From positions 4,226 to 68,225 of the forward strand of contig CAWVIV010000020.1 of the NCBI GenBank assembly GCA_963929435.1: a stretch of 64,000 nt of DNA. The letters are read 5' to 3'. Of this stretch, positions 1 to 64,000 are shown piece by piece. Numbering within the stretch: the first letter of the stretch is position 1; each line of letters begins with the position of its first letter. This DNA is from an uncultured Bacilli bacterium. Lineage in GTDB: Bacteria; Bacillota_I; Bacilli_A; RF39; UBA660. The notes beneath the pieces were generated by a model. The model worked only from the letters and a program-made list of their open reading frames with translations, made no database searches and was not told where the DNA came from. A program made the position numbers and the translations under genes.

Positions 1-482
1 TAGAATTATTAGCGACTATTTTAATATTGGCACTTATTATGTTAATTGCAGTTCCTAATGTTATGAGTATAATTGACAGAAATAAACAGGATACGTATGT
101 CTCTGATGCTAAGAAAATGATAACTTTAGCAGAATATGAAATTAGAAGCAATACTAGCATTGAGTTACCAACAGATGGCAATTGTATAGTTATATTATTA
201 AGAACATTAGATACATCTGAATTTACAGAAGCTCCAGAAGGCGGTGATTATGATTTAGATAAATCATATGTAGTAGTTGCTAGATCAGGAAACTCTTATG
301 AATATTTTTCTACAATTGTTGAAAATTATGACGGAAATACAAGAGGAATACCTCTGACTGCAAGAAGTGATTTAAATAAAGAAAATGCCAGAAATAAAGT
401 TACAACTGGAAGTGATTTAGATATTGAAATTCCTGCAGTAGGAGGAGTGTTAAGTGGATATTCTATTACAAATATTTATTGA
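1..482 (+). CDS. Type IV pilin / pseudopilin-like protein, 5' end cut by the window edge
   Basis: Frame 3 is open from nt 3. Translation begins ELLATILILALIMLIAVPNVMSIIDRNKQDTY, the hydrophobic helix that follows a prepilin cleavage site. Stop at 480-482. The next gene is a second pilin-like gene. Confidence 0.6.
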   Translation, partial: ELLATILILALIMLIAVPNVMSIIDRNKQDTYVSDAKKMITLAEYEIRSNTSIELPTDGNCIVILLRTLDTSEFTEAPEGGDYDLDKSYVVVARSGNSYEYFSTIVENYDGNTRGIPLTARSDLNKENARNKVTTGSDLDIEIPAVGGVLSGYSITNIY

Positions 483-535
483 CAGTTAAATAAATATTTG
501 CTATGATGTAAAAGTAAGATATGGAGGTTATAGAA

Positions 536-1120
536 ATGAAAAAAAGAATGAACAAGAAAGGATTTACTTTAATCGAATTGCTTGCAGTTATAATTATTTT
601 AGCAATATTGATGACTCTTGCAATTACAGCTATGTCAGGTTATATTAGAGGAGCAAGACGTGATACTTTTGTAACTACTGCTCAACAATATGCAAATGCT
701 GTAAGACTTAGCTTTGTAAATGGTGATTATGCTAGTGATTTAATGCCAAGTTATGGACAGTGTTTAGCAGTATCTACTAACACAGTAGCACTTGAAAGTG
801 GTTCTCATGATAGTCCATTCAATTCTGCATATTCAGATGAAAGCTTTGTAATTATTTATAACAGCTCTACTGCTGGTGCAGATAGTTATCAATATTTTGT
901 TCAAATGACTGATGATGCAAATAATGGTTTTGGTGTTCTAGATGAAAATGGCCTTGATGGAGATTTGGTTAAAGAAAAAGCAGTTACAAGTGAAGGTAAT
1001 TATCAAACAATAAGTAGTAAAACAGCTGGAGATACTATCAATTTATATAGAGCAACAAGTAATACTGCTTATGAAGCTTATACACCAACTTCATGTACTA
1101 TATCTGGTATAGTAAAATAA
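536..1120 (+). CDS. Prepilin-type N-terminal cleavage/methylation domain protein (type IV pilin / competence pseudopilin-like)
   Basis: MKKRMNKKG/FTLIELLAVIIILAIL is a canonical G/FTLIE prepilin peptidase site followed by a hydrophobic helix. GGAGG lies 8 nt upstream of ATG 536. The ORF-track ATG at 521 overlaps that RBS. Confidence 0.75.
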   Translation: MKKRMNKKGFTLIELLAVIIILAILMTLAITAMSGYIRGARRDTFVTTAQQYANAVRLSFVNGDYASDLMPSYGQCLAVSTNTVALESGSHDSPFNSAYSDESFVIIYNSSTAGADSYQYFVQMTDDANNGFGVLDENGLDGDLVKEKAVTSEGNYQTISSKTAGDTINLYRATSNTAYEAYTPTSCTISGIVK

Positions 1121-1139
1121 GTATTAGTTATTAAAATAA

Positions 1140-1164
1140 AAGGACATGAAAAATGTTCTTTTTC
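1140..1164 (+). terminator. Rho-independent terminator after the pilin genes
   Basis: AGGACAT (1141-1147) pairs with ATGTTCT (1153-1159, one G-U), with loop GAAAA, followed by a T run. Confidence 0.5.
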
Positions 1165-1166
1165 TA

Positions 1167-1194
1167 TTGTCAAATTTTAAATTTTAGATATAAT
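1167..1194 (+). promoter_or_regulatory. Putative sigma-A type promoter of lon
   Basis: TTGTCA (1167-1172), 16 nt spacer, TATAAT (1189-1194), about 30 nt upstream of the lon start. Confidence 0.4.
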
Positions 1195-1224
1195 AAATAT
1201 TAGGTTTTTTAGGGAGGAATATAA

Positions 1225-3540
1225 ATGGCGAAGTTACCTATTTTAATTATTAATAATGCAATACTTTTTCCAGGAATGGAGTATCGTGGTGAGACAGTAG
1301 ATTATTATGAACAAGGAATAGTTGATGCTGTCGATAAGACTGATAATAAAGAATTAGTCATTATCCACTCTATTGATAATATTAGTACTGATGATGTGAC
1401 AGAGTTCCCTAAAATAGGACTTTTAGCAACCCTAACTTTAAAACTTAATATTCCAAACTCAAAAATGCGTTATATCTTTATAGGTTTAAAAAGAATAGAG
1501 ATAAGTTCTTACGAAGAAGAAAATGGTGTTTATTATGCTAATTATAAAGAAATAGAAAATACTACTAATAATTCTTTAGAAGAAGATAAATACTTAAATA
1601 TGTTATATCGTAATTATGAGAGATATGTTAGAGAAATATCTAGTGTTAGTAATGCGATGTTAGGTGAGATATCATCAATTAAAAGCTTAGATAAATTAAC
1701 AGACTTTATAGTATCTTTTCTTAATCTTTCTCCTGATACTAAGAAAAGTTATTTGTATGAGTTAGATCCTATTAAAAGAGCGATTAATTTAGTAAGTCAG
1801 TTAAAAGAAGAGATAAATCTTGCTAAACTTGAAAAAGAAATAGAAGCGAAAGTTCATAAAAGAATAGATGAAGATCAAAGAAAATACTACTTATCTGAGA
1901 AATTAAAAATAATATCTAATGAACTTGGTACTGTTAGTAGTAAGAATATGGTTATAGATAATTATAATAAGAAGTTAAAGAAACTTAAGTGTTCTAATAA
2001 AGTAAGAAATAAGATTAAAGAAGAGATAGAACATTATAAGTCTATAAATGAAAATGTTCCTGAAGCTTCTATATTAAGAGAATATCTTGATTTAATGTTG
2101 AGTCTTCCTTGGGACTATAAAACAAAAGATGTTACAGATATTAAAGAAATAGAAAATACTTTAAATAATAGTCATTATGGTCTTACTAAAGTAAAGGAGA
2201 GAATTGTTGAGTACATTGCTGTTAAACAGAATTCTCCTAAAGAAAAGAGTCCTATTCTTTGTTTAATAGGACCACCTGGTGTCGGTAAGACTTCTCTTGC
2301 TAAAACTATTGCAAAAGCTCTTAATAGACGTCTTGTTAGTGTTTCTGTTGGGGGAGTTAATGATGAAGCAGAGATAGTGGGACATAGAAGGACTTATGTA
2401 GGGGCTCTACCTGGTAGAATAATTAGTGGGATAAGAAAGTGTGGTAGTTCTAACCCTGTCTTTATAATAGATGAGATAGATAAGATGACTAAGAATTACA
2501 GAGGAGATCCTGCTAGTAGCCTTTTAGAAGTCTTAGATAAAGAACAAAATAGTACTTTTTATGATCATTATCTAGAAGAAGAGTATGACTTATCAAGTGT
2601 CTTATTTATCGCTACTGCCAACTATGAAGATCAAATACCACCTGAACTTAGAGATAGATTAGAGATTATTTATTTAGACTCTTATACTGAGTATGAAAAG
2701 TTATCTATCGCTAAAAACTATTTAATACCTAAAGCTTTAGATGAACATGGCCTTACCTCTTTACAAGTTAATTTTAGTGATAAAGCCATACTTGATATTA
2801 TTAATTACTATACTAAAGAAGCAGGGGTTAGGAATTTAGAAAGACTAATATCTAAGATACTTAGAAAGATAGTTAAGCAAGTATTGACTCTTAATGAGCC
2901 TGTCTTTTATGAAGTTACTAGTAAAGACTTAGAGAAGTACTTAGATAGGAAAATATATACTAATAGAGAAAATAAAGAGACTAAATTAAAAGGAGTTGTT
3001 AATGGTCTTGCTTATACCCCATATGGGGGAGATATCTTACCTATAGAAGTAAATCATTATAAAGGAAGTTCTAACTTAGTTTTAACGGGGTCCTTAGGCG
3101 ATGTTATGCAAGAGTCTGCTAAGATTGCTTTAAGTTATATCAAAGCCAATGCTAAGAAGTTTAATTTACCTAAAAGTATCTTTGATGATGATATACATAT
3201 CCATGTTCCTGAAGGTGCTATACCTAAAGAAGGACCAAGTGCTGGTATCGCTCTTACAACCGCTTTAATTAGTGCTTTTACAAACATTAAAATATCTACA
3301 CATATCGCTATGACAGGAGAAATAACTCTTCAAGGAGATATTATCGAAATAGGAGGAGTTAAAGAAAAAGTATTAGGAGCCTATAGAGAAGGAGTAAAGA
3401 CTATTTACTTGCCTTTAAAAAATAAAGCCGATGTTAAAGATGTACCTAAAGAGATAAGAGAAAAGCTAGAGTTTATTTATGTTTCTAATTATAAAGAGTT
3501 ATATAAAAAGTTATTTGTTAGTGAGGAAGTATGCAGTTAA
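1225..3540 (+). CDS. lon: ATP-dependent Lon protease (LonA type)
   Basis: 771 aa with an N-terminal LON substrate-binding domain, Walker A GPPGVGKTS, Walker B FIIDEIDK, and the catalytic serine motif PKEGPSAGIALTTAL in the C-terminal protease domain. Confidence 0.95.
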   Translation: MAKLPILIINNAILFPGMEYRGETVDYYEQGIVDAVDKTDNKELVIIHSIDNISTDDVTEFPKIGLLATLTLKLNIPNSKMRYIFIGLKRIEISSYEEENGVYYANYKEIENTTNNSLEEDKYLNMLYRNYERYVREISSVSNAMLGEISSIKSLDKLTDFIVSFLNLSPDTKKSYLYELDPIKRAINLVSQLKEEINLAKLEKEIEAKVHKRIDEDQRKYYLSEKLKIISNELGTVSSKNMVIDNYNKKLKKLKCSNKVRNKIKEEIEHYKSINENVPEASILREYLDLMLSLPWDYKTKDVTDIKEIENTLNNSHYGLTKVKERIVEYIAVKQNSPKEKSPILCLIGPPGVGKTSLAKTIAKALNRRLVSVSVGGVNDEAEIVGHRRTYVGALPGRIISGIRKCGSSNPVFIIDEIDKMTKNYRGDPASSLLEVLDKEQNSTFYDHYLEEEYDLSSVLFIATANYEDQIPPELRDRLEIIYLDSYTEYEKLSIAKNYLIPKALDEHGLTSLQVNFSDKAILDIINYYTKEAGVRNLERLISKILRKIVKQVLTLNEPVFYEVTSKDLEKYLDRKIYTNRENKETKLKGVVNGLAYTPYGGDILPIEVNHYKGSSNLVLTGSLGDVMQESAKIALSYIKANAKKFNLPKSIFDDDIHIHVPEGAIPKEGPSAGIALTTALISAFTNIKISTHIAMTGEITLQGDIIEIGGVKEKVLGAYREGVKTIYLPLKNKADVKDVPKEIREKLEFIYVSNYKELYKKLFVSEEVCS

Positions 3541-4145
3541 GAGATTTATCTATAGAAAATAGACGCTATGCTTTAAATATTAAAGCCGATATGACTGATG
3601 ATGAGAGATTAGACGTTCTAAAAACAAATGATTATAATTCTACTATGAAAGGAATACATGCTCTACTTGTTAGTGAACCTAGTTTTTTCCTTGTCAACGA
3701 AGACTTTTTAGATACAGCATTAGAAATATCTACTATCTATAATGATAGATATGCTAAAGATAGATTAAGTAAGTTAAAAGAACTAGATGAAAGGGAAATA
3801 GAGAAAAGAGCAAGGGCATATATAGAAAGTGAATATTTGAAAAGAGACTTTATCTTTACTTATGAAGATTATTTAGAGCTATTAGAATTAGATGATTTAC
3901 TATTAAGAGAGACTAACTATAACTATCTTTTAGGGAATCCTTATATTCTTCATTCTATAAGTTACATAAAGAAAGAGTTTAGTGATTATTATAGTGTTAA
4001 TAGGAAAGCAGATAATTATTTACTTACAATATTAAATATCTTAGAGAAAAGAAATTATTATGATACTGAGGAAGTTGTTTCCATTCTAGAATTATTTCCT
4101 GATAGAGAAGATGAAAAGATTATTACTTTTGCAAAGAAGATATAG
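3531..4145 (+). CDS. Hypothetical protein (204 aa), start overlaps the lon stop
   Basis: Long ORF in AT-rich DNA, overlapping lon by 10 nt (translational coupling). No recognisable motif. Its last 12 codons and stop lie inside the 57-bp direct repeat. Confidence 0.6.
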   Translation: MQLRDLSIENRRYALNIKADMTDDERLDVLKTNDYNSTMKGIHALLVSEPSFFLVNEDFLDTALEISTIYNDRYAKDRLSKLKELDEREIEKRARAYIESEYLKRDFIFTYEDYLELLELDDLLLRETNYNYLLGNPYILHSISYIKKEFSDYYSVNRKADNYLLTILNILEKRNYYDTEEVVSILELFPDREDEKIITFAKKI

Positions 4146-4165
4146 TAATAATCTTTTTTTCTTGT
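4109..4165. repeat. 57-bp direct repeat, left copy (flanks the IS91-like element)
   Basis: AGATGAAAAGATTATTACTTTTGCAAAGAAGATATAGTAATAATCTTTTTTTCTTGT is identical (57/57) to 5970-6026. It ends in CTTG(T). Confidence 0.95.
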
Positions 4166-4233
4166 ATCATTTCTTGTGTCATTTAATGTCTCATTTATTG
4201 TATCACTTATTGTGTCAATTATATTGTTTTCAT
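4162..4233. repeat. Array of six degenerate 12-bp periodic repeats (TTGTRTCAY core)
   Basis: TTGTATCAT 4162, TTGTGTCAT 4174, ATGTCTCAT 4186, TTGTATCAC 4198, TTGTGTCAA 4210, TTGTTTTCAT 4224. Spacing is 12,12,12,12,14 nt. The array starts at the CTTG junction of the element. Confidence 0.7.
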
Positions 4234-4318
4234 TATTTACTATTGAAGATGTATGGCAAATGTGATAAAGTTTATATTGGTTGGTACTTAGGAAACTTTA
4301 GAAGCTTTGAGTCGTCAG

Positions 4319-4350
4319 GAGTTCGATGTAAGTTACATCGAACTCTTTTT
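4319..4350 (+). terminator. Perfect 13-bp-arm palindrome followed by T5 (terminator-like hairpin inside the element)
   Basis: GAGTTCGATGTAA-G-TTACATCGAACTC (4319-4345) followed by TTTTT. Confidence 0.5.
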
Positions 4351-4391
4351 GATATATAAGGAAAGTGCGTTTAAAAGCGTTCAAAACAAAA

Positions 4392-4417
4392 GTGATACCA
4401 ATGTAATTTGGTATCAC
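4392..4417 (-). terminator. Terminator of the transposase / Zn-ribbon ORF unit
   Basis: GTGATACCA-N8-TGGTATCAC. On the minus strand it is followed by TTTTGTTTT and lies 25 nt after the stop of ORF 4442-4672. Confidence 0.6.
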
Positions 4418-4441
4418 GACAAAAAGAATAAAGCAAAAACT

Positions 4442-4672
4442 TTAAATTTTAATTTGTTCCATAGTAGAACCGCAGTAAGGACATTCCATTTTAGGAATGT
4501 CTTTCTTTTTGATAAATTTTAAAAATCCAATCTGTTCGTTAACGATAAACTCAGGAACAGGATCTAACTTGCCACATTTCTTACATTTGAAAATATATAT
4601 TTTTTCATCTTTACCAAAATAATTTTTGGCACTATTTAATAATTTTTCTATTTCTTTGTTTTCATTTTTCAT
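4442..4672 (-). CDS. Small zinc-ribbon protein (76 aa) carried by the IS91-like element
   Basis: Two CxxC pairs (CKKCGK ... CPYCGS). It lies 17 nt downstream of the transposase stop on the same strand. Confidence 0.55.
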   Translation of the reverse strand: MKNENKEIEKLLNSAKNYFGKDEKIYIFKCKKCGKLDPVPEFIVNEQIGFLKFIKKKDIPKMECPYCGSTMEQIKI

Positions 4673-4689
4673 ACTATAATAATCCTTTC

Positions 4690-5856
4690 TTAAGTATAGA
4701 TACTATTATAGTATAACATTATATTATTACAAATAGGACAAGTAAGTGGATCTATTTCAAAATTAGTTATAATAAGAGTACGCCAAGAAGTAAGTTTACT
4801 AAAGAATTCTTTCTTTTCCTTAGAAATAATTTTTGTAACTTCAATATCTATTTTAGTTGAATTATGATAAGCACCATAAAATCTAATTTGTTTAAAATTA
4901 TAATCTGGAATATGGATAATGATTCTAGAAATAAACTCATAAGCATGTACTTTTTCGATAACGATTAAATCATCATTATGTCTTTGATACCAAAAGATAA
5001 CAAAGGTACCATCATAATCAATAATTCTAGATTCAGCCATAACAGGGCGTGCGACATATCTGCAAGCATATTTAATTAAATCAATATAAGATTTAAACTT
5101 AGAAGGAGGCGCATAAACATAGAAACCATCTTTGTGTTCAAAATACATTTTATTTTTAATTTTTCTAAATTCATCTTTACCAATATCTTCTTCTAATAAA
5201 TCCAAAAGTACTTTCATAAATCGTTTACGAAATGATGGATAAGCAAAGTAATCAACTTTAACAAATTCTTTACATTTATTAGATATACCACCATCCATTA
5301 AGATCATATGAATATGAGGATTAAAAATAAGACTTCTGCCAAAAGTATGAAGAATAGAAATATAAGCAGGAATAAGCTCTTTCTTTTTGTACTTGTTTTC
5401 AAACCAAGAATTAACAGTAATAGAAGCGGCTTTAAAAAGATAATTAAGTCTTTTTCTATCTTCTCTAAAATATACTCTTAATTCATCTGGAATAGTAAAA
5501 ACAACATGGCGATGTTTACATCTAAATAGTTTAGAAAAGATAGAAGATTCTCTTTGTTTATTATATTTGTTTCCACAAGAAGAACAAAGACGAGATTTAC
5601 AGGTATGAGGAACTATTTTTTCTTCACCACAATTAGGACATTTATAAACGGCATAACCTAAATCCCAAGTTTTACATTTTAACATTCTTTCAACATTAGA
5701 AAATACAACATCTCTAATATTAAGTTTAGGATATGTTTCTAGAAATTTATACCACCAATCTTTAAAAATTTCTTTAATTGTAAATATTACCTTTTTATTT
5801 TTAACTTTATCTCTGTATTGTTCAAATTCCCTATCTTTTTCTGTACATATTATCAT
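4690..5856 (-). CDS. IS91-family transposase (N-terminal zinc-binding domain plus HUH / Y2 rolling-circle domain)
   Basis: CPNCG..HTCKSRLCSSCG zinc-binding region. HTFGRSLIFNPHIHMILMDGG is an HUH-like motif. RYVARPVMAESRI and IRFYGAYHN are typical of IS91/IS801 Y2 transposases. Start taken at MIICTEKD (ATG 5856, GGTGG upstream) rather than the ORF-track start at 5901. Confidence 0.8.
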   Translation of the reverse strand: MIICTEKDREFEQYRDKVKNKKVIFTIKEIFKDWWYKFLETYPKLNIRDVVFSNVERMLKCKTWDLGYAVYKCPNCGEEKIVPHTCKSRLCSSCGNKYNKQRESSIFSKLFRCKHRHVVFTIPDELRVYFREDRKRLNYLFKAASITVNSWFENKYKKKELIPAYISILHTFGRSLIFNPHIHMILMDGGISNKCKEFVKVDYFAYPSFRKRFMKVLLDLLEEDIGKDEFRKIKNKMYFEHKDGFYVYAPPSKFKSYIDLIKYACRYVARPVMAESRIIDYDGTFVIFWYQRHNDDLIVIEKVHAYEFISRIIIHIPDYNFKQIRFYGAYHNSTKIDIEVTKIISKEKKEFFSKLTSWRTLIITNFEIDPLTCPICNNIMLYYNSIYT

Positions 5857-5892
5857 ATTACCACCATAATAATATTGTAGTACAAAAGAAAA

Positions 5893-5938
5893 CAACCGCA
5901 AAGCGGTTGGTGAATGAAATTTATTTCATTCTTTTTTT
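5893..5938. other. Two adjacent hairpins at the transposase-proximal end of the element
   Basis: CAACCGC-AAA-GCGGTTG (5893-5909), then GAATGAAAT-TT-ATTTCATTC (5912-5931) followed by T7. These are possible terIS-type end structures and/or a plus-strand terminator. Confidence 0.5.
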
Positions 5939-5969
5939 ATTTAAAGTTATGATATATATTATTTAAGAG

Positions 5970-6026
5970 AGATGAAAAGATTATTACTTTTGCAAAGAAG
6001 ATATAGTAATAATCTTTTTTTCTTGT
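5970..6026. repeat. 57-bp direct repeat, right copy
   Basis: Identical to 4109-4165. It duplicates the 3' end and stop codon of ORF 3531-4145. Confidence 0.95.
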
Positions 6027-6058
6027 CATATATTAGAACTAAGGAAAGGAGATAATGT

Positions 6059-6874
6059 ATGAAACAAATAGTAACTTTAGAAAAAGAGATAGCTTTTAAA
6101 ACGATGGTGGGAGAAATTAGTAGTATCTCATTAGAACCTGATCTTGCTTTCATTAACGATAGTGAAATTGAAGGTAACTTAATAATTAGTGGTACTTATA
6201 AAATGACTGAAGCTAGTACAATAGAAGAAGAATTTAGTTATAAAGTTCCTGTAGAAATTATGCTTACTACAGCTTTAGAAGAAGAGACAAGAAAAGTAGA
6301 TATTAATAACTTTACTTATGCGATTGTTAATGAAGAAGCTTTAAGTATTACAGTAGAACTTTTAATAGAAGGTTTAGAGAAAATAGAAGTAGAAGAAGAG
6401 GAGGAAGAAGTAGAAGAAGTTATAGAACCTAAAGAAGAAGTGAGTGCCGATGTAAGAGAGATTAAAGAAGAAAATATAAGAGAAAATGAGACTGTAGAAG
6501 ATAATACTAAAGAAGAAATAGAAGTATTAACTACTGATGAAGAGAAAGAAGAAGAACCTGTAAGCTTGGAAGAGAAATTACCTAGTTTAGAAGAAGTACC
6601 TGTTATGAAGGAAGAAGAAAAAGTTACAGAACCTGCCATGAAAGAAGATACTAGTAATAAACAAGTAATGGACTCTATCTTTTCAGCTTTCGCTAATACC
6701 GAAGAGACTTATTCTACATATTCAGTTTATATATTAAGAGAAGATGATAACTTAGAAGAAGTAATCGCTAAATATAATACTAATAGAGAAGTGCTTTCGG
6801 AATATAATGACTTAGATAACTTAAAAGTAGGTTCTAAACTTATTATTCCTACCTCAGTAGAATCTAATGATTAA
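6059..6874 (+). CDS. spoVID: SpoVID-like morphogenetic spore coat protein (N-terminal SpoVID-type domain, acidic linker, C-terminal LysM)
   Basis: The N-terminus LEKEIAFKTMVGEISSISLEPDLAFINDSEIEGNLIISGTYKM parallels B. subtilis SpoVID (..ELLSISLDPDI..GSLELTGEY). It has an E-rich linker and a C-terminal LysM (YSVYILREDDNLEEVIAKYNTNREVLSEYNDLDNLKVGSKLIIP). Confidence 0.6.
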   Translation: MKQIVTLEKEIAFKTMVGEISSISLEPDLAFINDSEIEGNLIISGTYKMTEASTIEEEFSYKVPVEIMLTTALEEETRKVDINNFTYAIVNEEALSITVELLIEGLEKIEVEEEEEEVEEVIEPKEEVSADVREIKEENIRENETVEDNTKEEIEVLTTDEEKEEEPVSLEEKLPSLEEVPVMKEEEKVTEPAMKEDTSNKQVMDSIFSAFANTEETYSTYSVYILREDDNLEEVIAKYNTNREVLSEYNDLDNLKVGSKLIIPTSVESND

Positions 6875-7733
6875 TAAATATACTTACTTAAAAGATATTA
6901 AAGTAATAGATTATGATAAGATGAGAGTCTTAATTAAAAAAAAGAAAAAGTATGATATAGATAAAATATATAAATACTTAGATGATCATAATATTAATAA
7001 CTATTTAAGACCCTTTAAAATAACAGATAAAGACTTATATTTTAATTACTTAGATAAAAAAGACTTAGATAATGATGAAGTTGCTAAACACTTAGTTTAT
7101 GCTTTAGCAGATTTACAGAATAAAACTACTATATATAAAGAGATAGATAAAGATAAATTAAAAGAAGAGTATGATACCTTTAATAATAAAATAAACTACT
7201 TAGAAGAGTATTACTTTACTATGCAAGATATAATTGAAAATAAAGTATATATGTCACCATCTGAATATCTATTTATTAGAAATGTATCAATTATCTATAG
7301 TGCCTTAAACTACTCTAAACATTTAGTAGAGTCCTGGTATAAAATAATGAAAGAAAAAAGACGTGAAAGATATGTTTATGCTCATGGTAAATGTGAGTTA
7401 AGTCATTTTATAACTTCAGATAATGATTATTTTATAAGTTTAGAGAAAGCTCATTTAGAAAGACCTCCCTATGATTTTATTTACTTCTTTAAGAAAAACT
7501 ATGATGATACTGATATGTTAAGTAATTTTAGGCTTTATCAACATAGATATCATTATAAAGAAGAAGAATATCTTTATTTACTTATAAATATAACAATACC
7601 AGATAAAATAGATATTTATCCATCTAGTTTAAGTAAATGTATAGAATTAAATAAGTTTTTTGATAGATTAAAAGTAACTAGTGAGTTCATTTCAAAAAAT
7701 GAGAAAGACAAGAAGCACTATGAAAAGCACTAA
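6867..7733 (+). CDS. CotS/YsxE-like kinase-fold protein with degenerate catalytic residues
   Basis: Overlaps the spoVID-like stop. B. subtilis has a spoVID-ysxE operon. YAHGKCELSHFI..FISLEKAHLERPPYDFIYFF resembles the HGDxxxxN / DxE segment of CotS-type phosphotransferases, but with K in place of the catalytic D. Confidence 0.4.
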   Translation: MINKYTYLKDIKVIDYDKMRVLIKKKKKYDIDKIYKYLDDHNINNYLRPFKITDKDLYFNYLDKKDLDNDEVAKHLVYALADLQNKTTIYKEIDKDKLKEEYDTFNNKINYLEEYYFTMQDIIENKVYMSPSEYLFIRNVSIIYSALNYSKHLVESWYKIMKEKRRERYVYAHGKCELSHFITSDNDYFISLEKAHLERPPYDFIYFFKKNYDDTDMLSNFRLYQHRYHYKEEEYLYLLINITIPDKIDIYPSSLSKCIELNKFFDRLKVTSEFISKNEKDKKHYEKH

Positions 7734-7913
7734 TTCTATTAATAATAATAGAGCATGTATTCTGGTTACTAGAAATAATAAAAGTACGGCCTGGTAACAT
7801 ATGATAACTGCAAGGGCAAGTAAAGAACCTAAATAGAAGATACTACTTCTTCTTTTTTGTTTACAAAAATTACATCTACAGAATGGACTATGTTTATTTC
7901 CTTTAAAACGCAT
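7692..7913 (-). CDS. Possible small membrane protein (73 aa)
   Basis: AGGTG lies 8 nt upstream of ATG 7913. The sequence MRFKGNKHSPFCRCNFCKQKRRSS is followed by hydrophobic stretches. The 3' end overlaps the convergent gene by about 40 nt, so this is weakly supported. Confidence 0.3.
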   Translation of the reverse strand: MRFKGNKHSPFCRCNFCKQKRRSSIFYLGSLLALAVIICYQAVLLLFLVTRIHALLLLIELVLFIVLLVFLIF

Positions 7914-8002
7914 AAACATCACCTGTAATAGTTTATGAAATAGTAAAAAAGATGTTAAAAATCTAAAAATAATGATAGAATGGAAATAGGGAAGTGGTAG
8001 TA

Positions 8003-8437
8003 ATGATATACGATATAGATGAGATTGATAAAATATCAAGAAAAGTTATGGGGTTTAGTAGAGATGATGTTCTTGATTATAATGAAGTTGTTTTAAAGTA
8101 TGCTTCATTACTGTCTATGTATGCTACTAATTTGCCTGTTAATGAATTTTTAAATTTAGATTATTTTGAAACTTTAAATTATAGCTTTAATCATTGTACA
8201 GGGTTTGTTTTAGAAGATTATATCGATACAAATGAAATTTATATTAAGGAAGGAACAAAAAATAATCCTCGTTCTAATGCTGTCTTAAATGCTGGTAAGA
8301 AGGTCGTAGAACGCTTTAATCTTTATGGTTTAGAAGAAATAGGTAGTAATATGGCAATGGATTTTGTTATTATTGGTAATGCTATAAATGATTATGAAAA
8401 GTCTTTAGAAAATGATAATATTAAAATACTTAGTTAG
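8003..8437 (+). CDS. Hypothetical protein (144 aa) immediately upstream of dnaI
   Basis: ORF with an upstream purine-rich RBS. Its position matches the helicase-loader partner (dnaB/dnaD-like) of Firmicutes dnaB-dnaI operons, but it is much shorter and no motif was recognised. Confidence 0.5.
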   Translation: MIYDIDEIDKISRKVMGFSRDDVLDYNEVVLKYASLLSMYATNLPVNEFLNLDYFETLNYSFNHCTGFVLEDYIDTNEIYIKEGTKNNPRSNAVLNAGKKVVERFNLYGLEEIGSNMAMDFVIIGNAINDYEKSLENDNIKILS

Positions 8438-8448
8438 GAAGTGAAATT

Positions 8449-9354
8449 ATGAGAAAGGTAAATACATTAGTTAAAAAAATCGATGTTACTAAGTTAAAGA
8501 GTTATTATGGGGAAGCTTTAGGTAATAAAGATTTTAAAGATTATGTAGATAATCTTGATGTAAGTAGTGATGTTTTAATTAAATATACTACTAGTATTGA
8601 AGATGCTGTTAAAGAAAAAAATAATTGTAAAGCTTGTCCTGGACTTAAGAATTGCCCTAATACTTTAAAAGGACATGTTTATACTGCTATTAAAGATGGA
8701 AATAATTTAAACTTTAGTTATATACCTTGTGATAAATTAATTAAAGAAGAGAATACTTATGCTTATAAGAAGAATATTACTTGTTTTGATTTACCTAAAG
8801 AGATAAGTGAAGCGAGCTTTTCTAAGGCTTATAGAGATGATAAAAAACGTCTTCCCATCTTTAAATATTTTAAAGAGTTTATGGATAGTTATATAAAAGA
8901 TAAGAAAGGTAAAGGCCTATACTTAAGTGGTTCTTTTGGAAGTGGTAAAACCTATTTAATAGCAGCATTATTTAATGAACTTGCTAAGAAAAATATATCT
9001 TCTGCCTTAGTGTATTATCCTGAACTTTTAAGAAGTCTAAAATCATCTTTTGGAAGTGATTATGAAGAGAAATTTGATTTTATTAAGACAGTACCTCTTT
9101 TACTCTTAGATGATATAGGAGCAGAGAATACAACATCTTGGAGTAGAGATGAAGTGTTAGGACCAATACTACAGTATCGTATGGAAGAAGAATTGCCTAC
9201 ATTTTTTACTTCTAACCTAACTTTAGATGAATTAGAGAGTACTTTAAGTAATACTAATAATGGTATTGAAAAGATAAAGGCAAAAAGAATAATAGAAAGA
9301 ATTAAACAATTGACAGTTTCCTTAGAGTTAATTAGTAAAAATAGAAGAAATTAA
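8449..9354 (+). CDS. dnaI: Primosomal helicase loader DnaI
   Basis: N-terminal Cys cluster (CKACPGLKNCPN ... C), Walker A GSFGSGKTYL, Walker B LLLDDIGAE, length 301 aa. Confidence 0.8.
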   Translation: MRKVNTLVKKIDVTKLKSYYGEALGNKDFKDYVDNLDVSSDVLIKYTTSIEDAVKEKNNCKACPGLKNCPNTLKGHVYTAIKDGNNLNFSYIPCDKLIKEENTYAYKKNITCFDLPKEISEASFSKAYRDDKKRLPIFKYFKEFMDSYIKDKKGKGLYLSGSFGSGKTYLIAALFNELAKKNISSALVYYPELLRSLKSSFGSDYEEKFDFIKTVPLLLLDDIGAENTTSWSRDEVLGPILQYRMEEELPTFFTSNLTLDELESTLSNTNNGIEKIKAKRIIERIKQLTVSLELISKNRRN

Positions 9355-9399
9355 GAGAAATATATGATAGTATAAAGAAAAGAAGTTTTGGAGGTATTT

Positions 9400-10278
9400 A
9401 TGGATAATAAAATGAATAATATGTTAAAAGAATTTTTAGAAAATACTGATGCTAAAAATGAAGAGGAGTTAAATGAAGCTTTGGGTAAGTTTATTGAACA
9501 ATACAATGAGGGAGAAATAGAGTATGAAAACACTCCTTTAGACGATGCTTATGAATTATTAGAAGAAGCAGAAAATGCTAAGACTATAAAAGAAGCGAAA
9601 AGGCTTGCTAAAAAAGCCTTTGCAACAAGTAATGCTTGTTTTGATGCTAAACTATTTCTAGCAGACTTAGAAGAAAACTCTCTTAAATCTAATAAAATAT
9701 TAAATGAAGGAATAGAATTTGAAAAGAAAAGACTAGAGCAAGAGGGCTATTTTGATAAAGAAAACATTGGCTCATTTTATGGTATTTTTGAAACAAGACC
9801 ATATATTAGAGGACTTTATACTAAAGCTAAAAATCTAAGTAGTGAAGGTAAATATAAGAAAGCAATTGAAGTTTGTAAAGAAATACTTAGATTAAATGAA
9901 AATGATAATACAGGTGCTAGATATTTATTAATGGCATTATATGCTGTTATTGAAGATGAAAAAGATATGTTAGATTTATATAAAAAGTATAAACAAAACA
10001 GTGTAGAGATGCTATTTCCTTTATTTGTATTATATTATAAAAAAGAAGATGATAGTAAAGCTAAAAAATATTTGGATATGCTTAATAAATCTAATAAGCA
10101 TTTTATTAAGTTTTTCAAAGGAACATTAAAATTAGAAGAAGATAGTATGCCTGGATATTATTCTATTGGTAATGCTAGCGAAGTAGTAATGTATATGAAA
10201 GAATATTTTTTCTTAGTTATAACTTTAAGTAGTATAAAAGATTATATTATCGAAAATAGTAAGAATAATAAAAAGTAG
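9400..10278 (+). CDS. Hypothetical helical-repeat (TPR-like) protein
   Basis: GGAGG lies 7 nt upstream of ATG 9400. The sequence is helix-rich (..EGKYKKAIEVCKEILRLNENDNTGARYLLMALY..). No catalytic motif. Confidence 0.55.
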   Translation: MDNKMNNMLKEFLENTDAKNEEELNEALGKFIEQYNEGEIEYENTPLDDAYELLEEAENAKTIKEAKRLAKKAFATSNACFDAKLFLADLEENSLKSNKILNEGIEFEKKRLEQEGYFDKENIGSFYGIFETRPYIRGLYTKAKNLSSEGKYKKAIEVCKEILRLNENDNTGARYLLMALYAVIEDEKDMLDLYKKYKQNSVEMLFPLFVLYYKKEDDSKAKKYLDMLNKSNKHFIKFFKGTLKLEEDSMPGYYSIGNASEVVMYMKEYFFLVITLSSIKDYIIENSKNNKK

Positions 10279-10300
10279 AATTTTAGATTATGCTAATTAA

Positions 10301-10330
10301 AAAGGAAATGTTGTTTAGTCATTTCCTTTT
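10301..10330 (+). terminator. Terminator between convergent genes
   Basis: AAGGAAATG (10302-10310) pairs with CATTTCCTT (10320-10328), followed by TT and preceded by an A run. Confidence 0.65.
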
Positions 10331-10665
10331 GTCATTATTCTTAACTTATCATAATTCTCTAATCCTTTAGAACTTCCTTCTGGAAGTAGATATATATAAT
10401 AAGCTTTTAATCTTGGCCTTATAAAATTCTCTGTTCTAATAGATGGGTATATTGCTAGTATATTATTCTCTTTATCAGTAACAACAATATCTAACTTTTG
10501 ACAGACAAAATAAGTGTTAATCATTTTCTTTTTAGGATAACATAATCCTTCTTTAATAGGATAAAGATAAAATCTAAAGCCTTTTAATCTATCTGTAAAT
10601 TTTGTAACTGTCTTAAACTTAATTTTCTTATTACCATTCTTTATATATTTTTCCATGTAATTCAC
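10315..10665 (-). CDS. DUF192-like protein
   Basis: FTDRLKGFRFYLYPIKEGLCYPKKKMINTYFVCQKLDIVVTDKENNILAIY matches the DUF192 pattern (R..GLm.r...gllf....siHt.gm.f.lDvvflD.dg.vv). Confidence 0.5.
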   Translation of the reverse strand: MNYMEKYIKNGNKKIKFKTVTKFTDRLKGFRFYLYPIKEGLCYPKKKMINTYFVCQKLDIVVTDKENNILAIYPSIRTENFIRPRLKAYYIYLLPEGSSKGLENYDKLRIMTKGND

Positions 10666-10757
10666 CTAGATGTATAATAACATTAATTTTAAGTTAAAGC
10701 TAGAATAAATGATATATTTGTGTTATTATAGTGAAGAAAGAAAGGGAGGTAATAAAA

Positions 10758-11480
10758 ATGAGTGGACATTCAAAATGGGCTACTATTCATAGAAAGAAAG
10801 GATTAATAGATGCAGCACGTGGTAAAGTCTTTCAAAAACTTGCTAAAGAATTATATGTTGCTGCTAAGTCAGGTACACCAGACCCTGATAGTAATGCATC
10901 ATTAAGACTTGTAGTTGAGAAAGCTAAAGCTGCTAATATGCCTAAAGATAATATCCAAAAAGCTATTGATAAAGCTAAAGGGGCTGGTAATGGTGAGAAT
11001 TATGAAAGCATTCGTTATGAAGGTTATGGACCAGGTGGCGTTGCTATCATGGTAGATTGCCTTACTGATAATCGTAATAGAACAGCTTCAGCTGTACGTA
11101 GTACATTTTCTAAACGTGGTGGTAATTTAGGTACAGATGGTTCTGTTAGTTATATTTTTGAACGTAAGGGTATTATTGTTATTCCAAGTGATTATGATGA
11201 AGATGAAGTAATGTTAACTGCCTTAGATGCAGGAGCCTTAGATATGGAAAATAATGGAGATACTTATTTAATTACAACACCTAGTGATAAGTTTATCGCT
11301 GTTAAAGATGCCCTTGCTAACATCGGTGTTGCCGAATTCCTTACTAGTGAGGTTACATTTGTTCCAAACAATGAAGTTGAACTTGACGATGAAACTAAAG
11401 AAAAAGTATATAATCTAATAGAGGCTTTAGAAGATATCGATGATGTACAAGATGTTCATCATAATATGAAAGAGGACTAA
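10758..11480 (+). CDS. YebC/PmpR-family transcriptional regulator (TACO1 family)
   Basis: MSGHSKWATIHRKKG..ARGK.F.KL.KE is the family signature. GGGAGG lies 8 nt upstream of ATG 10758. Confidence 0.9.
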   Translation: MSGHSKWATIHRKKGLIDAARGKVFQKLAKELYVAAKSGTPDPDSNASLRLVVEKAKAANMPKDNIQKAIDKAKGAGNGENYESIRYEGYGPGGVAIMVDCLTDNRNRTASAVRSTFSKRGGNLGTDGSVSYIFERKGIIVIPSDYDEDEVMLTALDAGALDMENNGDTYLITTPSDKFIAVKDALANIGVAEFLTSEVTFVPNNEVELDDETKEKVYNLIEALEDIDDVQDVHHNMKED

Positions 11481-11481
11481 G

Positions 11482-12042
11482 ATGTATAGTTATATTATAG
11501 GAAAAGTAACAGAAGTTATGTCTAATGCCATTGTCTTAGAAAATAATGGTATAGGTTATCTTATCAATACACCTAATCCTTTTGCCTTTGAAGAAGGAAA
11601 TGACTATAAAGTCTATTTATATCAACAAATAAAAGAAGATGAACATAGCCTATTTGGTTTTAAAACTAAAGAAGAAAAAGAATTATTCTTAAAACTTATT
11701 GGCGTTAAGGGTCTTGGACCTAAGATGGCTCTACCAATAATTGCCACAGGTTCTATTAATGGTATTAGTGATGCGATTAATAGAGAAAATATTCTTTATC
11801 TAAAGAAGTTCCCTAAGATAGGTGAGAAACTTGCTAAACAAATGATACTTGATTTAAAAGGAAAACTTGATGATTTAACTACGGGTGATGAAATCGTTAA
11901 AGATACAAGTGAAGAGTTAAGAGAAGCTTTACTTGGACTTGGTTATAAAGATAAAGAGATTAAGAGTATAATCTTGAAAGTAGATAATTCTTTAAGTATA
12001 GAAGACCAAATAAAAGAAGCCTTAAAATTATTATTGAAGTAG
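11482..12042 (+). CDS. ruvA: Holliday junction branch migration complex subunit RuvA
   Basis: MYSYIIGKV..VLENNGIGY N-terminal OB domain, HhH region GVKGLGPKMAL, C-terminal domain III. Located upstream of ruvB. Confidence 0.9.
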   Translation: MYSYIIGKVTEVMSNAIVLENNGIGYLINTPNPFAFEEGNDYKVYLYQQIKEDEHSLFGFKTKEEKELFLKLIGVKGLGPKMALPIIATGSINGISDAINRENILYLKKFPKIGEKLAKQMILDLKGKLDDLTTGDEIVKDTSEELREALLGLGYKDKEIKSIILKVDNSLSIEDQIKEALKLLLK

Positions 12043-12050
12043 GTGATTAA

Positions 12051-13071
12051 ATGGAACGTGTTGTAACTAGTGAAGAGTTAGAAGATGATGGTATTGTTGA
12101 TAATACTATTAGACCTGAGGTATTAGATGAATATATAGGACAAAGTGAAGTTAAAGAAAATATTAGAGTCTTTATAGAAGCTAGTAAGATAAGAGGAGAA
12201 GTATTAGACCATGTTTTATTATATGGTCCTCCTGGACTAGGTAAAACTACACTTGCCTTTATTATTGCAAGAGAACTTGGTGTTAATATTAAAACTGCTA
12301 GTGGTCCATCAATTGAAAAAAGTGGAGATTTAGCAGCGATACTATCAACTCTTGAACCAGGAGATGTCTTATTTATAGATGAGATTCATAGAATGCCAAG
12401 ATATATTGAAGAAATACTATATCCTGCTATGGAAGACTTTACTTTAGATATAATAATCGGTGGGGAAGGAAGTTCTCGTAGTATTAAAATAGACCTACCT
12501 CCATTTACCTTAGTTGGTGCGACAACAAGAGCAGGAGATTTATCGGCACCGCTTAGAGACCGTTTTGGTATTATTTCTAAATTAAAATTCTATACAACAG
12601 AAGAGTTAACAGAAATCATTAAAAGAACAAGTAGAGTCCTAGATATGCCAATAGATGATGAAGCAGCAGTTGAACTTGCTAAAAGAAGTAGAGGAACTCC
12701 TCGTATTGCTAATCGTCTCTTTAAAAGAGTACGTGACTTTGCTCTAGTAGATAAAAAAGAATCTATTGATTTAGAAGTAATGGAAAAAGCTTTAGAGAGA
12801 CTAAAAGTCGGTAAGAGTGGACTAGATGAGACAGACCATCAACTATTAAGAGCTATTATTGAACGTTTTAATGGAGGCCCTGTAGGAATAGATGCTCTAG
12901 CTTCTTCAATTGGTGAAGAAACATCTACTATTGAAGATGTAATAGAGCCTTATCTTTTACAAGAAGGCTATTTAAAAAGAACAAAGTAGAGGTAGAATGG
13001 TAACAGAAAAAGCATATAAAGAGCTTAATATAAACTATCAAGGAGGTTTATTTAACCTAGATATAGAATAG
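12051..13071 (+). CDS. ruvB: Holliday junction helicase RuvB, interrupted by an apparent +1 frameshift near the 3' end
   Basis: Walker [10 protein letters not shown], Walker B FIDEIHR, sensor [10 protein letters not shown]. The track ORF stops at 12987-12989 (..LKRTK*). Removing one A from AAA 12983-12985 gives ..[19 protein letters not shown].. (canonical RuvB tail) ending at 13069-13071. Confidence 0.85.
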
Positions 13072-13081
13072 GGGGATATTT

Positions 13082-14110
13082 ATGAAGTTAGAAGAAATTT
13101 GATTATAATTTACCTGAAGAGTTAATCGCTCAAACACCAATAAACACAAAGAGATGCTTCAAGACTTATGGTTCTTGATAAGAAAACAGGAGAAATTGAA
13201 CATAAACATTTTTATGATATTATAGATTGTCTTAATCCAGGGGACACTTTAGTTTTAAATGATACTAAAGTCTTGCCTGCTAGATTAATAGGTGAAAAGA
13301 TGAGTACTAAAGCCGTTATAGAAGTTTTGTTACTAAAGAATGTTGAAGGTGATACTTGGGAGACTTTAGTTAAACCTGCTAGACGTATTCATGTAGGGGA
13401 TGTTGTATCTTTTGGTGAAGGGTTATTAAAGTTAACATGTACTGAAGTTAAAGATGAAGGTATTAGAGTATTTGAGGCAAGTTATGAGGGAATATTCTAT
13501 GAACTATTAGATAAACTTGGTACTATGCCACTACCTCCATATATTCATGAAAAGCTAGAAGATAAAGATAGATATCAGACAGTGTATGCTAAAGAAGTAG
13601 GTAGTGCTGCTGCTCCTACTGCAGGACTTCATTTTACAAAAGAGTTACTTAAAAAAATAAAAGAGAAAGGTATAAATATCGTATATCTAACTCTTCATGT
13701 TGGACTTGGTACGTTTTAGACCTGTTAAAGTAGAAGATGTTACGAAACATAAAATGCATAGTGAATTTTATTCTTTAAGTAAGAGCGTTGCCGATACTTT
13801 AAATAAAACAAGAGAAAATGGTAAAAGAATAATTGCTGTTGGAACAACTTCTACTAGAACATTAGAGACAGTTTATGGTAAGTTTGGAGAGTTTAGGGAA
13901 GACTCTGGCTTTACAGATATCTTTATTTATCCAGGTAAAGAGGTTAAGAGTATAGATGGACTTATTACTAATTTTCATTTACCTAAATCAACTCTTATTA
14001 TGTTAGTATCTGCTATAGCAGGAAAAGATAATATCTTAAATGCATATAATGTAGCAGTTAAAGAAAAATATAGATTCTTCTCCTTTGGAGATGCAATGTT
14101 TATAAAATAG
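13082..14110 (+). pseudogene. queA: tRNA preQ1(34) S-adenosylmethionine ribosyltransferase-isomerase QueA, three apparent +1 frameshifts
   Basis: Fragments read MKLEE / FDYNLPEELIAQTPI / [14 protein letters not shown]...HVGLGTF / [13 protein letters not shown]...[16 protein letters not shown]. The frame breaks at 13095-13100, 13139-13144 and 13714-13717, each inside a short homopolymer. Confidence 0.85.
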
Positions 14111-14120
14111 GAGGTTCACT

Positions 14121-15105
14121 ATGGGAGAATTAAAAGAATATATAAAAACTGCAAGGATTTATTATAAGGTTGCAGGTAGTGATAAAGTACATACAATTAC
14201 ACCATTAAACTACAGCTTTTTAAAGAAAAAAAATTTTTGATGTATCACCTGGATTTAATACTGTATATTCTGTAAAAAAGGATATTAGTTATATTCATTT
14301 TTATAAGACTTTAGGTGATGATAACTTTTCTATAGAAGCTTCTTCTGATACAAAAGTTGATATTACTATGGACGATAAAGAAAAATATAGTTTTAGAGTT
14401 TATGCAAAAGATATAACTATAAGAAATGAGAAAGAAGATGAAGTTATATTCAGTGCAGAAATAAAGGATGCTTATAAGGTTAAATACTTTAAGGGAAATG
14501 ATTTTACAGTTGAAAATGCTAAAGAAACAATTTTACAAGGTAACCCAGGTACTCTTATTCTAACAATTGAATCATCTTCTTTGAAAGTAAGTGATGTAAG
14601 TGAATATATTAGTCTTTTTACTCATTCAGGTGATGAGATAAAATTTAATAATATTAATTGTAATTTACTTGAATTTGAGACAGATGCTGAAAATATTGAG
14701 GTCCAAAATAGTAATATTAAAAACTCTTATTGTAGCTTTAATAACTGTGCTGAGCCTATTTTTGTAAATTCTTTTTGGAAAGTAAATAAACCTTTAAGAT
14801 ATGTAGATGGTACATTAGGTAATAGTGAAAATGGTATTACACTTACAGATGAAACCTTTAGTAAAGAAAGTATAGATTTAGGAAGAGCATATGCAACTTA
14901 TGGACTTAGAGAATTTTTAAATAAAGTTGAAGCTAATAATGAGGCGGATATTAGTCCTAAACTTGAAGTGTTAGATGAAAGAAAAAGAGCTTTAAAAGAA
15001 GAGTATGATAGACTTCTTGCTACCTTAGAAGATAAAAAAGATGTCATAATAAATGGGCACCAGAAACGTAAAGTTAAAAATTTAGTAAAGAAAAAAGAAA
15101 ACTAA
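14121..15105 (+). CDS. Hypothetical protein (about 327 aa), apparent +1 frameshift at T4 14217-14220
   Basis: AGGAGG lies 6 nt upstream of ATG 14121. The ORF stops at 14220-14222. Deleting one T joins it in frame to track ORF 14368-15105 (..LNYSFKEKKIFDVSPGFNTVY..). It has a C-terminal coiled-coil/basic tail. Confidence 0.55.
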
Positions 15106-15116
15106 GTAAGTTAGAT

Positions 15117-15157
15117 ATAATTAAAACCAGAGAAACTTTAGAAGTCTCTGGTTATTT
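15117..15157. repeat. 41-bp direct repeat, left copy, containing a terminator hairpin
   Basis: ATAATTAAAACCAGAGAAACTTTAGAAGTCTCTGGTTATTT matches 17292-17332 at 39/41 positions. The hairpin AACCAGAGA/TCTCTGGTT is followed by T7, acting as terminator of the upstream gene. Confidence 0.9.
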
Positions 15158-15280
15158 TTTTATAATAAATGCAATTAAATGTTGACTTTTCTCAAAATGG
15201 GTATAAAATATAACATAAAAAAAGAAAAATGTATCATTTTTTTGAAAAAATGATATAATATAATTGAAGGTGATGAAAAA

Positions 15281-16615
15281 ATGATAAGATATGTAAAACT
15301 AGAGAATTATAAGTCTCTTGTTAATTTAGAAGTTAATTTTATGAAGAAAAAAAATGAACCTAAAAATATTGTAGTTATTTATGGAGAAAATGGAATAGGT
15401 AAATCTAATTTTGCAAATTCATTTTATACACTTAATGAAACTATGAGTACTATGTCTTCAATAGAAATGTTAAAACAAATACTTGAAAAACCAAATGAAA
15501 ATAATAAAGCTATGTATGACGATTTTACTACAAAATATATAAAAACAAGATTCAAAGATATTAAAATGATTATTAATGATTGTAAAACTATTGATTCCAA
15601 AGACAATATGATTCTTGAATTTGGATTTATGTATAATAATAAAAATGGAATATATCATATTGAAATGGATAATGAAGAGATAGTTAGAGAAAGACTAGAA
15701 TATGTTGTCAATAAAAATCAAACATATTTCTTTGATATAAATAAAGATAATACTAAAGTAAATCCCAATATTTTTATAGATAAAGATTATTATAATGAGT
15801 TTTTAGACTTACTTGATAAATATTGGGGAAAACATTCCTTCTTATCAATTTTATCTTATGAGATAGAAGACAAGAAAAATGGCTATATAAACAAGAAAAT
15901 ATCTAAAAATCTTTATACTGTACTAGCATATTTGAAAACAATATGTACTAAAATTAAAGGCGGAAATCATACTGAATTTGGAATTATTGGTACTAAGCAT
16001 AATTTAATCTATAACTTAGAAGAAGGTAAGATATCACTAAAACGTGAAAAAGAACTTAATAATAATGAGTATTTGCTAAATGAAATTTTTACTACATTAT
16101 ATTCTGATTTTAAAAAAGTTTATTATAAAAAAACAATTGAAGATAATTATATAACATATAAACTTTATAGTAAAAAAATGATATATGGTAAGATAATGGA
16201 TGTAGATTTTTCATTAGAATCTACAGGTACTCAAAATATTTTAGCATTGATACCATATTTAATATCAGCTTGTGAAGGACAAACTGTAATTATAGATGAA
16301 TTAGATACAGGTATACATGATTTGTTAGTTAAAAACTTGTTAGAATGTATTGTTAAATATGTCAAAGGACAATTGATTATTACAACTCATAATACAATGC
16401 TAATAGACTCCTCAATACCAAATGAAGATATATATGTTTTTAATGCCAATAGTAAAGCTTTTAAAGAATTAATTGCCATAACAGACTTTGATGGAAGAAT
16501 TCATAAAAATAACAGTCCTAGAAAAAAATACCTTAGTGGATTATATGGTGGTATACCTATGTTTACAGATATTGATTTTGACGATATATTAGAGAATTTA
16601 AATAGAGGTAATTAA
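15281..16615 (+). CDS. ABC-type AAA ATPase (AAA_21/AAA_15-like), OLD/AbiLi/AriA-like
   Basis: Walker A GENGIGKSN, signature-like ESTGTQNIL, Walker B / D-loop VIIDELDTGIHD, H-loop ITTHNT. 444 aa with no nuclease domain of its own. Confidence 0.8.
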   Translation: MIRYVKLENYKSLVNLEVNFMKKKNEPKNIVVIYGENGIGKSNFANSFYTLNETMSTMSSIEMLKQILEKPNENNKAMYDDFTTKYIKTRFKDIKMIINDCKTIDSKDNMILEFGFMYNNKNGIYHIEMDNEEIVRERLEYVVNKNQTYFFDINKDNTKVNPNIFIDKDYYNEFLDLLDKYWGKHSFLSILSYEIEDKKNGYINKKISKNLYTVLAYLKTICTKIKGGNHTEFGIIGTKHNLIYNLEEGKISLKREKELNNNEYLLNEIFTTLYSDFKKVYYKKTIEDNYITYKLYSKKMIYGKIMDVDFSLESTGTQNILALIPYLISACEGQTVIIDELDTGIHDLLVKNLLECIVKYVKGQLIITTHNTMLIDSSIPNEDIYVFNANSKAFKELIAITDFDGRIHKNNSPRKKYLSGLYGGIPMFTDIDFDDILENLNRGN

Positions 16616-17199
16616 TGAGAAAGTTAAATTATACAAAAGCACTTGTAATAGTTCATGGAAAGTCTGAAAAGCAAATATGTCAATATATAAAGAATAAACT
16701 TAGGTTGAAAATAGAAATTTATAGCGATAAGAATGGTGAGAAAGCTATACAAATAACTAGTTTAAAGAATACCCTTAATAATAAAATCTTTAAGTCGTAT
16801 AGGAACTTCATTAATACTTTTGAAGATATAGAATTAATTGATAATAAAAATATAAATAAAGATTTTAAAATATTCATAATTATGGATACTGATGATTGTA
16901 GTGAGGAAGAAAAAAGAAAGTTTATTAATAAGGAGATGTTTAAAGGACACTGGGCATATGATTATATTGTTCCTATCTATAATATTCCGGAATTAGAAAC
17001 AGTACTTACAGACGCGAAAGTTCCTTTTACAAAAACAGGGATAAAAAGGAAAAAAGAATATATTAAACTTTTTCCTACAGATCCAAAATATACTAAAACT
17101 GATGAAGTTCAAATTAAAGAATTACTTAATAAATTAAAGAAACAAAAGAATACAAATTTAAATGAATTTTTAGATTTTTGTTTAAAGGTTTCTGATTAA
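16615..17199 (+). CDS. Small RloB-like / Toprim-like partner protein (194 aa)
   Basis: The start overlaps the ATPase stop (TAATG). ALVIVHGKSEKQ, IIMDTDD and YNIPELETVL resemble the RloB/Toprim pattern cEGekTE ... fDrD ... SNPcFElWl. The first acidic residue is replaced by His. Confidence 0.5.
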   Translation: MRKLNYTKALVIVHGKSEKQICQYIKNKLRLKIEIYSDKNGEKAIQITSLKNTLNNKIFKSYRNFINTFEDIELIDNKNINKDFKIFIIMDTDDCSEEEKRKFINKEMFKGHWAYDYIVPIYNIPELETVLTDAKVPFTKTGIKRKKEYIKLFPTDPKYTKTDEVQIKELLNKLKKQKNTNLNEFLDFCLKVSD

Positions 17200-17291
17200 T
17201 ATGTAACTTCACAGTAACTATTTTGAAATTATAAATAAAAATGCTATAATGTAAATGACTAGGACTGATAGCTATTAATGGTACGTCAGTT

Positions 17292-17332
17292 ATAATTAAG
17301 ACCAGAGAAACTTTAGAAGCCTCTGGTTATTT
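17292..17332. repeat. 41-bp direct repeat, right copy, containing a terminator hairpin
   Basis: ATAATTAAGACCAGAGAAACTTTAGAAGCCTCTGGTTATTT, with hairpin ACCAGAG/CTCTGGT. Confidence 0.9.
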
Positions 17333-17417
17333 ATTGTCTATAAGGAAAATTACTACAATATTCTATAAGTTTAAAAAGTTTTTTAAATTTATTATTGCAT
17401 TATTGTTGCATATAATT

Positions 17418-17477
17418 AAGAAAAAAATAATACAAATTTAAATAATTTTAGATTTTAGTTTAAAGAAGTTTGATTAA
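17418..17477 (+). repeat. Degenerate copy of the last ~60 nt of gene 16615-17199
   Basis: AAGAAAAAAATAATACAAATTTAAATAATTTTAGATTTTAGTTTAAAGAAGTTTGATTAA compared with 17137-17199 AAGAAACAAAAGAATACAAATTTAAATGAATTTTTAGATTTTTGTTTAAAGGTTTCTGATTAA (about 85% identity, including the stop). Confidence 0.8.
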
Positions 17478-17557
17478 AAAATATAAATACAATTGCTATA
17501 GAAGCTTTAGAAGGCTTTCTATTTTTCACTTTTTATGGAAAAGTTAGGCATTTATTG

Positions 17558-17586
17558 TTGAAAAACTTGATTTTATCAGATATAAT
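17558..17586 (+). promoter_or_regulatory. Putative sigma-A promoter of tig
   Basis: TTGAAA (17558-17563), 17 nt spacer, TATAAT (17581-17586), 25 nt upstream of the tig start. Confidence 0.5.
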
Positions 17587-17611
17587 AAGAGACGTATTGG
17601 AGGAAATGTTT

Positions 17612-18898
17612 ATGGAAAAGAAAGAAACTAAAAAAGAAACAAATAAGAAAAATTATCATAATATTGAAATAAAAGTTGAAGGAAAAGAGTGGACTGATGC
17701 TGTTGATAAGGCTTTTAAAGATAAAGTTAAAAAAGTTGAAGTAGACGGTTTTAGAAAAGGCAAATGTCCTAAAAATATCTATGATAAGAAATTTGGACAA
17801 GATTATTTACTAGATGCAGCAGACTTAGTGATTCAAGATGCTTATACTAAAGCTTTAAAAGATAATGATTTAGTACCAGTAGTACAACCTGAACCTAACT
17901 TAAAGAGTTTAGATGAAAATAGTGTTACATTTACATTTAAAATTATTACTAAACCAGAAGTTAAGATTAAAAAATATAGAGATTTAGGAGTTAAACCTAA
18001 TGAAGTTAAAGTAACTAAAGAGGAAATCGATCATGAAATTGAACATTTACTTGAGAGATATGAAGAATTAGTTAATAAAGATGAAAATGGTAAAGTTGAA
18101 AACGGTGATGTTGCAGTTATTGACTTTGAAGGATTTAAAGATGGAGAGCCTTTTGAAGGTGGTAAAGGAGAAAACTATTCTCTAGAAATAGGAAGTGGTA
18201 CTTTTATTCCTGGTTTTGAAGAACAATTAATTGGTATGAAGTCAGGTGATGAGAAAGATATTAAAGTAACATTCCCTGATGATTATATGGAAGAGTCTCT
18301 AAAGGGACAAGAAGTTACATTTAAAGTAAAAGTACATGAAATTAAAACTAAAGAAAAAAGAGAATTAGATGAAGACTTCTTCTTTGACCTAGGTATTGAA
18401 GGTGTTAATGATGAGATGAGTCTTAGAAAAGAAGTAGAAGCTAATATAAAAGCTAATAAAGATATGGAAGAAGAAAATAAATATATCGATAAACTACTTG
18501 AAGAAGTATCTAAGAATGTAGAAGTTGATATTCCTGAAGAAATGGTTAATGAAGAAGTAGATAGATTACTTAGAAGAACAGAACAACAAATGGCTATGCA
18601 AGGAATTAGTTTAGATTTATATTATCAAGTTACTAAATCTACTGAAAAAGATTTAAGAGATCAACTTGAAAAAGAAGCTTATCAAAACGTATTATATCGT
18701 TTAATGCTTGAAGAGATTATGAATATGGAGCATATTGAAGTAAGTGAAGATGAAGCTATGGAAGAAGCTAAACGTCTTGCTGAACGTTATAATATGGAAC
18801 TAGATGACTTCTTAAATCAATTTGGTGGTATTGAAATGGTACAATATGACCAAGAAATGAGAAAAACTATTGAATTATTAAAAGAATTAAATAAATAG
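17612..18898 (+). CDS. tig: Trigger factor (ribosome-associated PPIase chaperone)
   Basis: N-terminal ribosome-binding motif GFRKGKCP, central FKBP domain (VIDFEGF.DGEPFEGG...FIPGFEEQLIGMK), C-terminal helical arm. GGAGG lies 8 nt upstream of ATG 17612. Confidence 0.9.
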   Translation: MEKKETKKETNKKNYHNIEIKVEGKEWTDAVDKAFKDKVKKVEVDGFRKGKCPKNIYDKKFGQDYLLDAADLVIQDAYTKALKDNDLVPVVQPEPNLKSLDENSVTFTFKIITKPEVKIKKYRDLGVKPNEVKVTKEEIDHEIEHLLERYEELVNKDENGKVENGDVAVIDFEGFKDGEPFEGGKGENYSLEIGSGTFIPGFEEQLIGMKSGDEKDIKVTFPDDYMEESLKGQEVTFKVKVHEIKTKEKRELDEDFFFDLGIEGVNDEMSLRKEVEANIKANKDMEEENKYIDKLLEEVSKNVEVDIPEEMVNEEVDRLLRRTEQQMAMQGISLDLYYQVTKSTEKDLRDQLEKEAYQNVLYRLMLEEIMNMEHIEVSEDEAMEEAKRLAERYNMELDDFLNQFGGIEMVQYDQEMRKTIELLKELNK

Positions 18899-18954
18899 TT
18901 GATACTTTTTAAAATATTTGGTAAAATTACTAAAGAAAAAAGGAGGGATAACTT

Positions 18955-19122
18955 ATGGCAAAAAAGCTTGGACATAGACAAAAGAAGACTTTTGTATGCT
19001 CAGTTTGCGGTAATGAGAATTATAGAGAAGAGAAAAATGTAAATAATACTCCAGGAAGAATGGAGATTAGTAAATATTGTAAATTCTGTGGTAAACACAC
19101 AACTCATAAAGAGAAGAAATAA
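18955..19122 (+). CDS. rpmG: 50S ribosomal protein L33 (zinc-ribbon type)
   Basis: Not in the ORF track (55 aa). MAKKLGHRQKKTFVCSVCGNENYREEKNVNNTPGRMEISKYCKFCGKHTTHKEKK matches the L33 pattern C..C..NY...KN......L.L.K.C..C.KHT.H.E.K. AGGAGGG lies upstream. A hairpin ATAACAGTCAT/ATGACTGTTAT at 19127-19151 follows. Confidence 0.85.
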   Translation: MAKKLGHRQKKTFVCSVCGNENYREEKNVNNTPGRMEISKYCKFCGKHTTHKEKK

Positions 19123-19175
19123 TAATATAACAGTCATTTAATGACTGTTATATATTATAGAAAGGAGTAAGTAGA

Positions 19176-19733
19176 ATGGTTAATTCAAATGATTTTAAAC
19201 CAGGTATGACTATTCAATTTGAAGGCGGTATCTATACTATAATTGAAAGTCAACATGTTAAACCAGGTAAAGGTGCAGCGATAGTTAAAGCTAAGATGAA
19301 AAATTTAAGAACAGGTTCTATTGTAGAGAAAACATTTAATGCAGGTGTTAAAGTAGAAACAGCACATATCTCTAAGAAAACTATGCAATTCTTATATAGT
19401 ATGGGAGATACTTATTATTTCATGAGTATGACTGACTATGAACAAATAGAACTTGATAAGAGTGTTATAGGGGAAGATGCTAAATACTTAAAAGAAAACT
19501 TAGAAGTTGAAATTACTTTCTTTGAAGGTGAGATGTTAGGATTATCATTACCTGATAAAGTAGTTATGAAAGTAGTTAAGACAGAAGATGCCGTTAAAGG
19601 AAATACTTCAAGCGGTGCAATGAAAAATGCCGAACTTGAGACAGGTATGACTATTCAAGTACCATTATTTATTAAGCAAGATGAAGATATCTTAGTTAGT
19701 ACTAAGGATGGTAAATATGTATCTCGTGCATAA
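19176..19733 (+). CDS. efp: Elongation factor P
   Basis: 185 aa. NDFKPGMTI..EG.IY.IIE.QHVKPGKGAA.V..KMKNL.TG is the EF-P signature, including the conserved KPGKG loop. Confidence 0.95.
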   Translation: MVNSNDFKPGMTIQFEGGIYTIIESQHVKPGKGAAIVKAKMKNLRTGSIVEKTFNAGVKVETAHISKKTMQFLYSMGDTYYFMSMTDYEQIELDKSVIGEDAKYLKENLEVEITFFEGEMLGLSLPDKVVMKVVKTEDAVKGNTSSGAMKNAELETGMTIQVPLFIKQDEDILVSTKDGKYVSRA

Positions 19734-19746
19734 TTTTAATAATTAA

Positions 19747-19780
19747 AATTGGTCTTAAATATTAGGATCAATTTTTATTT
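19747..19780 (+). terminator. Terminator after efp
   Basis: AATTGGTC (19747-19754) pairs with GATCAATT (19766-19773, one G-U), followed by TTTTATTTTT. Confidence 0.55.
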
Positions 19781-19882
19781 TTCTATATTAGAGTTAACTA
19801 CTATAAAAATAAACACTTTACTTCCATATTTATTCATGGTAATATTAAGTTAACAAAGATAAAGAAAGGAAGTAATGAATAT

Positions 19883-19996
19883 ATGACTAATTCAATTTAT
19901 CAGGGTAAAATAAATCGTCAATTCTGGGGTAAAATAATTCGTCATTTTTCTAAAATCTCAGGTTTACAATGTGTTACCTGGGGGGGGGGCGTTTAG
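19883..19996 (+). CDS. Possible 37-aa peptide ORF containing a G10 tract
   Basis: GGAAG-type RBS upstream. MTNSIYQGKINRQFWGKIIRHFSKISGLQCVTWGGGV contains an imperfect 24-bp tandem duplication (QGKINRQF / WGKIIRHF). The G10 run lies 7 codons before the stop. Coding status is uncertain. Confidence 0.3.
   Translation: MTNSIYQGKINRQFWGKIIRHFSKISGLQCVTWGGGV
19980..19989. repeat. G10 homopolymer tract
   Basis: Ten consecutive G in about 30% GC DNA. This is the only long G/C run seen in the window. Confidence 0.95.
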
Positions 19997-20048
19997 ACTA
20001 CCACAATGGTAGTTTAAGTAACTTAGTTACTTTCTTTCATAGTGTAAA

Positions 20049-20082
20049 AAGAATAGAGTAGAGGAATATTCTATTCTTTTTA
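20049..20082 (+). terminator. Terminator after the small ORF / before the surface-protein genes
   Basis: AAGAATAG (20049-20056) pairs with CTATTCTT (20071-20078), followed by TTT. Confidence 0.55.
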
Positions 20083-20181
20083 TAATGTTATAATAATTGA
20101 TATTTAGGATTTTATGTGTTAGTATTTAATTATAGTATAAAGAGTAGATAATAAGGGCAATATATGGAAAGGTGGAGAAAA

Positions 20182-21774
20182 ATGAAAAAGAAAATAATAA
20201 TATCATTGACTTTAGTAATAGTAATATTAACTACAGTATTTAGTGTATTTACAGATAATAAAAGTATTGTAAGTTATAAGCCTTATAAAGATGGTAATAA
20301 TAGTAGTCAGATGTTAAGAAAGATACTAGCAGATAATACTTTACAACAAGAAAAAGAGAATATGTTTAATTATGCTAGTAATGGAAGTTATATTGCATCA
20401 TTCACTGAAGAGGGATCCAAATATGGAAGTGAACCTAGTCAAATAACAAATGGGTTATTCAGTATGGAAGATGAAGATGGGACTAGTTATTATTTTAGAG
20501 GAAATGTAGATAATAATAATGTACAGTTTGGAGAATATGATAGTGATTATTATGTATATAGCTATAGCGGTATGTATTTCCAAAGTTTAGAAGCTTGCCA
20601 AGAATATAATTCAAGTTGTAGTGAGGCTAACAAAGTAAAACTTGCAAATGCTGGAGATAAAATGTACTGGAAGATAATAAGAGTAAATGGAGATGGAAGT
20701 TTAAGATTAATTTATAACGGAACAAGTATTGCTCATAATTATAGTGATTTAGATAATTCTTCTTTAGTAGGATATGTCCCATATAATTTAGAGTCTAATG
20801 ATCCAAAATATACAGGTTATACCTATGATAATGGAAAAGATTCCTTTGTAAAGAAAGAAGTAGATACATGGTATGAGAATGCACTAGGGAGTACTGTATA
20901 TGACAGTAAAGTAGTTGGAGGAAGATTTTGTAGTGATAGTAGTGGATATAAGAAAGATACAGAATATGGCTTTCCTGATTCTGGTATTGATGTTTTTTCG
21001 AGTCTTGATAGATTAGGACAAAGTCTTATTAATGATGCAAAATCTAATGCACCGGCATTAAAATGTCCAAGTACAACTGAGAGTTATGGAGGAAGTTATA
21101 GACTTAAAGCAGGGTTGATTACGGCGGATGAGATGGTTCTAGCAGGAGAAGCACTGATAGTAACAGGTAATAGTTACTTAGGAGGATTTCAAACGACAAG
21201 GTCGACGTCGACATATATTGAGCCTAACTTTTGGACAATGACTCCAACGGCATATTTGAAAATAAGCGGTTATGCTTCAACTATTCGATATAATATACTT
21301 GTTTGGACTTACAATATGTTTCTTATTTATAATGATGTATTAGATTCTCTTGGAGTAAGACCAGTAATTAATTTAGATAAAAACACAGTAATAAAGGGTA
21401 CTGGAACAGAAGATGATCCATATGTAGTAACAGAACCTACAAAATATGAAGGCGTAATAACAACAGAAGAAGGAAGTAGTAGTAATACAGAAAATGCTTT
21501 TGATAATGTAACAATACCAAATGATGTAACATGGACAAGCCAAGATGATTCTATAGCAAGAATAGAGAATGGTAAGATATTAGGATTAAAAGAAGGAACT
21601 ACAACAATAACAGGAGTAAGTAGTGATGGATTAACTACATATGAGATAAAAGTAACAGTAATAAAGAATCCTATTACTATGAGTAGTATCTATATAGTTA
21701 TAGGAATGTTATTAATATTAATACTTGGAACAACTATAGTTTTATATTATAAGAAGAAATTTAGAGATTTATAA
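20182..21774 (+). CDS. Membrane-anchored surface protein, paralog 1 (shared extracellular module plus Big_2-like Ig domain plus C-terminal TM)
   Basis: GGTGGAG RBS upstream of ATG 20182. N-terminal TM helix, shared module NMFNYASNG..YYFRGN.DNNNVQFGEY..MYWKI.RVNGDGSLRLIYNG..GVRPVINL, Big_2-like WTSQDDSIARIENGKILGLKEGTTTITGVS, and a C-terminal TM plus basic tail. Confidence 0.7.
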   Translation: MKKKIIISLTLVIVILTTVFSVFTDNKSIVSYKPYKDGNNSSQMLRKILADNTLQQEKENMFNYASNGSYIASFTEEGSKYGSEPSQITNGLFSMEDEDGTSYYFRGNVDNNNVQFGEYDSDYYVYSYSGMYFQSLEACQEYNSSCSEANKVKLANAGDKMYWKIIRVNGDGSLRLIYNGTSIAHNYSDLDNSSLVGYVPYNLESNDPKYTGYTYDNGKDSFVKKEVDTWYENALGSTVYDSKVVGGRFCSDSSGYKKDTEYGFPDSGIDVFSSLDRLGQSLINDAKSNAPALKCPSTTESYGGSYRLKAGLITADEMVLAGEALIVTGNSYLGGFQTTRSTSTYIEPNFWTMTPTAYLKISGYASTIRYNILVWTYNMFLIYNDVLDSLGVRPVINLDKNTVIKGTGTEDDPYVVTEPTKYEGVITTEEGSSSNTENAFDNVTIPNDVTWTSQDDSIARIENGKILGLKEGTTTITGVSSDGLTTYEIKVTVIKNPITMSSIYIVIGMLLILILGTTIVLYYKKKFRDL

Positions 21775-21786
21775 GAGGTGTAGAAA

Positions 21787-23469
21787 ATGAAAAAACGTGA
21801 AAACATAGTAATAATAGTAGTGTTAATAGTAATGGTAATTGCAATAGTAGGAGTAAGTTATGCAGCCTTTAACTATAGTAGAATAGGTAGTATAAATAGT
21901 ATAACAACAGGAGCGATAACCATGACTTATGAAGAGACAAGTAATACTATAAGTTTAAATGGAGCCTTACCAACAACAGATAAAACAGGAATGGTGAGAT
22001 TAAATCCAGGAGAATATTTCGATTTTAGTATAAGTAGTAAAATAACAGGAGATGTAAATATAAACTATGAGATAAGTGCTAAAGATATAACAGATAGTGG
22101 AGCGAAAAAGATAGATGGAAAGTATATTAAGTTATATTTAACAAAGTTAAATGGAGATAATGAAGAAGGTTTAATGACACCAGAGACATATAATGAAGAG
22201 CCAACTGCTAATGATTATACAGGAAGGCCAGAAGGAGAGATGAGTTTATATACAAGTAGTATGAACTCTAGCGAAAGTAATAACTATAGACTTAGAATGT
22301 ATGTTGATGAAAGTTATAATCCACAAGGTGATGGAGGAGGATTAGTCTTTACAGTTCAAATAAATGTCTATGGAAAAGCAGGAGATAAATATGTACCTCT
22401 AACTACACAGAAGATACTAGAAGATAATGAGTTACAAGAAGAAAAAGAGAATATGTTTAATTATGCTAGTAATGGGAATTATATAGGTTCAAATTGGGAA
22501 GAACAGAATAACCCAGAATATATAACAAATGGACTATATTCTAGTGAAGATGAAGATGGTGTTAGTTACTATTTTAGAGGAAACATAGATAATAATAATG
22601 TTCAATTTGGTGAATATGCAAGTGATTATTATGTGTATGAAGATAATTATCTTGATTTTTAAACATTAGAGAGTTGTCAAGAATACAATTCAAAATACAA
22701 TTCAAGTTGTAGTGAAAGTAATAGAGTAAAGCTTGCAAGTGCAGGAGATAAGATGTACTGGAAGATAGTAAGAGTAAATGGAGATGGAAGTTTAAGACTA
22801 ATTTATAATGGAACAAGTGCAAATCCAGATAATAGTGATTTAGCTCATTCATATGCAGTAGGACAAACACCATATAATTTAGAGTATAATGATCCTAAAT
22901 ATACAGGATATACATATGATAATGGAACGGATTCTTTTATAAAGAAAGAAGTAGATACATGGTATAGTAATGCCTTAGGAAGTAGTAGTTATGATAGTAA
23001 AGTAAGTAGTGGAAGATTCTGTAGTGATAGTAGTGGTTATAGAGAAGAAACAATGATGGGAGGAAGTGTATTTGCAAGTTATGATAGGTTAGGCCAAAGT
23101 ATGACAAACTATGCTAAATCTAATAGTCCATCCTTAAAGTGTCCTAGTACAAGTGAAAGTTATGGAGGAAGTTATAGATTAAAAGCCGGACTAATAACGG
23201 CAGATGAATTAGTTTTAGGAGGAGAAAATCCTGGAGTAACAACAGATAGTTATTTAAATCCTGGGGATTCTGAAATGGATTATTGGAGTATGACGCCGTC
23301 CGGTTTCCGTTATGGTCATGCTTATGTATGGTATAAGCTTGGATTTCTGACTGACAACAATGTGTATGGCTACCGCGCCGTCCGTCCAGTTATCAATGTG
23401 ACCACTGACAACGGGTTTACGTCTGGAGATGGAACTGCTGAAAATCCTTACGTAATACACGCTGATTAA
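21787..23469 (+). pseudogene. Surface protein paralog 2, interrupted by an in-frame TAA (22660-22662)
   Basis: Track ORFs 21787-22662 and 22753-23469 are in the same frame. TAA aligns with a CAA (Gln) of paralog 1 (YFQSLEACQEYNS vs DF*TLESCQEYNS). The N-terminus IVGVSYAAFNYS resembles a SipW/TasA-class signal. The shared module is about 75% identical to paralog 1. Confidence 0.7.
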
Positions 23470-23498
23470 TATTATTGATAATAAAAAAGTGTTGAAAT

Positions 23499-24122
23499 TT
23501 ATTCATCACTTTTATTTTCTTCTGTAATTCTACCAATTCTAAAACTATACTTATAATCATTATCATTATATTCTTTTAAACTAAATTCTAGTCCTTGATA
23601 TTGAAAGAATTCTGAAGTTTTACTATCATCGTTAGTTGTGTTACCAAGTGTTTCAAATACTTTGTTATATATTAAATCTATAGTATCATTATCAATATCA
23701 TCATTATTTGCTATTATCATATTACTTATTAATTCTTTTACTTTATTATTTTTATTATTGAAATTAATACTTACTATATTAATATTATTATCATCTTTTA
23801 AATTAAATATCAGCTCTATGTTATCGATTGTAATTTTGTTATTATTTATATCTTCTATATTAATATCTTCATCAGTAATTTCATTAAAGTTATTAATTAA
23901 ATCTTGTAATGAAATGTTATCAATTGTATCTACTTCAATTAAATCTGAATAAGAATCTTCTTTTTTCCATTTTGCAACTGTTTTATGATCTATAATAGAT
24001 TTAGTAATTTCTATAGTAATAAAATAGCATAGAATGCTTAAAATTATTGTAGCTATTATAAAAATAATTATTTGTTTTTTTGTTAATTTCTTTTTTTCTT
24101 TTTTTTTCAATTTAATCACCAC
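23499..24122 (-). CDS. Hypothetical membrane-anchored N/D/I-rich protein
   Basis: Basic N-terminus, one TM helix (IIIFIIATIILSILCYFITI), then a low-complexity extracellular part. Confidence 0.55.
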   Translation of the reverse strand: MVIKLKKKEKKKLTKKQIIIFIIATIILSILCYFITIEITKSIIDHKTVAKWKKEDSYSDLIEVDTIDNISLQDLINNFNEITDEDINIEDINNNKITIDNIELIFNLKDDNNINIVSINFNNKNNKVKELISNMIIANNDDIDNDTIDLIYNKVFETLGNTTNDDSKTSEFFQYQGLEFSLKEYNDNDYKYSFRIGRITEENKSDE

Positions 24123-24214
24123 TTTATTAATTATAACAAATATTTACACTATAGTCTTTTCTTTTTATATATTTTTTTAAAAAAAGTTGTTATACTAATA
24201 GTGGTGATAAAAAG

Positions 24215-25117
24215 ATGAAATATTTAGCGATAGGACATGCATCCTATGATATAACATTTAGATTAGATGGTTACCCAGTTGAAAATACTAAACAAAGAGT
24301 AGGTAAACATATTGATTGTGGGGGTGGCCCTGCTAGTAATGCAGGTTATTTACTAGCACTTTGGGGAGAAAATGTTTCTTTTCAGGGAGTTGTAGGTAAT
24401 GATTATTATGGTAATATGATAAAAGCTGAATTCAAAAGTGTTGGTGTTGACACTACTTATTTAGAACTTATAGATAAATACGACACAGATCTTAGTATTG
24501 TTTTAGCAAATGCAACTAATGCTAGTAGAACAATATTAACTAGTAAAGATACCACTTCTTTTAAGTGTAGTATGTCTAATGAGAATAAGTATGATGTAAT
24601 ATTAGTTGATGGCGAAGAAGAAGAGATGAGTAAAAAAATAATTCAAAATAATAAAGATGCTATTAAAATAATAGATGCTGGTAGTTATAGACCATCTACA
24701 GTTGCTTTATGTCCTTTAGTAGATTATTTAGTTTGTTCTAAAAACTTTGCTCTTGATTATACCAAAATGAATTATGATGGTAGTATAGAAAACTTAATAG
24801 AAATTCACAAAAAATTAACTGATGATTTTAATAATACAGTTGTTATTACTTTAGAAAGTAAAGGGTGTTTTACTAAGATAGGTGATGAATATAAATTAAT
24901 ACCTAGTATTAAAGTTGATTCAGTTGATACTACAGGTGCTGGTGATATCTTTCATGGTGCATTTACTTACTTTATTAGTCATAACTATTCTCTTGAAAAT
25001 ACATGTCGTCTTGCCAATTTAACAGGAGCTTTATCTACATTAAAGGTAGGGGGGAGATATTCTATGCCAAAGCTTTCTGCTATTTTAGAAAGAAAGAATT
25101 TAGTTGATATTATCTAG
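24215..25117 (+). CDS. PfkB-family carbohydrate kinase (ribokinase-like)
   Basis: GGGPASNAGY N-terminal motif and DTTGAGDIFHGAF C-terminal PfkB signature. Confidence 0.85.
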   Translation: MKYLAIGHASYDITFRLDGYPVENTKQRVGKHIDCGGGPASNAGYLLALWGENVSFQGVVGNDYYGNMIKAEFKSVGVDTTYLELIDKYDTDLSIVLANATNASRTILTSKDTTSFKCSMSNENKYDVILVDGEEEEMSKKIIQNNKDAIKIIDAGSYRPSTVALCPLVDYLVCSKNFALDYTKMNYDGSIENLIEIHKKLTDDFNNTVVITLESKGCFTKIGDEYKLIPSIKVDSVDTTGAGDIFHGAFTYFISHNYSLENTCRLANLTGALSTLKVGGRYSMPKLSAILERKNLVDII

Positions 25118-25358
25118 TTATCCTAAAATAGACTTGCATGGTATGGATAGAGAATATGCTATTTTTAAAGTAAGAGAGTTTATAGATGATTGTTACAAAT
25201 TAAAATATGAATATGCTGTAATTATTCATGGTATAGGTAGTGGGGTTTTAAGAGATGCTGTAAAAAAACATTTACAAAAAGATACAAGAGTATTAGAATA
25301 TAAATTGGATTTTATGAATCCCGGTTGCACAATAATTCGTTTAAAATTTGACAAATAG
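25104..25358 (+). CDS. Smr-domain protein
   Basis: IDLHGM..EYAI..V..FI...........IIHGIGSGVLRDAVKKHL is the Smr (MutS2 C-terminal-like) signature. TTG start as in the ORF track. Confidence 0.75.
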   Translation: MILSSYPKIDLHGMDREYAIFKVREFIDDCYKLKYEYAVIIHGIGSGVLRDAVKKHLQKDTRVLEYKLDFMNPGCTIIRLKFDK

Positions 25359-25408
25359 CAATAATTGTGTTATAATATGGCCAACTTATAGGAAAAGGGG
25401 GGACTTAT

Positions 25409-26392
25409 ATGTACACAGAGGAAAATGCAAGAGGACGTTTTCCACTTCGTGATATTTTACTGAAAGCAATTGTAGTTATTATTTTCTTGATTTTGATTAT
25501 CTTTATAATAACTAAAATAACTACACCTAATAGTAATGTAAATAAAACAGATTCTAATTATGATAAAGTATTTAGTAAAAACTTAGAAACGATGGAAAAT
25601 GTTGCTTATGAGTACTATACGGCTGATAGATTGCCAAAAGAAATAGGCGATGTTAATGAATTAACTTTAAGAGAGATGATTAATACTAATCTCTTAGAAG
25701 CATTCACTGATGCCAATGGTAAGGCTTGCGATGTTAATAAGAGTTATATTAGATTAACTAAAAATGATGATGATTATACATTGAGAGTAAGTTTGAAATG
25801 TGATGAGAAAGAAGATTATACTCTTACTAAAGTAGGAGAATATGATTATTGTGAACATGATATTTGTAAAAAAGATACTACAAAAGAAACAGAAGAAGAG
25901 ACATCTAAAGAGGCTAGTGATGAAGTGAAAATTACTGAGCCTACTAATGATACTAGTGGTAATATTAGTAATAATACATCTGGTAGTAATAGCAATACAA
26001 ATACTAATAATAATGGTAATACAAATAATCAAGGTTCACAGTCTGAGATAGTTCAAACGACACCTAAGGTCATGTATGAATATAGAAAGGTTAATAATCC
26101 AGTTTTATCAGGCTGGAGTTCATGGAGTAGTTGGAATTATAATAATGATAGATATAGTGCTATAAAATGTAGTGATACTGATGTAAATTGTTTAAGAGAA
26201 GTTCAGTTATATTCAAGAAGAGAAAAAGTAGGTACAGATGATACTGGTAAAGCAGTTTATGCAACAGTAAACTATTATAGTTATAGAACACGAACTTTAA
26301 TAAGTAGTGGTTCTATAGATGTAAAATGGAGTTATTATAATGATACTAATCTATTAAATGAAGGGTATACCTATACAGGTAATACCAAATAA
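25409..26392 (+). CDS. Hypothetical single-pass membrane protein
   Basis: N-terminal TM (AIVVIIFLILIIFIITKI), N/T/S-rich linker, W-rich C-terminal region. No known motif recognised. Confidence 0.55.
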   Translation: MYTEENARGRFPLRDILLKAIVVIIFLILIIFIITKITTPNSNVNKTDSNYDKVFSKNLETMENVAYEYYTADRLPKEIGDVNELTLREMINTNLLEAFTDANGKACDVNKSYIRLTKNDDDYTLRVSLKCDEKEDYTLTKVGEYDYCEHDICKKDTTKETEEETSKEASDEVKITEPTNDTSGNISNNTSGSNSNTNTNNNGNTNNQGSQSEIVQTTPKVMYEYRKVNNPVLSGWSSWSSWNYNNDRYSAIKCSDTDVNCLREVQLYSRREKVGTDDTGKAVYATVNYYSYRTRTLISSGSIDVKWSYYNDTNLLNEGYTYTGNTK

Positions 26393-26405
26393 GGGAGGAT
26401 TAAAT

Positions 26406-28313
26406 ATGTTATTTATTGATAAAAAAAATGAAAAAGGAAAAATTATTGTTGATGCACCAAATTATGAAATAGTAGATTATTATTCAAAGAAAACTAATAA
26501 TGACAACTCAGATAATAATGGTACAGGTAGTGATGACAGAGGTAAAAATGATGACCATTATAATTATGGCACTGTTAGTGATGATTATGATGAAGATGAC
26601 TATTATGATGAAGACGACGATTATGATGATGGTATCTCTTTTGTAGAACAAATTAAAAATTTCTTTGGCAAGTTTAAATATGAACGCAGATCAGATTATA
26701 TAAAGAGAGAAAAAAAGCATTCCTCTTCAATAAAAGGTGTTTATGAATATAATGATTACGATAAAAATGGTAATCTAATAAAGATGTACTGTATTGTACG
26801 TACTACGTTGTTTGGTAGAATTCAATATGAGTTTACTGATAATTCTAAAATTGCAGATATAGCTATAGGACAATATTATACAGATATGGGTTTAGATTCA
26901 AACACAATAGATACACATATTGGCTATAATCTTAAGGAAAGTAAAGATGTATATGATTGGATAAAAAAGAACAATGATACTTATGGTGAAAACTTAGATA
27001 TTAGTATGGAAGATTTTGCTACTGCTAAATTTGCATTTGAAAAGAAATATTATAAATCTACTTTAAAAACAGATAGCAAATTTGCTGAAGCAGAAGCTGA
27101 AGCTAGTGAAACTATGACTTCTGATAGTGATAGTGCAACTAAAATTGGTGATAGCAATAGCGAGGCTATGTCTTCTGATAACGATAGTGAAACTGAGTTT
27201 ATTGATGATGATAATGATGAATACGAAACAAAAATGTTTTATGAAGATGATTTTGAAGATGAATTTGAAGATGAATTTGAAGATGAATTTGAAGATGAAT
27301 TTGATGGCAAAAAAGTTAAAAGAATTGCTTTAAGAGCTGCTTTAGCATCTTTATGTGCATTTGTTGCTATAGGTGCAGTCTTTGCTGTTAAGAAATATCA
27401 TGGCCCTACTTCTAATAGCAGTAAATATGCAACAACATTAGATAATACTGATGATAAAGATAGAGAAAAAGATAATACAATTCCTGATGAAGATGATAAG
27501 ACTGAAGAGATAACTGAAGAACAAACAACTCCAACAGAAGAAGCAACTGTTGAAGATGAAGTTGTAGAAACTTCAGTTGTAACTGGTAGTGAATATGATG
27601 GTAATTATGTTAATACTAATACAACAGTTGCAGATAATAATTATAGTGATTATCAACAACCTGCTACTTCAGCTCCTATTACAACAGCACCAGGAAGTGT
27701 TAATGACTCTTATGTAGAATTTCAAGATCCTAATGCTACTATAAATGATTCTAAAGAAGATGCACAACCTTCTACAGATGAAGAAGATTATGATGGTCTT
27801 ATAGAAGAAGAAACACCATCTATTGATGTTGGTGAAGACAATAGTAGTGAAGATGAAGATTACAGTGAAGAAATAGAAGTACCTGTTGGTGACAATACTG
27901 ATGATGAGTTAGATAATAGCGAAGAGCCACAATTACCTGATTCAGAAGAAACACCTAGTGATGAAATTATTTTTGATGATGAATATCAAAATAATCAAGG
28001 AGCTATTGATGAAGATTATGGTTATGATGAAGAGCTAGGTACTAGTGAGAATCCACAGTTACCTGATCCTAATGAAACGGCTAGTGATGGTGATTATGTT
28101 AGTACTGATACTGACTTTGAACAACCTTCAATAGATGTTGAAGAACCAAATCAAGATATAGAAACAGTTCCTGTTGAACAAGTCGTAGATGCAGCTATAG
28201 AAGCCATGGAAAACGGGGAAGATGTAACTATTTCTGTAAATGAAGATAATATAGTAAGTGTAGAGCAAGTTCCTGTTGAACAAACATATGAAGCAAATGG
28301 TATGACAAGATAG
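26406..28313 (+). CDS. Hypothetical highly acidic membrane protein
   Basis: GGGAGG lies 8 nt upstream of ATG 26406. D/E/Y-rich blocks, a central TM (IALRAALASLCAFVAIGAVFAV), and an acidic repeat-containing C-terminal half with repeated (S)ENPQLPD / (S)EEPQLPD units. Confidence 0.6.
   Translation: MLFIDKKNEKGKIIVDAPNYEIVDYYSKKTNNDNSDNNGTGSDDRGKNDDHYNYGTVSDDYDEDDYYDEDDDYDDGISFVEQIKNFFGKFKYERRSDYIKREKKHSSSIKGVYEYNDYDKNGNLIKMYCIVRTTLFGRIQYEFTDNSKIADIAIGQYYTDMGLDSNTIDTHIGYNLKESKDVYDWIKKNNDTYGENLDISMEDFATAKFAFEKKYYKSTLKTDSKFAEAEAEASETMTSDSDSATKIGDSNSEAMSSDNDSETEFIDDDNDEYETKMFYEDDFEDEFEDEFEDEFEDEFDGKKVKRIALRAALASLCAFVAIGAVFAVKKYHGPTSNSSKYATTLDNTDDKDREKDNTIPDEDDKTEEITEEQTTPTEEATVEDEVVETSVVTGSEYDGNYVNTNTTVADNNYSDYQQPATSAPITTAPGSVNDSYVEFQDPNATINDSKEDAQPSTDEEDYDGLIEEETPSIDVGEDNSSEDEDYSEEIEVPVGDNTDDELDNSEEPQLPDSEETPSDEIIFDDEYQNNQGAIDEDYGYDEELGTSENPQLPDPNETASDGDYVSTDTDFEQPSIDVEEPNQDIETVPVEQVVDAAIEAMENGEDVTISVNEDNIVSVEQVPVEQTYEANGMTR
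27243..27302 (+). repeat. Tandem 12-bp coding repeat (GAAGATGAATTT x4 plus one degenerate unit)
   Basis: Encodes (EDDF)EDEFEDEFEDEFEDEF. Perfect units start at 27255, 27267, 27279 and 27291. Confidence 0.9.
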
Positions 28314-28378
28314 TTTTACTATTTGCTTTTTCTATGCTATAATTTAAATATAGATAGAATAATAAGGGTGATATTATT

Positions 28379-30289
28379 ATGGGTAGTAGTAAAAAAATTG
28401 AATTATTGAAACCAATAGATAACAACATTGATGATTTGAAAAAGTTTATTAATAATACTAATGATACTTTAATAAAAGAAGAGATTGCCTCTAAGGAGAC
28501 AATAATCAATCAATTATTAGGGCATTATAATCAACTTTTAGTTAGAATACAAGATATTATTAATAAAGATGAATTAAATAATTTTATTATAAAGCGGAAT
28601 CTTTATACAACAAAACAAAAAGATTTAGATAAAGAAATTGATCCCATAAAAAAAATCACTTTACTTAATCAGTTATATGAAGAGATGGAAAAAGATTATA
28701 ATTTACTTATAAGTAAAGCTAAGAACAATTTAATAGATAATAATATATTTATAGAGTATAATAGTTTAATTGCTAAAGCTAATGAAAATATTGTAAAGAT
28801 AAATAGTCTAAATGTTTCTGATGAAATAATTGATTCATTAAATAAAATTTATAATAATATAACTGATGTAACAGCTATTTCTAAATTGCAACAATTTATT
28901 AATGAAACCAATACTTTATTATTAAATATGGATGCTACTGACAATAAAGAAGGATCCTTTAGTGATAGAATTTTTAATCTATTTGCTAAAATAAATGATC
29001 AAGTAGTCGCTTCATCCTTTGTAAATAAAGGTAATTATATATATGCCTTATATACGCTTGAAGATAATAGTAAATATTATGCTATAGTAAAAAAGGAATC
29101 TGAGGTGAAAATTATAGATCAAAGTTTTACATTTTTACCTAATTTAGTGTTAACTAAAGATAATATAATTAATACTTGTGAAATCATTATAAGAAATGCT
29201 AGTATTTATTATGATTTAAATGAGTTTATGCGCTATATTGAGATGAGTTATAAAGCAAAAATGACTAAAGAAATAGATGAGTTAATAGTAAATTATAAAA
29301 AAAGATTAACTTATCTTGAAGAAAATATTAAAATGCAACTTGATTTTATAGATTCAATCGCTTTATTAGTAAATCATTTACCATGTGATAAGTATCCAAA
29401 TATTACATATAATGATGTTCCGAAAGAAGAATATTTTTTACAATATGAAAATGATACAAATAGTATTAGTAAAGAGATTAAACGAATCATTATATCTATC
29501 TTTTTAAATCCTAAAGAAAAAAGTATTATAGATACTAAAAGTATTTTAAAAACAATGTATGATTCAAAAATATTAAATGATTTGTTGAATACTAACTATC
29601 AAGTGGGTAATGAAATGCCATTAGTTGATACTACTGATACTGTTGCTAATAATATAGAAACTACTGGTAATATAATTACAAATTATGAAAAGATTAATGA
29701 ATACTTAAATAATAGAGTTAAAGAATTAGAACTTTTAGCTAGTAGTAATAAAATTAATGTAACTATAACTAGAGAAGATAATTCTATATATAAAGATATT
29801 AATACAGTCTTAGATATAAATACAGCGGTGGTAATTTGCGATAAAGTCTATAAGAAGGGACAAGGTATTTATGCTATCTTAGATTATTTGAAGACTGGTA
29901 ATACTTTGAAGTTTACATCTAAATATAAAGCTAGAGAATTAGTTAATAGTGTTAATAAAGATGAATATTTAAAACTACTATTAGAAAATATAATTAAAAG
30001 ATATATTTATGAAAAATATAACAACATTAATAGTAAGATTGTAGTCTTGTTAAGTCCATTATTAGAAAAAAATAATATAACTATTAAAGAAATTGTCTTT
30101 CAAATATTAAATAATGATAATCTTATAGAAGATGGTGTTACTAATTATAACTATGAATTCTTAGATCCTTTATCAAATAAAAGTAAAGAAGTAAATATTT
30201 TATTAGAAAATAATAATTTAATAAATATCAGTAATATTTTACAGAATATAAAGAAAAATAATATTATATTTAATGGCGAGGATAAATAA
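28379..30289 (+). CDS. Hypothetical protein (636 aa), helical / coiled-coil-rich
   Basis: Long uninterrupted ORF with an upstream GGGTG RBS. No TM and no recognisable catalytic motif. Confidence 0.55.
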   Translation: MGSSKKIELLKPIDNNIDDLKKFINNTNDTLIKEEIASKETIINQLLGHYNQLLVRIQDIINKDELNNFIIKRNLYTTKQKDLDKEIDPIKKITLLNQLYEEMEKDYNLLISKAKNNLIDNNIFIEYNSLIAKANENIVKINSLNVSDEIIDSLNKIYNNITDVTAISKLQQFINETNTLLLNMDATDNKEGSFSDRIFNLFAKINDQVVASSFVNKGNYIYALYTLEDNSKYYAIVKKESEVKIIDQSFTFLPNLVLTKDNIINTCEIIIRNASIYYDLNEFMRYIEMSYKAKMTKEIDELIVNYKKRLTYLEENIKMQLDFIDSIALLVNHLPCDKYPNITYNDVPKEEYFLQYENDTNSISKEIKRIIISIFLNPKEKSIIDTKSILKTMYDSKILNDLLNTNYQVGNEMPLVDTTDTVANNIETTGNIITNYEKINEYLNNRVKELELLASSNKINVTITREDNSIYKDINTVLDINTAVVICDKVYKKGQGIYAILDYLKTGNTLKFTSKYKARELVNSVNKDEYLKLLLENIIKRYIYEKYNNINSKIVVLLSPLLEKNNITIKEIVFQILNNDNLIEDGVTNYNYEFLDPLSNKSKEVNILLENNNLINISNILQNIKKNNIIFNGEDK

Positions 30290-31168
30290 AATGAATAGTA
30301 CAATTACATATACTAGAGTTTTCTTATTGTTATCTTCGCTTGCTAAAAATCTTTTGGGAACATTTAATTGTATATATCTTTATAAACAAGGATTTTCTGT
30401 TTTAGAAGTTGCTATATGGCAATTAATAGCATATCTTGGGTATATTATTTTTCAACCACCTGTATTTAGGTATAATTATAAATTAGTAATAAGACTCTAA
30501 TGCTTATCTCTACTTTTTTCTTTATTTGTACTTATGTAGACTTAATCTTTTTTGTAGATGGGGTAGGTAGTTTAATAGTTAATGTATTTTTCTTTGCTCT
30601 TTATTCTAATATATATTGGAATGTAAGACATAATTTGGAATTTATTACTCTAAACGATAAAAAGCTTGGGTGTAAAGTAGGAATAATATCACAAATATCT
30701 GAAATAACGGCAGGGATAATATCTGCTTTTATATTAGATAATTTTAGTATTGTTCCTTTAGTTATTGCATCAAGTATTTTGATGTTAATCTCATTAATTA
30801 GTGTTTTTCTTATGGATGAAAAAAGGAAGACAAAACCTAAGGATTCTCTTATTAAATATTTTAAAATAGTTCCTAAAACAACACTATTTCATTTAGCATT
30901 AAGAGAAGCATCAACAGTAATGACGGCATTCTTTCCACTTTATTTATATATTTATGTATCTAATACTTATTCCTTTGCAGGACTTGCTAATTTCTTTTTA
31001 GGTTTAGTAAGTATAATATTTACATATTTTCTATCTAAAAGAATAGATGATAAACGTGAAAGTTATTTATTGTTATGTACTGTTTTAATTTGTTTAATTT
31101 ATTTATCTAATAGTAAAGTTATACTGAAAAATCGAAAAGATGTATTGACAAACATATCTTCTACATAG
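30273..31168 (+). pseudogene. Polytopic membrane (MFS-like) transporter gene, split at 30500 and truncated by the TnpB element
   Basis: ORFs 30273-30500 and 30500-31168 (TAATG junction) are both multi-TM. The reading frame ..TVLICLIYL at about 31105 is continued by LFCFICSIGLLVLSGFIPFIIKKIIINFR* at 32499-32588, beyond the IS. Confidence 0.45.
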
Positions 31169-31201
31169 TACACTTAAGCTACTAAAGGAGGTGTTCGGAT
31201 T

Positions 31202-32350
31202 ATGAAAGTATATAAAGCTTATAAATTTAGGTTATATCCAACAGAAGAACAAAGAATATTAATTAATAAAACTTTAGGATGTAAAAGATTTGTATATAAT
31301 TATTATCTTAATTATTTAAAAGATAATAATGGTATAAATAGATTTGATTTACATAAAGATTTACCTAAATTAAAAGAAGAAAATGAGTTTTTAAAAGAAG
31401 TAGATTCAACTGTATTATGTTCTGCTATAGATGATTTATGTAAAGCTTTTAATGATTATTATGCTAAAAGAAAAGGTTATCCTAAATTTAAAAATAGATT
31501 TAGTAAACAATCTTATAGAACTAGTTGTATAAGAAGTGCTTATAAAGAAAAAGAATATAGTAATATAGAAGTAGATTTACTAACTAGAAATATAAAATTA
31601 CCTAAACTAGGTAAAGTTAAAATAAGAGGATTTAGAAAGAAAGATAAAATAGAAGGTAAAATATTAAATGCAACTATATCAAGAGAATCTACAGGTAAAT
31701 ACTATGTAAGTGTAATTGTAGTAGAAGATATCTTAATAGAGAAAGTAACACCTACTAGTATAGTGGGAATAGACTTAGGTATAAAAGATTTAGTAGTAAC
31801 AAGTGATGGTATTAAATATAGTAATGAGAAAGTCTTAATGAAGTATGAAAAGAGATTACAAAGATTACAAAGAAAGTTATCAAGACAAGTTAAAGGAAGT
31901 AAAAACTATTTAAAGACAAAAGAAAAGATAGCAAGAGTACATACTAAGATTAAAAATTATAGAAAACATTATTTAAACGATATTGCAAATGAAATAGTTA
32001 ATGAACATGATATTATAGTAACAGAGAGTTTGTTAGTAAAAGATATGTTTAAAGATAAGAGAAAAGCGTTTAATAAAAGTCTATCAGATGCATGTGTTAG
32101 TACATTACGTTCTCTAATAGAATGGAAATGTAAGATTAAAGGAAAGATTTATTATAAGATAAATACCTATTATCCAAGTAGTCAGATATGTAATCATTGT
32201 GGATATAAGAATAGTAAGTTAAAAGATTTAAGTATAAGAGAATATGAATGTCCAGAATGTGGAATACATAATGATAGAGATATAAATGCTAGTTTAAACA
32301 TATTATTAGAAGGGTTAAAGTTACACTATAATTTAGTTAGTTTAGTATAG
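31202..32350 (+). CDS. tnpB: RNA-guided endonuclease TnpB (IS605 OrfB family)
   Basis: MKVYKAYKFRLYPTEEQ N-terminus. RuvC motifs GIDLGIKD, IVTESLLVKDM and NDRDINASLNI. Zinc finger CNHCG...CPECG. All catalytic residues are present. Confidence 0.9.
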   Translation: MKVYKAYKFRLYPTEEQRILINKTLGCKRFVYNYYLNYLKDNNGINRFDLHKDLPKLKEENEFLKEVDSTVLCSAIDDLCKAFNDYYAKRKGYPKFKNRFSKQSYRTSCIRSAYKEKEYSNIEVDLLTRNIKLPKLGKVKIRGFRKKDKIEGKILNATISRESTGKYYVSVIVVEDILIEKVTPTSIVGIDLGIKDLVVTSDGIKYSNEKVLMKYEKRLQRLQRKLSRQVKGSKNYLKTKEKIARVHTKIKNYRKHYLNDIANEIVNEHDIIVTESLLVKDMFKDKRKAFNKSLSDACVSTLRSLIEWKCKIKGKIYYKINTYYPSSQICNHCGYKNSKLKDLSIREYECPECGIHNDRDINASLNILLEGLKLHYNLVSLV

Positions 32351-32501
32351 ATAATGTTTTAGATAAATAAAGATTAATAACAATTAAATAATATTCTAGT
32401 ACGGTGGCGACCATCGGAATTTAAGCCTATGGAGAATAAGGGTTACCTTATTTATAAAGTAGGAATCCTTGAAGGCAACGACAAGGTAAAAACAAAATTT
32501 A
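32300..32501 (+). ncRNA. Putative omega-RNA (reRNA) of TnpB
   Basis: Position is the 3' end of tnpB to the right end of the IS. Locally GC-rich, stem-forming sequence (GGTGGCGACCATCGG, AAGGGTTACCTT, CCTTGAAGG) lies in otherwise AT-rich DNA. Exact ends are unknown. Confidence 0.4.
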
Positions 32502-32805
32502 TTTTGTTTTATTTGTTCTATAGGATTATTAGTTTTATCAGGATTTATTCCTTTTATAATAAAAAAAATAATAATAAATTTTCGTTGATATTAAAGGGTT
32601 TGAAGGCATTTACGAAAACTCGTACTTGTAACTTTTGAAGTTTTATTATATATTTGTATTAGGAAAGAAATTTCCTAAGTCATCTGACTCTCTTTACCAT
32701 CTTATTTTGTTTTATAGTCGCCCAAAATAAACAAAAAAAGAAGAGTTTAGGTGACTTCTTTTATTTTGTCTTAAACTACACTATTAGTTTTTCTATATAT
32801 CTTTA

Positions 32806-33566
32806 TCACTTTTCAAACATAACTTTTTCTTCATCTTCTAAAGTATCTATTAATACATCGAAATAAGGCTTAGAACTATCACAACTAAGGTAACTGTATA
32901 AAAGATTAAAAATCTCTTTGTTATCTTTAAATAGACTAAATAAACTATTAACATCAGTAGTTCTATCTTTTATTACTTCTTCAAAATTAATTCCATAAAT
33001 AATTGAGAGATTTGTTAAAGCTTGTTTTAATTTTATCAGTATTATAATTTGGTCTTAGCATTTTTACCGTTTAAGGTTAATTCATAATGACTTTCTGTTT
33101 TCTTAGGACTTCTTTTAGTAGCAGAATCAAAGTCTATTAAGTGGCCTCCATCTTTATCAATAAGACTATTAGATAAAGCGATATCATTTAAAAAGAAACC
33201 TTTATTATGTAACTCTTTTAACTGTCTAGTACAATCAATTGAAGCTTTTAATCTTTCCTTATGTGTAAACATATCTCTATTAAACAATATAATCAAAAGT
33301 ATGAGAAATGAGGATAGTAAGGGCATGATAAAACCTTGTAATTTTATTATTAACTTTATATTCATCAATAGGATATCCACTACCTTGAAATTTTCTTCTC
33401 ACCAATTAATTCTCTTATAGTAAATTCTTTTTCTTTTGTTAAATTATTTATAACTTTAATAACTGTCCCATTAGGAAGAGTCTTATGAGTTGGCAAGATA
33501 CCCAAATGAACCTTCCATATTAGGGAGCTTCTTAATAAAACAAGATTCTCTAAAACTTATATTCAT
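32806..33566 (-). pseudogene. Protein-kinase-like phosphotransferase gene with at least five frame breaks
   Basis: Pieces: MNISFRESCFIKKLPNMEGSFGY / ILPTHKTLPNGTVIKVINNLTKEKEFTIRELIGEKK / FQGSGYPIDEYKV.. / ..LHNKGFFLNDIALSNSLIDKDGGHLIDFDS (kinase catalytic-loop and DFD-like motifs) / ..INFEEVIKDRTTDVNSLF..EDEEKVMFEK*. Confidence 0.5.
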
Positions 33567-33687
33567 ATTATAGCCCCTTTCTAAAAGTAATATATAAAAT
33601 ACCACAAAATTAAAGAAAAATCAAGGTTATGCTTTCCTTAAGGAGAATTTTACTGTATAATAAAAGCTTAGAAAGAAAGGGATTAAT

Positions 33688-35019
33688 ATGATTAGTAAAC
33701 CAAAAGGAACAGTTGATTTAATTGATAAGAAGGCAAGAACTTGGAAATATGTAGAAGAAGTAATTAGATTCTGTAATGGAAAAATATAACTATAATTATA
33801 TTAGAACTCCTATATTTGAATCTACTGAATTATTTCATAGAGGAATAGGAGATTCTACTGATATAGTTACTAAAGAAACATATGACTTTAAAGATAGAGG
33901 AGATAGGTCTATTTACCTTAAGACCAGAAGGAACGGCAGGAGTAGTTAGAAGTTATATAGAAAATAAAATGTATGGTACTCATAACTTACCGGTTAAAGT
34001 TTATTATAATGGAACAATGTATCGTTATGAAAGACCACAAAAGGGAAGATATAGAGAACTTAGTCAATATGGAGTTAGAGGTTCTAGGTAGTAGGTGACC
34101 CTATGATGGATGCTGAAGTTATCTCTCTTGCTTACAATATTAATAAAATGTTAGGACTAACAGATACTGTAGTACATATTAATAGCATAGGAGATAAAGA
34201 GTCTCGTGATAAATATAGAGAAGCCTTAAAAAAACTATTTTAAGCCTCATTTAGACGACTTATGTGATGATTGTAAGGAAAGGTTTGATAAGAACCCTTT
34301 AAGGATTATAGACTGTAAAGTAGATAGTAATAAAGACTACTTTAAAGATGCTCCTAATATATTAGATTATCTTAGTGTTGAAAGTAAGGAACACTTTGAT
34401 AAGGTGTGTGAATATCTTGACTTATTAGAAGTTAAATATGAAATAGACCCTAAGATAGTTAGAGGACTTGGACTATTATAATCATACTGTTTTTGAACTA
34501 ATGACGGAAAACAACAATCTTGCTCTAGGTGGTGGAGGCAGATATGATAACTTAAGTTAGTATGCTAGGTGGACCAGAAACACCATGTGTAGGTTATGCT
34601 GTTGGACTTGATAGATTAGTTGAAGAGATAATAGAAAGAGATATAGAAAACGTTAGAGATGATATAGATGCTTTCATTATGTATGTTAATGAAGATGAAA
34701 AGAAAAATGCTATCTACCCTTGCTAACGAACTTAGAATGTCAGGTTTTGTGGTAGAAACAGAGTATACAGGAAGAAGTTTAAAGAGTCAGTTTAAAAGAG
34801 CAGATTAACTTTAATAGTAAATATTTAATACTACTTAACAGTGATGACTTAAACGAAGGCTTAATTACTATTAAGAATAATAAGACTAAAGAAGAAGAAA
34901 AGATTATGATGGAATATATCATCTATTACTTTGATGAACATATAAGTGATGATAATTTGCCTATAGATATAGATGAAAAAATGTACTTGCCAATGACCAT
35001 GATCATGACGAACGAATAG
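33688..35019 (+). pseudogene. hisS: Histidine--tRNA ligase with about nine apparent +1 frameshifts
   Basis: Corrected reading: [131 protein letters not shown]. All class II HisRS motifs are intact once single bases are removed. Confidence 0.9.
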
Positions 35020-35144
35020 ACCCATTTATAGAATTAAAAGAGGGGCTTAATCCTTATGGAAAACCATATTTATTTATATTAAGACAAGAAGATGCTAAAG
35101 TACAGATTATTTCATCTTATGATAGAGAGTTTTATAAAGAATTT

Positions 35145-35735
35145 ATGAACTTAAAATATGATTACATTAATGATGTAATAGAATGTTCTAAAGAAACAAA
35201 AGAACTATTAGAGAAAGATGTATCTTATCTTTTAGATAATTACCGTTTTGATGAAGAAATGCTTAAAGAAGGTAAAGACTTATATAGATATGAAGAGTTT
35301 ATGAAAATAGAAAAAGATACTAAATTCATAAGAGAAAATACTTTATATGATTGGTCATTATTTAAAGATGAATATAGTTATCGTGAAAATTATATAGGCT
35401 GTATAAATTCTCTTACTGATGAATGTGATAAGTTATTTTTAAGTATTATAAGAATAGATAGTGATGGTATGAAGATATGTACTAATACTTGGTTAAAGCC
35501 TGAATATAAAGTTTACTTTGAAGTTAATTCTTATATTACATCTTTATATTTTAAAAAAATTAATAAAATAATTAATTATTTTATTATTAAACAAGGTAAA
35601 GAAGATTTGATTGGAGACGAAGACAGCATAACATTAAAAGCAAAGGATTTTAAACCAAAAATTATAAAAGTTAGTAGGCATTTACTATTACCATATGATG
35701 AAATGATAAGGTTGGTAGAAAAAAAGCAATACTAG
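35145..35735 (+). CDS. Hypothetical protein. The frame is open and coding-like for 56 codons upstream of the ATG.
   Basis: The track ORF starts at ATG 35145 with a weak RBS. The same frame reads NVLANDHDHDERIDPFIELKEGLNPYGKPYLFILRQEDAKVQIISSYDREFYKEF from 34977, so the true start is unresolved. Confidence 0.45.
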   Translation: MNLKYDYINDVIECSKETKELLEKDVSYLLDNYRFDEEMLKEGKDLYRYEEFMKIEKDTKFIRENTLYDWSLFKDEYSYRENYIGCINSLTDECDKLFLSIIRIDSDGMKICTNTWLKPEYKVYFEVNSYITSLYFKKINKIINYFIIKQGKEDLIGDEDSITLKAKDFKPKIIKVSRHLLLPYDEMIRLVEKKQY

Positions 35736-35873
35736 TGATTTTTATGAGTTATTAGATTATATAGAGGATAAGATAAATGGCTATTATCCCAAGGGAAGAG
35801 ATAAAGAAACATTTATTAGATTGCATATTTGTAAAAGAGTATGAAGAAAAGCATAAAGAAGGAGTGAAAACAT

Positions 35874-37191
35874 ATGAAAAAAAATTTATTTCAAAGATTT
35901 AGAAAATTATTTTGATAAAGAAATAGAACTTAGTGGTTTTGTTGAAAATATTAGAAATATTAAATGGGTACAGTTCTTAGTACTTAGAGACTCTACTGGG
36001 AAGATTCAAGTAACTATTGAAAAGAGTGATGAAAATAATGCTGAGATGGTAGAGTTAGTTAATAATTTAACAGTTGAATCTACTATTAAAGTAACAGGTA
36101 CTCTAAAGAAAAATGAAAATGTTAGATTAAGAGGAATGGAGTTTATTCCTACAAAAATAGAAGTTACAAGTAAAAGTGATGCAGAACTTCCTATTAACAT
36201 TCATGATAAAGATGCTCAATTACTTGACCAAAGACTAGATTATCGTTGGTTAGACCTTAGAAATGAATATAACTTTAATATCTTTAAGATTCAAAGTGAT
36301 ATGGTTAAATATATGCGTGAGTTTATGTATTCTCATGACTTTACAGAAATCCATACCCCTAAACTAATAGGAGCGGCCAGTGAAAGTGGGGCAGATGTCT
36401 TTGAAGTAAAATACTTTGATAGAAAAGCATATCTTGCCCAGTCACCTCAATTTTATAAACAAATGGCTATCGCTAGTGGTTATGATAGAGTCTTTGAAGT
36501 TGCCCCTGTTTTTCGTGCTGAAAACTCTAATACTTCAAGACACACAACAGAGTTTACTGGTTTCGACGTAGAGTTTGCCTATATTGATTCTTACCGTGAT
36601 GTTATGGACTTTGAAGAAGAACTATTAACTTATACATTAGAGAAGTTAAATGAAAAGTATGGAGAATTAGTTAAAAATCTTTATGGAAAAGAAATAGTTG
36701 TTCCTAAAGAGAAGTTCCCAAGAGTAAAATTAGCAGATTTATATGATGAACTTGAAAAAAGATATGATTATAAAGTAGATGAATCTGAGAAAAATGATTT
36801 AACTACTGAAGCAGAGAGACTAAGTTATCGTTATGCAATGGATGAGTTTAACTCAGAGTTTATCTTTGTTACAGATTATCCTAAAGAAAAACGTGCTTTC
36901 TATCATATGCGTAAAGATGGCATTCCTGAAGGTTATGATTTAATTTATCGTGGTGTTGAAATAACTACAGGAGCAGAACGTGAGCATAGATATGATGTTT
37001 TAGCTAAACAAGCCAAAGAAAAAGGCCTTGATAAAGATGTAGAGTTCTATCTAGAATTCTTCAAATATGGATGCCCTCCTCATGGTGGCTTTGGACTAGG
37101 AGTAGATAGACTTACTATGTTAGTATTAGGATTACCTAGTGTTAAAGAGTCAATGATGATATTTAGAGGCCCTAATAGATTAAATCCATAA
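35874..37191 (+). CDS. aspS: Aspartate--tRNA ligase, archaeal/type-2 (class IIb), apparent +1 frameshift in the A8 run 35877-35884
   Basis: AAGGAG RBS plus ATG 35874. With A7 the frame reads MKKIYFKDLENYFDKEIELSGFVENIRN..WVQFLVLRDSTGKIQV (OB fold) into track ORF 36046-37191. Motif 2 FRAENSNTSRHTTEF, motif 3 GGFGLGVDRL, and a C-terminal ..RLNP. Confidence 0.8.
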
Positions 37192-37217
37192 GACGTGTAA
37201 ATTTACATGTCTTTTTT
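37191..37217 (+). terminator. Terminator after aspS
   Basis: AGACGTGTAAA / TTTACATGTCT hairpin (one G-U) followed by TTTTTT. Confidence 0.8.
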
Positions 37218-37280
37218 CTTTTTTTATAGAATATTTTTTATTCTTCCCTTATACTCTAAGTAAGAAAGGAAGCTAAGCTT

Positions 37281-38090
37281 ATGGAAAATGCAAGAAGAGT
37301 AGGGATGTTATTTATTGCTTTAATAACCCTCATAATAGTAGCATCCATCATATTTATAGTTAATATTAATCTAAAAGGAGAAAGTAGGGAAACATTTAAT
37401 GAAGATAGTAGTAGTCTTTCTACTAAAGAAGTGGCATCTTTATTAGAATTAGTTAATATTTATGACAGTTATATAATAACTTTTGATGGTACTAAAGATT
37501 TAAGTACTTTAACAGATAAAGAAAAGATTAACTTTATAGATAGATTACCTATTGATGTAAAAAATGACCTTAATTTAAATTTTGATGCTGGAGTTAGTCT
37601 AGATAAAGTAAAAAGAGTCTTAAAGAAATATTTTGGTCCTAAAACAGCGTTTAACCCTGTTAATTCTACATGTTTTCTAGATGATGGAGATTATTTAATC
37701 TATGATAGTACTACTAATATGTATAAAGCAGATAATGATTATCATGCCCATAGTGCTTATACTCCTTTATCTATAGAAAACTATTATGTAGAAGGAAAAA
37801 GAATTGTAGATGGAGATAAATTAATCTATTCTATAACCTTAAAGAAAGCTTTCGCTTATCCTAATACTTCATCTTATTTTGGTAGTTATACTGATTTAGT
37901 AAATAATAAAAACTTAGTAGTAGATTTATATGAAGATGATAATGATTATGAATCTAGTGATATTAATACTTTAATAGAACCATATAAAGATAAGTTAACT
38001 AGTTACACTTATATCTTTGAAACAAAAGATAGTATAGAAAATAGTTATTTAATAGAACTTGCAAAACTTAATAGGGGGAGTGAATTTTAA
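37281..38090 (+). CDS. Hypothetical membrane-anchored protein
   Basis: N-terminal TM (VGMLFIALITLIIVASIIFIV). 269 aa. No motif recognised. Confidence 0.55.
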   Translation: MENARRVGMLFIALITLIIVASIIFIVNINLKGESRETFNEDSSSLSTKEVASLLELVNIYDSYIITFDGTKDLSTLTDKEKINFIDRLPIDVKNDLNLNFDAGVSLDKVKRVLKKYFGPKTAFNPVNSTCFLDDGDYLIYDSTTNMYKADNDYHAHSAYTPLSIENYYVEGKRIVDGDKLIYSITLKKAFAYPNTSSYFGSYTDLVNNKNLVVDLYEDDNDYESSDINTLIEPYKDKLTSYTYIFETKDSIENSYLIELAKLNRGSEF

Positions 38091-38096
38091 AAGACC

Positions 38097-38567
38097 TTAA
38101 CTCTTTTTAGTTAAAGTCTTTCTTTTGGTATATCCTTCACTATAATCTATCGCTTCTTCAAACTTTTCTATTGTCTTATCATAACTTTCATCGGTACTGC
38201 TTTCTCTATATTCTAAGAAAGCTTCTTCATATTCTTTAACTGTTTGATAATGGGCACTAAATTGATTAATATTTTCTTTAATAAAGTTATCTTTAGTTAT
38301 ATTAAGACCATTTCTTAAATCATTAACTAAAGTAATACCATTATTGATAAGAGCATTATAAATAATTAAGTTACCAATAACATTATCTTTAGCATTTTTA
38401 AACTCTTCTTCTAAATAAGTTATATTTCTATAAGAAGATTCTAAGAATCTGTTTTGTTCTTTTTCAGTTAACTCTCTTTCAAGTGATATCCTTAATAGTT
38501 TAAAGAATGTACTATTATCTTTTAACACTTTTCTTTCCTTAATAAGTTCTAACATAAAATCCCCCAT
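38097..38567 (-). CDS. Hypothetical protein (about 150 aa)
   Basis: Convergent ORF. Helical, with no motif recognised. Confidence 0.5.
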   Translation of the reverse strand: MGDFMLELIKERKVLKDNSTFFKLLRISLERELTEKEQNRFLESSYRNITYLEEEFKNAKDNVIGNLIIYNALINNGITLVNDLRNGLNITKDNFIKENINQFSAHYQTVKEYEEAFLEYRESSTDESYDKTIEKFEEAIDYSEGYTKRKTLTKKS

Positions 38568-38930
38568 TTCTAATAGAACCTATTATACCACGAGATAATT
38601 TAAAGTCAAAAAGTATTTACTAAACATTGTTACGATACAATAAAGATGTATTAAATTAAAGAGATTTCATATATATAAAAGTAAGTATAAATTTACTTAT
38701 AATAAATATGAAATAAAATTAAAACAGTAGAATAAACCTTTAAATAAAAGAAAATTTTACTGTTTTTTTATTAGAAACGTGATTTTGAGTTAATTTGCGG
38801 TACCCTTATTATATAAATAGGGATAAAAATGGTTAGATAAGTAAAAAAGATTTAAATTAAGTATTAGAAAAATTAAATTATATAAAAAACAATTAGGTAT
38901 ACTAAGATAGAAGACGTTGATAAAGCAATA

Positions 38931-39484
38931 ATGAAAAACTTAAAAGAAAAATTAACTGATAAAGTAAAGTCATTAAATGTTTTAAATGCTTATTCAAATA
39001 GATATGGAATTTGTTTAGCAAGTGAGCAAATAGATGATAAAACAAATGAAATAACAACAATGATTTAATTTTATATTTTGATAGAAAAAAATGGAAAAAG
39101 TTAAATAGTATAGACTTAATAAAGAAGGCAATAGAAACTTTACAAGAAACAAAAGTAGAATATAGATATTATATATCAAGTTTATTTCTTAATATTGAAC
39201 TTTTTTCTAAGGCTATAAGAAATCATTGGTCAGTAGAAAATAAATTACATTGGCATTTAGATTTTACATTTAAACAAGATAATAATACTACAGTAAATAA
39301 GAAGGCATTAATGAATTTAGAATTAGTTAAGAAACTTTGTCTAGGAATACTAAATAAAGTAAAACCATTTTATAATAATATAAGTCTAAGGAGAATAAGA
39401 AAAATATTATCTTATAATTTTGAGAAGGGATTAGTAGATATAATGTGTTATTTATCTTTGGCTCAAAAATCAAATTTTCAGTAA
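38931..39484 (+). pseudogene. ISAs1-family transposase relic (internal deletion plus frame breaks)
   Basis: The N-piece ..GICLASEQIDDKTNEITT matches the ISAs1 LAQ..V..KSNEI.AIP region. The C-piece YRYYISSL....IRNHWSVENKLHWHLDFTFKQDNN is the ISAs1 signature (RYYISSL...R.HW.IEN.LHW.LDV.F.ED). The DDE core between them is missing. Confidence 0.6.
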
Positions 39485-39624
39485 AAAAATAGCAGTAAAG
39501 ACTTTTAATATATGACTTTATCTGCTATTCATAATTTATTTCATGTTTTTATCCTGTAATTGATTTAGAATGTGTTTATTTCTTAATTAAAATATGCTAA
39601 AATATATAGCGAGGGGCGATGTCT

Positions 39625-40773
39625 ATGGAAGAACATGTTATAGATATGAATGAGAAAAATACTCTAGCGATGAAGCTTCTTCATTACTTTATTACAGAAA
39701 AAGGTTATACTCCTATAATATTACAAGGAGCTGAAGATGAGATTTGGCTTGAAAACCTAGATGAAGATTATAAAGTCGTTAGATTAGTAATGAGATATAT
39801 TCATAATGATGAACAATATAAATTTGATATATTTAAGACTAATAGAATCTTAAGAAAAATAAAGAAAAAGACTTTATCATTTAAATTAAATACCCTTAGT
39901 ATTTTCTTAGATTTAGGAGGAGCGGTTAATTTAGATGATTTTAAGTCTGATAATATAACAGCAGTGGAAGTACATAAAGATGCTGATGTTAAGAAGAATA
40001 AATTATTAAAGTCTATTTTTCCTGATTTATCTCGTAAGCTTAAATTTAGTGAAGAGGGAATAGATTTATTTATTAAAGTAACTAATGATATTAATAAACA
40101 CAATCAGAAGGACCAAGAAAGGGTTGCTGATGTTTTTGCACCTAAGAAACCAATTATTACTTATGCTTTAATTATAATTAATATATTAGTTTTCTTTGTT
40201 CCTATGCTTTTAGGTAATTCTGATATAGCAGTAGCATATTTAGGTAGTTATGGACCATTTGTTAAGATGGGAGAATATTATAGATTAATAACAGCAGCTT
40301 TTGTACATGCTAATATTGCCCATCTCTTATTCAATATGTATGCTTTATGGATTATAGGAATGCAGTTAGAAAGCTTTATTGGTAAATGGAGATTCTTAGT
40401 AGTTTATCTGTTTAGTGCTATCTGTGGTTCCTTATTATCAGTAGTAGTAACACCTGATGCTTTAAGTGTAGGAGCTAGTGGAGCGATATTTGGTTTACTT
40501 GGAGCCTTACTTTACTTTGGATATCATTATCGCATCTATTTAGGTACTGTTATTAAGAGTCAAATTATTCCATTAATTGTTATTAACCTTTTACTTGGCT
40601 TTATGGTGCCAGGTATTGATAATGCCGCTCATATAGGTGGTTTAATTGGTGGAGCGTTAATGATGATAGGCGTTGGGGTTAAATATAAGAGTAGTAACTT
40701 TGAGAAGATTAATGGACTTATTGTTAGTTTAATATTCTTTGGTTTCTTAGTATATATGGCTTTATTTGCATAA
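39625..40773 (+). CDS. Rhomboid-family intramembrane serine protease with an N-terminal cytoplasmic domain
   Basis: FVHANIAHLLFNM (H..xN), GASGAIFGLLGA (GxSG catalytic Ser), AHIGGLIGG (catalytic His). Start at ATG 39625, 8 nt after GAGGGG. Confidence 0.85.
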   Translation: MEEHVIDMNEKNTLAMKLLHYFITEKGYTPIILQGAEDEIWLENLDEDYKVVRLVMRYIHNDEQYKFDIFKTNRILRKIKKKTLSFKLNTLSIFLDLGGAVNLDDFKSDNITAVEVHKDADVKKNKLLKSIFPDLSRKLKFSEEGIDLFIKVTNDINKHNQKDQERVADVFAPKKPIITYALIIINILVFFVPMLLGNSDIAVAYLGSYGPFVKMGEYYRLITAAFVHANIAHLLFNMYALWIIGMQLESFIGKWRFLVVYLFSAICGSLLSVVVTPDALSVGASGAIFGLLGALLYFGYHYRIYLGTVIKSQIIPLIVINLLLGFMVPGIDNAAHIGGLIGGALMMIGVGVKYKSSNFEKINGLIVSLIFFGFLVYMALFA

Positions 40774-40823
40774 GCCTTTTTCTTTCATTTTGGATACGAA
40801 CTAAAGTTTTAGGAGGTGTTACT

Positions 40824-42980
40824 TTGGTAGTAGGTGTATTAGTAGAGATAACTAGTAAAAGTGTAGATAGAATCTTTGACTATAGTGTTCCTAAAAGTTT
40901 AGAACCTTTAATAGAAGTAGGTAAAAGAGTAAAGGTTCCTTTTGGTAATAGAACTTTAGTAGGGTTTATTTTAGAAAAAGATAAAAAAAGTGATGTAGAT
41001 AACTTAAAAGAAATAGAAGAAGTTTTAGATGAAGAAGTAATACTTACGGAAGAGTTATTAGAACTTGGTAAATATTTAAAAGAGACAACTTTAGCATCTT
41101 TAATTAGCTGTTATCAAGTTATGCTTCCTAAAGGGTTTAAAGCTAGTATTAAGGGTAAGGTTAATAAGAAATATCAAAAAGTATATTATTTAAATGCTTA
41201 TGATAAGAAATTAACGGATAAACAACAAGAGGTTGTAGAGAAGTTTAATGGTAAAGAGAAGTTAAGTAGAGAAGAGTTAAAAGATGTCTCTATATCTATT
41301 CTTAATACCTTAGTTAAAAACAATATTTTAAGAGTAGAAGAGGAAGAAGTTTATAGATTAGATTATGAGAAAAGTGAAAGAAAAGTAAGAAAGTTAACTT
41401 CTTTACAAGAGGAAGCAGTTAATAATATTTTAAATACTGAAAATACTGTATCTTTGTTATATGGTGTTACTGGTAGTGGTAAGACGGAAGTATATATGGA
41501 GTTAATTGATAAGTATTTAAAGAAAGGTTTAAAAAGTATTGTTTTAGTACCAGAAATATCCCTAACTCCTCAGTTAATTAAACGCTTTGAAGAAAGATTT
41601 GGAAGTAATATAGCACTTTTACATAGTGCCTTATCAGATGGTGAGAAGTATGATGAATATAGAAGAATTGTAAAAGGTGAAGTAGATATTGTAATAGGTG
41701 CTAGAAGTGCTGTCTTCGCTCCTTTAAAAAATCTGGGACTTATTATTATAGATGAGTGTCATAGTGATTCTTATAAACAAGATAATAATCCTAGATATAA
41801 TGCTAAAGATGTGGCGATTAAAAGAGCGAAAGATTTAGGAGCAAAAGTAGTACTTGGTAGTGCCACACCTATGTTAGAAGAGTATGCTAGAGGACTAAAA
41901 AATGTCTTTAATCTAGTAACATTAGAAAAAAGAGTCAACGGTAAAGAGTTACCTAAAGTAGAGTTAATAGATATGAATAAAGAAGTAGGTAAAGCTAAGG
42001 GACATTTCTCACTACCTTTAATAGATGAAATTAATAAGACTATCGAAAAAGGTGAACAAGTAATACTTTTATTAAATAGACGTGGTTATTCTTCATTTGT
42101 TACTTGTTCTAATTGTGGCGAGTCTGTTAAATGCCCTAACTGTGATATAACTTTAACATATCATAAGAGTAGTAACATCTTAAGATGCCATTACTGCGGT
42201 TATGCAACTAAGTATGAAGTTACATGTCCTAAGTGTCATGAGAAGTCGCTAAAAGATTTAGGTGTTGGAACAGAAAAGGTAGAAGAAGAGATAAAAAGTA
42301 TTTTCCCTAAGGCAAGAGTCCTTAGAATGGATGTTGATACTACTAGTAGGAAAGGGGCTCATAAAAAAATAGTTGATGCTTTTGCAAGAGGGGAAGCCGA
42401 TATCTTACTAGGTACTCAGATGGTTGCTAAAGGCCTTGACTTTCCTAATGTTACTTTAGTAGGAGTAATAAATGCTGATACCTCACTTATGCTTCCTGAC
42501 TTTAGAAGTAGTGAGAAAACATTTGATTTACTTAGTCAAGTAGCAGGAAGAGCTGGTAGAAGTGATAAATCTGGTAAAGTTATATTCCAGACCTTCAATG
42601 AAGATAATTATGCTATTAAGTGTGCTAAGGAAAATGATTATAAGTCCTTTTATAAAGAAGAGATGAAAGTAAGAAAATTAATGAAATATCCCCCTTACTA
42701 TTATCTTGTATCTTTAAATATCTCTAGTAAAGATAGTAAACAAGCTTTAATAGAAGCGAAAAAGTGCGAGAAAGTTTGTCAAAAGTATTTAGATAAAACT
42801 GTTATTTTAGGACCTAGTCCTGCCTCTATCTTTAAAAAGCAGAACATTTATTACTATCAATTAATATTAAAATATCAGTATCAAGATAATATTCACGAAG
42901 TCTTAGAAAAACTAGTAGATTATTATGCTACGATAAATAAAGTTAACTTAGATGTTGACTTTAATCCAATACATTTGTAA
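40824..42980 (+). CDS. priA: Primosomal protein N' (replication restart helicase PriA)
   Basis: TTG start 7 nt after AGGAGG. Walker A GVTGSGKTE, DECH box IIDECH, two zinc-binding CxxC pairs (CSNCG..CPNC, CHYCG..CPKC), helicase motif VI QVAGRAGR. Confidence 0.9.
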   Translation: MVVGVLVEITSKSVDRIFDYSVPKSLEPLIEVGKRVKVPFGNRTLVGFILEKDKKSDVDNLKEIEEVLDEEVILTEELLELGKYLKETTLASLISCYQVMLPKGFKASIKGKVNKKYQKVYYLNAYDKKLTDKQQEVVEKFNGKEKLSREELKDVSISILNTLVKNNILRVEEEEVYRLDYEKSERKVRKLTSLQEEAVNNILNTENTVSLLYGVTGSGKTEVYMELIDKYLKKGLKSIVLVPEISLTPQLIKRFEERFGSNIALLHSALSDGEKYDEYRRIVKGEVDIVIGARSAVFAPLKNLGLIIIDECHSDSYKQDNNPRYNAKDVAIKRAKDLGAKVVLGSATPMLEEYARGLKNVFNLVTLEKRVNGKELPKVELIDMNKEVGKAKGHFSLPLIDEINKTIEKGEQVILLLNRRGYSSFVTCSNCGESVKCPNCDITLTYHKSSNILRCHYCGYATKYEVTCPKCHEKSLKDLGVGTEKVEEEIKSIFPKARVLRMDVDTTSRKGAHKKIVDAFARGEADILLGTQMVAKGLDFPNVTLVGVINADTSLMLPDFRSSEKTFDLLSQVAGRAGRSDKSGKVIFQTFNEDNYAIKCAKENDYKSFYKEEMKVRKLMKYPPYYYLVSLNISSKDSKQALIEAKKCEKVCQKYLDKTVILGPSPASIFKKQNIYYYQLILKYQYQDNIHEVLEKLVDYYATINKVNLDVDFNPIHL

Positions 42981-43009
42981 AATAAAAAAATATGAAAGAA
43001 GGAATTGTT

Positions 43010-44102
43010 ATGGAGAATTTGCCTAAGAAAATAGTTAGTATTAAAGCTAATGATGTGTTTATTGAAAAAAAACATAAGAAAGTTTGGTTATACCTTGAAT
43101 GAAAGAACTAATGAGGAAATTTATGTTCCTATAGCATTACCAAGATGGACTAGACCAGAAAAATCTTTTGATATTATTGATGATAGTAGAGACTTTGTTA
43201 ATGGTTTTAAAGTAGTACAAACAGCTAATAAAGAATATGCTTATGTAAGAGAAGAAGATAATGAATTATTACCATATAGATATGATATTGCCGCAGACTT
43301 TAATGAATATGGTTATGCTATGGTTGGTAAGGATTCCAAAGTTTCTTGGATAGATAGAAATTTTAGATATTTTGACGCTAATAAAGAAAAGTTTTTAGAT
43401 GAAGAGAAAGGTGAATATATTAGATTTAATGGTTTCTTAAGTGTTGGTGAATTTAGTAAAGTAGAGTACCCTTTATCTAAAGTGTGTCGCCTTGGGTATG
43501 GTAATACAGTTAGTTATTTGGGTATTGATGGTAAATTTAAGGAATTTTCTAAATACGATGGAGAAAAGATATGTGAAAATAATTCTAATAAAATCTTTTC
43601 ATATTGGAGTACAGATTTTAATGATAAGGGATATGCTAATGCAAATGGGGGTAGTCTAATTCTACTATCTAGTGGTCATTATTTAACTGCTAAAGATTTA
43701 ATAAGAATTTGTGAAGAGAAAGGATTTTTAGATACTATAGGTAGCAGAATAGAAAAACAAGAACAAGAATATTATAAATTCTTAAAAAATGTAAAAGAAA
43801 AAACTACAACTATTGCCGATGATTTATCTAAACGTAATAATTTAATTGCAGAATTTGGTATAGGTAGTATAGAACTTAAGAAAGAAAAATTAATTTCTAG
43901 TTATGGTAAAGATGTTTATTTAAGAGCATTAACTAATAATTCTTTAGTATGCTTAATTGTTAGAGAAGAAATGCCTGCAGATATAGTAGATTTAGAATTG
44001 TTTCAAAGTGCTCTTGCTAGAAGAGGGATATCTTCATATATAGATGATGAAGAAAAAATCTTTTATTATAATACTCATAAACATGTAAAAGTAAAAAAAT
44101 AA
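43010..44102 (+). CDS. WG-repeat-like hypothetical protein, apparent +1 frameshift in the A8 run 43065-43072
   Basis: GAAGGA RBS plus ATG 43010 reads MENLPKKIVSIKANDVFIEKK. With A7 it joins the track ORF (..NIRKFGYTLNE..). Repeated motifs of the type KEYAYVREEDNELLPYRYDIAADFNEYGYAMVGKD are present. Confidence 0.5.
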
Positions 44103-44174
44103 GAATATAATCTATAATAATTTTTATATTTATCTTTTTATTATATTATTCTTTCAAGAAAGGAGTTATTGTTT

Positions 44175-44645
44175 ATGGAAGTAAAAGAAAATGAATTATT
44201 ACGAAAAAAGATGGTTCACAAATTTGGAAATTTGCCACTTGAATTTGATTTTTCTTTGTCTTTAGAAGATTTAGATCTTGTTATTACTGATACTGTATTA
44301 GAGTGGGTATTGAAATCTTTGATATCTAATATAACTGTTTATTGTTCTAGATATCTTGATTGTAAAGTTAAACTAGAAAAACCTATAGATTATGAAAGTA
44401 CTCGTACGACTATAGAGGAATATAAAAAAAGTCTGAGTGGGACGATTAAAACAGAATATCAAATTTATAGTGTCTTTGAAAAACTTAGCTTAAAGAGAGA
44501 AAATAATTTAGAAGTAATTAATAATTTCGAAAATAATATCAAAGTAATCTTACTAGAAAATAATTTGTTGCCTCAAGAAAAATTTTCCATAGGTGAGAAA
44601 GAAGATGGGTGTATTAAGTCTAGTAAAAAAATGGTCAGAAAATAA
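44175..44645 (+). CDS. Hypothetical protein
   Basis: AAGGAG lies 8 nt upstream of ATG 44175. No motif recognised. Confidence 0.5.
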   Translation: MEVKENELLRKKMVHKFGNLPLEFDFSLSLEDLDLVITDTVLEWVLKSLISNITVYCSRYLDCKVKLEKPIDYESTRTTIEEYKKSLSGTIKTEYQIYSVFEKLSLKRENNLEVINNFENNIKVILLENNLLPQEKFSIGEKEDGCIKSSKKMVRK

Positions 44646-44766
44646 GACTATAACACAATAGATGTTTTGATCTATGTGTAGTAAAATATTTGTAAGTAAC
44701 AAGATAATAGGAGCTTAGATATTCTAACTCCTTTTTTTTGACATATTATTTATTAGGTGATAATTT

Positions 44767-45477
44767 ATGTTGTTTAATTTATTTGATAGTCTAAGAGGTT
44801 TCTTTACTTTTACAGCAAGTTATTCTAATCAAGTCTTTAAAGAACCGTTATCAAAAGAAGAGGAAGAAGAATGTATTAAAAAAATGGGTGAAGGAGATAA
44901 GGAAGCTCGTAATAGTTTAATAGAGCATAACCTTAGATTAGTCGCTCATATTGTTAAGAAGTTTGATTATAAAAATATTGACCAAGATGACCTTATTAGT
45001 GTTGGTACAATTGGCCTTATTAAAGGGGTAGATACCTTTGTTCCTAATAAAGGTAATCGGTTAACTACATACTGTGCTAAATGTATTCAAAATGAAATAC
45101 TAATGTATTTTCGTGCTAATAACAAAAATAATAAAAATATTTCCTTAAATGAACCCGTTGGTTTTGATAAAGAAGGTAATGAAATATCAATACTTGATGT
45201 TATAAAAGCCCCAAGACCTGACTTTATCGAAGAGATTAATTTAAAAGATAATGTTAAACTACTTAACTCTTATTTAAAAGTCTTAAGTAAAAGAGAACGA
45301 GAGATTATTGTTAAAAGATATGGCTTAGAAGGTAATGATTTATGGACACAAAAACAAATTGCCGATAAATTAAATATCTCTAGAAGTTATGTATCTCGAA
45401 TTGAAAAAAGAGCTTTAACTAAGATACTTAGAGAGTTTATTAAGAATAATAAGTATAATGATGTAGATTTCAGCTAA
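44767..45477 (+). CDS. sigK: Sporulation sigma factor SigK (pro-sigma-K), uninterrupted
   Basis: Pro-sequence then SYSNQVFKEPLSKEEEEECIKKMGEGDKEARNSLIEHNLRLVAHIVKKF and ISVGTIGLIKGV..CIQNEILMYFR, which closely parallels B. subtilis SigK (SYVKNNAFPQPLS..LIEHNLRLVAHIVKKF). Confidence 0.8.
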   Translation: MLFNLFDSLRGFFTFTASYSNQVFKEPLSKEEEEECIKKMGEGDKEARNSLIEHNLRLVAHIVKKFDYKNIDQDDLISVGTIGLIKGVDTFVPNKGNRLTTYCAKCIQNEILMYFRANNKNNKNISLNEPVGFDKEGNEISILDVIKAPRPDFIEEINLKDNVKLLNSYLKVLSKREREIIVKRYGLEGNDLWTQKQIADKLNISRSYVSRIEKRALTKILREFIKNNKYNDVDFS

Positions 45478-45521
45478 AAATATTAGTGTATTGTGTTATA
45501 CTAATATTAGGAGCTGAGATT

Positions 45522-46931
45522 ATGAAAAGTAAGAAAATAAAGAAAAGAAGAGTATCAAAAAGTGAATATTTTATTAATATTAGTGTTACTTTAGTACTTG
45601 TTCTTTTTGGTGTTTTCTTTTTATTTGTTCCTAAAGTATCATTGAATGCTCCTTTAAAAGAAATAGTTAATATTAATTCTCATTATACTGATAAAGGGAT
45701 AACTATAAGCGATTTATTAGGAAATAAAACGATTGTAAAACCTCTTGATGATATTAATACTAATAAAGATAGAGAATATAATATAAATTATACTTATAAA
45801 GATAATATTTTTACTTATCATATACCTAAAGAAGTAGTTGTTAAAGATATAGAAAAACCTAAGATTAAATTAAATGGTAACAAAAGAGAATATTACTGTC
45901 CTAATGGGGAGTATAAAGAACTTGGATATACCGCTTATGATAATGTAGATAAAGATATTACTGATAAAGTTAAAGTAGAGAGATTAAAAGATAAAATCAT
46001 TTATAGAGTAGAAGATAGTAGTGGTAATAAGAGTGAAGTTGTAAGAAAAATTATTGCTAAAGATGTAGAGAAACCTATTATTACCTTAAATGGAGATAGT
46101 AGTACCTTTTTGAACTTAAATGAGAATTATCAAGAAGAAGGAGCGGTTATTACTGATAATTGTGATGGAGATTTATCTAGTAAAGTAGAGATTACTAACA
46201 ATATAGATACTACTAAAGTAGGAGATTATAGAGTGATTTATAAAGTTAAAGATAATAGTAATAATAAGAGTAAACTTATAAGAGATGTTAGAGTAAGAGA
46301 GGCTTTAAAACCTAACACTATCTACCTTACTTTTGATGATGGTCCAAGAGATGGTACTACTGATGTAATTTTAGATATCTTAAAAGAAAAAGGGGTTAAA
46401 GCGACATTCTTTGTTACTATGAATGGAAGTGATTCTTTGATTAAGAGAATTGTAGATGAAGGACATTCTATTGGTATACATACCGCTAGTCATAGATATG
46501 ACCTTATCTATGCATCAGTTGATAATTACTTTAATGATTTAGAGCAAGTTAGAGATAGAATCTATAATATAACAGGAGTTGATACTAAATTAATTAGATT
46601 CCCAGGTGGTTCTAGTAATACAATTTCTAAAAAATATAAAGAAGGAATAATGACTACTTTAGTTAATGATACCTTAAATAAAGGTTATCAATACTATGAT
46701 TGGAATATAGATAGTGGAGATGCTTCTTTTGCAACTAATCCTACTAAACTATATAATAGTGTTATTAATAGCTTATCTCATGATAAGTATAATGTTATTC
46801 TAATGCATGATACTAAGACTTATACAAGAGATGCTTTAAGTAAGATAATTGATTATTGTTTAAGTAATGGTTATAGCTTTGAATCAATAAACATAAATAC
46901 TATGCCTGTAAGACAGAGACTAAATAACTAG
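45522..46931 (+). CDS. Membrane-anchored polysaccharide deacetylase (Ig-like repeats plus NodB domain)
   Basis: AGGAG RBS plus ATG 45522. N-terminal TM. Two Ig-like repeats (..GYTAYDNVDKDITDKV.., ..GAVITDNCDGDLSSKV..). NodB motifs TFDDGP, HTASH, LMHD. Confidence 0.85.
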   Translation: MKSKKIKKRRVSKSEYFINISVTLVLVLFGVFFLFVPKVSLNAPLKEIVNINSHYTDKGITISDLLGNKTIVKPLDDINTNKDREYNINYTYKDNIFTYHIPKEVVVKDIEKPKIKLNGNKREYYCPNGEYKELGYTAYDNVDKDITDKVKVERLKDKIIYRVEDSSGNKSEVVRKIIAKDVEKPIITLNGDSSTFLNLNENYQEEGAVITDNCDGDLSSKVEITNNIDTTKVGDYRVIYKVKDNSNNKSKLIRDVRVREALKPNTIYLTFDDGPRDGTTDVILDILKEKGVKATFFVTMNGSDSLIKRIVDEGHSIGIHTASHRYDLIYASVDNYFNDLEQVRDRIYNITGVDTKLIRFPGGSSNTISKKYKEGIMTTLVNDTLNKGYQYYDWNIDSGDASFATNPTKLYNSVINSLSHDKYNVILMHDTKTYTRDALSKIIDYCLSNGYSFESININTMPVRQRLNN

Positions 46932-47004
46932 CTTTACAAGCTTTACATCTTTACTAGCATTAAATGTAATTTTGGTATATACTAAATATATGAGGAGTAT
47001 GACT

Positions 47005-47520
47005 ATGAAATATTTACCTGATATTTATAAGAAAAATATCTTTGATATTAATTATGATAAGTTAAAGAAAAAAGATATTAAATGTTTAATCTTTGATTTA
47101 GATAATACCCTAGCTTTCATCGACTCTACTAAAGTAGAAGATAAAGTTAAAGAGTTAATTACTAAATTAAAGAAAGACTTTTTAGTAATTATAGTTTCTA
47201 ATAGTCCTAAAAAAAGGGTATCTACCTTTGGTGAAGACTTAGGAGTAGATTACTATTCCTTTGCTTTAAAACCTACTATTAGAACACTTAAAAAAATTAA
47301 ATCTAAATATAATTTAGAGTCTAAATCTATCGCTATCATAGGGGACCAATTTATGACAGATATGGGTTATGGTTATAAAGGTCATATTACTAAGATATTT
47401 GTAGACCCTTTAGCAGTTAAAGATTTAAAGATTACTAATATTAATAGATATTTAGAAGAGAAGATTATGAAGAAATATAGTAAGAATAATCTTTTCAAGA
47501 AAGGAAAGTATTATGAATAG
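47005..47520 (+). CDS. yqeG: YqeG-family HAD phosphatase
   Basis: GAGGAG lies 7 nt upstream of ATG 47005. LIFDLDNTL and IGDQFMTD HAD motifs. Conserved position upstream of yqeH. Confidence 0.75.
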   Translation: MKYLPDIYKKNIFDINYDKLKKKDIKCLIFDLDNTLAFIDSTKVEDKVKELITKLKKDFLVIIVSNSPKKRVSTFGEDLGVDYYSFALKPTIRTLKKIKSKYNLESKSIAIIGDQFMTDMGYGYKGHITKIFVDPLAVKDLKITNINRYLEEKIMKKYSKNNLFKKGKYYE

Positions 47521-48514
47521 TGAGAAGTATTGTCTTGGATGTGGAGTTAAACTTCAAGATGAGAATATCTTAGGGGAAGGTTATACTACTAGTTTAGATA
47601 AAGATTATTGTCAAAGATGTTTTAGAATTAAAAACTATGGAGAGTATCAAATAGTTACTAAGAGTAATGATGAGTATATAGAGATACTTAAAAGTGTAGG
47701 AGAGACTAAAGATTTAGTTTTATATATTGCAGATTTACTTAATATAGAAGAAGATATCAATAAGATTAGAGAGATTATTCCTAATAAGATGATATTAGTA
47801 TTAAATAAAAGAGATGTCCTACCTAAATCAGTTAATGATGATAAACTAATAGATTATTTTAAAGATAATGATATCTTTGATAAAGTAGTAGTTATAAGTA
47901 GTGAGAAGAACTATAATATAGATTATTTATTAAAGCAGATAAAACTATATCAGACTACTAATAATGTCTATGTAGTAGGACATACTAATGCGGGAAAGAG
48001 TACTTTGATAAATAAATTATTAAGAAACTATTCTACTAGTGATAGAGAACTTACGATATCACCACTTCCTTCTACTACCTTAAATACAGTAGAAATAGAG
48101 ATAAATGAGTATTTAACATTAATAGATACTCCTGGGCTTGTAGATAGTAGTAGTATAGTTAATTATATTAGTGATGAAGAGTTTAAGAAGATAAGTCCTA
48201 GAAAAGAGATTAAACCTAAGACTTTTCAATTAAGAAAAGGACAAAGTGTAATAGTAGATAACTTCTTTAGAATTGATTATGTAGAAGGGGAAAGAAATAG
48301 TTTTACTTTCTACATGTCTAATGATTTAAAGATTAGAAGAATATCTAGTAAGCATGAAGACTTAAAAGATTTACAAAAAAGAACTTATGAAATGGGCTAT
48401 GATGAAGATATATGTGTTAATGGGTTAGGCTTTGTAAAAGGAGTTAATAAAGGAACTGTTGATATATATTTAGATTCTAAAGTAAGTACTTATAAAAGAA
48501 GTAATTTAATATAA
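47513..48514 (+). CDS. yqeH: Ribosome biogenesis GTPase YqeH
   Basis: N-terminal zinc finger CLGCG...CQRC. Circularly permuted GTPase motifs NKRD ... GHTNAGKST ... DTPG. Confidence 0.8.
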   Translation: MNSEKYCLGCGVKLQDENILGEGYTTSLDKDYCQRCFRIKNYGEYQIVTKSNDEYIEILKSVGETKDLVLYIADLLNIEEDINKIREIIPNKMILVLNKRDVLPKSVNDDKLIDYFKDNDIFDKVVVISSEKNYNIDYLLKQIKLYQTTNNVYVVGHTNAGKSTLINKLLRNYSTSDRELTISPLPSTTLNTVEIEINEYLTLIDTPGLVDSSSIVNYISDEEFKKISPRKEIKPKTFQLRKGQSVIVDNFFRIDYVEGERNSFTFYMSNDLKIRRISSKHEDLKDLQKRTYEMGYDEDICVNGLGFVKGVNKGTVDIYLDSKVSTYKRSNLI

Positions 48515-48563
48515 TTGATATTTTGTAATATTTATAGTAAAATTTAATTGAGGAGAAGATGTT

Positions 48564-49109
48564 ATGAATAGTGAATTTATTAGTGATGTTGAAAATAAAA
48601 TGAAAGGTGCACTTGCTAACTTAGAAAAACGTTTTACTACAGTTAGAGCAGGACGAGCTAACCCTTCTAGTTTAGATGGTGTTGTTGTTGATTATTATGG
48701 TTCTATGACTCCATTAAAGAGTCTTGCAACTATCTCAGTACCAGAGGCAACTCAGTTATTAATTAAACCTTTTGATAGAGGTTGTTTAGGTAATATAGAG
48801 AAAGCTATTATCGCCGCTAATCTTGGTTACAATCCTTCTAATGATGGAGAGACTATTAGAATAGTTATACCTGCCTTAACAGAAGAGCGACGTAAAGAAC
48901 TTACTAAACAAGTTAAAGCCATGGCTGAGGAAGCTAAAGTATCTATTAGAAATATTAGACATGAAGCTAATGAGAAAATAGAGAAGATGGAACTTCCTGA
49001 AGATGAAGAAAAAGGTATGATGAAGGATGTTCAGGACCTTGTTAATGACTATAATAAAGATATAGATAATATCTATAAAGATAAAGAAAAAGAATTAATG
49101 ACTGTATAG
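48564..49109 (+). CDS. frr: Ribosome recycling factor
   Basis: 181 aa. F..VR.GRANPS.LD.V.VDYYG..TPL..LA.IS.PE..QL.I.PFD is the RRF signature. Confidence 0.95.
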   Translation: MNSEFISDVENKMKGALANLEKRFTTVRAGRANPSSLDGVVVDYYGSMTPLKSLATISVPEATQLLIKPFDRGCLGNIEKAIIAANLGYNPSNDGETIRIVIPALTEERRKELTKQVKAMAEEAKVSIRNIRHEANEKIEKMELPEDEEKGMMKDVQDLVNDYNKDIDNIYKDKEKELMTV

Positions 49110-49130
49110 TAGTGTTTAGCACTACTTTTA
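49108..49130 (+). terminator. Terminator after frr
   Basis: AGTAGTG (49108-49114) pairs with CACTACT (49120-49126), loop TTTAG, then TTTAATTTT. Confidence 0.6.
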
Positions 49131-49194
49131 ATTTTATTTACTTTAGGTTGATTTTAGTATATAATATGTTTTGTTAGAAAGAGGGAATTTGTTG

Positions 49195-49740
49195 ATGAAA
49201 GAAAAAATTAATTATCCTTTAGAAATAATGAAAGATAGAAAGGAACTTATTGATAAAGAGATAAGTACAAATGGCAATCTTTCTATGAATAGTTATAACT
49301 TATTATTAAAACAAATAGGTGTAGATATTTATGATAGTATAAATAATTTAAAAGAGTGGAATAGGTTTACTATTAAAGGGTCTTTATATGTAAGGAGTAC
49401 TTTAGGTATCTTTATACCTAGAAAAAGAGAACTTAGAAAGATGATTTTATTAGGACTAGATAGTGGTAAAGTTGCTTTTGATAATTATAAGAGAGTTTTA
49501 GAAGGATTAGATATTACTAATGATACAAGAAGTCTTAGTGATTTAAAGATTTTAATAGAACAATTATATAATGCTGAAGTTTATACTGATAATTATGATG
49601 ATTATATGAATAATTTAATGGTAAGAAATTTAACTAACTATTTAGAAGGAGATTATAACTATAACTATTTAATAGAAATGGAAGAAAGAAGAGATAAAGT
49701 TTTAGAGTTAGAAAAGAAGTATTTACTCAATAAAAAGTAA
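49195..49740 (+). CDS. Hypothetical protein
   Basis: AGAGGGA RBS plus ATG 49195. 181 aa. No motif recognised. Confidence 0.5.
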   Translation: MKEKINYPLEIMKDRKELIDKEISTNGNLSMNSYNLLLKQIGVDIYDSINNLKEWNRFTIKGSLYVRSTLGIFIPRKRELRKMILLGLDSGKVAFDNYKRVLEGLDITNDTRSLSDLKILIEQLYNAEVYTDNYDDYMNNLMVRNLTNYLEGDYNYNYLIEMEERRDKVLELEKKYLLNKK

Positions 49741-49789
49741 TATTTTCTATTTACAATTAACTTTTAAATATGATATAGTAATTCATGAA

Positions 49790-50012
49790 ATGACTATGAT
49801 TAAGAAGTAGTAGTAAACGATGTCTTTAAAGAGAGTCTATGGTTGGTGGAAATAGATAAGAATAGTTTATGAATTCATCTTAGGAGTTCCTATAACAAAA
49901 TTATAGGCGTTAAGATCGCGTTAAGATAATGAGTTAGTTACAATAACTATAAATTAAGGTGGTACAGAGTATACTTCTTGTAGACTCCCTTAAGTTATAG
50001 TTATTTTTTATT
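49790..50012 (+). promoter_or_regulatory. T-box riboswitch leader, probable Phe (UUC) specifier
   Basis: Upstream promoter TTTACA(49750)-18-TGATATAGT. Stem I elements AGTAGTAGTAAAC, AAAGAGAG, GGTTGGTGGAAAT. GAA-UUC-A at 49871-49877. T-box sequence AAATTAAGGTGGTACAGAG (49951-49969). Terminator AATAACTATAAATTAAGG / CCTTAAGTTATAGTTATT (49942-50005) plus a T run. pheST lies downstream. Confidence 0.8.
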
Positions 50013-50026
50013 TTTAAGGAGGAGTT

Positions 50027-50671
50027 ATGGTTAAACGATTTATTTGGGACTTGGATGGAACAATTCTAGATGGAGATTTTTCAAAAGAAGAAGAACTATT
50101 TAGGGCAAACTTAAGTGAAGCAGATTATACAAAATTTATTAGTAAGTGGTTTGATTTACTAATGGCTTATGAAAGAAGATATCCTAAATATGATAGAAAA
50201 ATGTTAAGCCATTTTCTTAGTGTAACTACAGGGGTTAATATAAGTCCAGATTTAATAGGAAAATGGTCTAATTACATGATAAATGTTAATGAAGCCATTC
50301 ATCCTGGGGTGGTAGAAGTTCTTGATTATTTAAATAATAAAGGAATAGAGAATGTAATATATTCAAATGCATTTACTAATACTCAAGTGGGAAGACTTAA
50401 AAAAGTAGGATTAGATTCATACTTTAAAGAAATTATAGGAGCGGAAGAATATATGAAACCAAGTAAAGAAGGCTTTCTTTATGCTTGTGGGCCTTATAAG
50501 CCTTATAAATGTGTTATGGTAGGAGATAATTATGATAAAGATATATTAGGAGCTAAGAATGCTGGGCTTAGAACAATTTACTATAGTCCTAAAGAAGATG
50601 TAAATGTTCCTCATGTAAAAAGATTAGTTAAGATAAAGGAGATGTTAGAAGATGAATATAGAAGATATTAA
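50027..50671 (+). CDS. HAD-superfamily hydrolase
   Basis: WDLDGTILD (motif I), SN (motif II), K...[16 protein letters not shown] (motifs III/IV). Confidence 0.8.
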
Positions 50672-51701
50672 AAAAGAAATTGAAAAAGATTTAAGTAGTG
50701 TTAAAGACTTAAAGAGTCTTAATGAACTACACATTAAATATTTAAGTAAGAAAGGTATTATTACAGAACTTAATAGTAAGATTAAAGATGTTCCTAATGA
50801 TAAGAAAAAAGAGTTTGGTATGAGTGTTAACTCTTTAAGAACTTACTTTAATGAAAAATATAATGCTCTAAAAGATAAGTTTGAGACTGATGAATTAAAT
50901 AAAAAACTAGAAAGTGAATCTATTGATATAAGTTTACCTAGTACAAAAGTGAGTATAGGTTCTCCTAATATATTAGAGAAATTAATAGAAGAAGTAGAAG
51001 AAATCTTTATGTCTATGGGTTATGATGTTGTTGATGGACCAGAGGTTGAAGAAGATAAATATAACTTTGAAATGTTAAATATACCTAAAGGACATCCTGC
51101 AAGAGATGCTCAAGATACATTTTATATTGAAGGAGAAGAGATACTACTTAGAAGTCAAACATCACCTGTTCAAGTTAGAACTATGTTAAAAGCAGAAGGT
51201 AAGAAGCCTGTTCGAGTTATTTGTCCTGGTAAGACTTATAGAAGAGATGATGATGATGCTACTCACTCTCATCAATTTATGCAAATAGAAGGATTACTTG
51301 TTGATAAAGATATTTCTCTATCAGACTTAAAAGGTACTTTTGAAGTTGTCTTTAAGAAGTTATTTGGGGAAGATGTTGAAGTTAGATTAAGACCAAGTTA
51401 TTATCCATTTACAGAGCCTTCTGTTGAAGCAGATATTAGTTGTTTTAATTGTAAAGGAAAGGGTTGTAATATTTGTAAACATACAGGTTGGATTACCATT
51501 GTAGGAGCAGGTATGGTTCATCCAAATGTTCTTAGAATGGGAGGCTTTGATCCTAGTGTTTGGTCAGGTTTTGCTTTTGGTTTTGGAGCAGAACGTGTTG
51601 CAATGCTTAAGTATGGTATTAATGATATAAGAGTTTTCTATAATACTGATTTAAGAGAAGTTAATAATTTTGATAGAGGGGAGTTAGATAACAATGATTA
51701 A
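50652..51701 (+). CDS. pheS: Phenylalanine--tRNA ligase alpha subunit
   Basis: HPARD..DTFY, FRRD..DATH..QFHQ-like ([19 protein letters not shown]), [14 protein letters not shown]. 349 aa. Confidence 0.95.
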
Positions 51702-54060
51702 TTTAGAGTGGGTAAAAGATTATATAGATATATCTGACCAAGATTTAGAGGAACTTGCAGTTAAGATTACAGAAGCTGGTATTAATGTTGAGAAAGTTAT
51801 TACTAATAAGATAGATAATCTAGTTATTGGAGAAGTTAAATCTTGTGTAGACCATCCTGATAGTGACCATTTACATTTATGTATGGTTGATGTAGGAAAA
51901 GACGAATTACAACAAATAGTCTGTGGGGCACCTAATGTTCGTGAAGGACTTAAAGTAATAGTAGCCTTACCAGGAGCAGTGCTTCCAGGTGACTTTGCTA
52001 TTAAAGCCAGTAAAATTAGAGGAGTAGAGTCTAATGGTATGATTTGTGCTTTATATGAACTCGGTCTTGAAGAGAAAAATGATGAGACATATGCTAAAGG
52101 TATTGAAGAGTTAAAAGACAACGCTCCTGTAGGAAAAGACCCTCTTGTTTATTTAGGGCTTGAAGATACATTATATGAGTTAGATATTCATAAACATCGT
52201 AATAATGATTGTTACTATCATATCGGTTTTGCTTATGAAATCTCTGCAATATTAAATAGAAAAGTAACACTACCAGATTTATCTTATAGCGAAGATAAAG
52301 ATAATATTAATAATCATTTTAAACTTGAAGTAGAAACTACTAAGTGTCCTTATTACTTAGCGAAAATGGTTACTAATGTAGAAATCAAAGAGTCACCTGA
52401 TTTTATTAAAAGAAGATTACTTTCTGTTGGTATGAGATCAATAAATAATGTTGTAGATATATCTAATTATGTTATGTTAGAGTTTGGTCAACCACTTCAT
52501 TTCTTTGATAAAGAAACTCTAGGTGATAAAATACTAGTTAGAGATGCAAAAGAAGGAGAAGAGATTACTACTTTAGATGATAAAGAAAGAGTTTTAAGAA
52601 ATAGTGATATCATTATTACTGATGGAGAAAAACCTGTTTGTATCGCTGGTGTTATGGGAGGTGCTAATACAGAAGTTGAGTCTACTACTAAAAATATCTT
52701 AATAGAAGCAGCTATCTTTGACCCTGTTAGTATTAGATATACGGCATCTCACTTAGACCTTAGAAGTGAAGCTAGTATAAGATATGGTAAAGGACTTAGT
52801 TATGAATATACTAATTATGCTCTTGATAGAGCTTGTCATTTACTAGAAAAATATGCTAATGCTACTATTTTATCTGGTACTGTTAAACACGATAAAATAG
52901 ATAAAACTCCTAAAGTAGTAGAGTTCTATCCTATAGATGTAGATAAAATGCTAGGAATTAAAATAGATGAAGATATTATGAAACATGAACTTGAAAGATT
53001 AGACTTTCCTTATACTATTAAAGATGGTAAGTTTAAGGTAACTATCCCTAGTAGAAGACTTGATATTGAATCTAATGTTAATGATATAGCAGAAGAGATA
53101 GGTAGACTTTATGGTTATCAAAATATCAAAGGAACTCTTCCTAAGATAGAATTAAAAAGAGGAGAGTATGTAGGTGATGTTAAATATCGTAAAGTTATTT
53201 CTAAAAGACTTAGAAGTTTAGGACTTAATGAAGTTAAGACTTATACTTTAGTATCACCATCTATGGCTGCTAGCTTTGATTATGAAGAAAAAGAGAAAAT
53301 TACTTTACCTAATCCTATGAGTATCGATAAGAGTGTTATTAGAACAAGTTTAATACCATCTCTATTAAATACTTATAACTATAATAAAGCTCGTAAGGTA
53401 GAAGATATAAATATCTACGAGATTGCTAAAACTTATGATAAATCATATAATGAAGAGTCTAAGATAGCATTTCTTATGAAAGGTAACTATGTTACTAATC
53501 CTTGGAAAGGTTCAATGAAAGTAGATTTTTACTTGATGAAAGGAATTGTTGAAAGTATTCTTGATTACTTAGGTTTTAAAAACCGTTATAGTTTTGTTAA
53601 GAGTGGTGTTAAGGATTTACATCCAGGAATATCTGCAGATATCCTTCTTGACCGTAAAAGAATTGGTATTATGGGTAGAGTTCATCCTAAAACTTGTAAA
53701 GACGAAGTGTATGTTTGTGAGTTATCTTTGAATGCTTTAATGACTAAAGTTAAGCCTTTAAAATATAAAGAAGCTTCAAAGTACCCAACAATAGTTAAAG
53801 ACGTTGCCTTTATTGTACCTAAGTCTATGTCATCAAGTGAAGTAGAGACAGTTATTAAAAAAGCTGGTGGTAGACTACTTAATGAAATAAATGTCTTTGA
53901 TGTTTATGAAAAACTTGATAATGATAAGAAATCTATCGCTTATAACTTAACATTTATGGATAGTAATAGAACTTTAACAGATGAAGAAGTAATGAATGTC
54001 TTTGATAATATTATTAAGAAGGTAACTACTACTTTAGATGTAGAATTAAGAGATAAGTAA
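51694..54060 (+). CDS. pheT: Phenylalanine--tRNA ligase beta subunit
   Basis: 788 aa. N-terminal tRNA-binding (EMAP/OB) domain ([24 protein letters not shown]), B3/4 and B5 domains, C-terminal FDX-ACB domain. Overlaps the pheS stop. Confidence 0.95.
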
Positions 54061-54072
54061 TAAAGATAAGAG

Positions 54073-54100
54073 ACTAGAGTAAAAAAACTCTAGTTTTTTT
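54073..54100 (+). terminator. Terminator after pheT
   Basis: ACTAGAG / CTCTAGT with loop TAAAAAAA, followed by T7. Confidence 0.8.
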
Positions 54101-54198
54101 GTGCAATAATTAAAAGAGCAAAAATAAAGATATCGTTAATAATATAGTAGACACAAGTATTTTTTTCTTGTGTGAATATTAAAGAAAGGAGGGTATCT

Positions 54199-54606
54199 AT
54201 GTGTAGAGTTGGAGACATAATTGTTGTTAAAGAGTTCAAAGATAAGAATGGTATTGTTGTTCCTAGACACTCTTTTGTGGTAATTAATGATGAAGCAGGG
54301 ATAATAGAGAGTTACTCATATGATTTTATTTCCAATGTTATGTGTAGTTTTCATAGTGAAAGCCATAAGAAAAGAAAGTTAAAAATTAAAAGTAATCTAG
54401 AAATCACACCTAACAAAATCAATGGTAGAAATGTTAATAACAAAAGTGGTTATATTAGGGCAGATGATTTATTCTATTTTAAGAAAGATAAAATAGATTA
54501 TAAAGTTATCGGTCGTTTAAGTGATGATATGTTAGACAAATTAATAAAACTAGTTATAAATTTAAATGTTGAACACAAAACAAAAGATTTAATCAATAAT
54601 TTATAA
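54199..54606 (+). CDS. Possible MazF/PemK-fold protein (orphan toxin-like)
   Basis: AAGGAGGG RBS. RVGDIIVVKEFKDKNGIVVPRHSFVVIND and ..GYIRADDLFYFKKDKIDYKVIGRLSDDMLDKL follow the PemK/MazF pattern (GDI..v......G.E....RP.vVi.nd ... S.v...qi.tidk.rl...iG.l). Confidence 0.35.
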   Translation: MCRVGDIIVVKEFKDKNGIVVPRHSFVVINDEAGIIESYSYDFISNVMCSFHSESHKKRKLKIKSNLEITPNKINGRNVNNKSGYIRADDLFYFKKDKIDYKVIGRLSDDMLDKLIKLVINLNVEHKTKDLINNL

Positions 54607-54699
54607 TTTATTAATGGAATTTAAAAATGTGTTGAATATTTGTTACATTAATGATAATATATAATTGTATTAAATTTTATATAAGGGAGGAAATGTTAT

Positions 54700-54876
54700 A
54701 TGTCAAAGAAAAGCATAACAAAGTTTCCTGAAGGTTTTTTTCAACAAAAAAGACCTATACTTAATGCATCAGAGGTCCTTAAAGATTTAAAACCTTTTGA
54801 ATGGGAAGGTGTTATTGATTTTGATGAAGATAAAACTAAAAAAAACAAAAATAAGGTGAGGAGAAATAAAAAATAA
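54700..54876 (+). CDS. Possible small basic-tailed protein (58 aa)
   Basis: GGGAGG lies 9 nt upstream of ATG 54700. MSKKSITKFPEGFFQQKRPILNASEVLKDLKPFEWEGVIDFDEDKTKKNKNKVRRNKK. Not in the ORF track because it is too short. Confidence 0.3.
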   Translation: MSKKSITKFPEGFFQQKRPILNASEVLKDLKPFEWEGVIDFDEDKTKKNKNKVRRNKK

Positions 54877-54891
54877 AATTACAAAAACATC

Positions 54892-54921
54892 TTTACATGC
54901 TAGTACCATTTATGATATAAT
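54892..54921 (+). promoter_or_regulatory. Putative promoter with extended -10, driving the structured leader of the SDR gene
   Basis: TTTACA (54892-54897), 18 nt spacer, TGATATAAT (54913-54921). Confidence 0.5.
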
Positions 54922-54962
54922 CAAAACGTATTAGATGAGGGAAACTTCATATAATATATAAG

Positions 54963-55087
54963 ATGATTTTCTTTTTACGAAAATTATCTCGCTTGTAGAT
55001 GGCCGCGAGTAATAAATTATTCTACGCTGCAGATTATCTCGCTTGTAGATGGCCCGCGAGTAATAAATTATTCTACCGGAAAATCAT
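54963..55087 (+). promoter_or_regulatory. Nested inverted-repeat element enclosing two tandem hairpin modules (candidate cis-regulatory RNA or MITE-like element)
   Basis: Outer 9-bp pairing ATGATTTTC (54963-54971) with GAAAATCAT (55079-55087). The interior holds two copies of a 43/44-nt module, each an ATTA(T)CTCGC / GCGAGTAAT stem whose loop GTAGA is complementary to the TCTAC 3' of the stem. Confidence 0.45.
54983..55076 (+). repeat. Tandem direct repeat, 43 and 44 nt, separated by 7 nt
   Basis: ATTATCTCGCTTGTAGATGGCCGCGAGTAATAAATTATTCTAC (54983-55025) and the same with one extra C (55033-55076). GC-rich cores lie in AT-rich DNA. Confidence 0.95.
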
Positions 55088-55176
55088 ATAAACTGTAAAA
55101 AAGTATCTAATTTTCTCTAAATTATTTACTTTTTTCTTTTGTTTTTCTATACTTAAGTTAGAAAGGTAGGATTTAT

Positions 55177-56058
55177 ATGAAAGATTATTTTGGTTATAAG
55201 GATAAAGTTTGTGTAGTAACAGGTGCTAGTAGTGGTATGGGTAAGGCAACGGTAGAAATGCTAGTAGATTTAGGAGCTAGTTGTTATGCTGTTGACTTAA
55301 ATCCATGTGATGTTAAGGGGATTAAAGAGTTTATAAAATGTGATTTATCTAAAAAAGAAGAGATAGATAACTTATTTAGTAAACTTCCAGAACATATTGA
55401 CTGTTTCTTTGGAGTAGCAGGCTTGTCAGGATCTAAAACAGATTATATGACAACATTTAACTGTAATTACACTGCTAACTTCTATATTACAGAAGAATAT
55501 TTAACTAAGAGAATGAGTAAAGGTGGTAGTATTGTCTATGTAACAAGTACGGCAGGACTTAACTGGAAAGAGTTTAGAAAAGAACAGAGCAAGGTAGTAA
55601 ATGCAAGTACTTGGGAAGAAATAGAGAGTGTAGTAGAACCTCTTGCCAAAATATCACCTGCAACTTTTGCATACATGTATTCTAAAAGATGTTTATCAGA
55701 GTATGCCTGTGAAGCCTCTATTAAACTAGGAAAACAAGGTATTAGAGTTAATAACGTAATGCCAGGCTCTACTGATACAGGTATGAAAGATGAATTTGAA
55801 AAGATGGCTGGTGGCGAAGAAGCCCTTTTAGCAGAAACAGGAGTTGCTCATCGTCTTGCAGAAAGTGAAGAAATGGCTGGACCTATTGTCTTTTTAGGGT
55901 CAAGTATGGCAAGTTTTATCTCAGGAGTTGATTTATGTGTTGATTATGCTGATAACGCTTTAAAAACACTAGGTTATAAGAAAGATAGAGAAAAGGTACC
56001 TGCTACTAATAAATTCATCCTAAAGATGGCTAAGAAAATGATGGAAAAGAATAAATAA
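55177..56058 (+). CDS. Short-chain dehydrogenase/reductase (SDR) family oxidoreductase
   Basis: Cofactor-binding motif VTGASSGMGKA, and active-site S..YxxxK (TST...YMYSKRC). Confidence 0.9.
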   Translation: MKDYFGYKDKVCVVTGASSGMGKATVEMLVDLGASCYAVDLNPCDVKGIKEFIKCDLSKKEEIDNLFSKLPEHIDCFFGVAGLSGSKTDYMTTFNCNYTANFYITEEYLTKRMSKGGSIVYVTSTAGLNWKEFRKEQSKVVNASTWEEIESVVEPLAKISPATFAYMYSKRCLSEYACEASIKLGKQGIRVNNVMPGSTDTGMKDEFEKMAGGEEALLAETGVAHRLAESEEMAGPIVFLGSSMASFISGVDLCVDYADNALKTLGYKKDREKVPATNKFILKMAKKMMEKNK

Positions 56059-56090
56059 AAATGTTAGGAAACATCTCCTAACATTTTTTT
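56056..56090. terminator. Bidirectional terminator between convergent genes
   Basis: ATGTTAGGA (56061-56069) pairs with TCCTAACAT (56076-56084), flanked by A5 and T7. Confidence 0.85.
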
Positions 56091-57000
56091 AAGTTGCAAG
56101 CTCACTATAAACATTTTTATCATAGTTATGTTGTTCATTTTCTAACTCATTTAACTCACTAGTAGTTATTAAGAAGAAATTATATTCTAAGATATCACTA
56201 CCATCAGTAGTAATTGGGTCATCCCAAGTAAGGTCTAAATGATACCAGGCATTATCTAAATTAACAGCATTCCAAACATGATTTTCTGATGATATTTTAT
56301 AACTTTTAACTCCCATATCTTCTAAAAATAATTCCATCGCATCAGTATAACCACCACATAAACTATAACCTTCTAAAAGAGTACCATAGGCAGTATCTGA
56401 TTTATATCTTACAATATTATTATCACTTCTATCTTTATCATATTTGCTATTATTAATAATATAATTATGAGCTTCCTTAATCTTATCCTCATTACTCATA
56501 GAATTATTCCATATTTCGCTTTCTACTTCTTTAACTTTCGCTTCAATTAATTTAATATCACTATTACTATAGATATGTTCAATCTTTAAAGTAACTTTAC
56601 CATAATCATCATAACTAGTTTCTAAATGTCTAAAACTATTAAAAGGATGAACAAAGTTATTTATCGTTGATAGAACCTTTTGATTATTAGCAAGACTATC
56701 AACATCATCTATACAGGAAGAATACTCATCAGGACAGTAAAATGAAAATTCTTCTACTCCAGAGTTTAAAACAGTGTAATAAATATTTAATAAGTCTTGA
56801 TATTTGTTAGGAGTAAAGTCATCAGTTCGTTTAACAAAATTAAAATCATAATCTCTTGTATAATCATTAGATTCCTTTAAAGTTACATCTTTATTTTCTT
56901 TAACAAAATAAGTTCTATATAAATTATATAAAGGACGTCTAAAGGCAAAAGTAAATCCAAATAAAATAATTAAAAATAATAAAACAATGTATTTCTTCAT
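56089..57000 (-). CDS. Membrane-anchored transglutaminase-like (cysteine protease fold) protein
   Basis: N-terminal TM. CGGYTDAMELFL ... HVWNAV ... WYHLDLTWDD corresponds to the Cys-His-Asp transglutaminase-core pattern. Confidence 0.8.
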   Translation of the reverse strand: MKKYIVLLFLIILFGFTFAFRRPLYNLYRTYFVKENKDVTLKESNDYTRDYDFNFVKRTDDFTPNKYQDLLNIYYTVLNSGVEEFSFYCPDEYSSCIDDVDSLANNQKVLSTINNFVHPFNSFRHLETSYDDYGKVTLKIEHIYSNSDIKLIEAKVKEVESEIWNNSMSNEDKIKEAHNYIINNSKYDKDRSDNNIVRYKSDTAYGTLLEGYSLCGGYTDAMELFLEDMGVKSYKISSENHVWNAVNLDNAWYHLDLTWDDPITTDGSDILEYNFFLITTSELNELENEQHNYDKNVYSELAT

Positions 57001-57122
57001 AAAATCCTCCTATTTAATTCTAGCAAGGAAGGGAAGTTTTGTAAATCTAAAAACAAAATAAATGTTTCAGTCCATGTAAAATGTGATATAATATATACTA
57101 ATTATTAAAAGAGGGGATATTT

Positions 57123-57884
57123 ATGAGTCTTAACGAAATTTATGAATATTATGATAAGACAGAAAAGTACTATATAAATTTAGATGAACAGTTAGTAAAA
57201 GAAATTATTAAAGAATATAGAAAGTCGGGACCATATATTAATTATAAAGGTAATGTGATTAAAGGGTTACTTTATAATTATTCCTATCTAAAAAAGAAAG
57301 GTAAACACCAAACTTTAGATAAGATATTAAATAAATATAATATCAATTATACTTATTCTATAAATAGTTCAATTTATGATTTGTTGGGAAAAAATAAAGG
57401 GGGAGTAATATTAAGCCCAGGAGTGATTAGTGAAGAAGATGATGGTTTATTATATAAACTTAAAACGAATATAGGAACTATAAAGGTTTATAAAGCTAGT
57501 GAGATTTTTAAAAATACTAAATCTGCTTATATCTTTAAAAGAAAACTTAGAAACTATTGTCATGTGAGAAGCTTTGACTTTTTATATGAAAATAAAGATT
57601 ACAAAGCAGTACTTTCTTATGATAATAATTTATTTGTAGGAGGACATTTCCATTCTTATTTAGAGAAAGATGATATAACCATTGATATTGCAAGTAATGC
57701 TTTATATAAGAGTAGAGAAGATAAAGAAAAAGTGCTTAATGGAGAGGTACTTGCTAAACTTACTTATGATGAAGTAATGACCGAATTTATGAAAGTATTA
57801 GAAGAGATTCCTGATTTAGATCCTGATGATGATAAATTACAAGTACTAGCTTTATACTATGGTAAGAAAAAAGGTATAAAATAA
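57123..57884 (+). CDS. Hypothetical protein
   Basis: 253-aa ORF with a GAGGGGA RBS. No motif recognised. Confidence 0.55.
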   Translation: MSLNEIYEYYDKTEKYYINLDEQLVKEIIKEYRKSGPYINYKGNVIKGLLYNYSYLKKKGKHQTLDKILNKYNINYTYSINSSIYDLLGKNKGGVILSPGVISEEDDGLLYKLKTNIGTIKVYKASEIFKNTKSAYIFKRKLRNYCHVRSFDFLYENKDYKAVLSYDNNLFVGGHFHSYLEKDDITIDIASNALYKSREDKEKVLNGEVLAKLTYDEVMTEFMKVLEEIPDLDPDDDKLQVLALYYGKKKGIK

Positions 57885-57907
57885 AAAACAGGTTCGTCCT
57901 GTTTTTA
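57884..57907. terminator. Bidirectional terminator (57123-57884 gene and def)
   Basis: A-run, ACAGG / CCTGT with loop TTCGT, then T5. Confidence 0.65.
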
Positions 57908-58453
57908 TATTGCTCTATATTTATCACTGTCTTTATAGGGATTTTTAGGATCTATATAATCTGTAAACATAACCCCATTTAAATGATCTATTTCGTGTTG
58001 AAAGGCAATAGCAAGTTCTTCTCTAGCACGAACTCTTATTTTATTACCTTTAGTATCATAGCCTTCTACTGTAACTCTAGCATATCTTGGAACAATACCA
58101 TCAACTTCACGGTTTACAGATAAGCATCCTTCTCCCATTTCTACATATATCTTTTCACTTGAATTACTAATAATCTTAGGATTACAGATAATATAAGTAT
58201 CAAACTCTTCTTCATCTACTTCATGAACAATTACTAAATATCTTTTAGGAATACCTAATTGAATTGCTGCCATACCCATACCAGGTCTTAAATTATACTT
58301 TTCTGATAATCTTTCTATTTGACTATTAGTTAGATATTCTACCATTAAGTCTATAGTCTTTAAATCATCTTTACTTAATGGAAAAGTAACATCTTTACTA
58401 ACTAATCTTAATCTTTTATCTTTTTCATCTAATATATCTTTATTTCTTAACAT
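57905..58453 (-). CDS. def: Peptide deformylase
   Basis: GMGMAAIQLG (motif 1), EGCLSV (motif 2), QHEIDHLNG (motif 3). Confidence 0.95.
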   Translation of the reverse strand: MLRNKDILDEKDKRLRLVSKDVTFPLSKDDLKTIDLMVEYLTNSQIERLSEKYNLRPGMGMAAIQLGIPKRYLVIVHEVDEEEFDTYIICNPKIISNSSEKIYVEMGEGCLSVNREVDGIVPRYARVTVEGYDTKGNKIRVRAREELAIAFQHEIDHLNGVMFTDYIDPKNPYKDSDKYRAI

Positions 58454-58492
58454 CTAAATACCCCATTTCTTGCTATATTTTAACACATATCT

Positions 58493-58519
58493 AAAAAAAA
58501 AGAAAGGAAAACCTTTCTT
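58493..58519 (-). terminator. Terminator of the YjcZ-like gene
   Basis: On the minus strand, AGAAAGG-TTTT-CCTTTCT is followed by T9. Confidence 0.75.
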
Positions 58520-58694
58520 AACGAGTAAATCTTGCACCAATTACAATAACTAGTAGTATAAATAAAACTAAAATTATGGCATAGTTATTGTTGTTGTTAT
58601 TGCCCCAGCCCCAACCGCAACTAGGATAAAACCATTGATTAGAGCATCCACAACTTGGGAATGAATTAAATGATCCACCACCATAATAATACAT
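58518..58694 (-). CDS. YjcZ-family-like tiny sporulation membrane peptide (58 aa)
   Basis: AAGGAGG lies 9 nt upstream of ATG 58694. MYYYGGGSF..N-rich..YAIILVLFILLVIVIGARF matches the Gly-rich head plus ALIVVLFILLIIVG tail of the YjcZ / tiny-TM family. Confidence 0.55.
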   Translation of the reverse strand: MYYYGGGSFNSFPSCGCSNQWFYPSCGWGWGNNNNNNYAIILVLFILLVIVIGARFTR

Positions 58695-58833
58695 AGTTAA
58701 AAACCTCCTTTTTCTATTATAAGATATGAAAAAATATGTCAAATTGTTAATGAATTTGACTAGGTGACTTTAAACTATCTTTAATTTATGGTATTCTTAA
58801 AGAAAAAGACTAAAGATAAGGAGGGTTAGAATA

Positions 58834-59973
58834 ATGACTAAGCTTAAAGATATAATTAAAAATATAGATAAACCATTATTTATTCTAACTCTAATTCTTT
58901 TTGTGTTAGGACTAGTAATGATTTTCTCTGCTAGTAATGTTACATCATACATGAATGGAGGAAGTCCTTATGATTATTTCTTTAGACAGGGATTATTCTT
59001 ATTAGTTAGTTTTATCTTTTGTATAATTATGGTTAAGTTTAATACTAAGTTTTATGGAATGATGTCAAATATTCTTTTAATTGCCTTTGTAGCAGTTCTT
59101 ATTCTTTTACTTATTTATGGTAAAGCGACAAACTATGCTGTTAGTTGGATCCCAATTGGTCCTTTTACTTTACAACCTAGTGAATTTATTAAAGTAATTA
59201 TGATAGTTTTTATGGCCAGGTTTTATGAAGTCCATGAAAAACGTTTAAATAACTTCTTTATCGCTATTATTCCTTTAATAGTTGGAGTAATTATAACATT
59301 TTTAATTATGTTACAACCTGACTTAGGAACTGCTATTATCTTTGCAGGACTTACAGGTATAATATTTTTCTCATCTCCTGTTTCAAGACTTATTAAATTT
59401 AAAGTTATCGCTCTTTTCCTTGGAATGTGTTTAGTAGTAGGAGCAGTACTTATTATGACAGGAGGAAGTTTTTTACAAGCAAGACAGATAGAAAGATTTA
59501 ACTTTACAAGACCATGTGATAGACTACTAGATACAGGTAATCAAGTATGTAATGGTTATATTTCTATTAATAATGGTGGTCTTACTGGTGTAGGTCTTGG
59601 TAATAGTACTCAGAAGTATTTATATTTACCATATCCTTATACAGACTTTATCTTTGCTGTTACTGTTGAAGAGTTAGGACTTGTTGTTGGAATTATAATA
59701 ATCCTTGCTTATCTCTATTTACTTTACCGCATATTAAAGATAGGAAGAGATAGTTATACTAATAGAGGAGCTTTACTTTGTTATGGTGTTGCCGTCTATA
59801 TCTTTTTGCATGTTGTAGTCAATTTAATGGGCTTATTTGGCCTTATGCCTATGACAGGAGTACCTTTACCTTTCTTGAGTTATGGTGGTAGTTTTACTTT
59901 ATGTTTAATGGTTTCTCTAGCCATAGTTCAACGTGTTAATATTGAAAATAAGCTTCGAGATAAAAAAAATTAA
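58834..59973 (+). CDS. SEDS-family peptidoglycan glycosyltransferase (FtsW/RodA/SpoVE)
   Basis: 379 aa, about 10 TM helices, conserved QPSEF.K, PDLGTA, TDFIF. .EELG and P.TG.PLPF.SYGGS motifs. Confidence 0.9.
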   Translation: MTKLKDIIKNIDKPLFILTLILFVLGLVMIFSASNVTSYMNGGSPYDYFFRQGLFLLVSFIFCIIMVKFNTKFYGMMSNILLIAFVAVLILLLIYGKATNYAVSWIPIGPFTLQPSEFIKVIMIVFMARFYEVHEKRLNNFFIAIIPLIVGVIITFLIMLQPDLGTAIIFAGLTGIIFFSSPVSRLIKFKVIALFLGMCLVVGAVLIMTGGSFLQARQIERFNFTRPCDRLLDTGNQVCNGYISINNGGLTGVGLGNSTQKYLYLPYPYTDFIFAVTVEELGLVVGIIIILAYLYLLYRILKIGRDSYTNRGALLCYGVAVYIFLHVVVNLMGLFGLMPMTGVPLPFLSYGGSFTLCLMVSLAIVQRVNIENKLRDKKN

Positions 59974-60138
59974 AAAAGTATGAATTTTGTAAATTCAAAG
60001 GATTTTAGGCTTCAATTTTCAAAATTCCCTAGAGCAATTTAATAAATTGGGGCTCTTTTTTTCTTGAATTTTAAAAATTCACTTTTTGCAATTATTTTTC
60101 CTTTCTGTTAGTATCGTAACTGGAAAGGAGGAAAAGAA

Positions 60139-60840
60139 ATGACTTTTACTTATCGTCATAAAAAACAAATTATTCTTTGTATTTTAGGACTTGTTTTGCT
60201 ATTAGTCGTAGCATCTATCTTTATCTATAAAAATTTTACTGCGAAAGATAAGAAAGATGAAAATATTGTTTTAAATACAAAGAAAGACATCAAAAAGGAT
60301 GAAGAGGAGGAAAAGACAAGTGATGTTTACTATCAAGTAGATATTAAAGGAGAAGTTATTAATCCTGGAATATATACTGTTAAAGAGGGTAGCAGAGTTA
60401 TTGATGTTATTAGATTAGCAGGTGATTTAACAGAAGTTGCCGATACTTCAGTTTTAAATCTTTCTAAGAAAGTTAAAGATGAAATGGTTATTATTGTTTA
60501 TAGTTTTGATGAAGTAGCAAGTTTTACAGAAACTAAAGAACAAGAAGAAATAGAACAAGAAGCCTGTAAAAATCAAAATGGTATTGAAAACGATGCTTGT
60601 ATTGAAGATAGTACTAATGATACTAGTTCTAGTAGTGTAGTTATTAGTGGTAAAATATCACTTAATACAGCAACCCTTGATGAGTTAATGATGCTTCCAG
60701 GTATTGGGGAAGCGAAAGCTGAAGCGATTATAAAATATCGGGAAGAAGTAGGAGCATTTCAAAATATTGAAGAGTTAAAAGAAGTTAATGGCATAGGAGA
60801 TGCTATCTTTGATGATATTAAGGAAAGTATTACTATTTAA
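60139..60840 (+). CDS. comEA: Competence protein ComEA (DNA receptor; SLBB plus helix-hairpin-helix)
   Basis: N-terminal TM. SLBB-type VDIKGEVINPGIYTVKEGSRVIDVI. C-terminal ISLNTATLDELMMLPGIGEAKAEAIIKYREEVGAFQNIEELKEVNGIG. Confidence 0.85.
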   Translation: MTFTYRHKKQIILCILGLVLLLVVASIFIYKNFTAKDKKDENIVLNTKKDIKKDEEEEKTSDVYYQVDIKGEVINPGIYTVKEGSRVIDVIRLAGDLTEVADTSVLNLSKKVKDEMVIIVYSFDEVASFTETKEQEEIEQEACKNQNGIENDACIEDSTNDTSSSSVVISGKISLNTATLDELMMLPGIGEAKAEAIIKYREEVGAFQNIEELKEVNGIGDAIFDDIKESITI

Positions 60841-62881
60841 ATCTATTTATATTACGTTATTTATAATTAGTTTGATTTATCTTGTTATTTATATAAATAT
60901 AGATTTTACCTCCAAGTTTGAAGGGAGTGAAACCAAAGTAGAAGGAGTAATAGAATCTATAGAATATCAAGGTAATAAAATGACACTGACACTTAAAACA
61001 AAAGAAAAACTTATCGCCACTTATTACTTCGATACCGAAGAAGAATTACATAAAACAAAGAAAGAACTTTCATTAGGTGATACTCTTACTTTAAAAGGAG
61101 AGTTGAACGAACCCATTTCTAGTAAAAATTTTTATGGTTTTTCCTATCCTACCTACCTAAAATACCAAAAGATTTTTTATATAATGAAAGTATCTAATTA
61201 TTATATTAAACATAAAAATAGTAATATTTTATATAGTATTAGAAATGCAGTTAGAAGTAGTATTAGTAATGATAAAGTAGGCAGTTATATAAAAGTTTTC
61301 TTCTTAGGAGATGATACTTCCTTTGATACTACTTTAGAAGAAGATTTTAGAAATCTTGGTATTTCTCATCTTTTCGCTCTATCAGGAACACAAATTAGTT
61401 TTCTAATTTCTATTATTACTCTACGTAAGAAAACCATAAATCTTAATAATTTGCTTTTTGTCTTTTGCATTCTAATTTGTTATTACCTAATAATAGAAGA
61501 CTGTGCAGCGATTGATAGAGCCTTAATATTTAGTTTAGTATTTTCTCTTAATAACACTTTTAACTTGAATATTAGACCTCTTTTCTTAATTCTATTATCT
61601 TTAAGTATACTATTCTTTATAAATCCCTATTACATATTTGATGTAGGATTTCAGTACTCTACCGTTATAAGTTGTACGTTAATCTTATACATGAATAATA
61701 AGAAAAGTAAAGGTAAGATAATAGACTTATTAGAAGTATCATGGGTAAGCTTCTTAGTTAGTTTACCCATTTCTTTATATCATTTTTCTTATACTAATCC
61801 TCTTAGTATAGTTTATAATCTATTCTATGTTCCTTTTATTAACGTAATTATCTTTCCCTTATCTATAATTTGTTTCTTTATACCATTTTTATCTTTTATT
61901 TTAGAGTTTTTTATAAATATCTTTGAAGAAAGTGTTACATTCTTATCTCACTTTAATATAGGTTATATAACTCTAGCGCGGTTTAATATAGTTTATTATT
62001 TATTATACTATATCCTAATATTTAGTTATTTATTTGTTAAGGCAAAGAAGAAGATATTTTTATTATTAATACTTCTTTTGGTAGTAATACATTACTCTTA
62101 TCCTAAGATATTTCCAAAAGATGCTTTATATATGATAGATGTAGGGCAGGGAGACTCATTCTTAATTACTTCAAATAATAAGTCTATGTTAATAGATACA
62201 GGAGGGGTTATGTCTTATTATACAGAAGAGTGGATGCAGTATGAAAAGACAAGTAGTGGTGTTTATTTAGTTAATTTTCTTAAAACTTTAGGAATAACAA
62301 AATTAGACTACTTAGTTTTAACTCATGGAGACTATGACCATGCAGGGGAAGCTTTAACAATTATGGATGAGATAGAGGTTAAAAACGTTTTCTTTAATGG
62401 TAATGAGTTAAATAACTTAGAGAAAAAGATATGGAAGAGTTCTTCTAATCATTACAAATTAACAGAAGGAGATAGCTTTAATTTAGGTAACTTTAACTTT
62501 TTAGTTATATCTAATACTTATCCTGATGAAAACGATAGTAGTTTAGTTTTATATAGTACTTTTTATGATAAGAGATTACTGTTTATGGGAGATGCTAGTA
62601 TTAAGAGTGAGGAATACATTTTAGATAACTATGAACTTGATGATATTACAATATTAAAAGTAGGGCATCATGGTTCTAGAACTAGTAGTAGTGAAGAGTT
62701 TATAGATAAAGTTAATCCTACTTATGCTTTAATATCATCAGGAATAGATAATAAATTCAATCATCCTCATAAAGAAGTAATTGAAAGATTAGAAGAAAAT
62801 GGTTCAATTATTTACAACACTCAAATAAATGGTATGGTTATGTTTGATTTTACTCATGATAAAATTAAGACTTACACATGA
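60800..62881 (+). CDS. comEC: DNA internalization competence protein ComEC/Rec2
   Basis: Polytopic competence domain (GISHLFALSGTQISFL) plus a C-terminal metallo-beta-lactamase domain (YMIDVGQGDS, LTHGDYDHAGE, GHHGS). The exact start is uncertain because it overlaps the comEA end. Confidence 0.9.
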   Translation: MLSLMILRKVLLFKSIYITLFIISLIYLVIYINIDFTSKFEGSETKVEGVIESIEYQGNKMTLTLKTKEKLIATYYFDTEEELHKTKKELSLGDTLTLKGELNEPISSKNFYGFSYPTYLKYQKIFYIMKVSNYYIKHKNSNILYSIRNAVRSSISNDKVGSYIKVFFLGDDTSFDTTLEEDFRNLGISHLFALSGTQISFLISIITLRKKTINLNNLLFVFCILICYYLIIEDCAAIDRALIFSLVFSLNNTFNLNIRPLFLILLSLSILFFINPYYIFDVGFQYSTVISCTLILYMNNKKSKGKIIDLLEVSWVSFLVSLPISLYHFSYTNPLSIVYNLFYVPFINVIIFPLSIICFFIPFLSFILEFFINIFEESVTFLSHFNIGYITLARFNIVYYLLYYILIFSYLFVKAKKKIFLLLILLLVVIHYSYPKIFPKDALYMIDVGQGDSFLITSNNKSMLIDTGGVMSYYTEEWMQYEKTSSGVYLVNFLKTLGITKLDYLVLTHGDYDHAGEALTIMDEIEVKNVFFNGNELNNLEKKIWKSSSNHYKLTEGDSFNLGNFNFLVISNTYPDENDSSLVLYSTFYDKRLLFMGDASIKSEEYILDNYELDDITILKVGHHGSRTSSSEEFIDKVNPTYALISSGIDNKFNHPHKEVIERLEENGSIIYNTQINGMVMFDFTHDKIKTYT

Positions 62882-62920
62882 TAAAAGTCCCAACAATGTC
62901 GGGAAAATTAAGCACTTAAT

Positions 62921-62950
62921 AAGAAACGACAAATTATTCGTTTCTTTTTT
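62921..62950 (+). terminator. Terminator after comEC
   Basis: AAGAAACGA / TCGTTTCTT with an 8-nt loop, followed by T6. Confidence 0.85.
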
Positions 62951-62974
62951 TATATACTTAAAACGGTGGTAGGA

Positions 62975-63763
62975 ATGAAAGTATATTTAGATCTAATATT
63001 CTTTATTAATTTCATGTTTGATTTACTCCTTTTAATGACAGTTAGTATAGAGTGTAAAGTCTTTTCTAAAAAAAGAAGATTAGTAATATCTTCATTTCTA
63101 GGAAGCCTTAGTACCTTTCTTTTATTCCTACCCTTAAATAATATTTCTTTATTTCTTTTTAAAGTAGTAATAAGTATTATTATGATTTTAGTTGGTTTTA
63201 AGATAACCTCTAAAGAGTTATTTTTTACTCTTATAAAGAGTCTTTATGGTAATAGTATTATCTTAGGAGGACTTATCTACTTTTTAAATAATCAGTTTAG
63301 TTATAAACAAAAAGGTTTTATCTTTATCCATGATGGAACTAGTCTAAACTTAATTGTTATTTTAGTTAGTAGCCCTATAATCTTTTATCTATACCATAAA
63401 ACAATGGAGAATGAGAAAAAGAAAAGAGAATTATTACATAAAGTATCTATAAAATGTAAGAAGGGTGTAGTTAATACCTTGGGATTCTTAGATACTGGTA
63501 ATAATATTAAAGACCCTTATAAGAAAAGAGGAGTTATTTTAATTAATTCTAGTGAAATAAATCTTAGTTTAGAAGAATCTATTTTAGTACCGTTTAAAAC
63601 GGTGGATTCTAATAGTTTACTTAGATGTATAGAAATAGAGGAATTAAAGATAGATGATAATTTAATTACAAAGAAATACCTATTAGGTATTAGTCCTAAA
63701 AAAATAGAAATAAAGGGAGCGAGTTGTATACTTCCCAATATAATAGAGGAGGAATTAAAATGA
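62975..63763 (+). CDS. spoIIGA: Sigma-E processing aspartic peptidase SpoIIGA
   Basis: MKVYLDLIFFINFMFDLLLLMTV N-terminus, 5 TM helices, catalytic GFLDTGNNIKDP motif. Its stop overlaps the sigE start (ATGA). Confidence 0.85.
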   Translation: MKVYLDLIFFINFMFDLLLLMTVSIECKVFSKKRRLVISSFLGSLSTFLLFLPLNNISLFLFKVVISIIMILVGFKITSKELFFTLIKSLYGNSIILGGLIYFLNNQFSYKQKGFIFIHDGTSLNLIVILVSSPIIFYLYHKTMENEKKKRELLHKVSIKCKKGVVNTLGFLDTGNNIKDPYKKRGVILINSSEINLSLEESILVPFKTVDSNSLLRCIEIEELKIDDNLITKKYLLGISPKKIEIKGASCILPNIIEEELK

Positions 63764-64000
63764 TTAGTTTACTTTACTTAGTAGCATTTTTACTTGATAA
63801 AAGTTGTGAAATATTTTATGTAGGTAGTAGTGATATCTTACCAGAACCATTATCTAAAGAAGATGAAGAAGCCTATTTAGTTATGGCGATGGATGGTGAT
63901 ATTCATGCAAGAGATGTGTTAATAGAACATAATCTAAGATTAGTCGTATTTCTTGCTAAAAAGTATGAAAATACTAAAGTAGATTTAGAAGATTTGGTTA
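63760..64000 (+). CDS. sigE: Sporulation sigma factor SigE (pro-sigma-E), 3' end beyond the window
   Basis: Pro-sequence then FYVGSSDILPEPLSKEDEEAYL..GD..ARDVLIEHNLRLVVFLAKKYENTKVDLEDL (compare B. subtilis [38 protein letters not shown]). Located downstream of spoIIGA. Confidence 0.85.
   Translation, partial: MISLLYLVAFLLDKSCEIFYVGSSDILPEPLSKEDEEAYLVMAMDGDIHARDVLIEHNLRLVVFLAKKYENTKVDLEDLV

What the first reader, a model, noticed from the sequence alone, without database searches (positions are those of the whole stretch)
15117..17332. Two-gene ABC-ATPase plus mini Toprim/RloB-like cassette bracketed by 41-bp direct repeats: a split-OLD (AbiL/PARIS-like) defence candidate in front of tig
- **What the sequence shows.** A 444-aa ABC-type ATPase (GENGIGKSN, ESTGTQN, VIIDELDTGIHD, TTHNT) is translationally coupled (TAATG at 16613-16617) to a 194-aa protein. 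That protein carries VIVHGKSEKQ, IIMDTDD and YNIPELETVL.
- **Flanks.** The pair has its own promoter region and is flanked by a 41-bp direct repeat (39/41 identical). Each copy contains the terminator hairpin of the upstream housekeeping gene. The 2.2-kb unit therefore looks like an insertion that duplicated its target.
- **Established knowledge.** An ATPase combined with a Toprim/RloB nuclease, fused or split, is the architecture of OLD nucleases, Gabija GajA, AbiLi/AbiLii and PARIS AriA/AriB.
- **Inference.** This is an anti-phage cassette. The small partner is much shorter than AriB and has His where the first Toprim/RloB glutamate is expected, so it may be a divergent or undescribed subtype.
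Basis: partly seen in the sequence, partly recalled or inferred. Interest (0 to 1): 0.75.

Follow-up and report, generated by a model that had tools for sequence, protein, structure and literature searches.

The report
AbiL-like two-gene phage-defence cassette
A movable two-gene unit, an ATP-driven sensor plus a small nuclease-like partner of an unnamed family, sits between two copies of a terminator in a spot where related gut bacteria carry other anti-virus genes or nothing; it is a divergent variant of the known AbiL/PARIS type of phage defence.

Summary
A 444-aa ABC ATPase (15281-16615) overlaps by TAATG a 194-aa gene (16615-17199). A direct repeat brackets the pair (core 39/41; 72 nt at 81%), and each copy holds a terminator hairpin.

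- **ATPase.** It is AbiLi-like (PADLOC 4.5e-41).
- **Small protein.** Its family (361 clusters at 50% identity) has no Pfam model. It is a distant RloB/AbiLii relative: hhalign P 6e-4 with all motifs in the same order, and Foldseek E 3e-4 (TM 0.5) to a phage RloB-like protein. It keeps DxD but has His, never Glu, at the Toprim glutamate (92/98).
- **Linkage and mobility.** The two genes are adjacent in all eight homologous loci checked. These include an E. faecalis conjugative plasmid, an integrase-bearing island and Oenococcus phage phi9805.
- **The site.** In the genus the queA-tig gap is empty, or holds an Abi_2 gene, a PHP pair, a variable 245-aa ORF, or this cassette. Cassette-free alleles (PHP-pair allele aside) have one hairpin; cassette alleles have two.
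- **Earlier occupant.** A 69-nt remnant of an older small-gene 3' end lies downstream.

Verdict: a new variant of a known kind. Defence function and mechanism are inferred, not shown. Interest is moderate.

The parts
14368..15105 (+). Variable 245-aa ORF. It is a separate cargo gene of the queA-tig hotspot, not part of the cassette.
   Evidence: It has no Pfam, PADLOC, NCBIfam or PHROG hit. It is absent from L001, where queA is followed directly by repeat copy 1. Divergent versions occur in L015 (246 aa, 29% identity) and L019 (300 aa, 50% identity).
15106..15177 (+). Direct-repeat copy 1. The core is 15117-15157 and the terminator hairpin is 15126-15152, followed by a T-run.
   Evidence: the repeat finder family D1. 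The core is found exactly twice in the window, against 0 expected. The RNA fold is -12.5 kcal/mol with z -3.75.
15182..15275 (+). The cassette's own promoter region and ribosome-binding site: TTGACT-16-TAAAAT at 15182-15209, TGATATAAT at 15251-15259, and GAAGGTGATG at 15266-15275.
   Evidence: Promoter scan and the sequence read directly. DNA homology with the cassette copy in a different genomic context (L011) starts at 15182, and the homologous promoter is visible in L011.
15281..16615 (+). AbiLi-like ABC (AAA_21) ATPase of 444 aa, the presumed sensor and regulator.
   Evidence: Pfam AAA_21 1.1e-20. PADLOC AbiLi 4.5e-41 and AriA 3.9e-22. PHROG 5836 5e-40. It is 32% identical over its full length to the ATPase on an E. 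faecalis plasmid and 34% to the phage phi9805 ATPase.
16615..17199 (+). A 194-aa mini RloB/Toprim-like protein with the signature HGxSE ... DxD ... NxxLE ... TN. It is the presumed nuclease effector.
   Evidence: None of 98 family members has a Pfam hit. PADLOC AbiLii hits are weak. The AF2 model has pLDDT 94.9. Foldseek matches a phage RloB-like protein at E 3.2e-4. hhalign against RloB gives P 6.4e-4.
17281..17352 (+). Direct-repeat copy 2. The core is 17292-17332 and the hairpin is 17301-17327. It probably terminates the cassette transcript.
   Evidence: The fold is -11.2 kcal/mol with z -2.76. It is orthologous to the tig-proximal hairpin of L018.
17409..17477 (+). Remnant of the last ~70 nt of a diverged small-gene copy, stop codon included.
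   Evidence: the repeat finder families D5 and D7 (84-86% identity). A local alignment pairs 17128-17199 with 17409-17477. The same remnant is present in L001.
17495..17525 (+). Degenerate third hairpin copy at the ancestral terminator position, just upstream of the tig promoter.
   Evidence: the repeat finder family D4. In the alignment of tig-upstream regions it falls in the same column as the single hairpin of cassette-free relatives. The fold is weak: -6.8 kcal/mol, z -0.7.
17558..18898 (+). tig promoter (17558-17586) and the trigger factor gene. This is the conserved right border of the hotspot.
   Evidence: Promoter scan at 11/12. Trigger_N/FKBP_C/Trigger_C domains in L001. The promoter is conserved in all eight alleles.

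Best explanation
**What it is.** Window 15182-17199 is a self-contained two-gene module with its own promoter. It is a divergent branch of the AbiL-type ABC-ATPase plus Toprim-like (RloB-like) anti-phage systems. It sits as mobile cargo in a small variable hotspot between queA and tig.

**Proposed working (inferred by analogy with PARIS and, more loosely, OLD).**
- The 444-aa ATPase forms a complex with the 194-aa effector and keeps it inactive.
- A phage-derived trigger sensed by the ATPase releases or activates the effector.
- The effector then cuts nucleic acid at a metal site formed by DxD (D91, D93), E18 and E128, with His14 where canonical Toprim domains have the catalytic glutamate.
- The result is stalled infection or stalled growth, that is, abortive infection.

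**How it sits in the genome.**
- The cassette does not carry the flanking repeat. Two copies of the local terminator hairpin bracket it. The upstream copy ends transcription coming from the left, and the downstream copy ends the cassette transcript.
- The duplication fits gain and loss by recombination at or around this hairpin. It does not fit transposition.
- A leftover 3' end of an older small-gene copy shows the site has turned over more than once.
For: **Shown**
- The ORFs, the overlap and the repeat are as described.
- The ATPase matches AbiLi best.
- Pair linkage is strict. The small-gene homologue follows a ~445-aa AAA_15/21 ATPase directly in every homologous locus examined.
  - Chromosomal contexts: L007 and L011.
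  - E. faecalis conjugative plasmid.
  - An integrase-bearing island, at 28% identity.
  - L101 and L104.
  - Temperate Oenococcus phage phi9805.
- The unit is mobile. Homology across different contexts covers only 15182-17199.
- Presence and absence vary within the genus and even within the species. L015 has tig at 99% identity and lacks the cassette; L017 is empty.
- The same site holds an Abi_2 gene in L020 (8e-38) and a PHP-domain pair in L016. This is how a defence hotspot behaves.
- The small protein is related to RloB.
  - Foldseek gives E 3.2e-4, probability 1.0 and TM 0.5 to a phage RloB-like protein.
  - hhalign gives P 6.4e-4 with controls.
  - PADLOC gives weak AbiLii, mad4 and HEC-01B hits in family members.
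  - The OLD C-terminal region 6njv/6njx is among the top PDB hits. The literature reports the same entry as the best match for AbiLii (PMC13064643).
- Conserved residues sit where the Toprim fold has its active-site elements: HG after strand 1 and DxD after strand 3.

**Established knowledge**
- RloB and DUF4276 are Toprim-superfamily nucleases (PMC12065111).
- AbiL and MADS3-4 group with the ABC-ATPase plus TOPRIM systems (PMC11464382).
- In PARIS, AriA sequesters AriB, which cleaves tRNA once released (PMC11464382, PMC12409363).
Against: - No phenotype data exist for this family.
- AbiL itself has no established mechanism.
- The window protein misses the Pfam RloB model entirely, and the PADLOC AbiLii hit is only E 0.01.
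- Matches to solved Toprim structures are not significant: E at least 0.039 and TM about 0.3.
- The canonical catalytic glutamate is replaced by His. The equivalent E26A change kills AriB activity (PMC12409363), so nuclease activity cannot be taken for granted.
- The ATPase scores far lower on the AbiLi model (4.5e-41) than bona fide AbiLi proteins do (1e-83 to 1e-98).
- No flanking repeat occurs in the other contexts. The duplication therefore says little about how the cassette moves in general.
Confidence: 0.68

Rival explanations
1. The pair is mainly a toxin-antitoxin-like addiction module that stabilises the mobile elements carrying it. Under this reading the small protein is a toxin or regulator, the ATPase is its antidote, and there is no dedicated anti-phage role.
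For: - Pfam names AAA_21 a 'putative AbiEii toxin, Type IV TA system'.
- The pair sits on a conjugative plasmid, an integrase island and a prophage.
- PARIS itself behaves as a type II TA pair (PMC13064643).
Against: - In the window and in L007, L011 and L018 the pair lies on the chromosome between housekeeping genes. No element is there to stabilise.
- It shares its site with an Abi_2 abortive-infection gene.
- TA behaviour and phage defence are not mutually exclusive.
Confidence: 0.15
2. The small protein is not a nuclease. Loss of the Toprim glutamate has turned it into a catalytically dead adaptor or nucleic-acid-binding partner, and the ATPase or an unlinked host factor is the real effector.
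For: - His replaces the catalytic Glu in 92 of 98 members, and no member has Glu.
- The E26A change inactivates AriB (PMC12409363).
- Similarity to solved Toprim nucleases is weak.
Against: - DxD (96/98 and 94/98 acidic), E18 (94/98) and E/D128 (95/98) remain nearly invariant. That is the pattern expected of a working metal site, and His can bind metal or act as a general base.
- No other effector domain is present in the ATPase.
Confidence: 0.12
3. The flanking repeat is not a target duplication. The cassette arrived with its own terminator, which resembles the resident one only because donor and recipient were the same locus in related strains. The whole queA-tig interval would have been swapped by homologous recombination in the flanking core genes.
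For: - Alleles differ as whole blocks. The 245-aa ORF of the window shares only 29% identity with that of the conspecific L015, and two types of hairpin-tig spacer exist.
- The cassette has no repeat in other contexts.
- No recombinase or transposase is present in the cassette or elsewhere in the queA-tig interval of the window.
Against: - This explains how the allele spreads, not how two hairpins first came to bracket the cargo.
- The PHP cargo of L016 is also bracketed by two hairpin copies, while the empty allele and the ORF-only alleles have one.
Confidence: 0.35
4. It is a housekeeping RecF/RecR-like repair pair (an SMC-like ATPase plus a Toprim protein), not a defence system.
For: The only support is a weak N-terminal match to RecF (TIGR00611, E 1e-4, 21.6 bits against a cutoff of 172) and to SMC_N.
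Against: - The pair is present or absent among conspecific and congeneric genomes.
- It occupies different loci in different species.
- It is carried by a plasmid and a phage.
- All RecF/SMC scores lie far below the family cutoffs.
Confidence: 0.02

Closest known systems
AbiL (AbiLi ABC ATPase plus AbiLii/RloB, PF13707), Lactococcus plasmid pND861 type
   Same: - It is a two-gene operon with the ATPase first and a small partner second, with overlapping or abutting stop and start.
- The ATPase's best defence-model hit is AbiLi.
- The partner shares motifs with RloB in the same order: [E/H]G..E, DxD, xxE and a C-terminal N/T motif.
- The partner shares the RloB fold at Foldseek E 3e-4.
- It is carried on mobile elements.
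   Different: - The partner is 194 aa and fails the Pfam RloB model. Canonical partners of 206-245 aa score 4e-34 to 7e-44.
- His replaces the first glutamate.
- The RloB SNPCFELWxLLH motif is replaced by PI[YF]NxxLE.
- The ATPase scores about 40-55 orders of magnitude weaker on the AbiLi model than canonical AbiLi proteins.
PARIS (AriA ABC ATPase plus AriB DUF4435/Toprim tRNase)
   Same: Both pair an AAA_15/21 ATPase with a separate Toprim-superfamily partner, and both are found on phages and mobile elements. PARIS is the only member of this group with a solved mechanism, so it serves as the working model (PMC11464382).
   Different: - AriA models score lower than AbiLi (3.9e-22).
- There is no DUF4435 hit.
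- The partner is about 100 aa shorter than the 35-kDa AriB.
- No PARIS chain appeared among the top 50 PDB fold matches.
OLD-family nucleases and Gabija GajA (fused ABC ATPase-Toprim)
   Same: They share the ATPase plus Toprim logic. The Xanthomonas OLD C-terminal region (6njv/6njx) is among the top PDB matches.
   Different: - The two parts are split here, not fused.
- The PDB match is not significant (E 0.039, TM 0.3).
- The catalytic Glu is absent.
MADS MAD3/MAD4 (ATPase plus DUF4276 Toprim)
   Same: There are weak hits: the ATPase to MAD3 (1.3e-9; mad3 1.1e-11), and 4 of 98 small-family members to mad4.
   Different: - The NCBIfam MAD3 score is 37.7 bits against a cutoff of 420.
- No methylation or other MADS genes are nearby.
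- No DUF4276 Pfam hit is found.

Membership tests
AbiL | AbiLi-type ABC ATPase | tested here: met
   PADLOC AbiLi PDLC02335 scores 4.5e-41 and is the best of 45 defence-model hits. This is weaker than canonical AbiLi proteins, which score 1e-83 to 1e-98.
AbiL | AbiLii partner belonging to RloB (PF13707) | tested here: not met
   Neither the window protein nor any of 98 family members has a Pfam RloB hit. PADLOC AbiLii scores E 0.01. Only remote homology is seen: hhalign P 6.4e-4 and Foldseek E 3.2e-4 to a phage RloB-like protein.
AbiL | Bicistronic ATPase-then-partner operon | tested here: met
   The TAATG overlap. The same order and adjacency hold in all eight other homologous loci examined.
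AbiL | Abortive-infection phenotype against phage | not testable with these tools
   This needs expression and phage challenge.
Toprim superfamily | Three-layer alpha/beta fold with four parallel strands | tested here: inconclusive
   The AF2 model (pLDDT 94.9) has the succession b1-a-b2-a-a-b3-a-b4-a. Its strand order in the sheet could not be read, because no model coordinates are returned. PDB Toprim hits are weak: OLD 6njx at E 0.039, and Topo II and ParE at 0.05-0.3, with TM about 0.3. The match to a phage RloB-like model is significant, and RloB is assigned to the Toprim superfamily in PMC12065111.
Toprim superfamily | Conserved glutamate on the strand 1-helix 1 loop | tested here: not met
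   His occupies the aligned position. 92 of 98 members have His and none has Glu. A glutamate four residues later (E18, 94/98) aligns with the second E of the RloB motif EGxxTE.
Toprim superfamily | DxD motif after strand 3 | tested here: met
   D91 is present in 96/98 members; position 93 is D in 89 and E in 5. The motif lies at the end of strand 85-91 in the model.
PARIS | AriB with a DUF4435 Toprim domain | tested here: not met
   There is no DUF4435 hit and no AriB hit in PADLOC.
MADS (MAD3/MAD4) | MAD3 equivalog score and a DUF4276 partner | tested here: not met
   NF047739 scores 37.7 bits against a cutoff of 420. No DUF4276 hit is found.
Transposon / insertion sequence | Transposase, terminal inverted repeats and a short target-site duplication | tested here: not met
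   The unit contains only the two genes. No terminal inverted repeats bracket it. The repeat is 41-72 nt and belongs to the site, being absent around the cassette in L007 and L011.

The most novel reading that the evidence does not exclude
The HGxSE mini-RloB proteins and their ATPases form a separate, unnamed class of ABC-ATPase/Toprim-like defence systems in Bacillota mobile elements. Their effector would use a His-containing active site, meaning a different metal, chemistry or substrate from OLD, PARIS and AbiL. In addition, the queA-tig terminator hairpin would serve as an integrase-free recombination site through which unrelated defence cargos are exchanged: this pair, Abi_2, and a PHP-domain pair.
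Probability: 0.2. Interest if true: 0.6.

Novelty: new variant of a known kind. Interest (0 to 1): 0.42.

Why it matters
- **Detection gap.** Neither Pfam nor NCBIfam has a model for the small partner, and the PADLOC AbiLii model matches it only weakly (E 0.01). Defence-finding pipelines that require a recognised AbiLii/RloB partner would probably miss this system. The family has 361 clusters at 50% identity and occurs in gut Bacilli, an Enterococcus conjugative plasmid and an Oenococcus phage. Adding it would close a small gap in the ABC-ATPase plus Toprim group.
- **Active-site question.** The invariant His at the position of the catalytic Toprim glutamate is a natural experiment. That glutamate is essential in AriB, so testing this protein would show how flexible the Toprim active site is.
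- **A compact hotspot.** The queA-tig site shows empty, single-cargo and double-cargo alleles plus a remnant of an earlier occupant. It is a convenient case for studying how integrase-less defence cassettes are gained and lost in small-genome gut Bacilli.

Tried and rejected
- **Pfam, NCBIfam and PHROGs on the small protein.** Nothing usable was found. A Pfam scan of all 98 family members gave only scattered chance hits.
- **Profile search against PDB sequences.** It returned 0 hits at E up to 10.
- **First structure model.** The model from a shallow 21-sequence alignment was poor (pLDDT 73.7, and only one of five models was good). Its fold search was uninformative. I replaced it with a model from a 98-sequence alignment.
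- **Foldseek against the PDB with the good model.** Nothing scored at or below E 0.001. Only the viral library gave significant hits.
- **Single RloB sequences against the family profile.** Too weak to use: probability 4.7% and 0.07%. An RloB alignment had to be built.
- **Terminator scan.** It found none, probably because it accepts loops of 3-8 nt only and the loop closed by the 8-bp stem is longer. Direct folding was used instead.
- **Flanking repeats around the cassette in L007 and L011.** None was found. I therefore rejected the idea that the repeat is part of the mobile unit.
- **Origin of the 17353-17408 spacer.** Searches in the cassette and in the whole window found no match. A simple tandem duplication followed by deletion is not demonstrated.
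- **536-aa ORF at 20164.** I checked whether it is related to the 536-aa gene next to the cassette in L007. It is not.
- **Rfam on 13000-20500.** No RNA family matched.
- **Transposon or IS origin and RecF/RecR-like housekeeping function.** I considered both and rejected them (see the membership rows and the rival explanations).
Full report
**1. The observation**

The sequence features are all there.
- ORF 15281-16615 encodes a 444-aa protein with Walker A GENGIGKSN, the signature-like ESTGTQN, Walker B VIIDELDTGIHD and TTHNT.
- It overlaps, through TAATG at 16613-16617, ORF 16615-17199. That ORF encodes 194 aa with VIVHGKSEKQ, IIMDTDD and YNIPELETVL.
- The repeat 15117-15157 / 17292-17332 is 39/41 identical. 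It extends to 72 nt at 81% (15106-15177 / 17281-17352).
- Its 30-nt core occurs twice in 64 kb, against none in 100 shuffles.
- Both copies fold into an 8-bp (copy 1) or 7-bp (copy 2) G+C-containing stem followed by a T-rich run: -12.5 and -11.2 kcal/mol, z -3.75 and -2.76.
- A promoter-like TTGACT-16-TAAAAT lies at 15182-15209. An extended -10 and an RBS follow.

**2. The two proteins**

*The ATPase.*
- It matches Pfam AAA_21 at 1.1e-20.
- Among defence models it matches AbiLi best (4.5e-41), ahead of AriA (3.9e-22), HEC-01A, PDC-M07A, mad3 and PtuA.
- NCBIfam gives only a far sub-threshold MAD3 hit.

*The small protein.*
- It has no Pfam, NCBIfam or PHROG hit, and only E 0.01 to PADLOC AbiLii.
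- It belongs to a real family. There were 719 hits in the 90%-clustered database, none with a Pfam domain among the 120 listed. There are 361 representatives at 50% clustering, nearly all 185-210 aa.
- None of 98 diverse members hits any relevant Pfam family.
- Fifteen members hit AbiLii (best 5.8e-5), four hit mad4 and two hit HEC-01B. All three models describe small partners of defence ABC ATPases.

**3. Is the small protein RloB/Toprim-like?**

- With the 98-sequence alignment AlphaFold gave pLDDT 94.9 and pTM 0.91. The element order is b1(9-13)-a-b2-a-a-b3(85-91)-a-b4(118-123)-a-a-a-a.
- Against the PDB nothing reached E 0.001. The top hits did include the C-terminal (Toprim) region of Xanthomonas OLD (6njx/6njv, E 0.039) and Topo II and ParE Toprim domains. 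A 2026 review reports 6NJV as the best structural match for AbiLii itself (PMC13064643).
- Against predicted viral structures two matches were significant. One is an Oenococcus phage phi9805 protein (E 7.6e-6, TM 0.50/0.63), which proved to be a family member. The other is an annotated RloB-like protein (E 3.2e-4, probability 1.0, TM 0.50/0.46).
- I then fetched canonical AbiL pairs from plasmids.
  - C. beijerinckii: ATPase AbiLi 1e-97; partner RloB 7e-44 and AbiLii 1e-28.
  - Klebsiella: a gene annotated abiLI plus a 206-aa RloB partner.
- From these I built a 51-sequence RloB alignment and compared profiles. hhalign gave score 30.2 and P 6.4e-4 over 165 aligned columns. Four motifs align in the same order:

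| Small-protein family | RloB |
|---|---|
| HG-KSE | EGxxTE |
| FIIMDxDD | WCVFDVD |
| NLE | CFE(LW) |
| TN | NPST |

- Controls: reversed profiles scored 12-13, and the best of 30 column shuffles scored 19.7.
- I conclude the protein is a remote RloB relative. RloB has been assigned to the Toprim superfamily, defined by a Glu on the b1-a1 loop and DxD after b3 (PMC12065111).
- In this family DxD is kept: D91 in 96/98 members, position 93 acidic in 94/98. The second acidic residue E18 (94/98) and E/D128 (95/98) are also kept. The Toprim Glu position is His in 92/98 members and never Glu.
- In AriB the equivalent E26A mutation abolishes tRNA cleavage (PMC12409363). The substitution is therefore functionally meaningful, and nuclease activity remains an inference.

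**4. Linkage and mobility**

- In every homologous locus examined, the small gene directly follows a ~445-aa AAA_15/21 ATPase:

| Locus | Context |
|---|---|
| L007 | polysaccharide locus, 72% nt identity |
| L011 | between cca and rpsD, 79% nt identity |
| L095 | E. faecalis conjugative plasmid, beside a tyrosine recombinase; small protein hhalign 1e-51 |
| L098 | island with integrase plus HTH_17; small protein 28% identical |
| L101 | ISL3-type genes nearby |
| L104 | DUF4143 and SLFN_AlbA_2 neighbours |
| L105 | temperate phage phi9805, between the early genes (replication, activator) and the small terminase subunit gene; ATPase 34% identical, E 6e-79 |

- DNA homology between the window and the copies in other contexts covers 15182-17199 (L011) and 15225-17200 (L007). 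That is the span from the promoter to the stop codon.
- Those copies have no flanking repeat and no similar hairpin.
- The mobile unit is therefore the promoter plus the two genes. The repeat belongs to this site.

**5. The site**

- Scanning one genome per species for tig relatives gave six genus-level loci with ruvB-queA ... tig synteny. H below stands for the terminator hairpin; hairpin positions come. Together with L001 and the window they give this allelic series:

| Allele | Content between queA and tig |
|---|---|
| L017 | one degenerate H only (169 nt between queA and the tig anchor; empty) |
| L015 (tig 99%, same species) and L019 | variable 246- or 300-aa ORF, then H |
| L020 | Abi_2 gene (8e-38), then H |
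| L016 | H, PHP-domain gene plus 150-aa gene on the minus strand, degenerate H |
| L018 | H, pair, H |
| L001 | H, pair, H, spacer, remnant, degenerate H |
| window | 245-aa ORF, H1, pair, H2, spacer, remnant, H3 |

- The single hairpin of the cassette-free alleles L015, L017, L019 and L020 lies at the position of the window's H3 and of L018's second hairpin, just upstream of the conserved tig promoter.
The unit is present or absent among close relatives and is bracketed by a duplicated local terminator.
- The remnant (17409-17477) is about 85% identical to 17128-17199, stop codon included. An earlier copy evidently occupied the site and decayed before or while the present one was installed.
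- The mechanism of duplication is not shown.
  - A 41-72-nt repeat, with no transposase, no inverted repeats and no recombinase in the interval, argues against transposition.
  - Two routes remain: single-crossover integration and excision through the hairpin region, or replacement of the whole interval through the queA and tig flanks. Whole-block differences between alleles show that the second route certainly occurs.

**6. Mechanism**

- *Shown:* a conserved, translationally coupled ATPase-effector pair; its mobility; its co-location with other abortive-infection genes; a conserved acidic/His site on a Toprim-like scaffold.
- *Inferred by analogy with PARIS* (PMC11464382, PMC12409363): the ATPase holds the effector inactive and senses a phage cue, and the released effector cleaves nucleic acid and aborts infection. 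The substrate and the trigger are unknown.

**7. Comparison and novelty**

- The system works like AbiL and PARIS.
- As for membership, it meets the AbiLi and operon criteria. It fails the RloB model criterion and the Toprim glutamate criterion. It fails the PARIS (DUF4435) and MADS criteria.
- I therefore file it as a new variant of a known kind. It is a divergent AbiL-like branch whose partner family has no Pfam or NCBIfam model and is annotated 'hypothetical protein' wherever a name exists.
- A specialist would find it a useful addition rather than a surprise. The His-for-Glu active site and the compact hotspot with a remnant are the most interesting points.

**8. Data caveat**

- Relative to the conspecific L015, the window carries four single-base homopolymer insertions in ruvB and queA, at about 12983, 13095, 13145 and 13714. 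They create apparent frameshifts and are probably assembly errors.
- The two cassette ORFs have the same lengths as in near-identical relatives. They appear unaffected.

Noticed in passing
window 12983, 13095, 13145, 13714: The window has four single-base insertions in homopolymer runs relative to the conspecific locus L015. They truncate ruvB (312 aa against 340) and split queA into two ORFs (13168-13719 and 13697-14110). They look like long-read assembly errors rather than real pseudogenes.
   Followed up: yes
window 14368-15105; L015 5099-5839; L019 4907-5809: A fast-evolving ORF of 245-300 aa has no family assignment (the only hit is a weak Toastrack DUF4097 match, E 0.078). It occupies the queA-proximal part of the hotspot in some genus members. 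Only the C-terminal ~40 residues (...EDxKDVIIN...KxLVKKKEN) are well conserved between alleles.
   Followed up: partly
L020 4815-5753; L016 4498-5810 (minus strand): In sister species the same queA-tig gap carries an Abi_2 (AbiD/F-like) gene, or a PHP-domain protein plus an unknown 150-aa protein. The gap is therefore a small defence hotspot. The PHP pair may be an undescribed system.
   Followed up: partly
window 17409-17525: A 69-nt remnant of a diverged small-gene 3' end is followed by a degenerate copy of the terminator hairpin. It is the trace of an earlier cassette at the same site and is also present in L001. The origin of the 56-nt spacer 17353-17408 is unexplained.
   Followed up: partly
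window 13048-13067 versus L001 4906-5420: A second small indel site lies between ruvB and queA. L001 carries two small ORFs there (56 and 95 aa) that the window lacks.
   Followed up: no
L105 (Oenococcus phage phi9805, NC_023559) 2642-4492: The temperate phage carries the same ATPase plus small-protein pair between its early genes (replication, activator) and the small terminase subunit gene. The small gene is annotated with a late start (149 aa). The ORF from the upstream ATG is 167 aa, includes HGKSE, and diverges or truncates at its C-terminus.
   Followed up: partly
L001 11444-13918: The cassette-bearing relative has an IS66-family transposase and a 261-aa ORF downstream of efp. I did not check whether the window has them.
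   Followed up: no

Follow-up and report, generated by a model that had tools for sequence, protein, structure and literature searches.

What is the structured element that lies in front of an SDR oxidoreductase gene in the genome of an uncultured Bacilli bacterium, and why is it there? The initial annotation of this DNA, a window of 64,000 nucleotides, recorded an unassigned leader in which an outer helix encloses two tandem hairpin-pseudoknot modules, and raised a riboswitch, a mobile repeat and a protein operator as possible explanations. We consider that positions 54892-55147 very probably represent a small CptI-type RNA gene, the antitoxin of a CptIN type III toxin-antitoxin system, present here as an orphan array. 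The repeats are homologous to arrays linked to cptN in other genomes, they display the pairing of pseudoknots, and cptN is absent from the window.

These 64 kb are ordinary chromosome of an AT-rich organism and the closest public contigs are metagenome-assembled genomes labelled uncultured Bacilli or Tenericutes. Upstream of the element lie pheT, an ORF of 144 amino acids and another of 58; downstream are the 293-residue SDR, a transglutaminase-like protein, def and ftsW. Rfam matches the window only once, with a T-box (49787-49994) that precedes pheS/pheT.

The array consists of two full 50-nt repeats on the plus strand with a partial repeat end (UUUUUAC) upstream. Measured from boundary to boundary, repeat 1 occupies 54979-55028 and repeat 2 55029-55078; the modules within them (54983-55025 and 55033-55076) are identical but for one extra C at 55055 in the second. 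Each repeat comprises a 5-bp stem S1, a 2-nt loop L1, a 5-bp stem S2 and an 11-nt A/U-rich loop, UAAUAAAUUAU. Repeat 1 begins with the boundary motif GAAAAU (54979-54984). CUCGC (54988-54992) pairs with GCGAG (55005-55009) to form S1, GUAGA (54995-54999) pairs with UCUAC (55021-55025) to form S2, the variable loop UGGCC is found at 55000-55004 and the A/U-rich loop at 55010-55020. The corresponding features of repeat 2 are the boundary motif GCAGAU (55029-55034), S1 (55038-55042 with 55056-55060), S2 (55045-55049 with 55072-55076), the variable loop UGGCCC (55050-55055) and the A/U-rich loop (55061-55071). The complementarity of the GUAGA loop to a UCUAC downstream of the stem, already recorded in the initial annotation, is thus present in both modules, with the UCUAC strand of S2 placed 11 nt 3' of the S1 stem. 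The variable loop, between the 5' strand of S2 and the 3' strand of S1, is 4-6 nt in length and reads UGG followed by one to three nucleotides. Approximately 12 single-stranded nucleotides separate successive pseudoknot units. No match to the 22-nt module core is expected in shuffled sequence. Nested folds of single repeats are no better than those of shuffles, as expected of a folding program that cannot represent pseudoknots.

Evidence that the modules act as RNA comes from covariation. The loci together supplied 60 repeats, of which 35 are distinct and some come from the arrays beside cptN genes with products 58-61% identical to the toxin of locus L003; we aligned 25 distinct homologous repeats. 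In this alignment 98% of the S1 and S2 cells are paired. Half of the ten pairs have changed on both sides, including four of the five in S2, and none of 500 shuffles reached the observed covariation score. When the pairing partners were slid out of register as controls only 28-55% of cells were paired. The distant cptIN loci (L051, L054, L055 and L057, cptN 58-61% identical) keep the layout with a different S2, represented by CCGGG/CCCGG, CUGGG/CCCAG and CGGA/UCCG, while S1 and the A-rich loop are nearly unchanged; the L051 array has a 51-nt period and 2.2 copies. The A/U-rich loop is nearly invariant across repeats. The H-type pseudoknots proposed for the two modules are borne out by this level of pairing and by the compensatory changes in S2, and the feature is an RNA-level element of tandem H-type pseudoknots. 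A 4-bp extension of the stem, ATTA(T) with TAAT, had also been proposed. This is paired in only 24-72% of sequences, without compensation, and intrudes on the 5' end expected to be unpaired and on the first part of the A-rich loop; we discard it.

The outer helix requires a different interpretation. Segments ATGATTTTC (54963-54971) and GAAAATCAT (55079-55087) are indeed complementary at nine of nine positions, as first reported. The distal pairing itself is not conserved, being disrupted without compensation in L032, L031 and L003, and the complementarity reflects a repeated boundary motif. A G-N-A-R-A-U sequence is found at every repeat boundary in the clade, as GAAAAU, GCAGAU, GUAAAU or GUAGAU, and in the window the copies begin at 54979, 55029 and 55079, a spacing of exactly 50 nt. 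The third copy, GAAAAU(CAU) at 55079-55087 on the plus strand, closes repeat 2 and is the 3' arm of the proposed helix. GAAAAU followed by U or C and then by AU is present twice, at 54979-54987 before repeat 1 and at 55079-55087 after repeat 2. The upstream arm AUGAUUUUC is complementary to the boundary motif plus three nucleotides and can therefore pair with the first or the last boundary; the lowest-energy fold selects the nearer, first copy. The hairpin so formed spans the first repeat boundary (54961-54989, plus strand, -9.7 kcal/mol), with AGAUGAUUUUC paired to GAAAAUUAUCU and the segment 54963-54971 contained in its 5' arm. Analogous first-boundary hairpins covary in relatives (AUUUA/UAAAU in L047, AUCUAC/GUAGAU in L039 and L045), and the hairpin presumably has a function. 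At the junction of the two modules, and only there, UCUAC...UUGUAGAU resembles the repeat handle of Cas12a. A Cas12a-like CRISPR repeat was considered and rejected, since GUAGA precedes UCUAC in the single-module relatives and the window offers neither a cas gene nor an arrangement of spacers.

A promoter of the sigma-70 type precedes the array at 54892-54921 on the plus strand. The -35 element TTTACA (54892-54897) is separated by an 18-nt spacer from the extended -10 element TGATATAAT (54913-54921), and a consensus scan scores 11 of 12 positions in addition to the TG extension. This promoter is conserved in relatives and occupies the same position in all related elements. Transcription would start near 54928, at the base of a 5' terminal hairpin, GUAUUA-G-AUGAGG-GAAA-CUUCAU-A-UAAUAU (54928-54957, plus strand, -9.5 kcal/mol, z -4.4), which is kept in all copies, whether linked to cptN or to the SDR gene. 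Covariation in this hairpin is modest, with one pair changed on both sides and one shifting among G-U, A-U and G-C.

Downstream of the repeats there is a hairpin formed exclusively of A-U pairs and followed by a U-rich tract (55097-55147, plus strand, -9.3 kcal/mol, z -4.4). The 17-bp structure has arms at 55097-55113 and 55119-55135 and, because it lacks G-C pairs, is missed by a consensus terminator scan. The terminators linked to cptN in L003 and L034 occupy the same position, contain G-C pairs and are of -12 to -14 kcal/mol. The A-U hairpin is probably a weak intrinsic terminator and, since it has no G-C pairs, read-through from the array into the SDR gene is plausible. The SDR gene (55177-56058, plus strand) encodes 293 amino acids that match adh_short and are PRK12428-like at a score below the cutoff of that subfamily. 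Just 5' of its ribosome-binding site is a promoter-like sequence, TTTACT-17-TATACT (55125-55153, plus strand), which agrees with the consensus at nine of 12 positions. It is no better than the shuffle background and could be the SDR gene's own promoter.

Where else does the element occur? We scanned 185,579 species genomes with a degenerate DNA pattern and obtained seven true relatives, six of them with two modules, together with five chance matches. A scan of metagenomes added four loci (L038, L039, L045 and L047) in which cptN follows one or two repeats and a terminator. All true matches in the species genomes and metagenome contigs sit in cptIN or SDR loci. BLAST searches of phage and plasmid sequences with the whole element gave no true match; a loose pattern scan of viral sequences returned 13 chance matches, none with S1 complementarity, and a tighter one a single chance match in a coding region. 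We had entertained the idea that the second module is a duplication private to the window, prompted by the single module before the SDR genes of L001 and L003. Two-repeat arrays are the norm across species and the idea was dropped.

The sister loci identify the partner protein. In L003 (1801-2040) and L034 (minus strand, 5053-5325) a promoter, the 5' hairpin, two repeats and a G-C-containing terminator are followed by an ORF of 162 amino acids. The product exceeds the 90-bit cutoff of the NCBIfam model NF047359, 'type III toxin-antitoxin system CptIN family toxin', with scores of 133 and 143 bits, and matches CptN of PDB entry 4RMO (chain A) with an E-value of 2e-15. Pfam and PADLOC gave no match to this ORF; the gene was recognized only by NCBIfam, PHROGs and a PDB sequence search. 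The cptI-cptN arrangement recurs in L031, L039, L047 and L048, and cptN also lies downstream in L027. Because these sister copies precede a CptN toxin gene we assign the modules of the window as CptI-type antitoxin repeats. Outside the 4-6-nt variable loop the repeat cores of the window equal the cptN-linked repeats of L003, L034, L031, L047 and L039, the shared core being CUCGCUUGUAGAUGG...GCGAGUAAUAAAUUAUUCUAC. Across these loci the repeats hardly vary, although identity between the toxins falls to about 72-77%.

A type III locus is defined by a promoter, tandem repeats, a terminator and a toxin gene (Blower et al. 2012, PMC3401426), and cptIN arrays have 40-48-nt repeats in 1.9-3.4 copies upstream of the terminator and toxin gene (PMC3401426, Table 2). 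The window provides the promoter and a tandem array, with a period of 50 nt that is 2 nt above the published range. The position directly downstream, which is filled by cptN in L003, L027, L031, L034, L039, L047 and L048, is taken by the SDR gene. At the level of the repeat, comparison is best made with CptI of Eubacterium rectale (PDB code 4RMO), a 45-nt H-type pseudoknot of two coaxial stems with single-stranded ends (Rao et al. 2015, PMC4627078). Its A-rich loop, A27-G35, forms an A-minor twist, and CptN cuts after A45 (PMC4627078). In both systems a promoter is followed by about two direct repeats in tandem and then by a terminator, a probable one in the window; the repeats of both fold as H-type pseudoknots that combine two stems of approximately 5 bp and a long A-rich loop (AUAUAAAUG in E. 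rectale and UAAUAAAUUAU in the window) with unpaired ends. They differ in that the window lacks a toxin gene over its 64 kb and has SDR downstream. In addition, the variable-loop site, which on our reading of the published repeat holds about 2 nt in E. rectale, has 4-6 nt here, and a conserved 5' hairpin and a first-boundary hairpin precede the repeats. A further difference is that related genomes carry a second array 3' of the toxin gene.

This second array explains the position of the element in the window. Three arrangements are observed. Genomes of the first kind (L003/L027, L031, L034 and L001) read pheT, orf167, array A with two repeats and a terminator, cptN, orf58, in some cases a racemase gene, array B and then SDR. 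Array B in these cptN-bearing genomes usually has one repeat with small defects; in L031 it has two repeats, ends in a terminator and precedes rplU. In L001 cptN is truncated to residues 78-162. The second arrangement, that of the window, L026, L029 and L032, is pheT, orf144, orf58, in some cases the racemase gene, an array of two repeats and SDR, with no cptN. The third is represented by L036, in which pheT, the array and SDR follow one another; the 5' part of this array resembles array A, which suggests that arrays A and B have recombined to leave a deletion. The number of repeats also changes readily between one and two, and the deletions end at the UAC-G boundary. A tblastn search of the 64-kb window with two CptN queries found no cptN-like sequence. 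The array of the window is the SDR-proximal copy, stranded without its toxin.

The slot that holds orf167-cptI-cptN in sister genomes is filled in the window by orf144 (plus strand, 54172 or 54199 to 54606), and the 58-residue ORF (54700-54876) follows as it does after cptN elsewhere. An AlphaFold2 model of the orf144 product (mean pLDDT 93.9) has the MazF/Kid fold, with a Foldseek probability of 1.0 and TM scores of 0.56-0.73 to MazF/Kid. The pair formed by the MazF-fold gene and the 58-residue ORF is conserved in other contexts, including the end of a prophage, without CptI repeats. The interval between pheT and SDR is therefore a variable toxin-antitoxin islet.

How would such an RNA operate? 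The strong promoter would give a transcript of about 220 nt carrying the 5' hairpin, the first-boundary hairpin, two 50-nt repeats and the weak A-U terminator, which probably passes some transcription into the SDR gene. If the E. rectale complex is a guide, this precursor would be cut by the CptN endoribonuclease at the G-N-A-R-A-U boundaries, and the released pseudoknot units would keep the enzyme inactive. The boundary motif is a likely candidate for the processing site, judging from the cut after A45 in E. rectale. CptI is reported to be strict in its specificity for the cognate CptN (Rao et al., PMC4627078). Since the cores match those of the sister toxin-linked arrays, the orphan array should be able to neutralise the CptN of its own clade.

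Does the orphan array still have a function? One serious possibility, though we would not call it probable, is that the array is a relic only, the decaying remnant of a lost cptIN locus in which selection keeps the strong promoter as the promoter and 5' UTR of SDR. The absence of cptN from the window fits this, as does the ease with which repeat number changes by deletions ending at UAC-G. Moreover, the SDR-linked copies in cptN-containing genomes are visibly degraded and reduced to one repeat. The copy in L003 is without the 5' boundary motif (CACAUAUACU), that of L001 has a U-to-A mismatch in S1 and that of L034 a C-to-U change in S2. Against decay, both repeats are intact in all five cptN-less genomes, where S1, S2 and the A/U-rich loop positions are invariant and differences are confined to the boundaries, linkers, variable loop and terminator loop. 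The SDR gene can also manage without the array, which is missing in L009 and L010 from the approximately 100 nt of available upstream sequence. The relic explanation bears on present function only and leaves the identity of the element untouched.

The invariance of the repeat cores among the orphans is suggestive of selection at best. The genomes concerned are close relatives (SDR 95-99% identical) and, for that reason, the invariance is weak evidence of continued selection. We regard a retained antitoxin or immunity function of the orphan array as possible but rather doubtful. A specific proposal, which we consider unlikely, is that selection keeps the toxin-less array either as a chromosomal 'anti-addiction' or immunity RNA against incoming CptN or as a toxin-responsive leader of SDR. 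As an immunity RNA it would neutralise CptN arriving with mobile elements or from recombining sister strains; as a leader, cleavage by CptN at the boundaries would uncouple the SDR mRNA from its promoter-proximal 5' end.

Could the array instead serve its new neighbour, as the RNA antitoxin or third component of the MazF-fold gene and 58-residue ORF, in an unconventional module of toxin, protein and RNA? The MazF-fold gene occupies exactly the cptN slot of the sister genomes, the 58-residue ORF follows either toxin, and a promoter-to-terminator, RNA-like stretch comes after the homologous gene pair in L059. ToxN and CptN are, moreover, structurally related to Kid/MazF (PMC4627078). We nevertheless judge a partnership of this kind very improbable. 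There are no CptI-like repeats near the homologous MazF-fold/small-ORF pairs in L059-L066, L036 has the array with neither the MazF-fold gene nor the 58-residue ORF, and CptI is reported to be highly specific for the cognate CptN (PMC4627078).

The riboswitch or cis-regulatory explanation, in which ligand-sensing tandem pseudoknots control SDR through the downstream hairpin, was attractive for a long conserved leader with an enzyme gene and a terminator-like hairpin downstream. The whole leader folds better than its own shuffles (z -3.3) and its topology presumably resembles that of small pseudoknot aptamers such as preQ1-I or SAM-II. Those riboswitches, which are sometimes tandem, share with the window element a compact H-type pseudoknot and an A-rich loop in the helix groove. 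The A-minor twist is common to CptI and SAM-II (Rao et al. 2015, PMC4627078). Unlike these riboswitches the element has no Rfam match and no consistent association with a gene family, and its partner is, by analogy with CptIN, likely to be the protein CptN rather than a metabolite. The initial annotation recognised no known riboswitch class, and Rfam 15 has no match to the leader at gathering thresholds; at E-values up to 10 there are three chance-level matches, none relevant and all upstream of the modules bar a few bases.

Regulation of SDR is not supported by a survey of SDR orthologues along a ladder of sequence identity. A leader with a single module is found upstream of SDR at 95% identity (L001) and 83% (L003). 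In L009 and L010 (91% identical) the array is absent from the approximately 100 nt upstream that are available, and orthologues at 75-78% identity (L006-L008, L011 and L012) have no element upstream. The element precedes cptN in L003, L034, L031, L039 and L047, and a copy in L031 precedes rplU. Nothing links conservation of the element to SDR, to which it is not functionally tied, and homology to CptI arrays accounts for every conserved feature. We rate a new riboswitch as extremely improbable. The remaining proposals, a 125-bp MITE bounded by terminal inverted repeats of 9 bp or a tandem DNA operator for a protein, draw on the perfect 9-bp inverted repeat flanking the modules and the DNA palindrome inside each, and have a negligible probability given that the inverted repeat is not conserved, that the window holds one locus without dispersed copies and relatives at most two copies, always within one locus of a few kb, that phage, plasmid and IMG/VR collections contain none, and that conservation tracks base pairing rather than DNA symmetry, surviving G-U wobbles (L003 GUGAG, L034 UUUAC) and compensatory changes on the plus strand, which are a signature of RNA and not of a DNA site.

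The CptI assignment invites comparison with the better known ToxIN system of Pectobacterium atrosepticum (pECA1039), whose toxin cuts a tandem-repeat RNA, its own antitoxin, into inhibitory pseudoknots, a property that would extend to the array of the window. ToxI belongs with another toxin family and differs in having a 36-nt repeat, 5.5 copies and a triplex-based pseudoknot. The closest parallel to an orphan array is the pseudo-ToxI of phage TE, toxin-less ToxI-like repeats that neutralise ToxN (reviewed in PMC5086642). The copy in the window is chromosomal rather than phage-borne, with no match in phage or viral collections. None of the literature searched describes an orphan type III antitoxin on a chromosome; phage pseudo-ToxI is the nearest precedent there.

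The analysis removes a false riboswitch candidate and places the element in a described class. It uncovers cptIN loci in the genomes of uncultured gut Bacilli and 'Tenericutes' and in gut metagenome contigs, and adds detail to a thinly studied family: an orphan copy adjacent to SDR, conserved hairpins at the 5' end, S2 pairs that covary cleanly in the more distant loci, and a further antitoxin array that comes after the toxin gene in some loci and is retained alone in some genomes. If the array is kept by selection, the second array downstream of cptN would be part of the design of the system and not an accident. Should the orphan prove functional, it would parallel, at the level of RNA, the orphan protein antitoxins that have been proposed to protect against addiction modules.

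At L031, one of the related loci carrying both a cptN-linked array and a second array, the second CptI array and the region downstream of it (3217-3700) show, as judged from sequence, the array to be an independent transcription unit, because it carries its own G-C-containing terminator, and what comes next, in place of the SDR gene, is an rplU (ribosomal protein L21) leader preceded by a promoter distinct from that of the array. At four other loci (L002, L005, L009 and L010) the metagenome contigs stop within or right beside the SDR leader. Such assembly breaks could arise from two near-identical arrays approximately 1 kb apart, or from strain variation in repeat number.

Sister loci carry altered forms of the arrays and of the toxin gene. 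The array directly after pheT in L036 (262-557) is a hybrid, the 5′ part resembling the cptN-linked copy and the 3′ tail the SDR-linked copy, as would be expected from a deletion through recombination between the two arrays. In L001 (1524-1778) residues 78-162 alone remain of cptN, which is therefore a pseudogene. The cptN genes beside single-repeat arrays in L038 (1051-1519) and L045 (11305-11662) appear frameshifted, each being recovered as several tblastn segments in differing frames, which may reflect either gene decay or a fault in the assembly.

Two further features of the window are recorded here. Upstream of the pheS/pheT operon, at 49787-49994, is a T-box leader (Rfam RF00230, 103.6 bits), and a near-perfect 12-nt tandem repeat, TGAAGATGAATT, at 27242-27304 (5.2 copies, 98% matches) sits within a long ORF (26358-28313).

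Between pheT and the array, the window encodes orf144 and a 58-aa ORF (54172-54876). Translation of orf144 probably begins at the ATG at position 54199, which would make the protein 135 aa long. The product is predicted to adopt the MazF/Kid fold (AlphaFold2 mean pLDDT 93.9; Foldseek probability 1.0); Pfam and NCBIfam gave no match. The 58-aa ORF has the motif I/L-x-K-F-P-x-G-F-F ... P-x-x-W. The pair is conserved across other genomes, where both gene orders are seen, and one occurrence is at a prophage end. In L059, a homologous MazF-fold/54-aa pair is followed, upstream of tsaE, by a stretch (3176-3450) that looks like a small RNA gene, with a promoter (TTGACA-18-TAGAAT), approximately 150 nt of non-repetitive, G+C-richer sequence and a clear terminator. 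Its position matches that of the CptI array in the window, and Rfam returned no match to it at E up to 1. The small ORF that the window has as its 58-aa ORF also comes after cptN in L003, L031 and L034, so that one small protein adjoins two different RNase-fold toxins.
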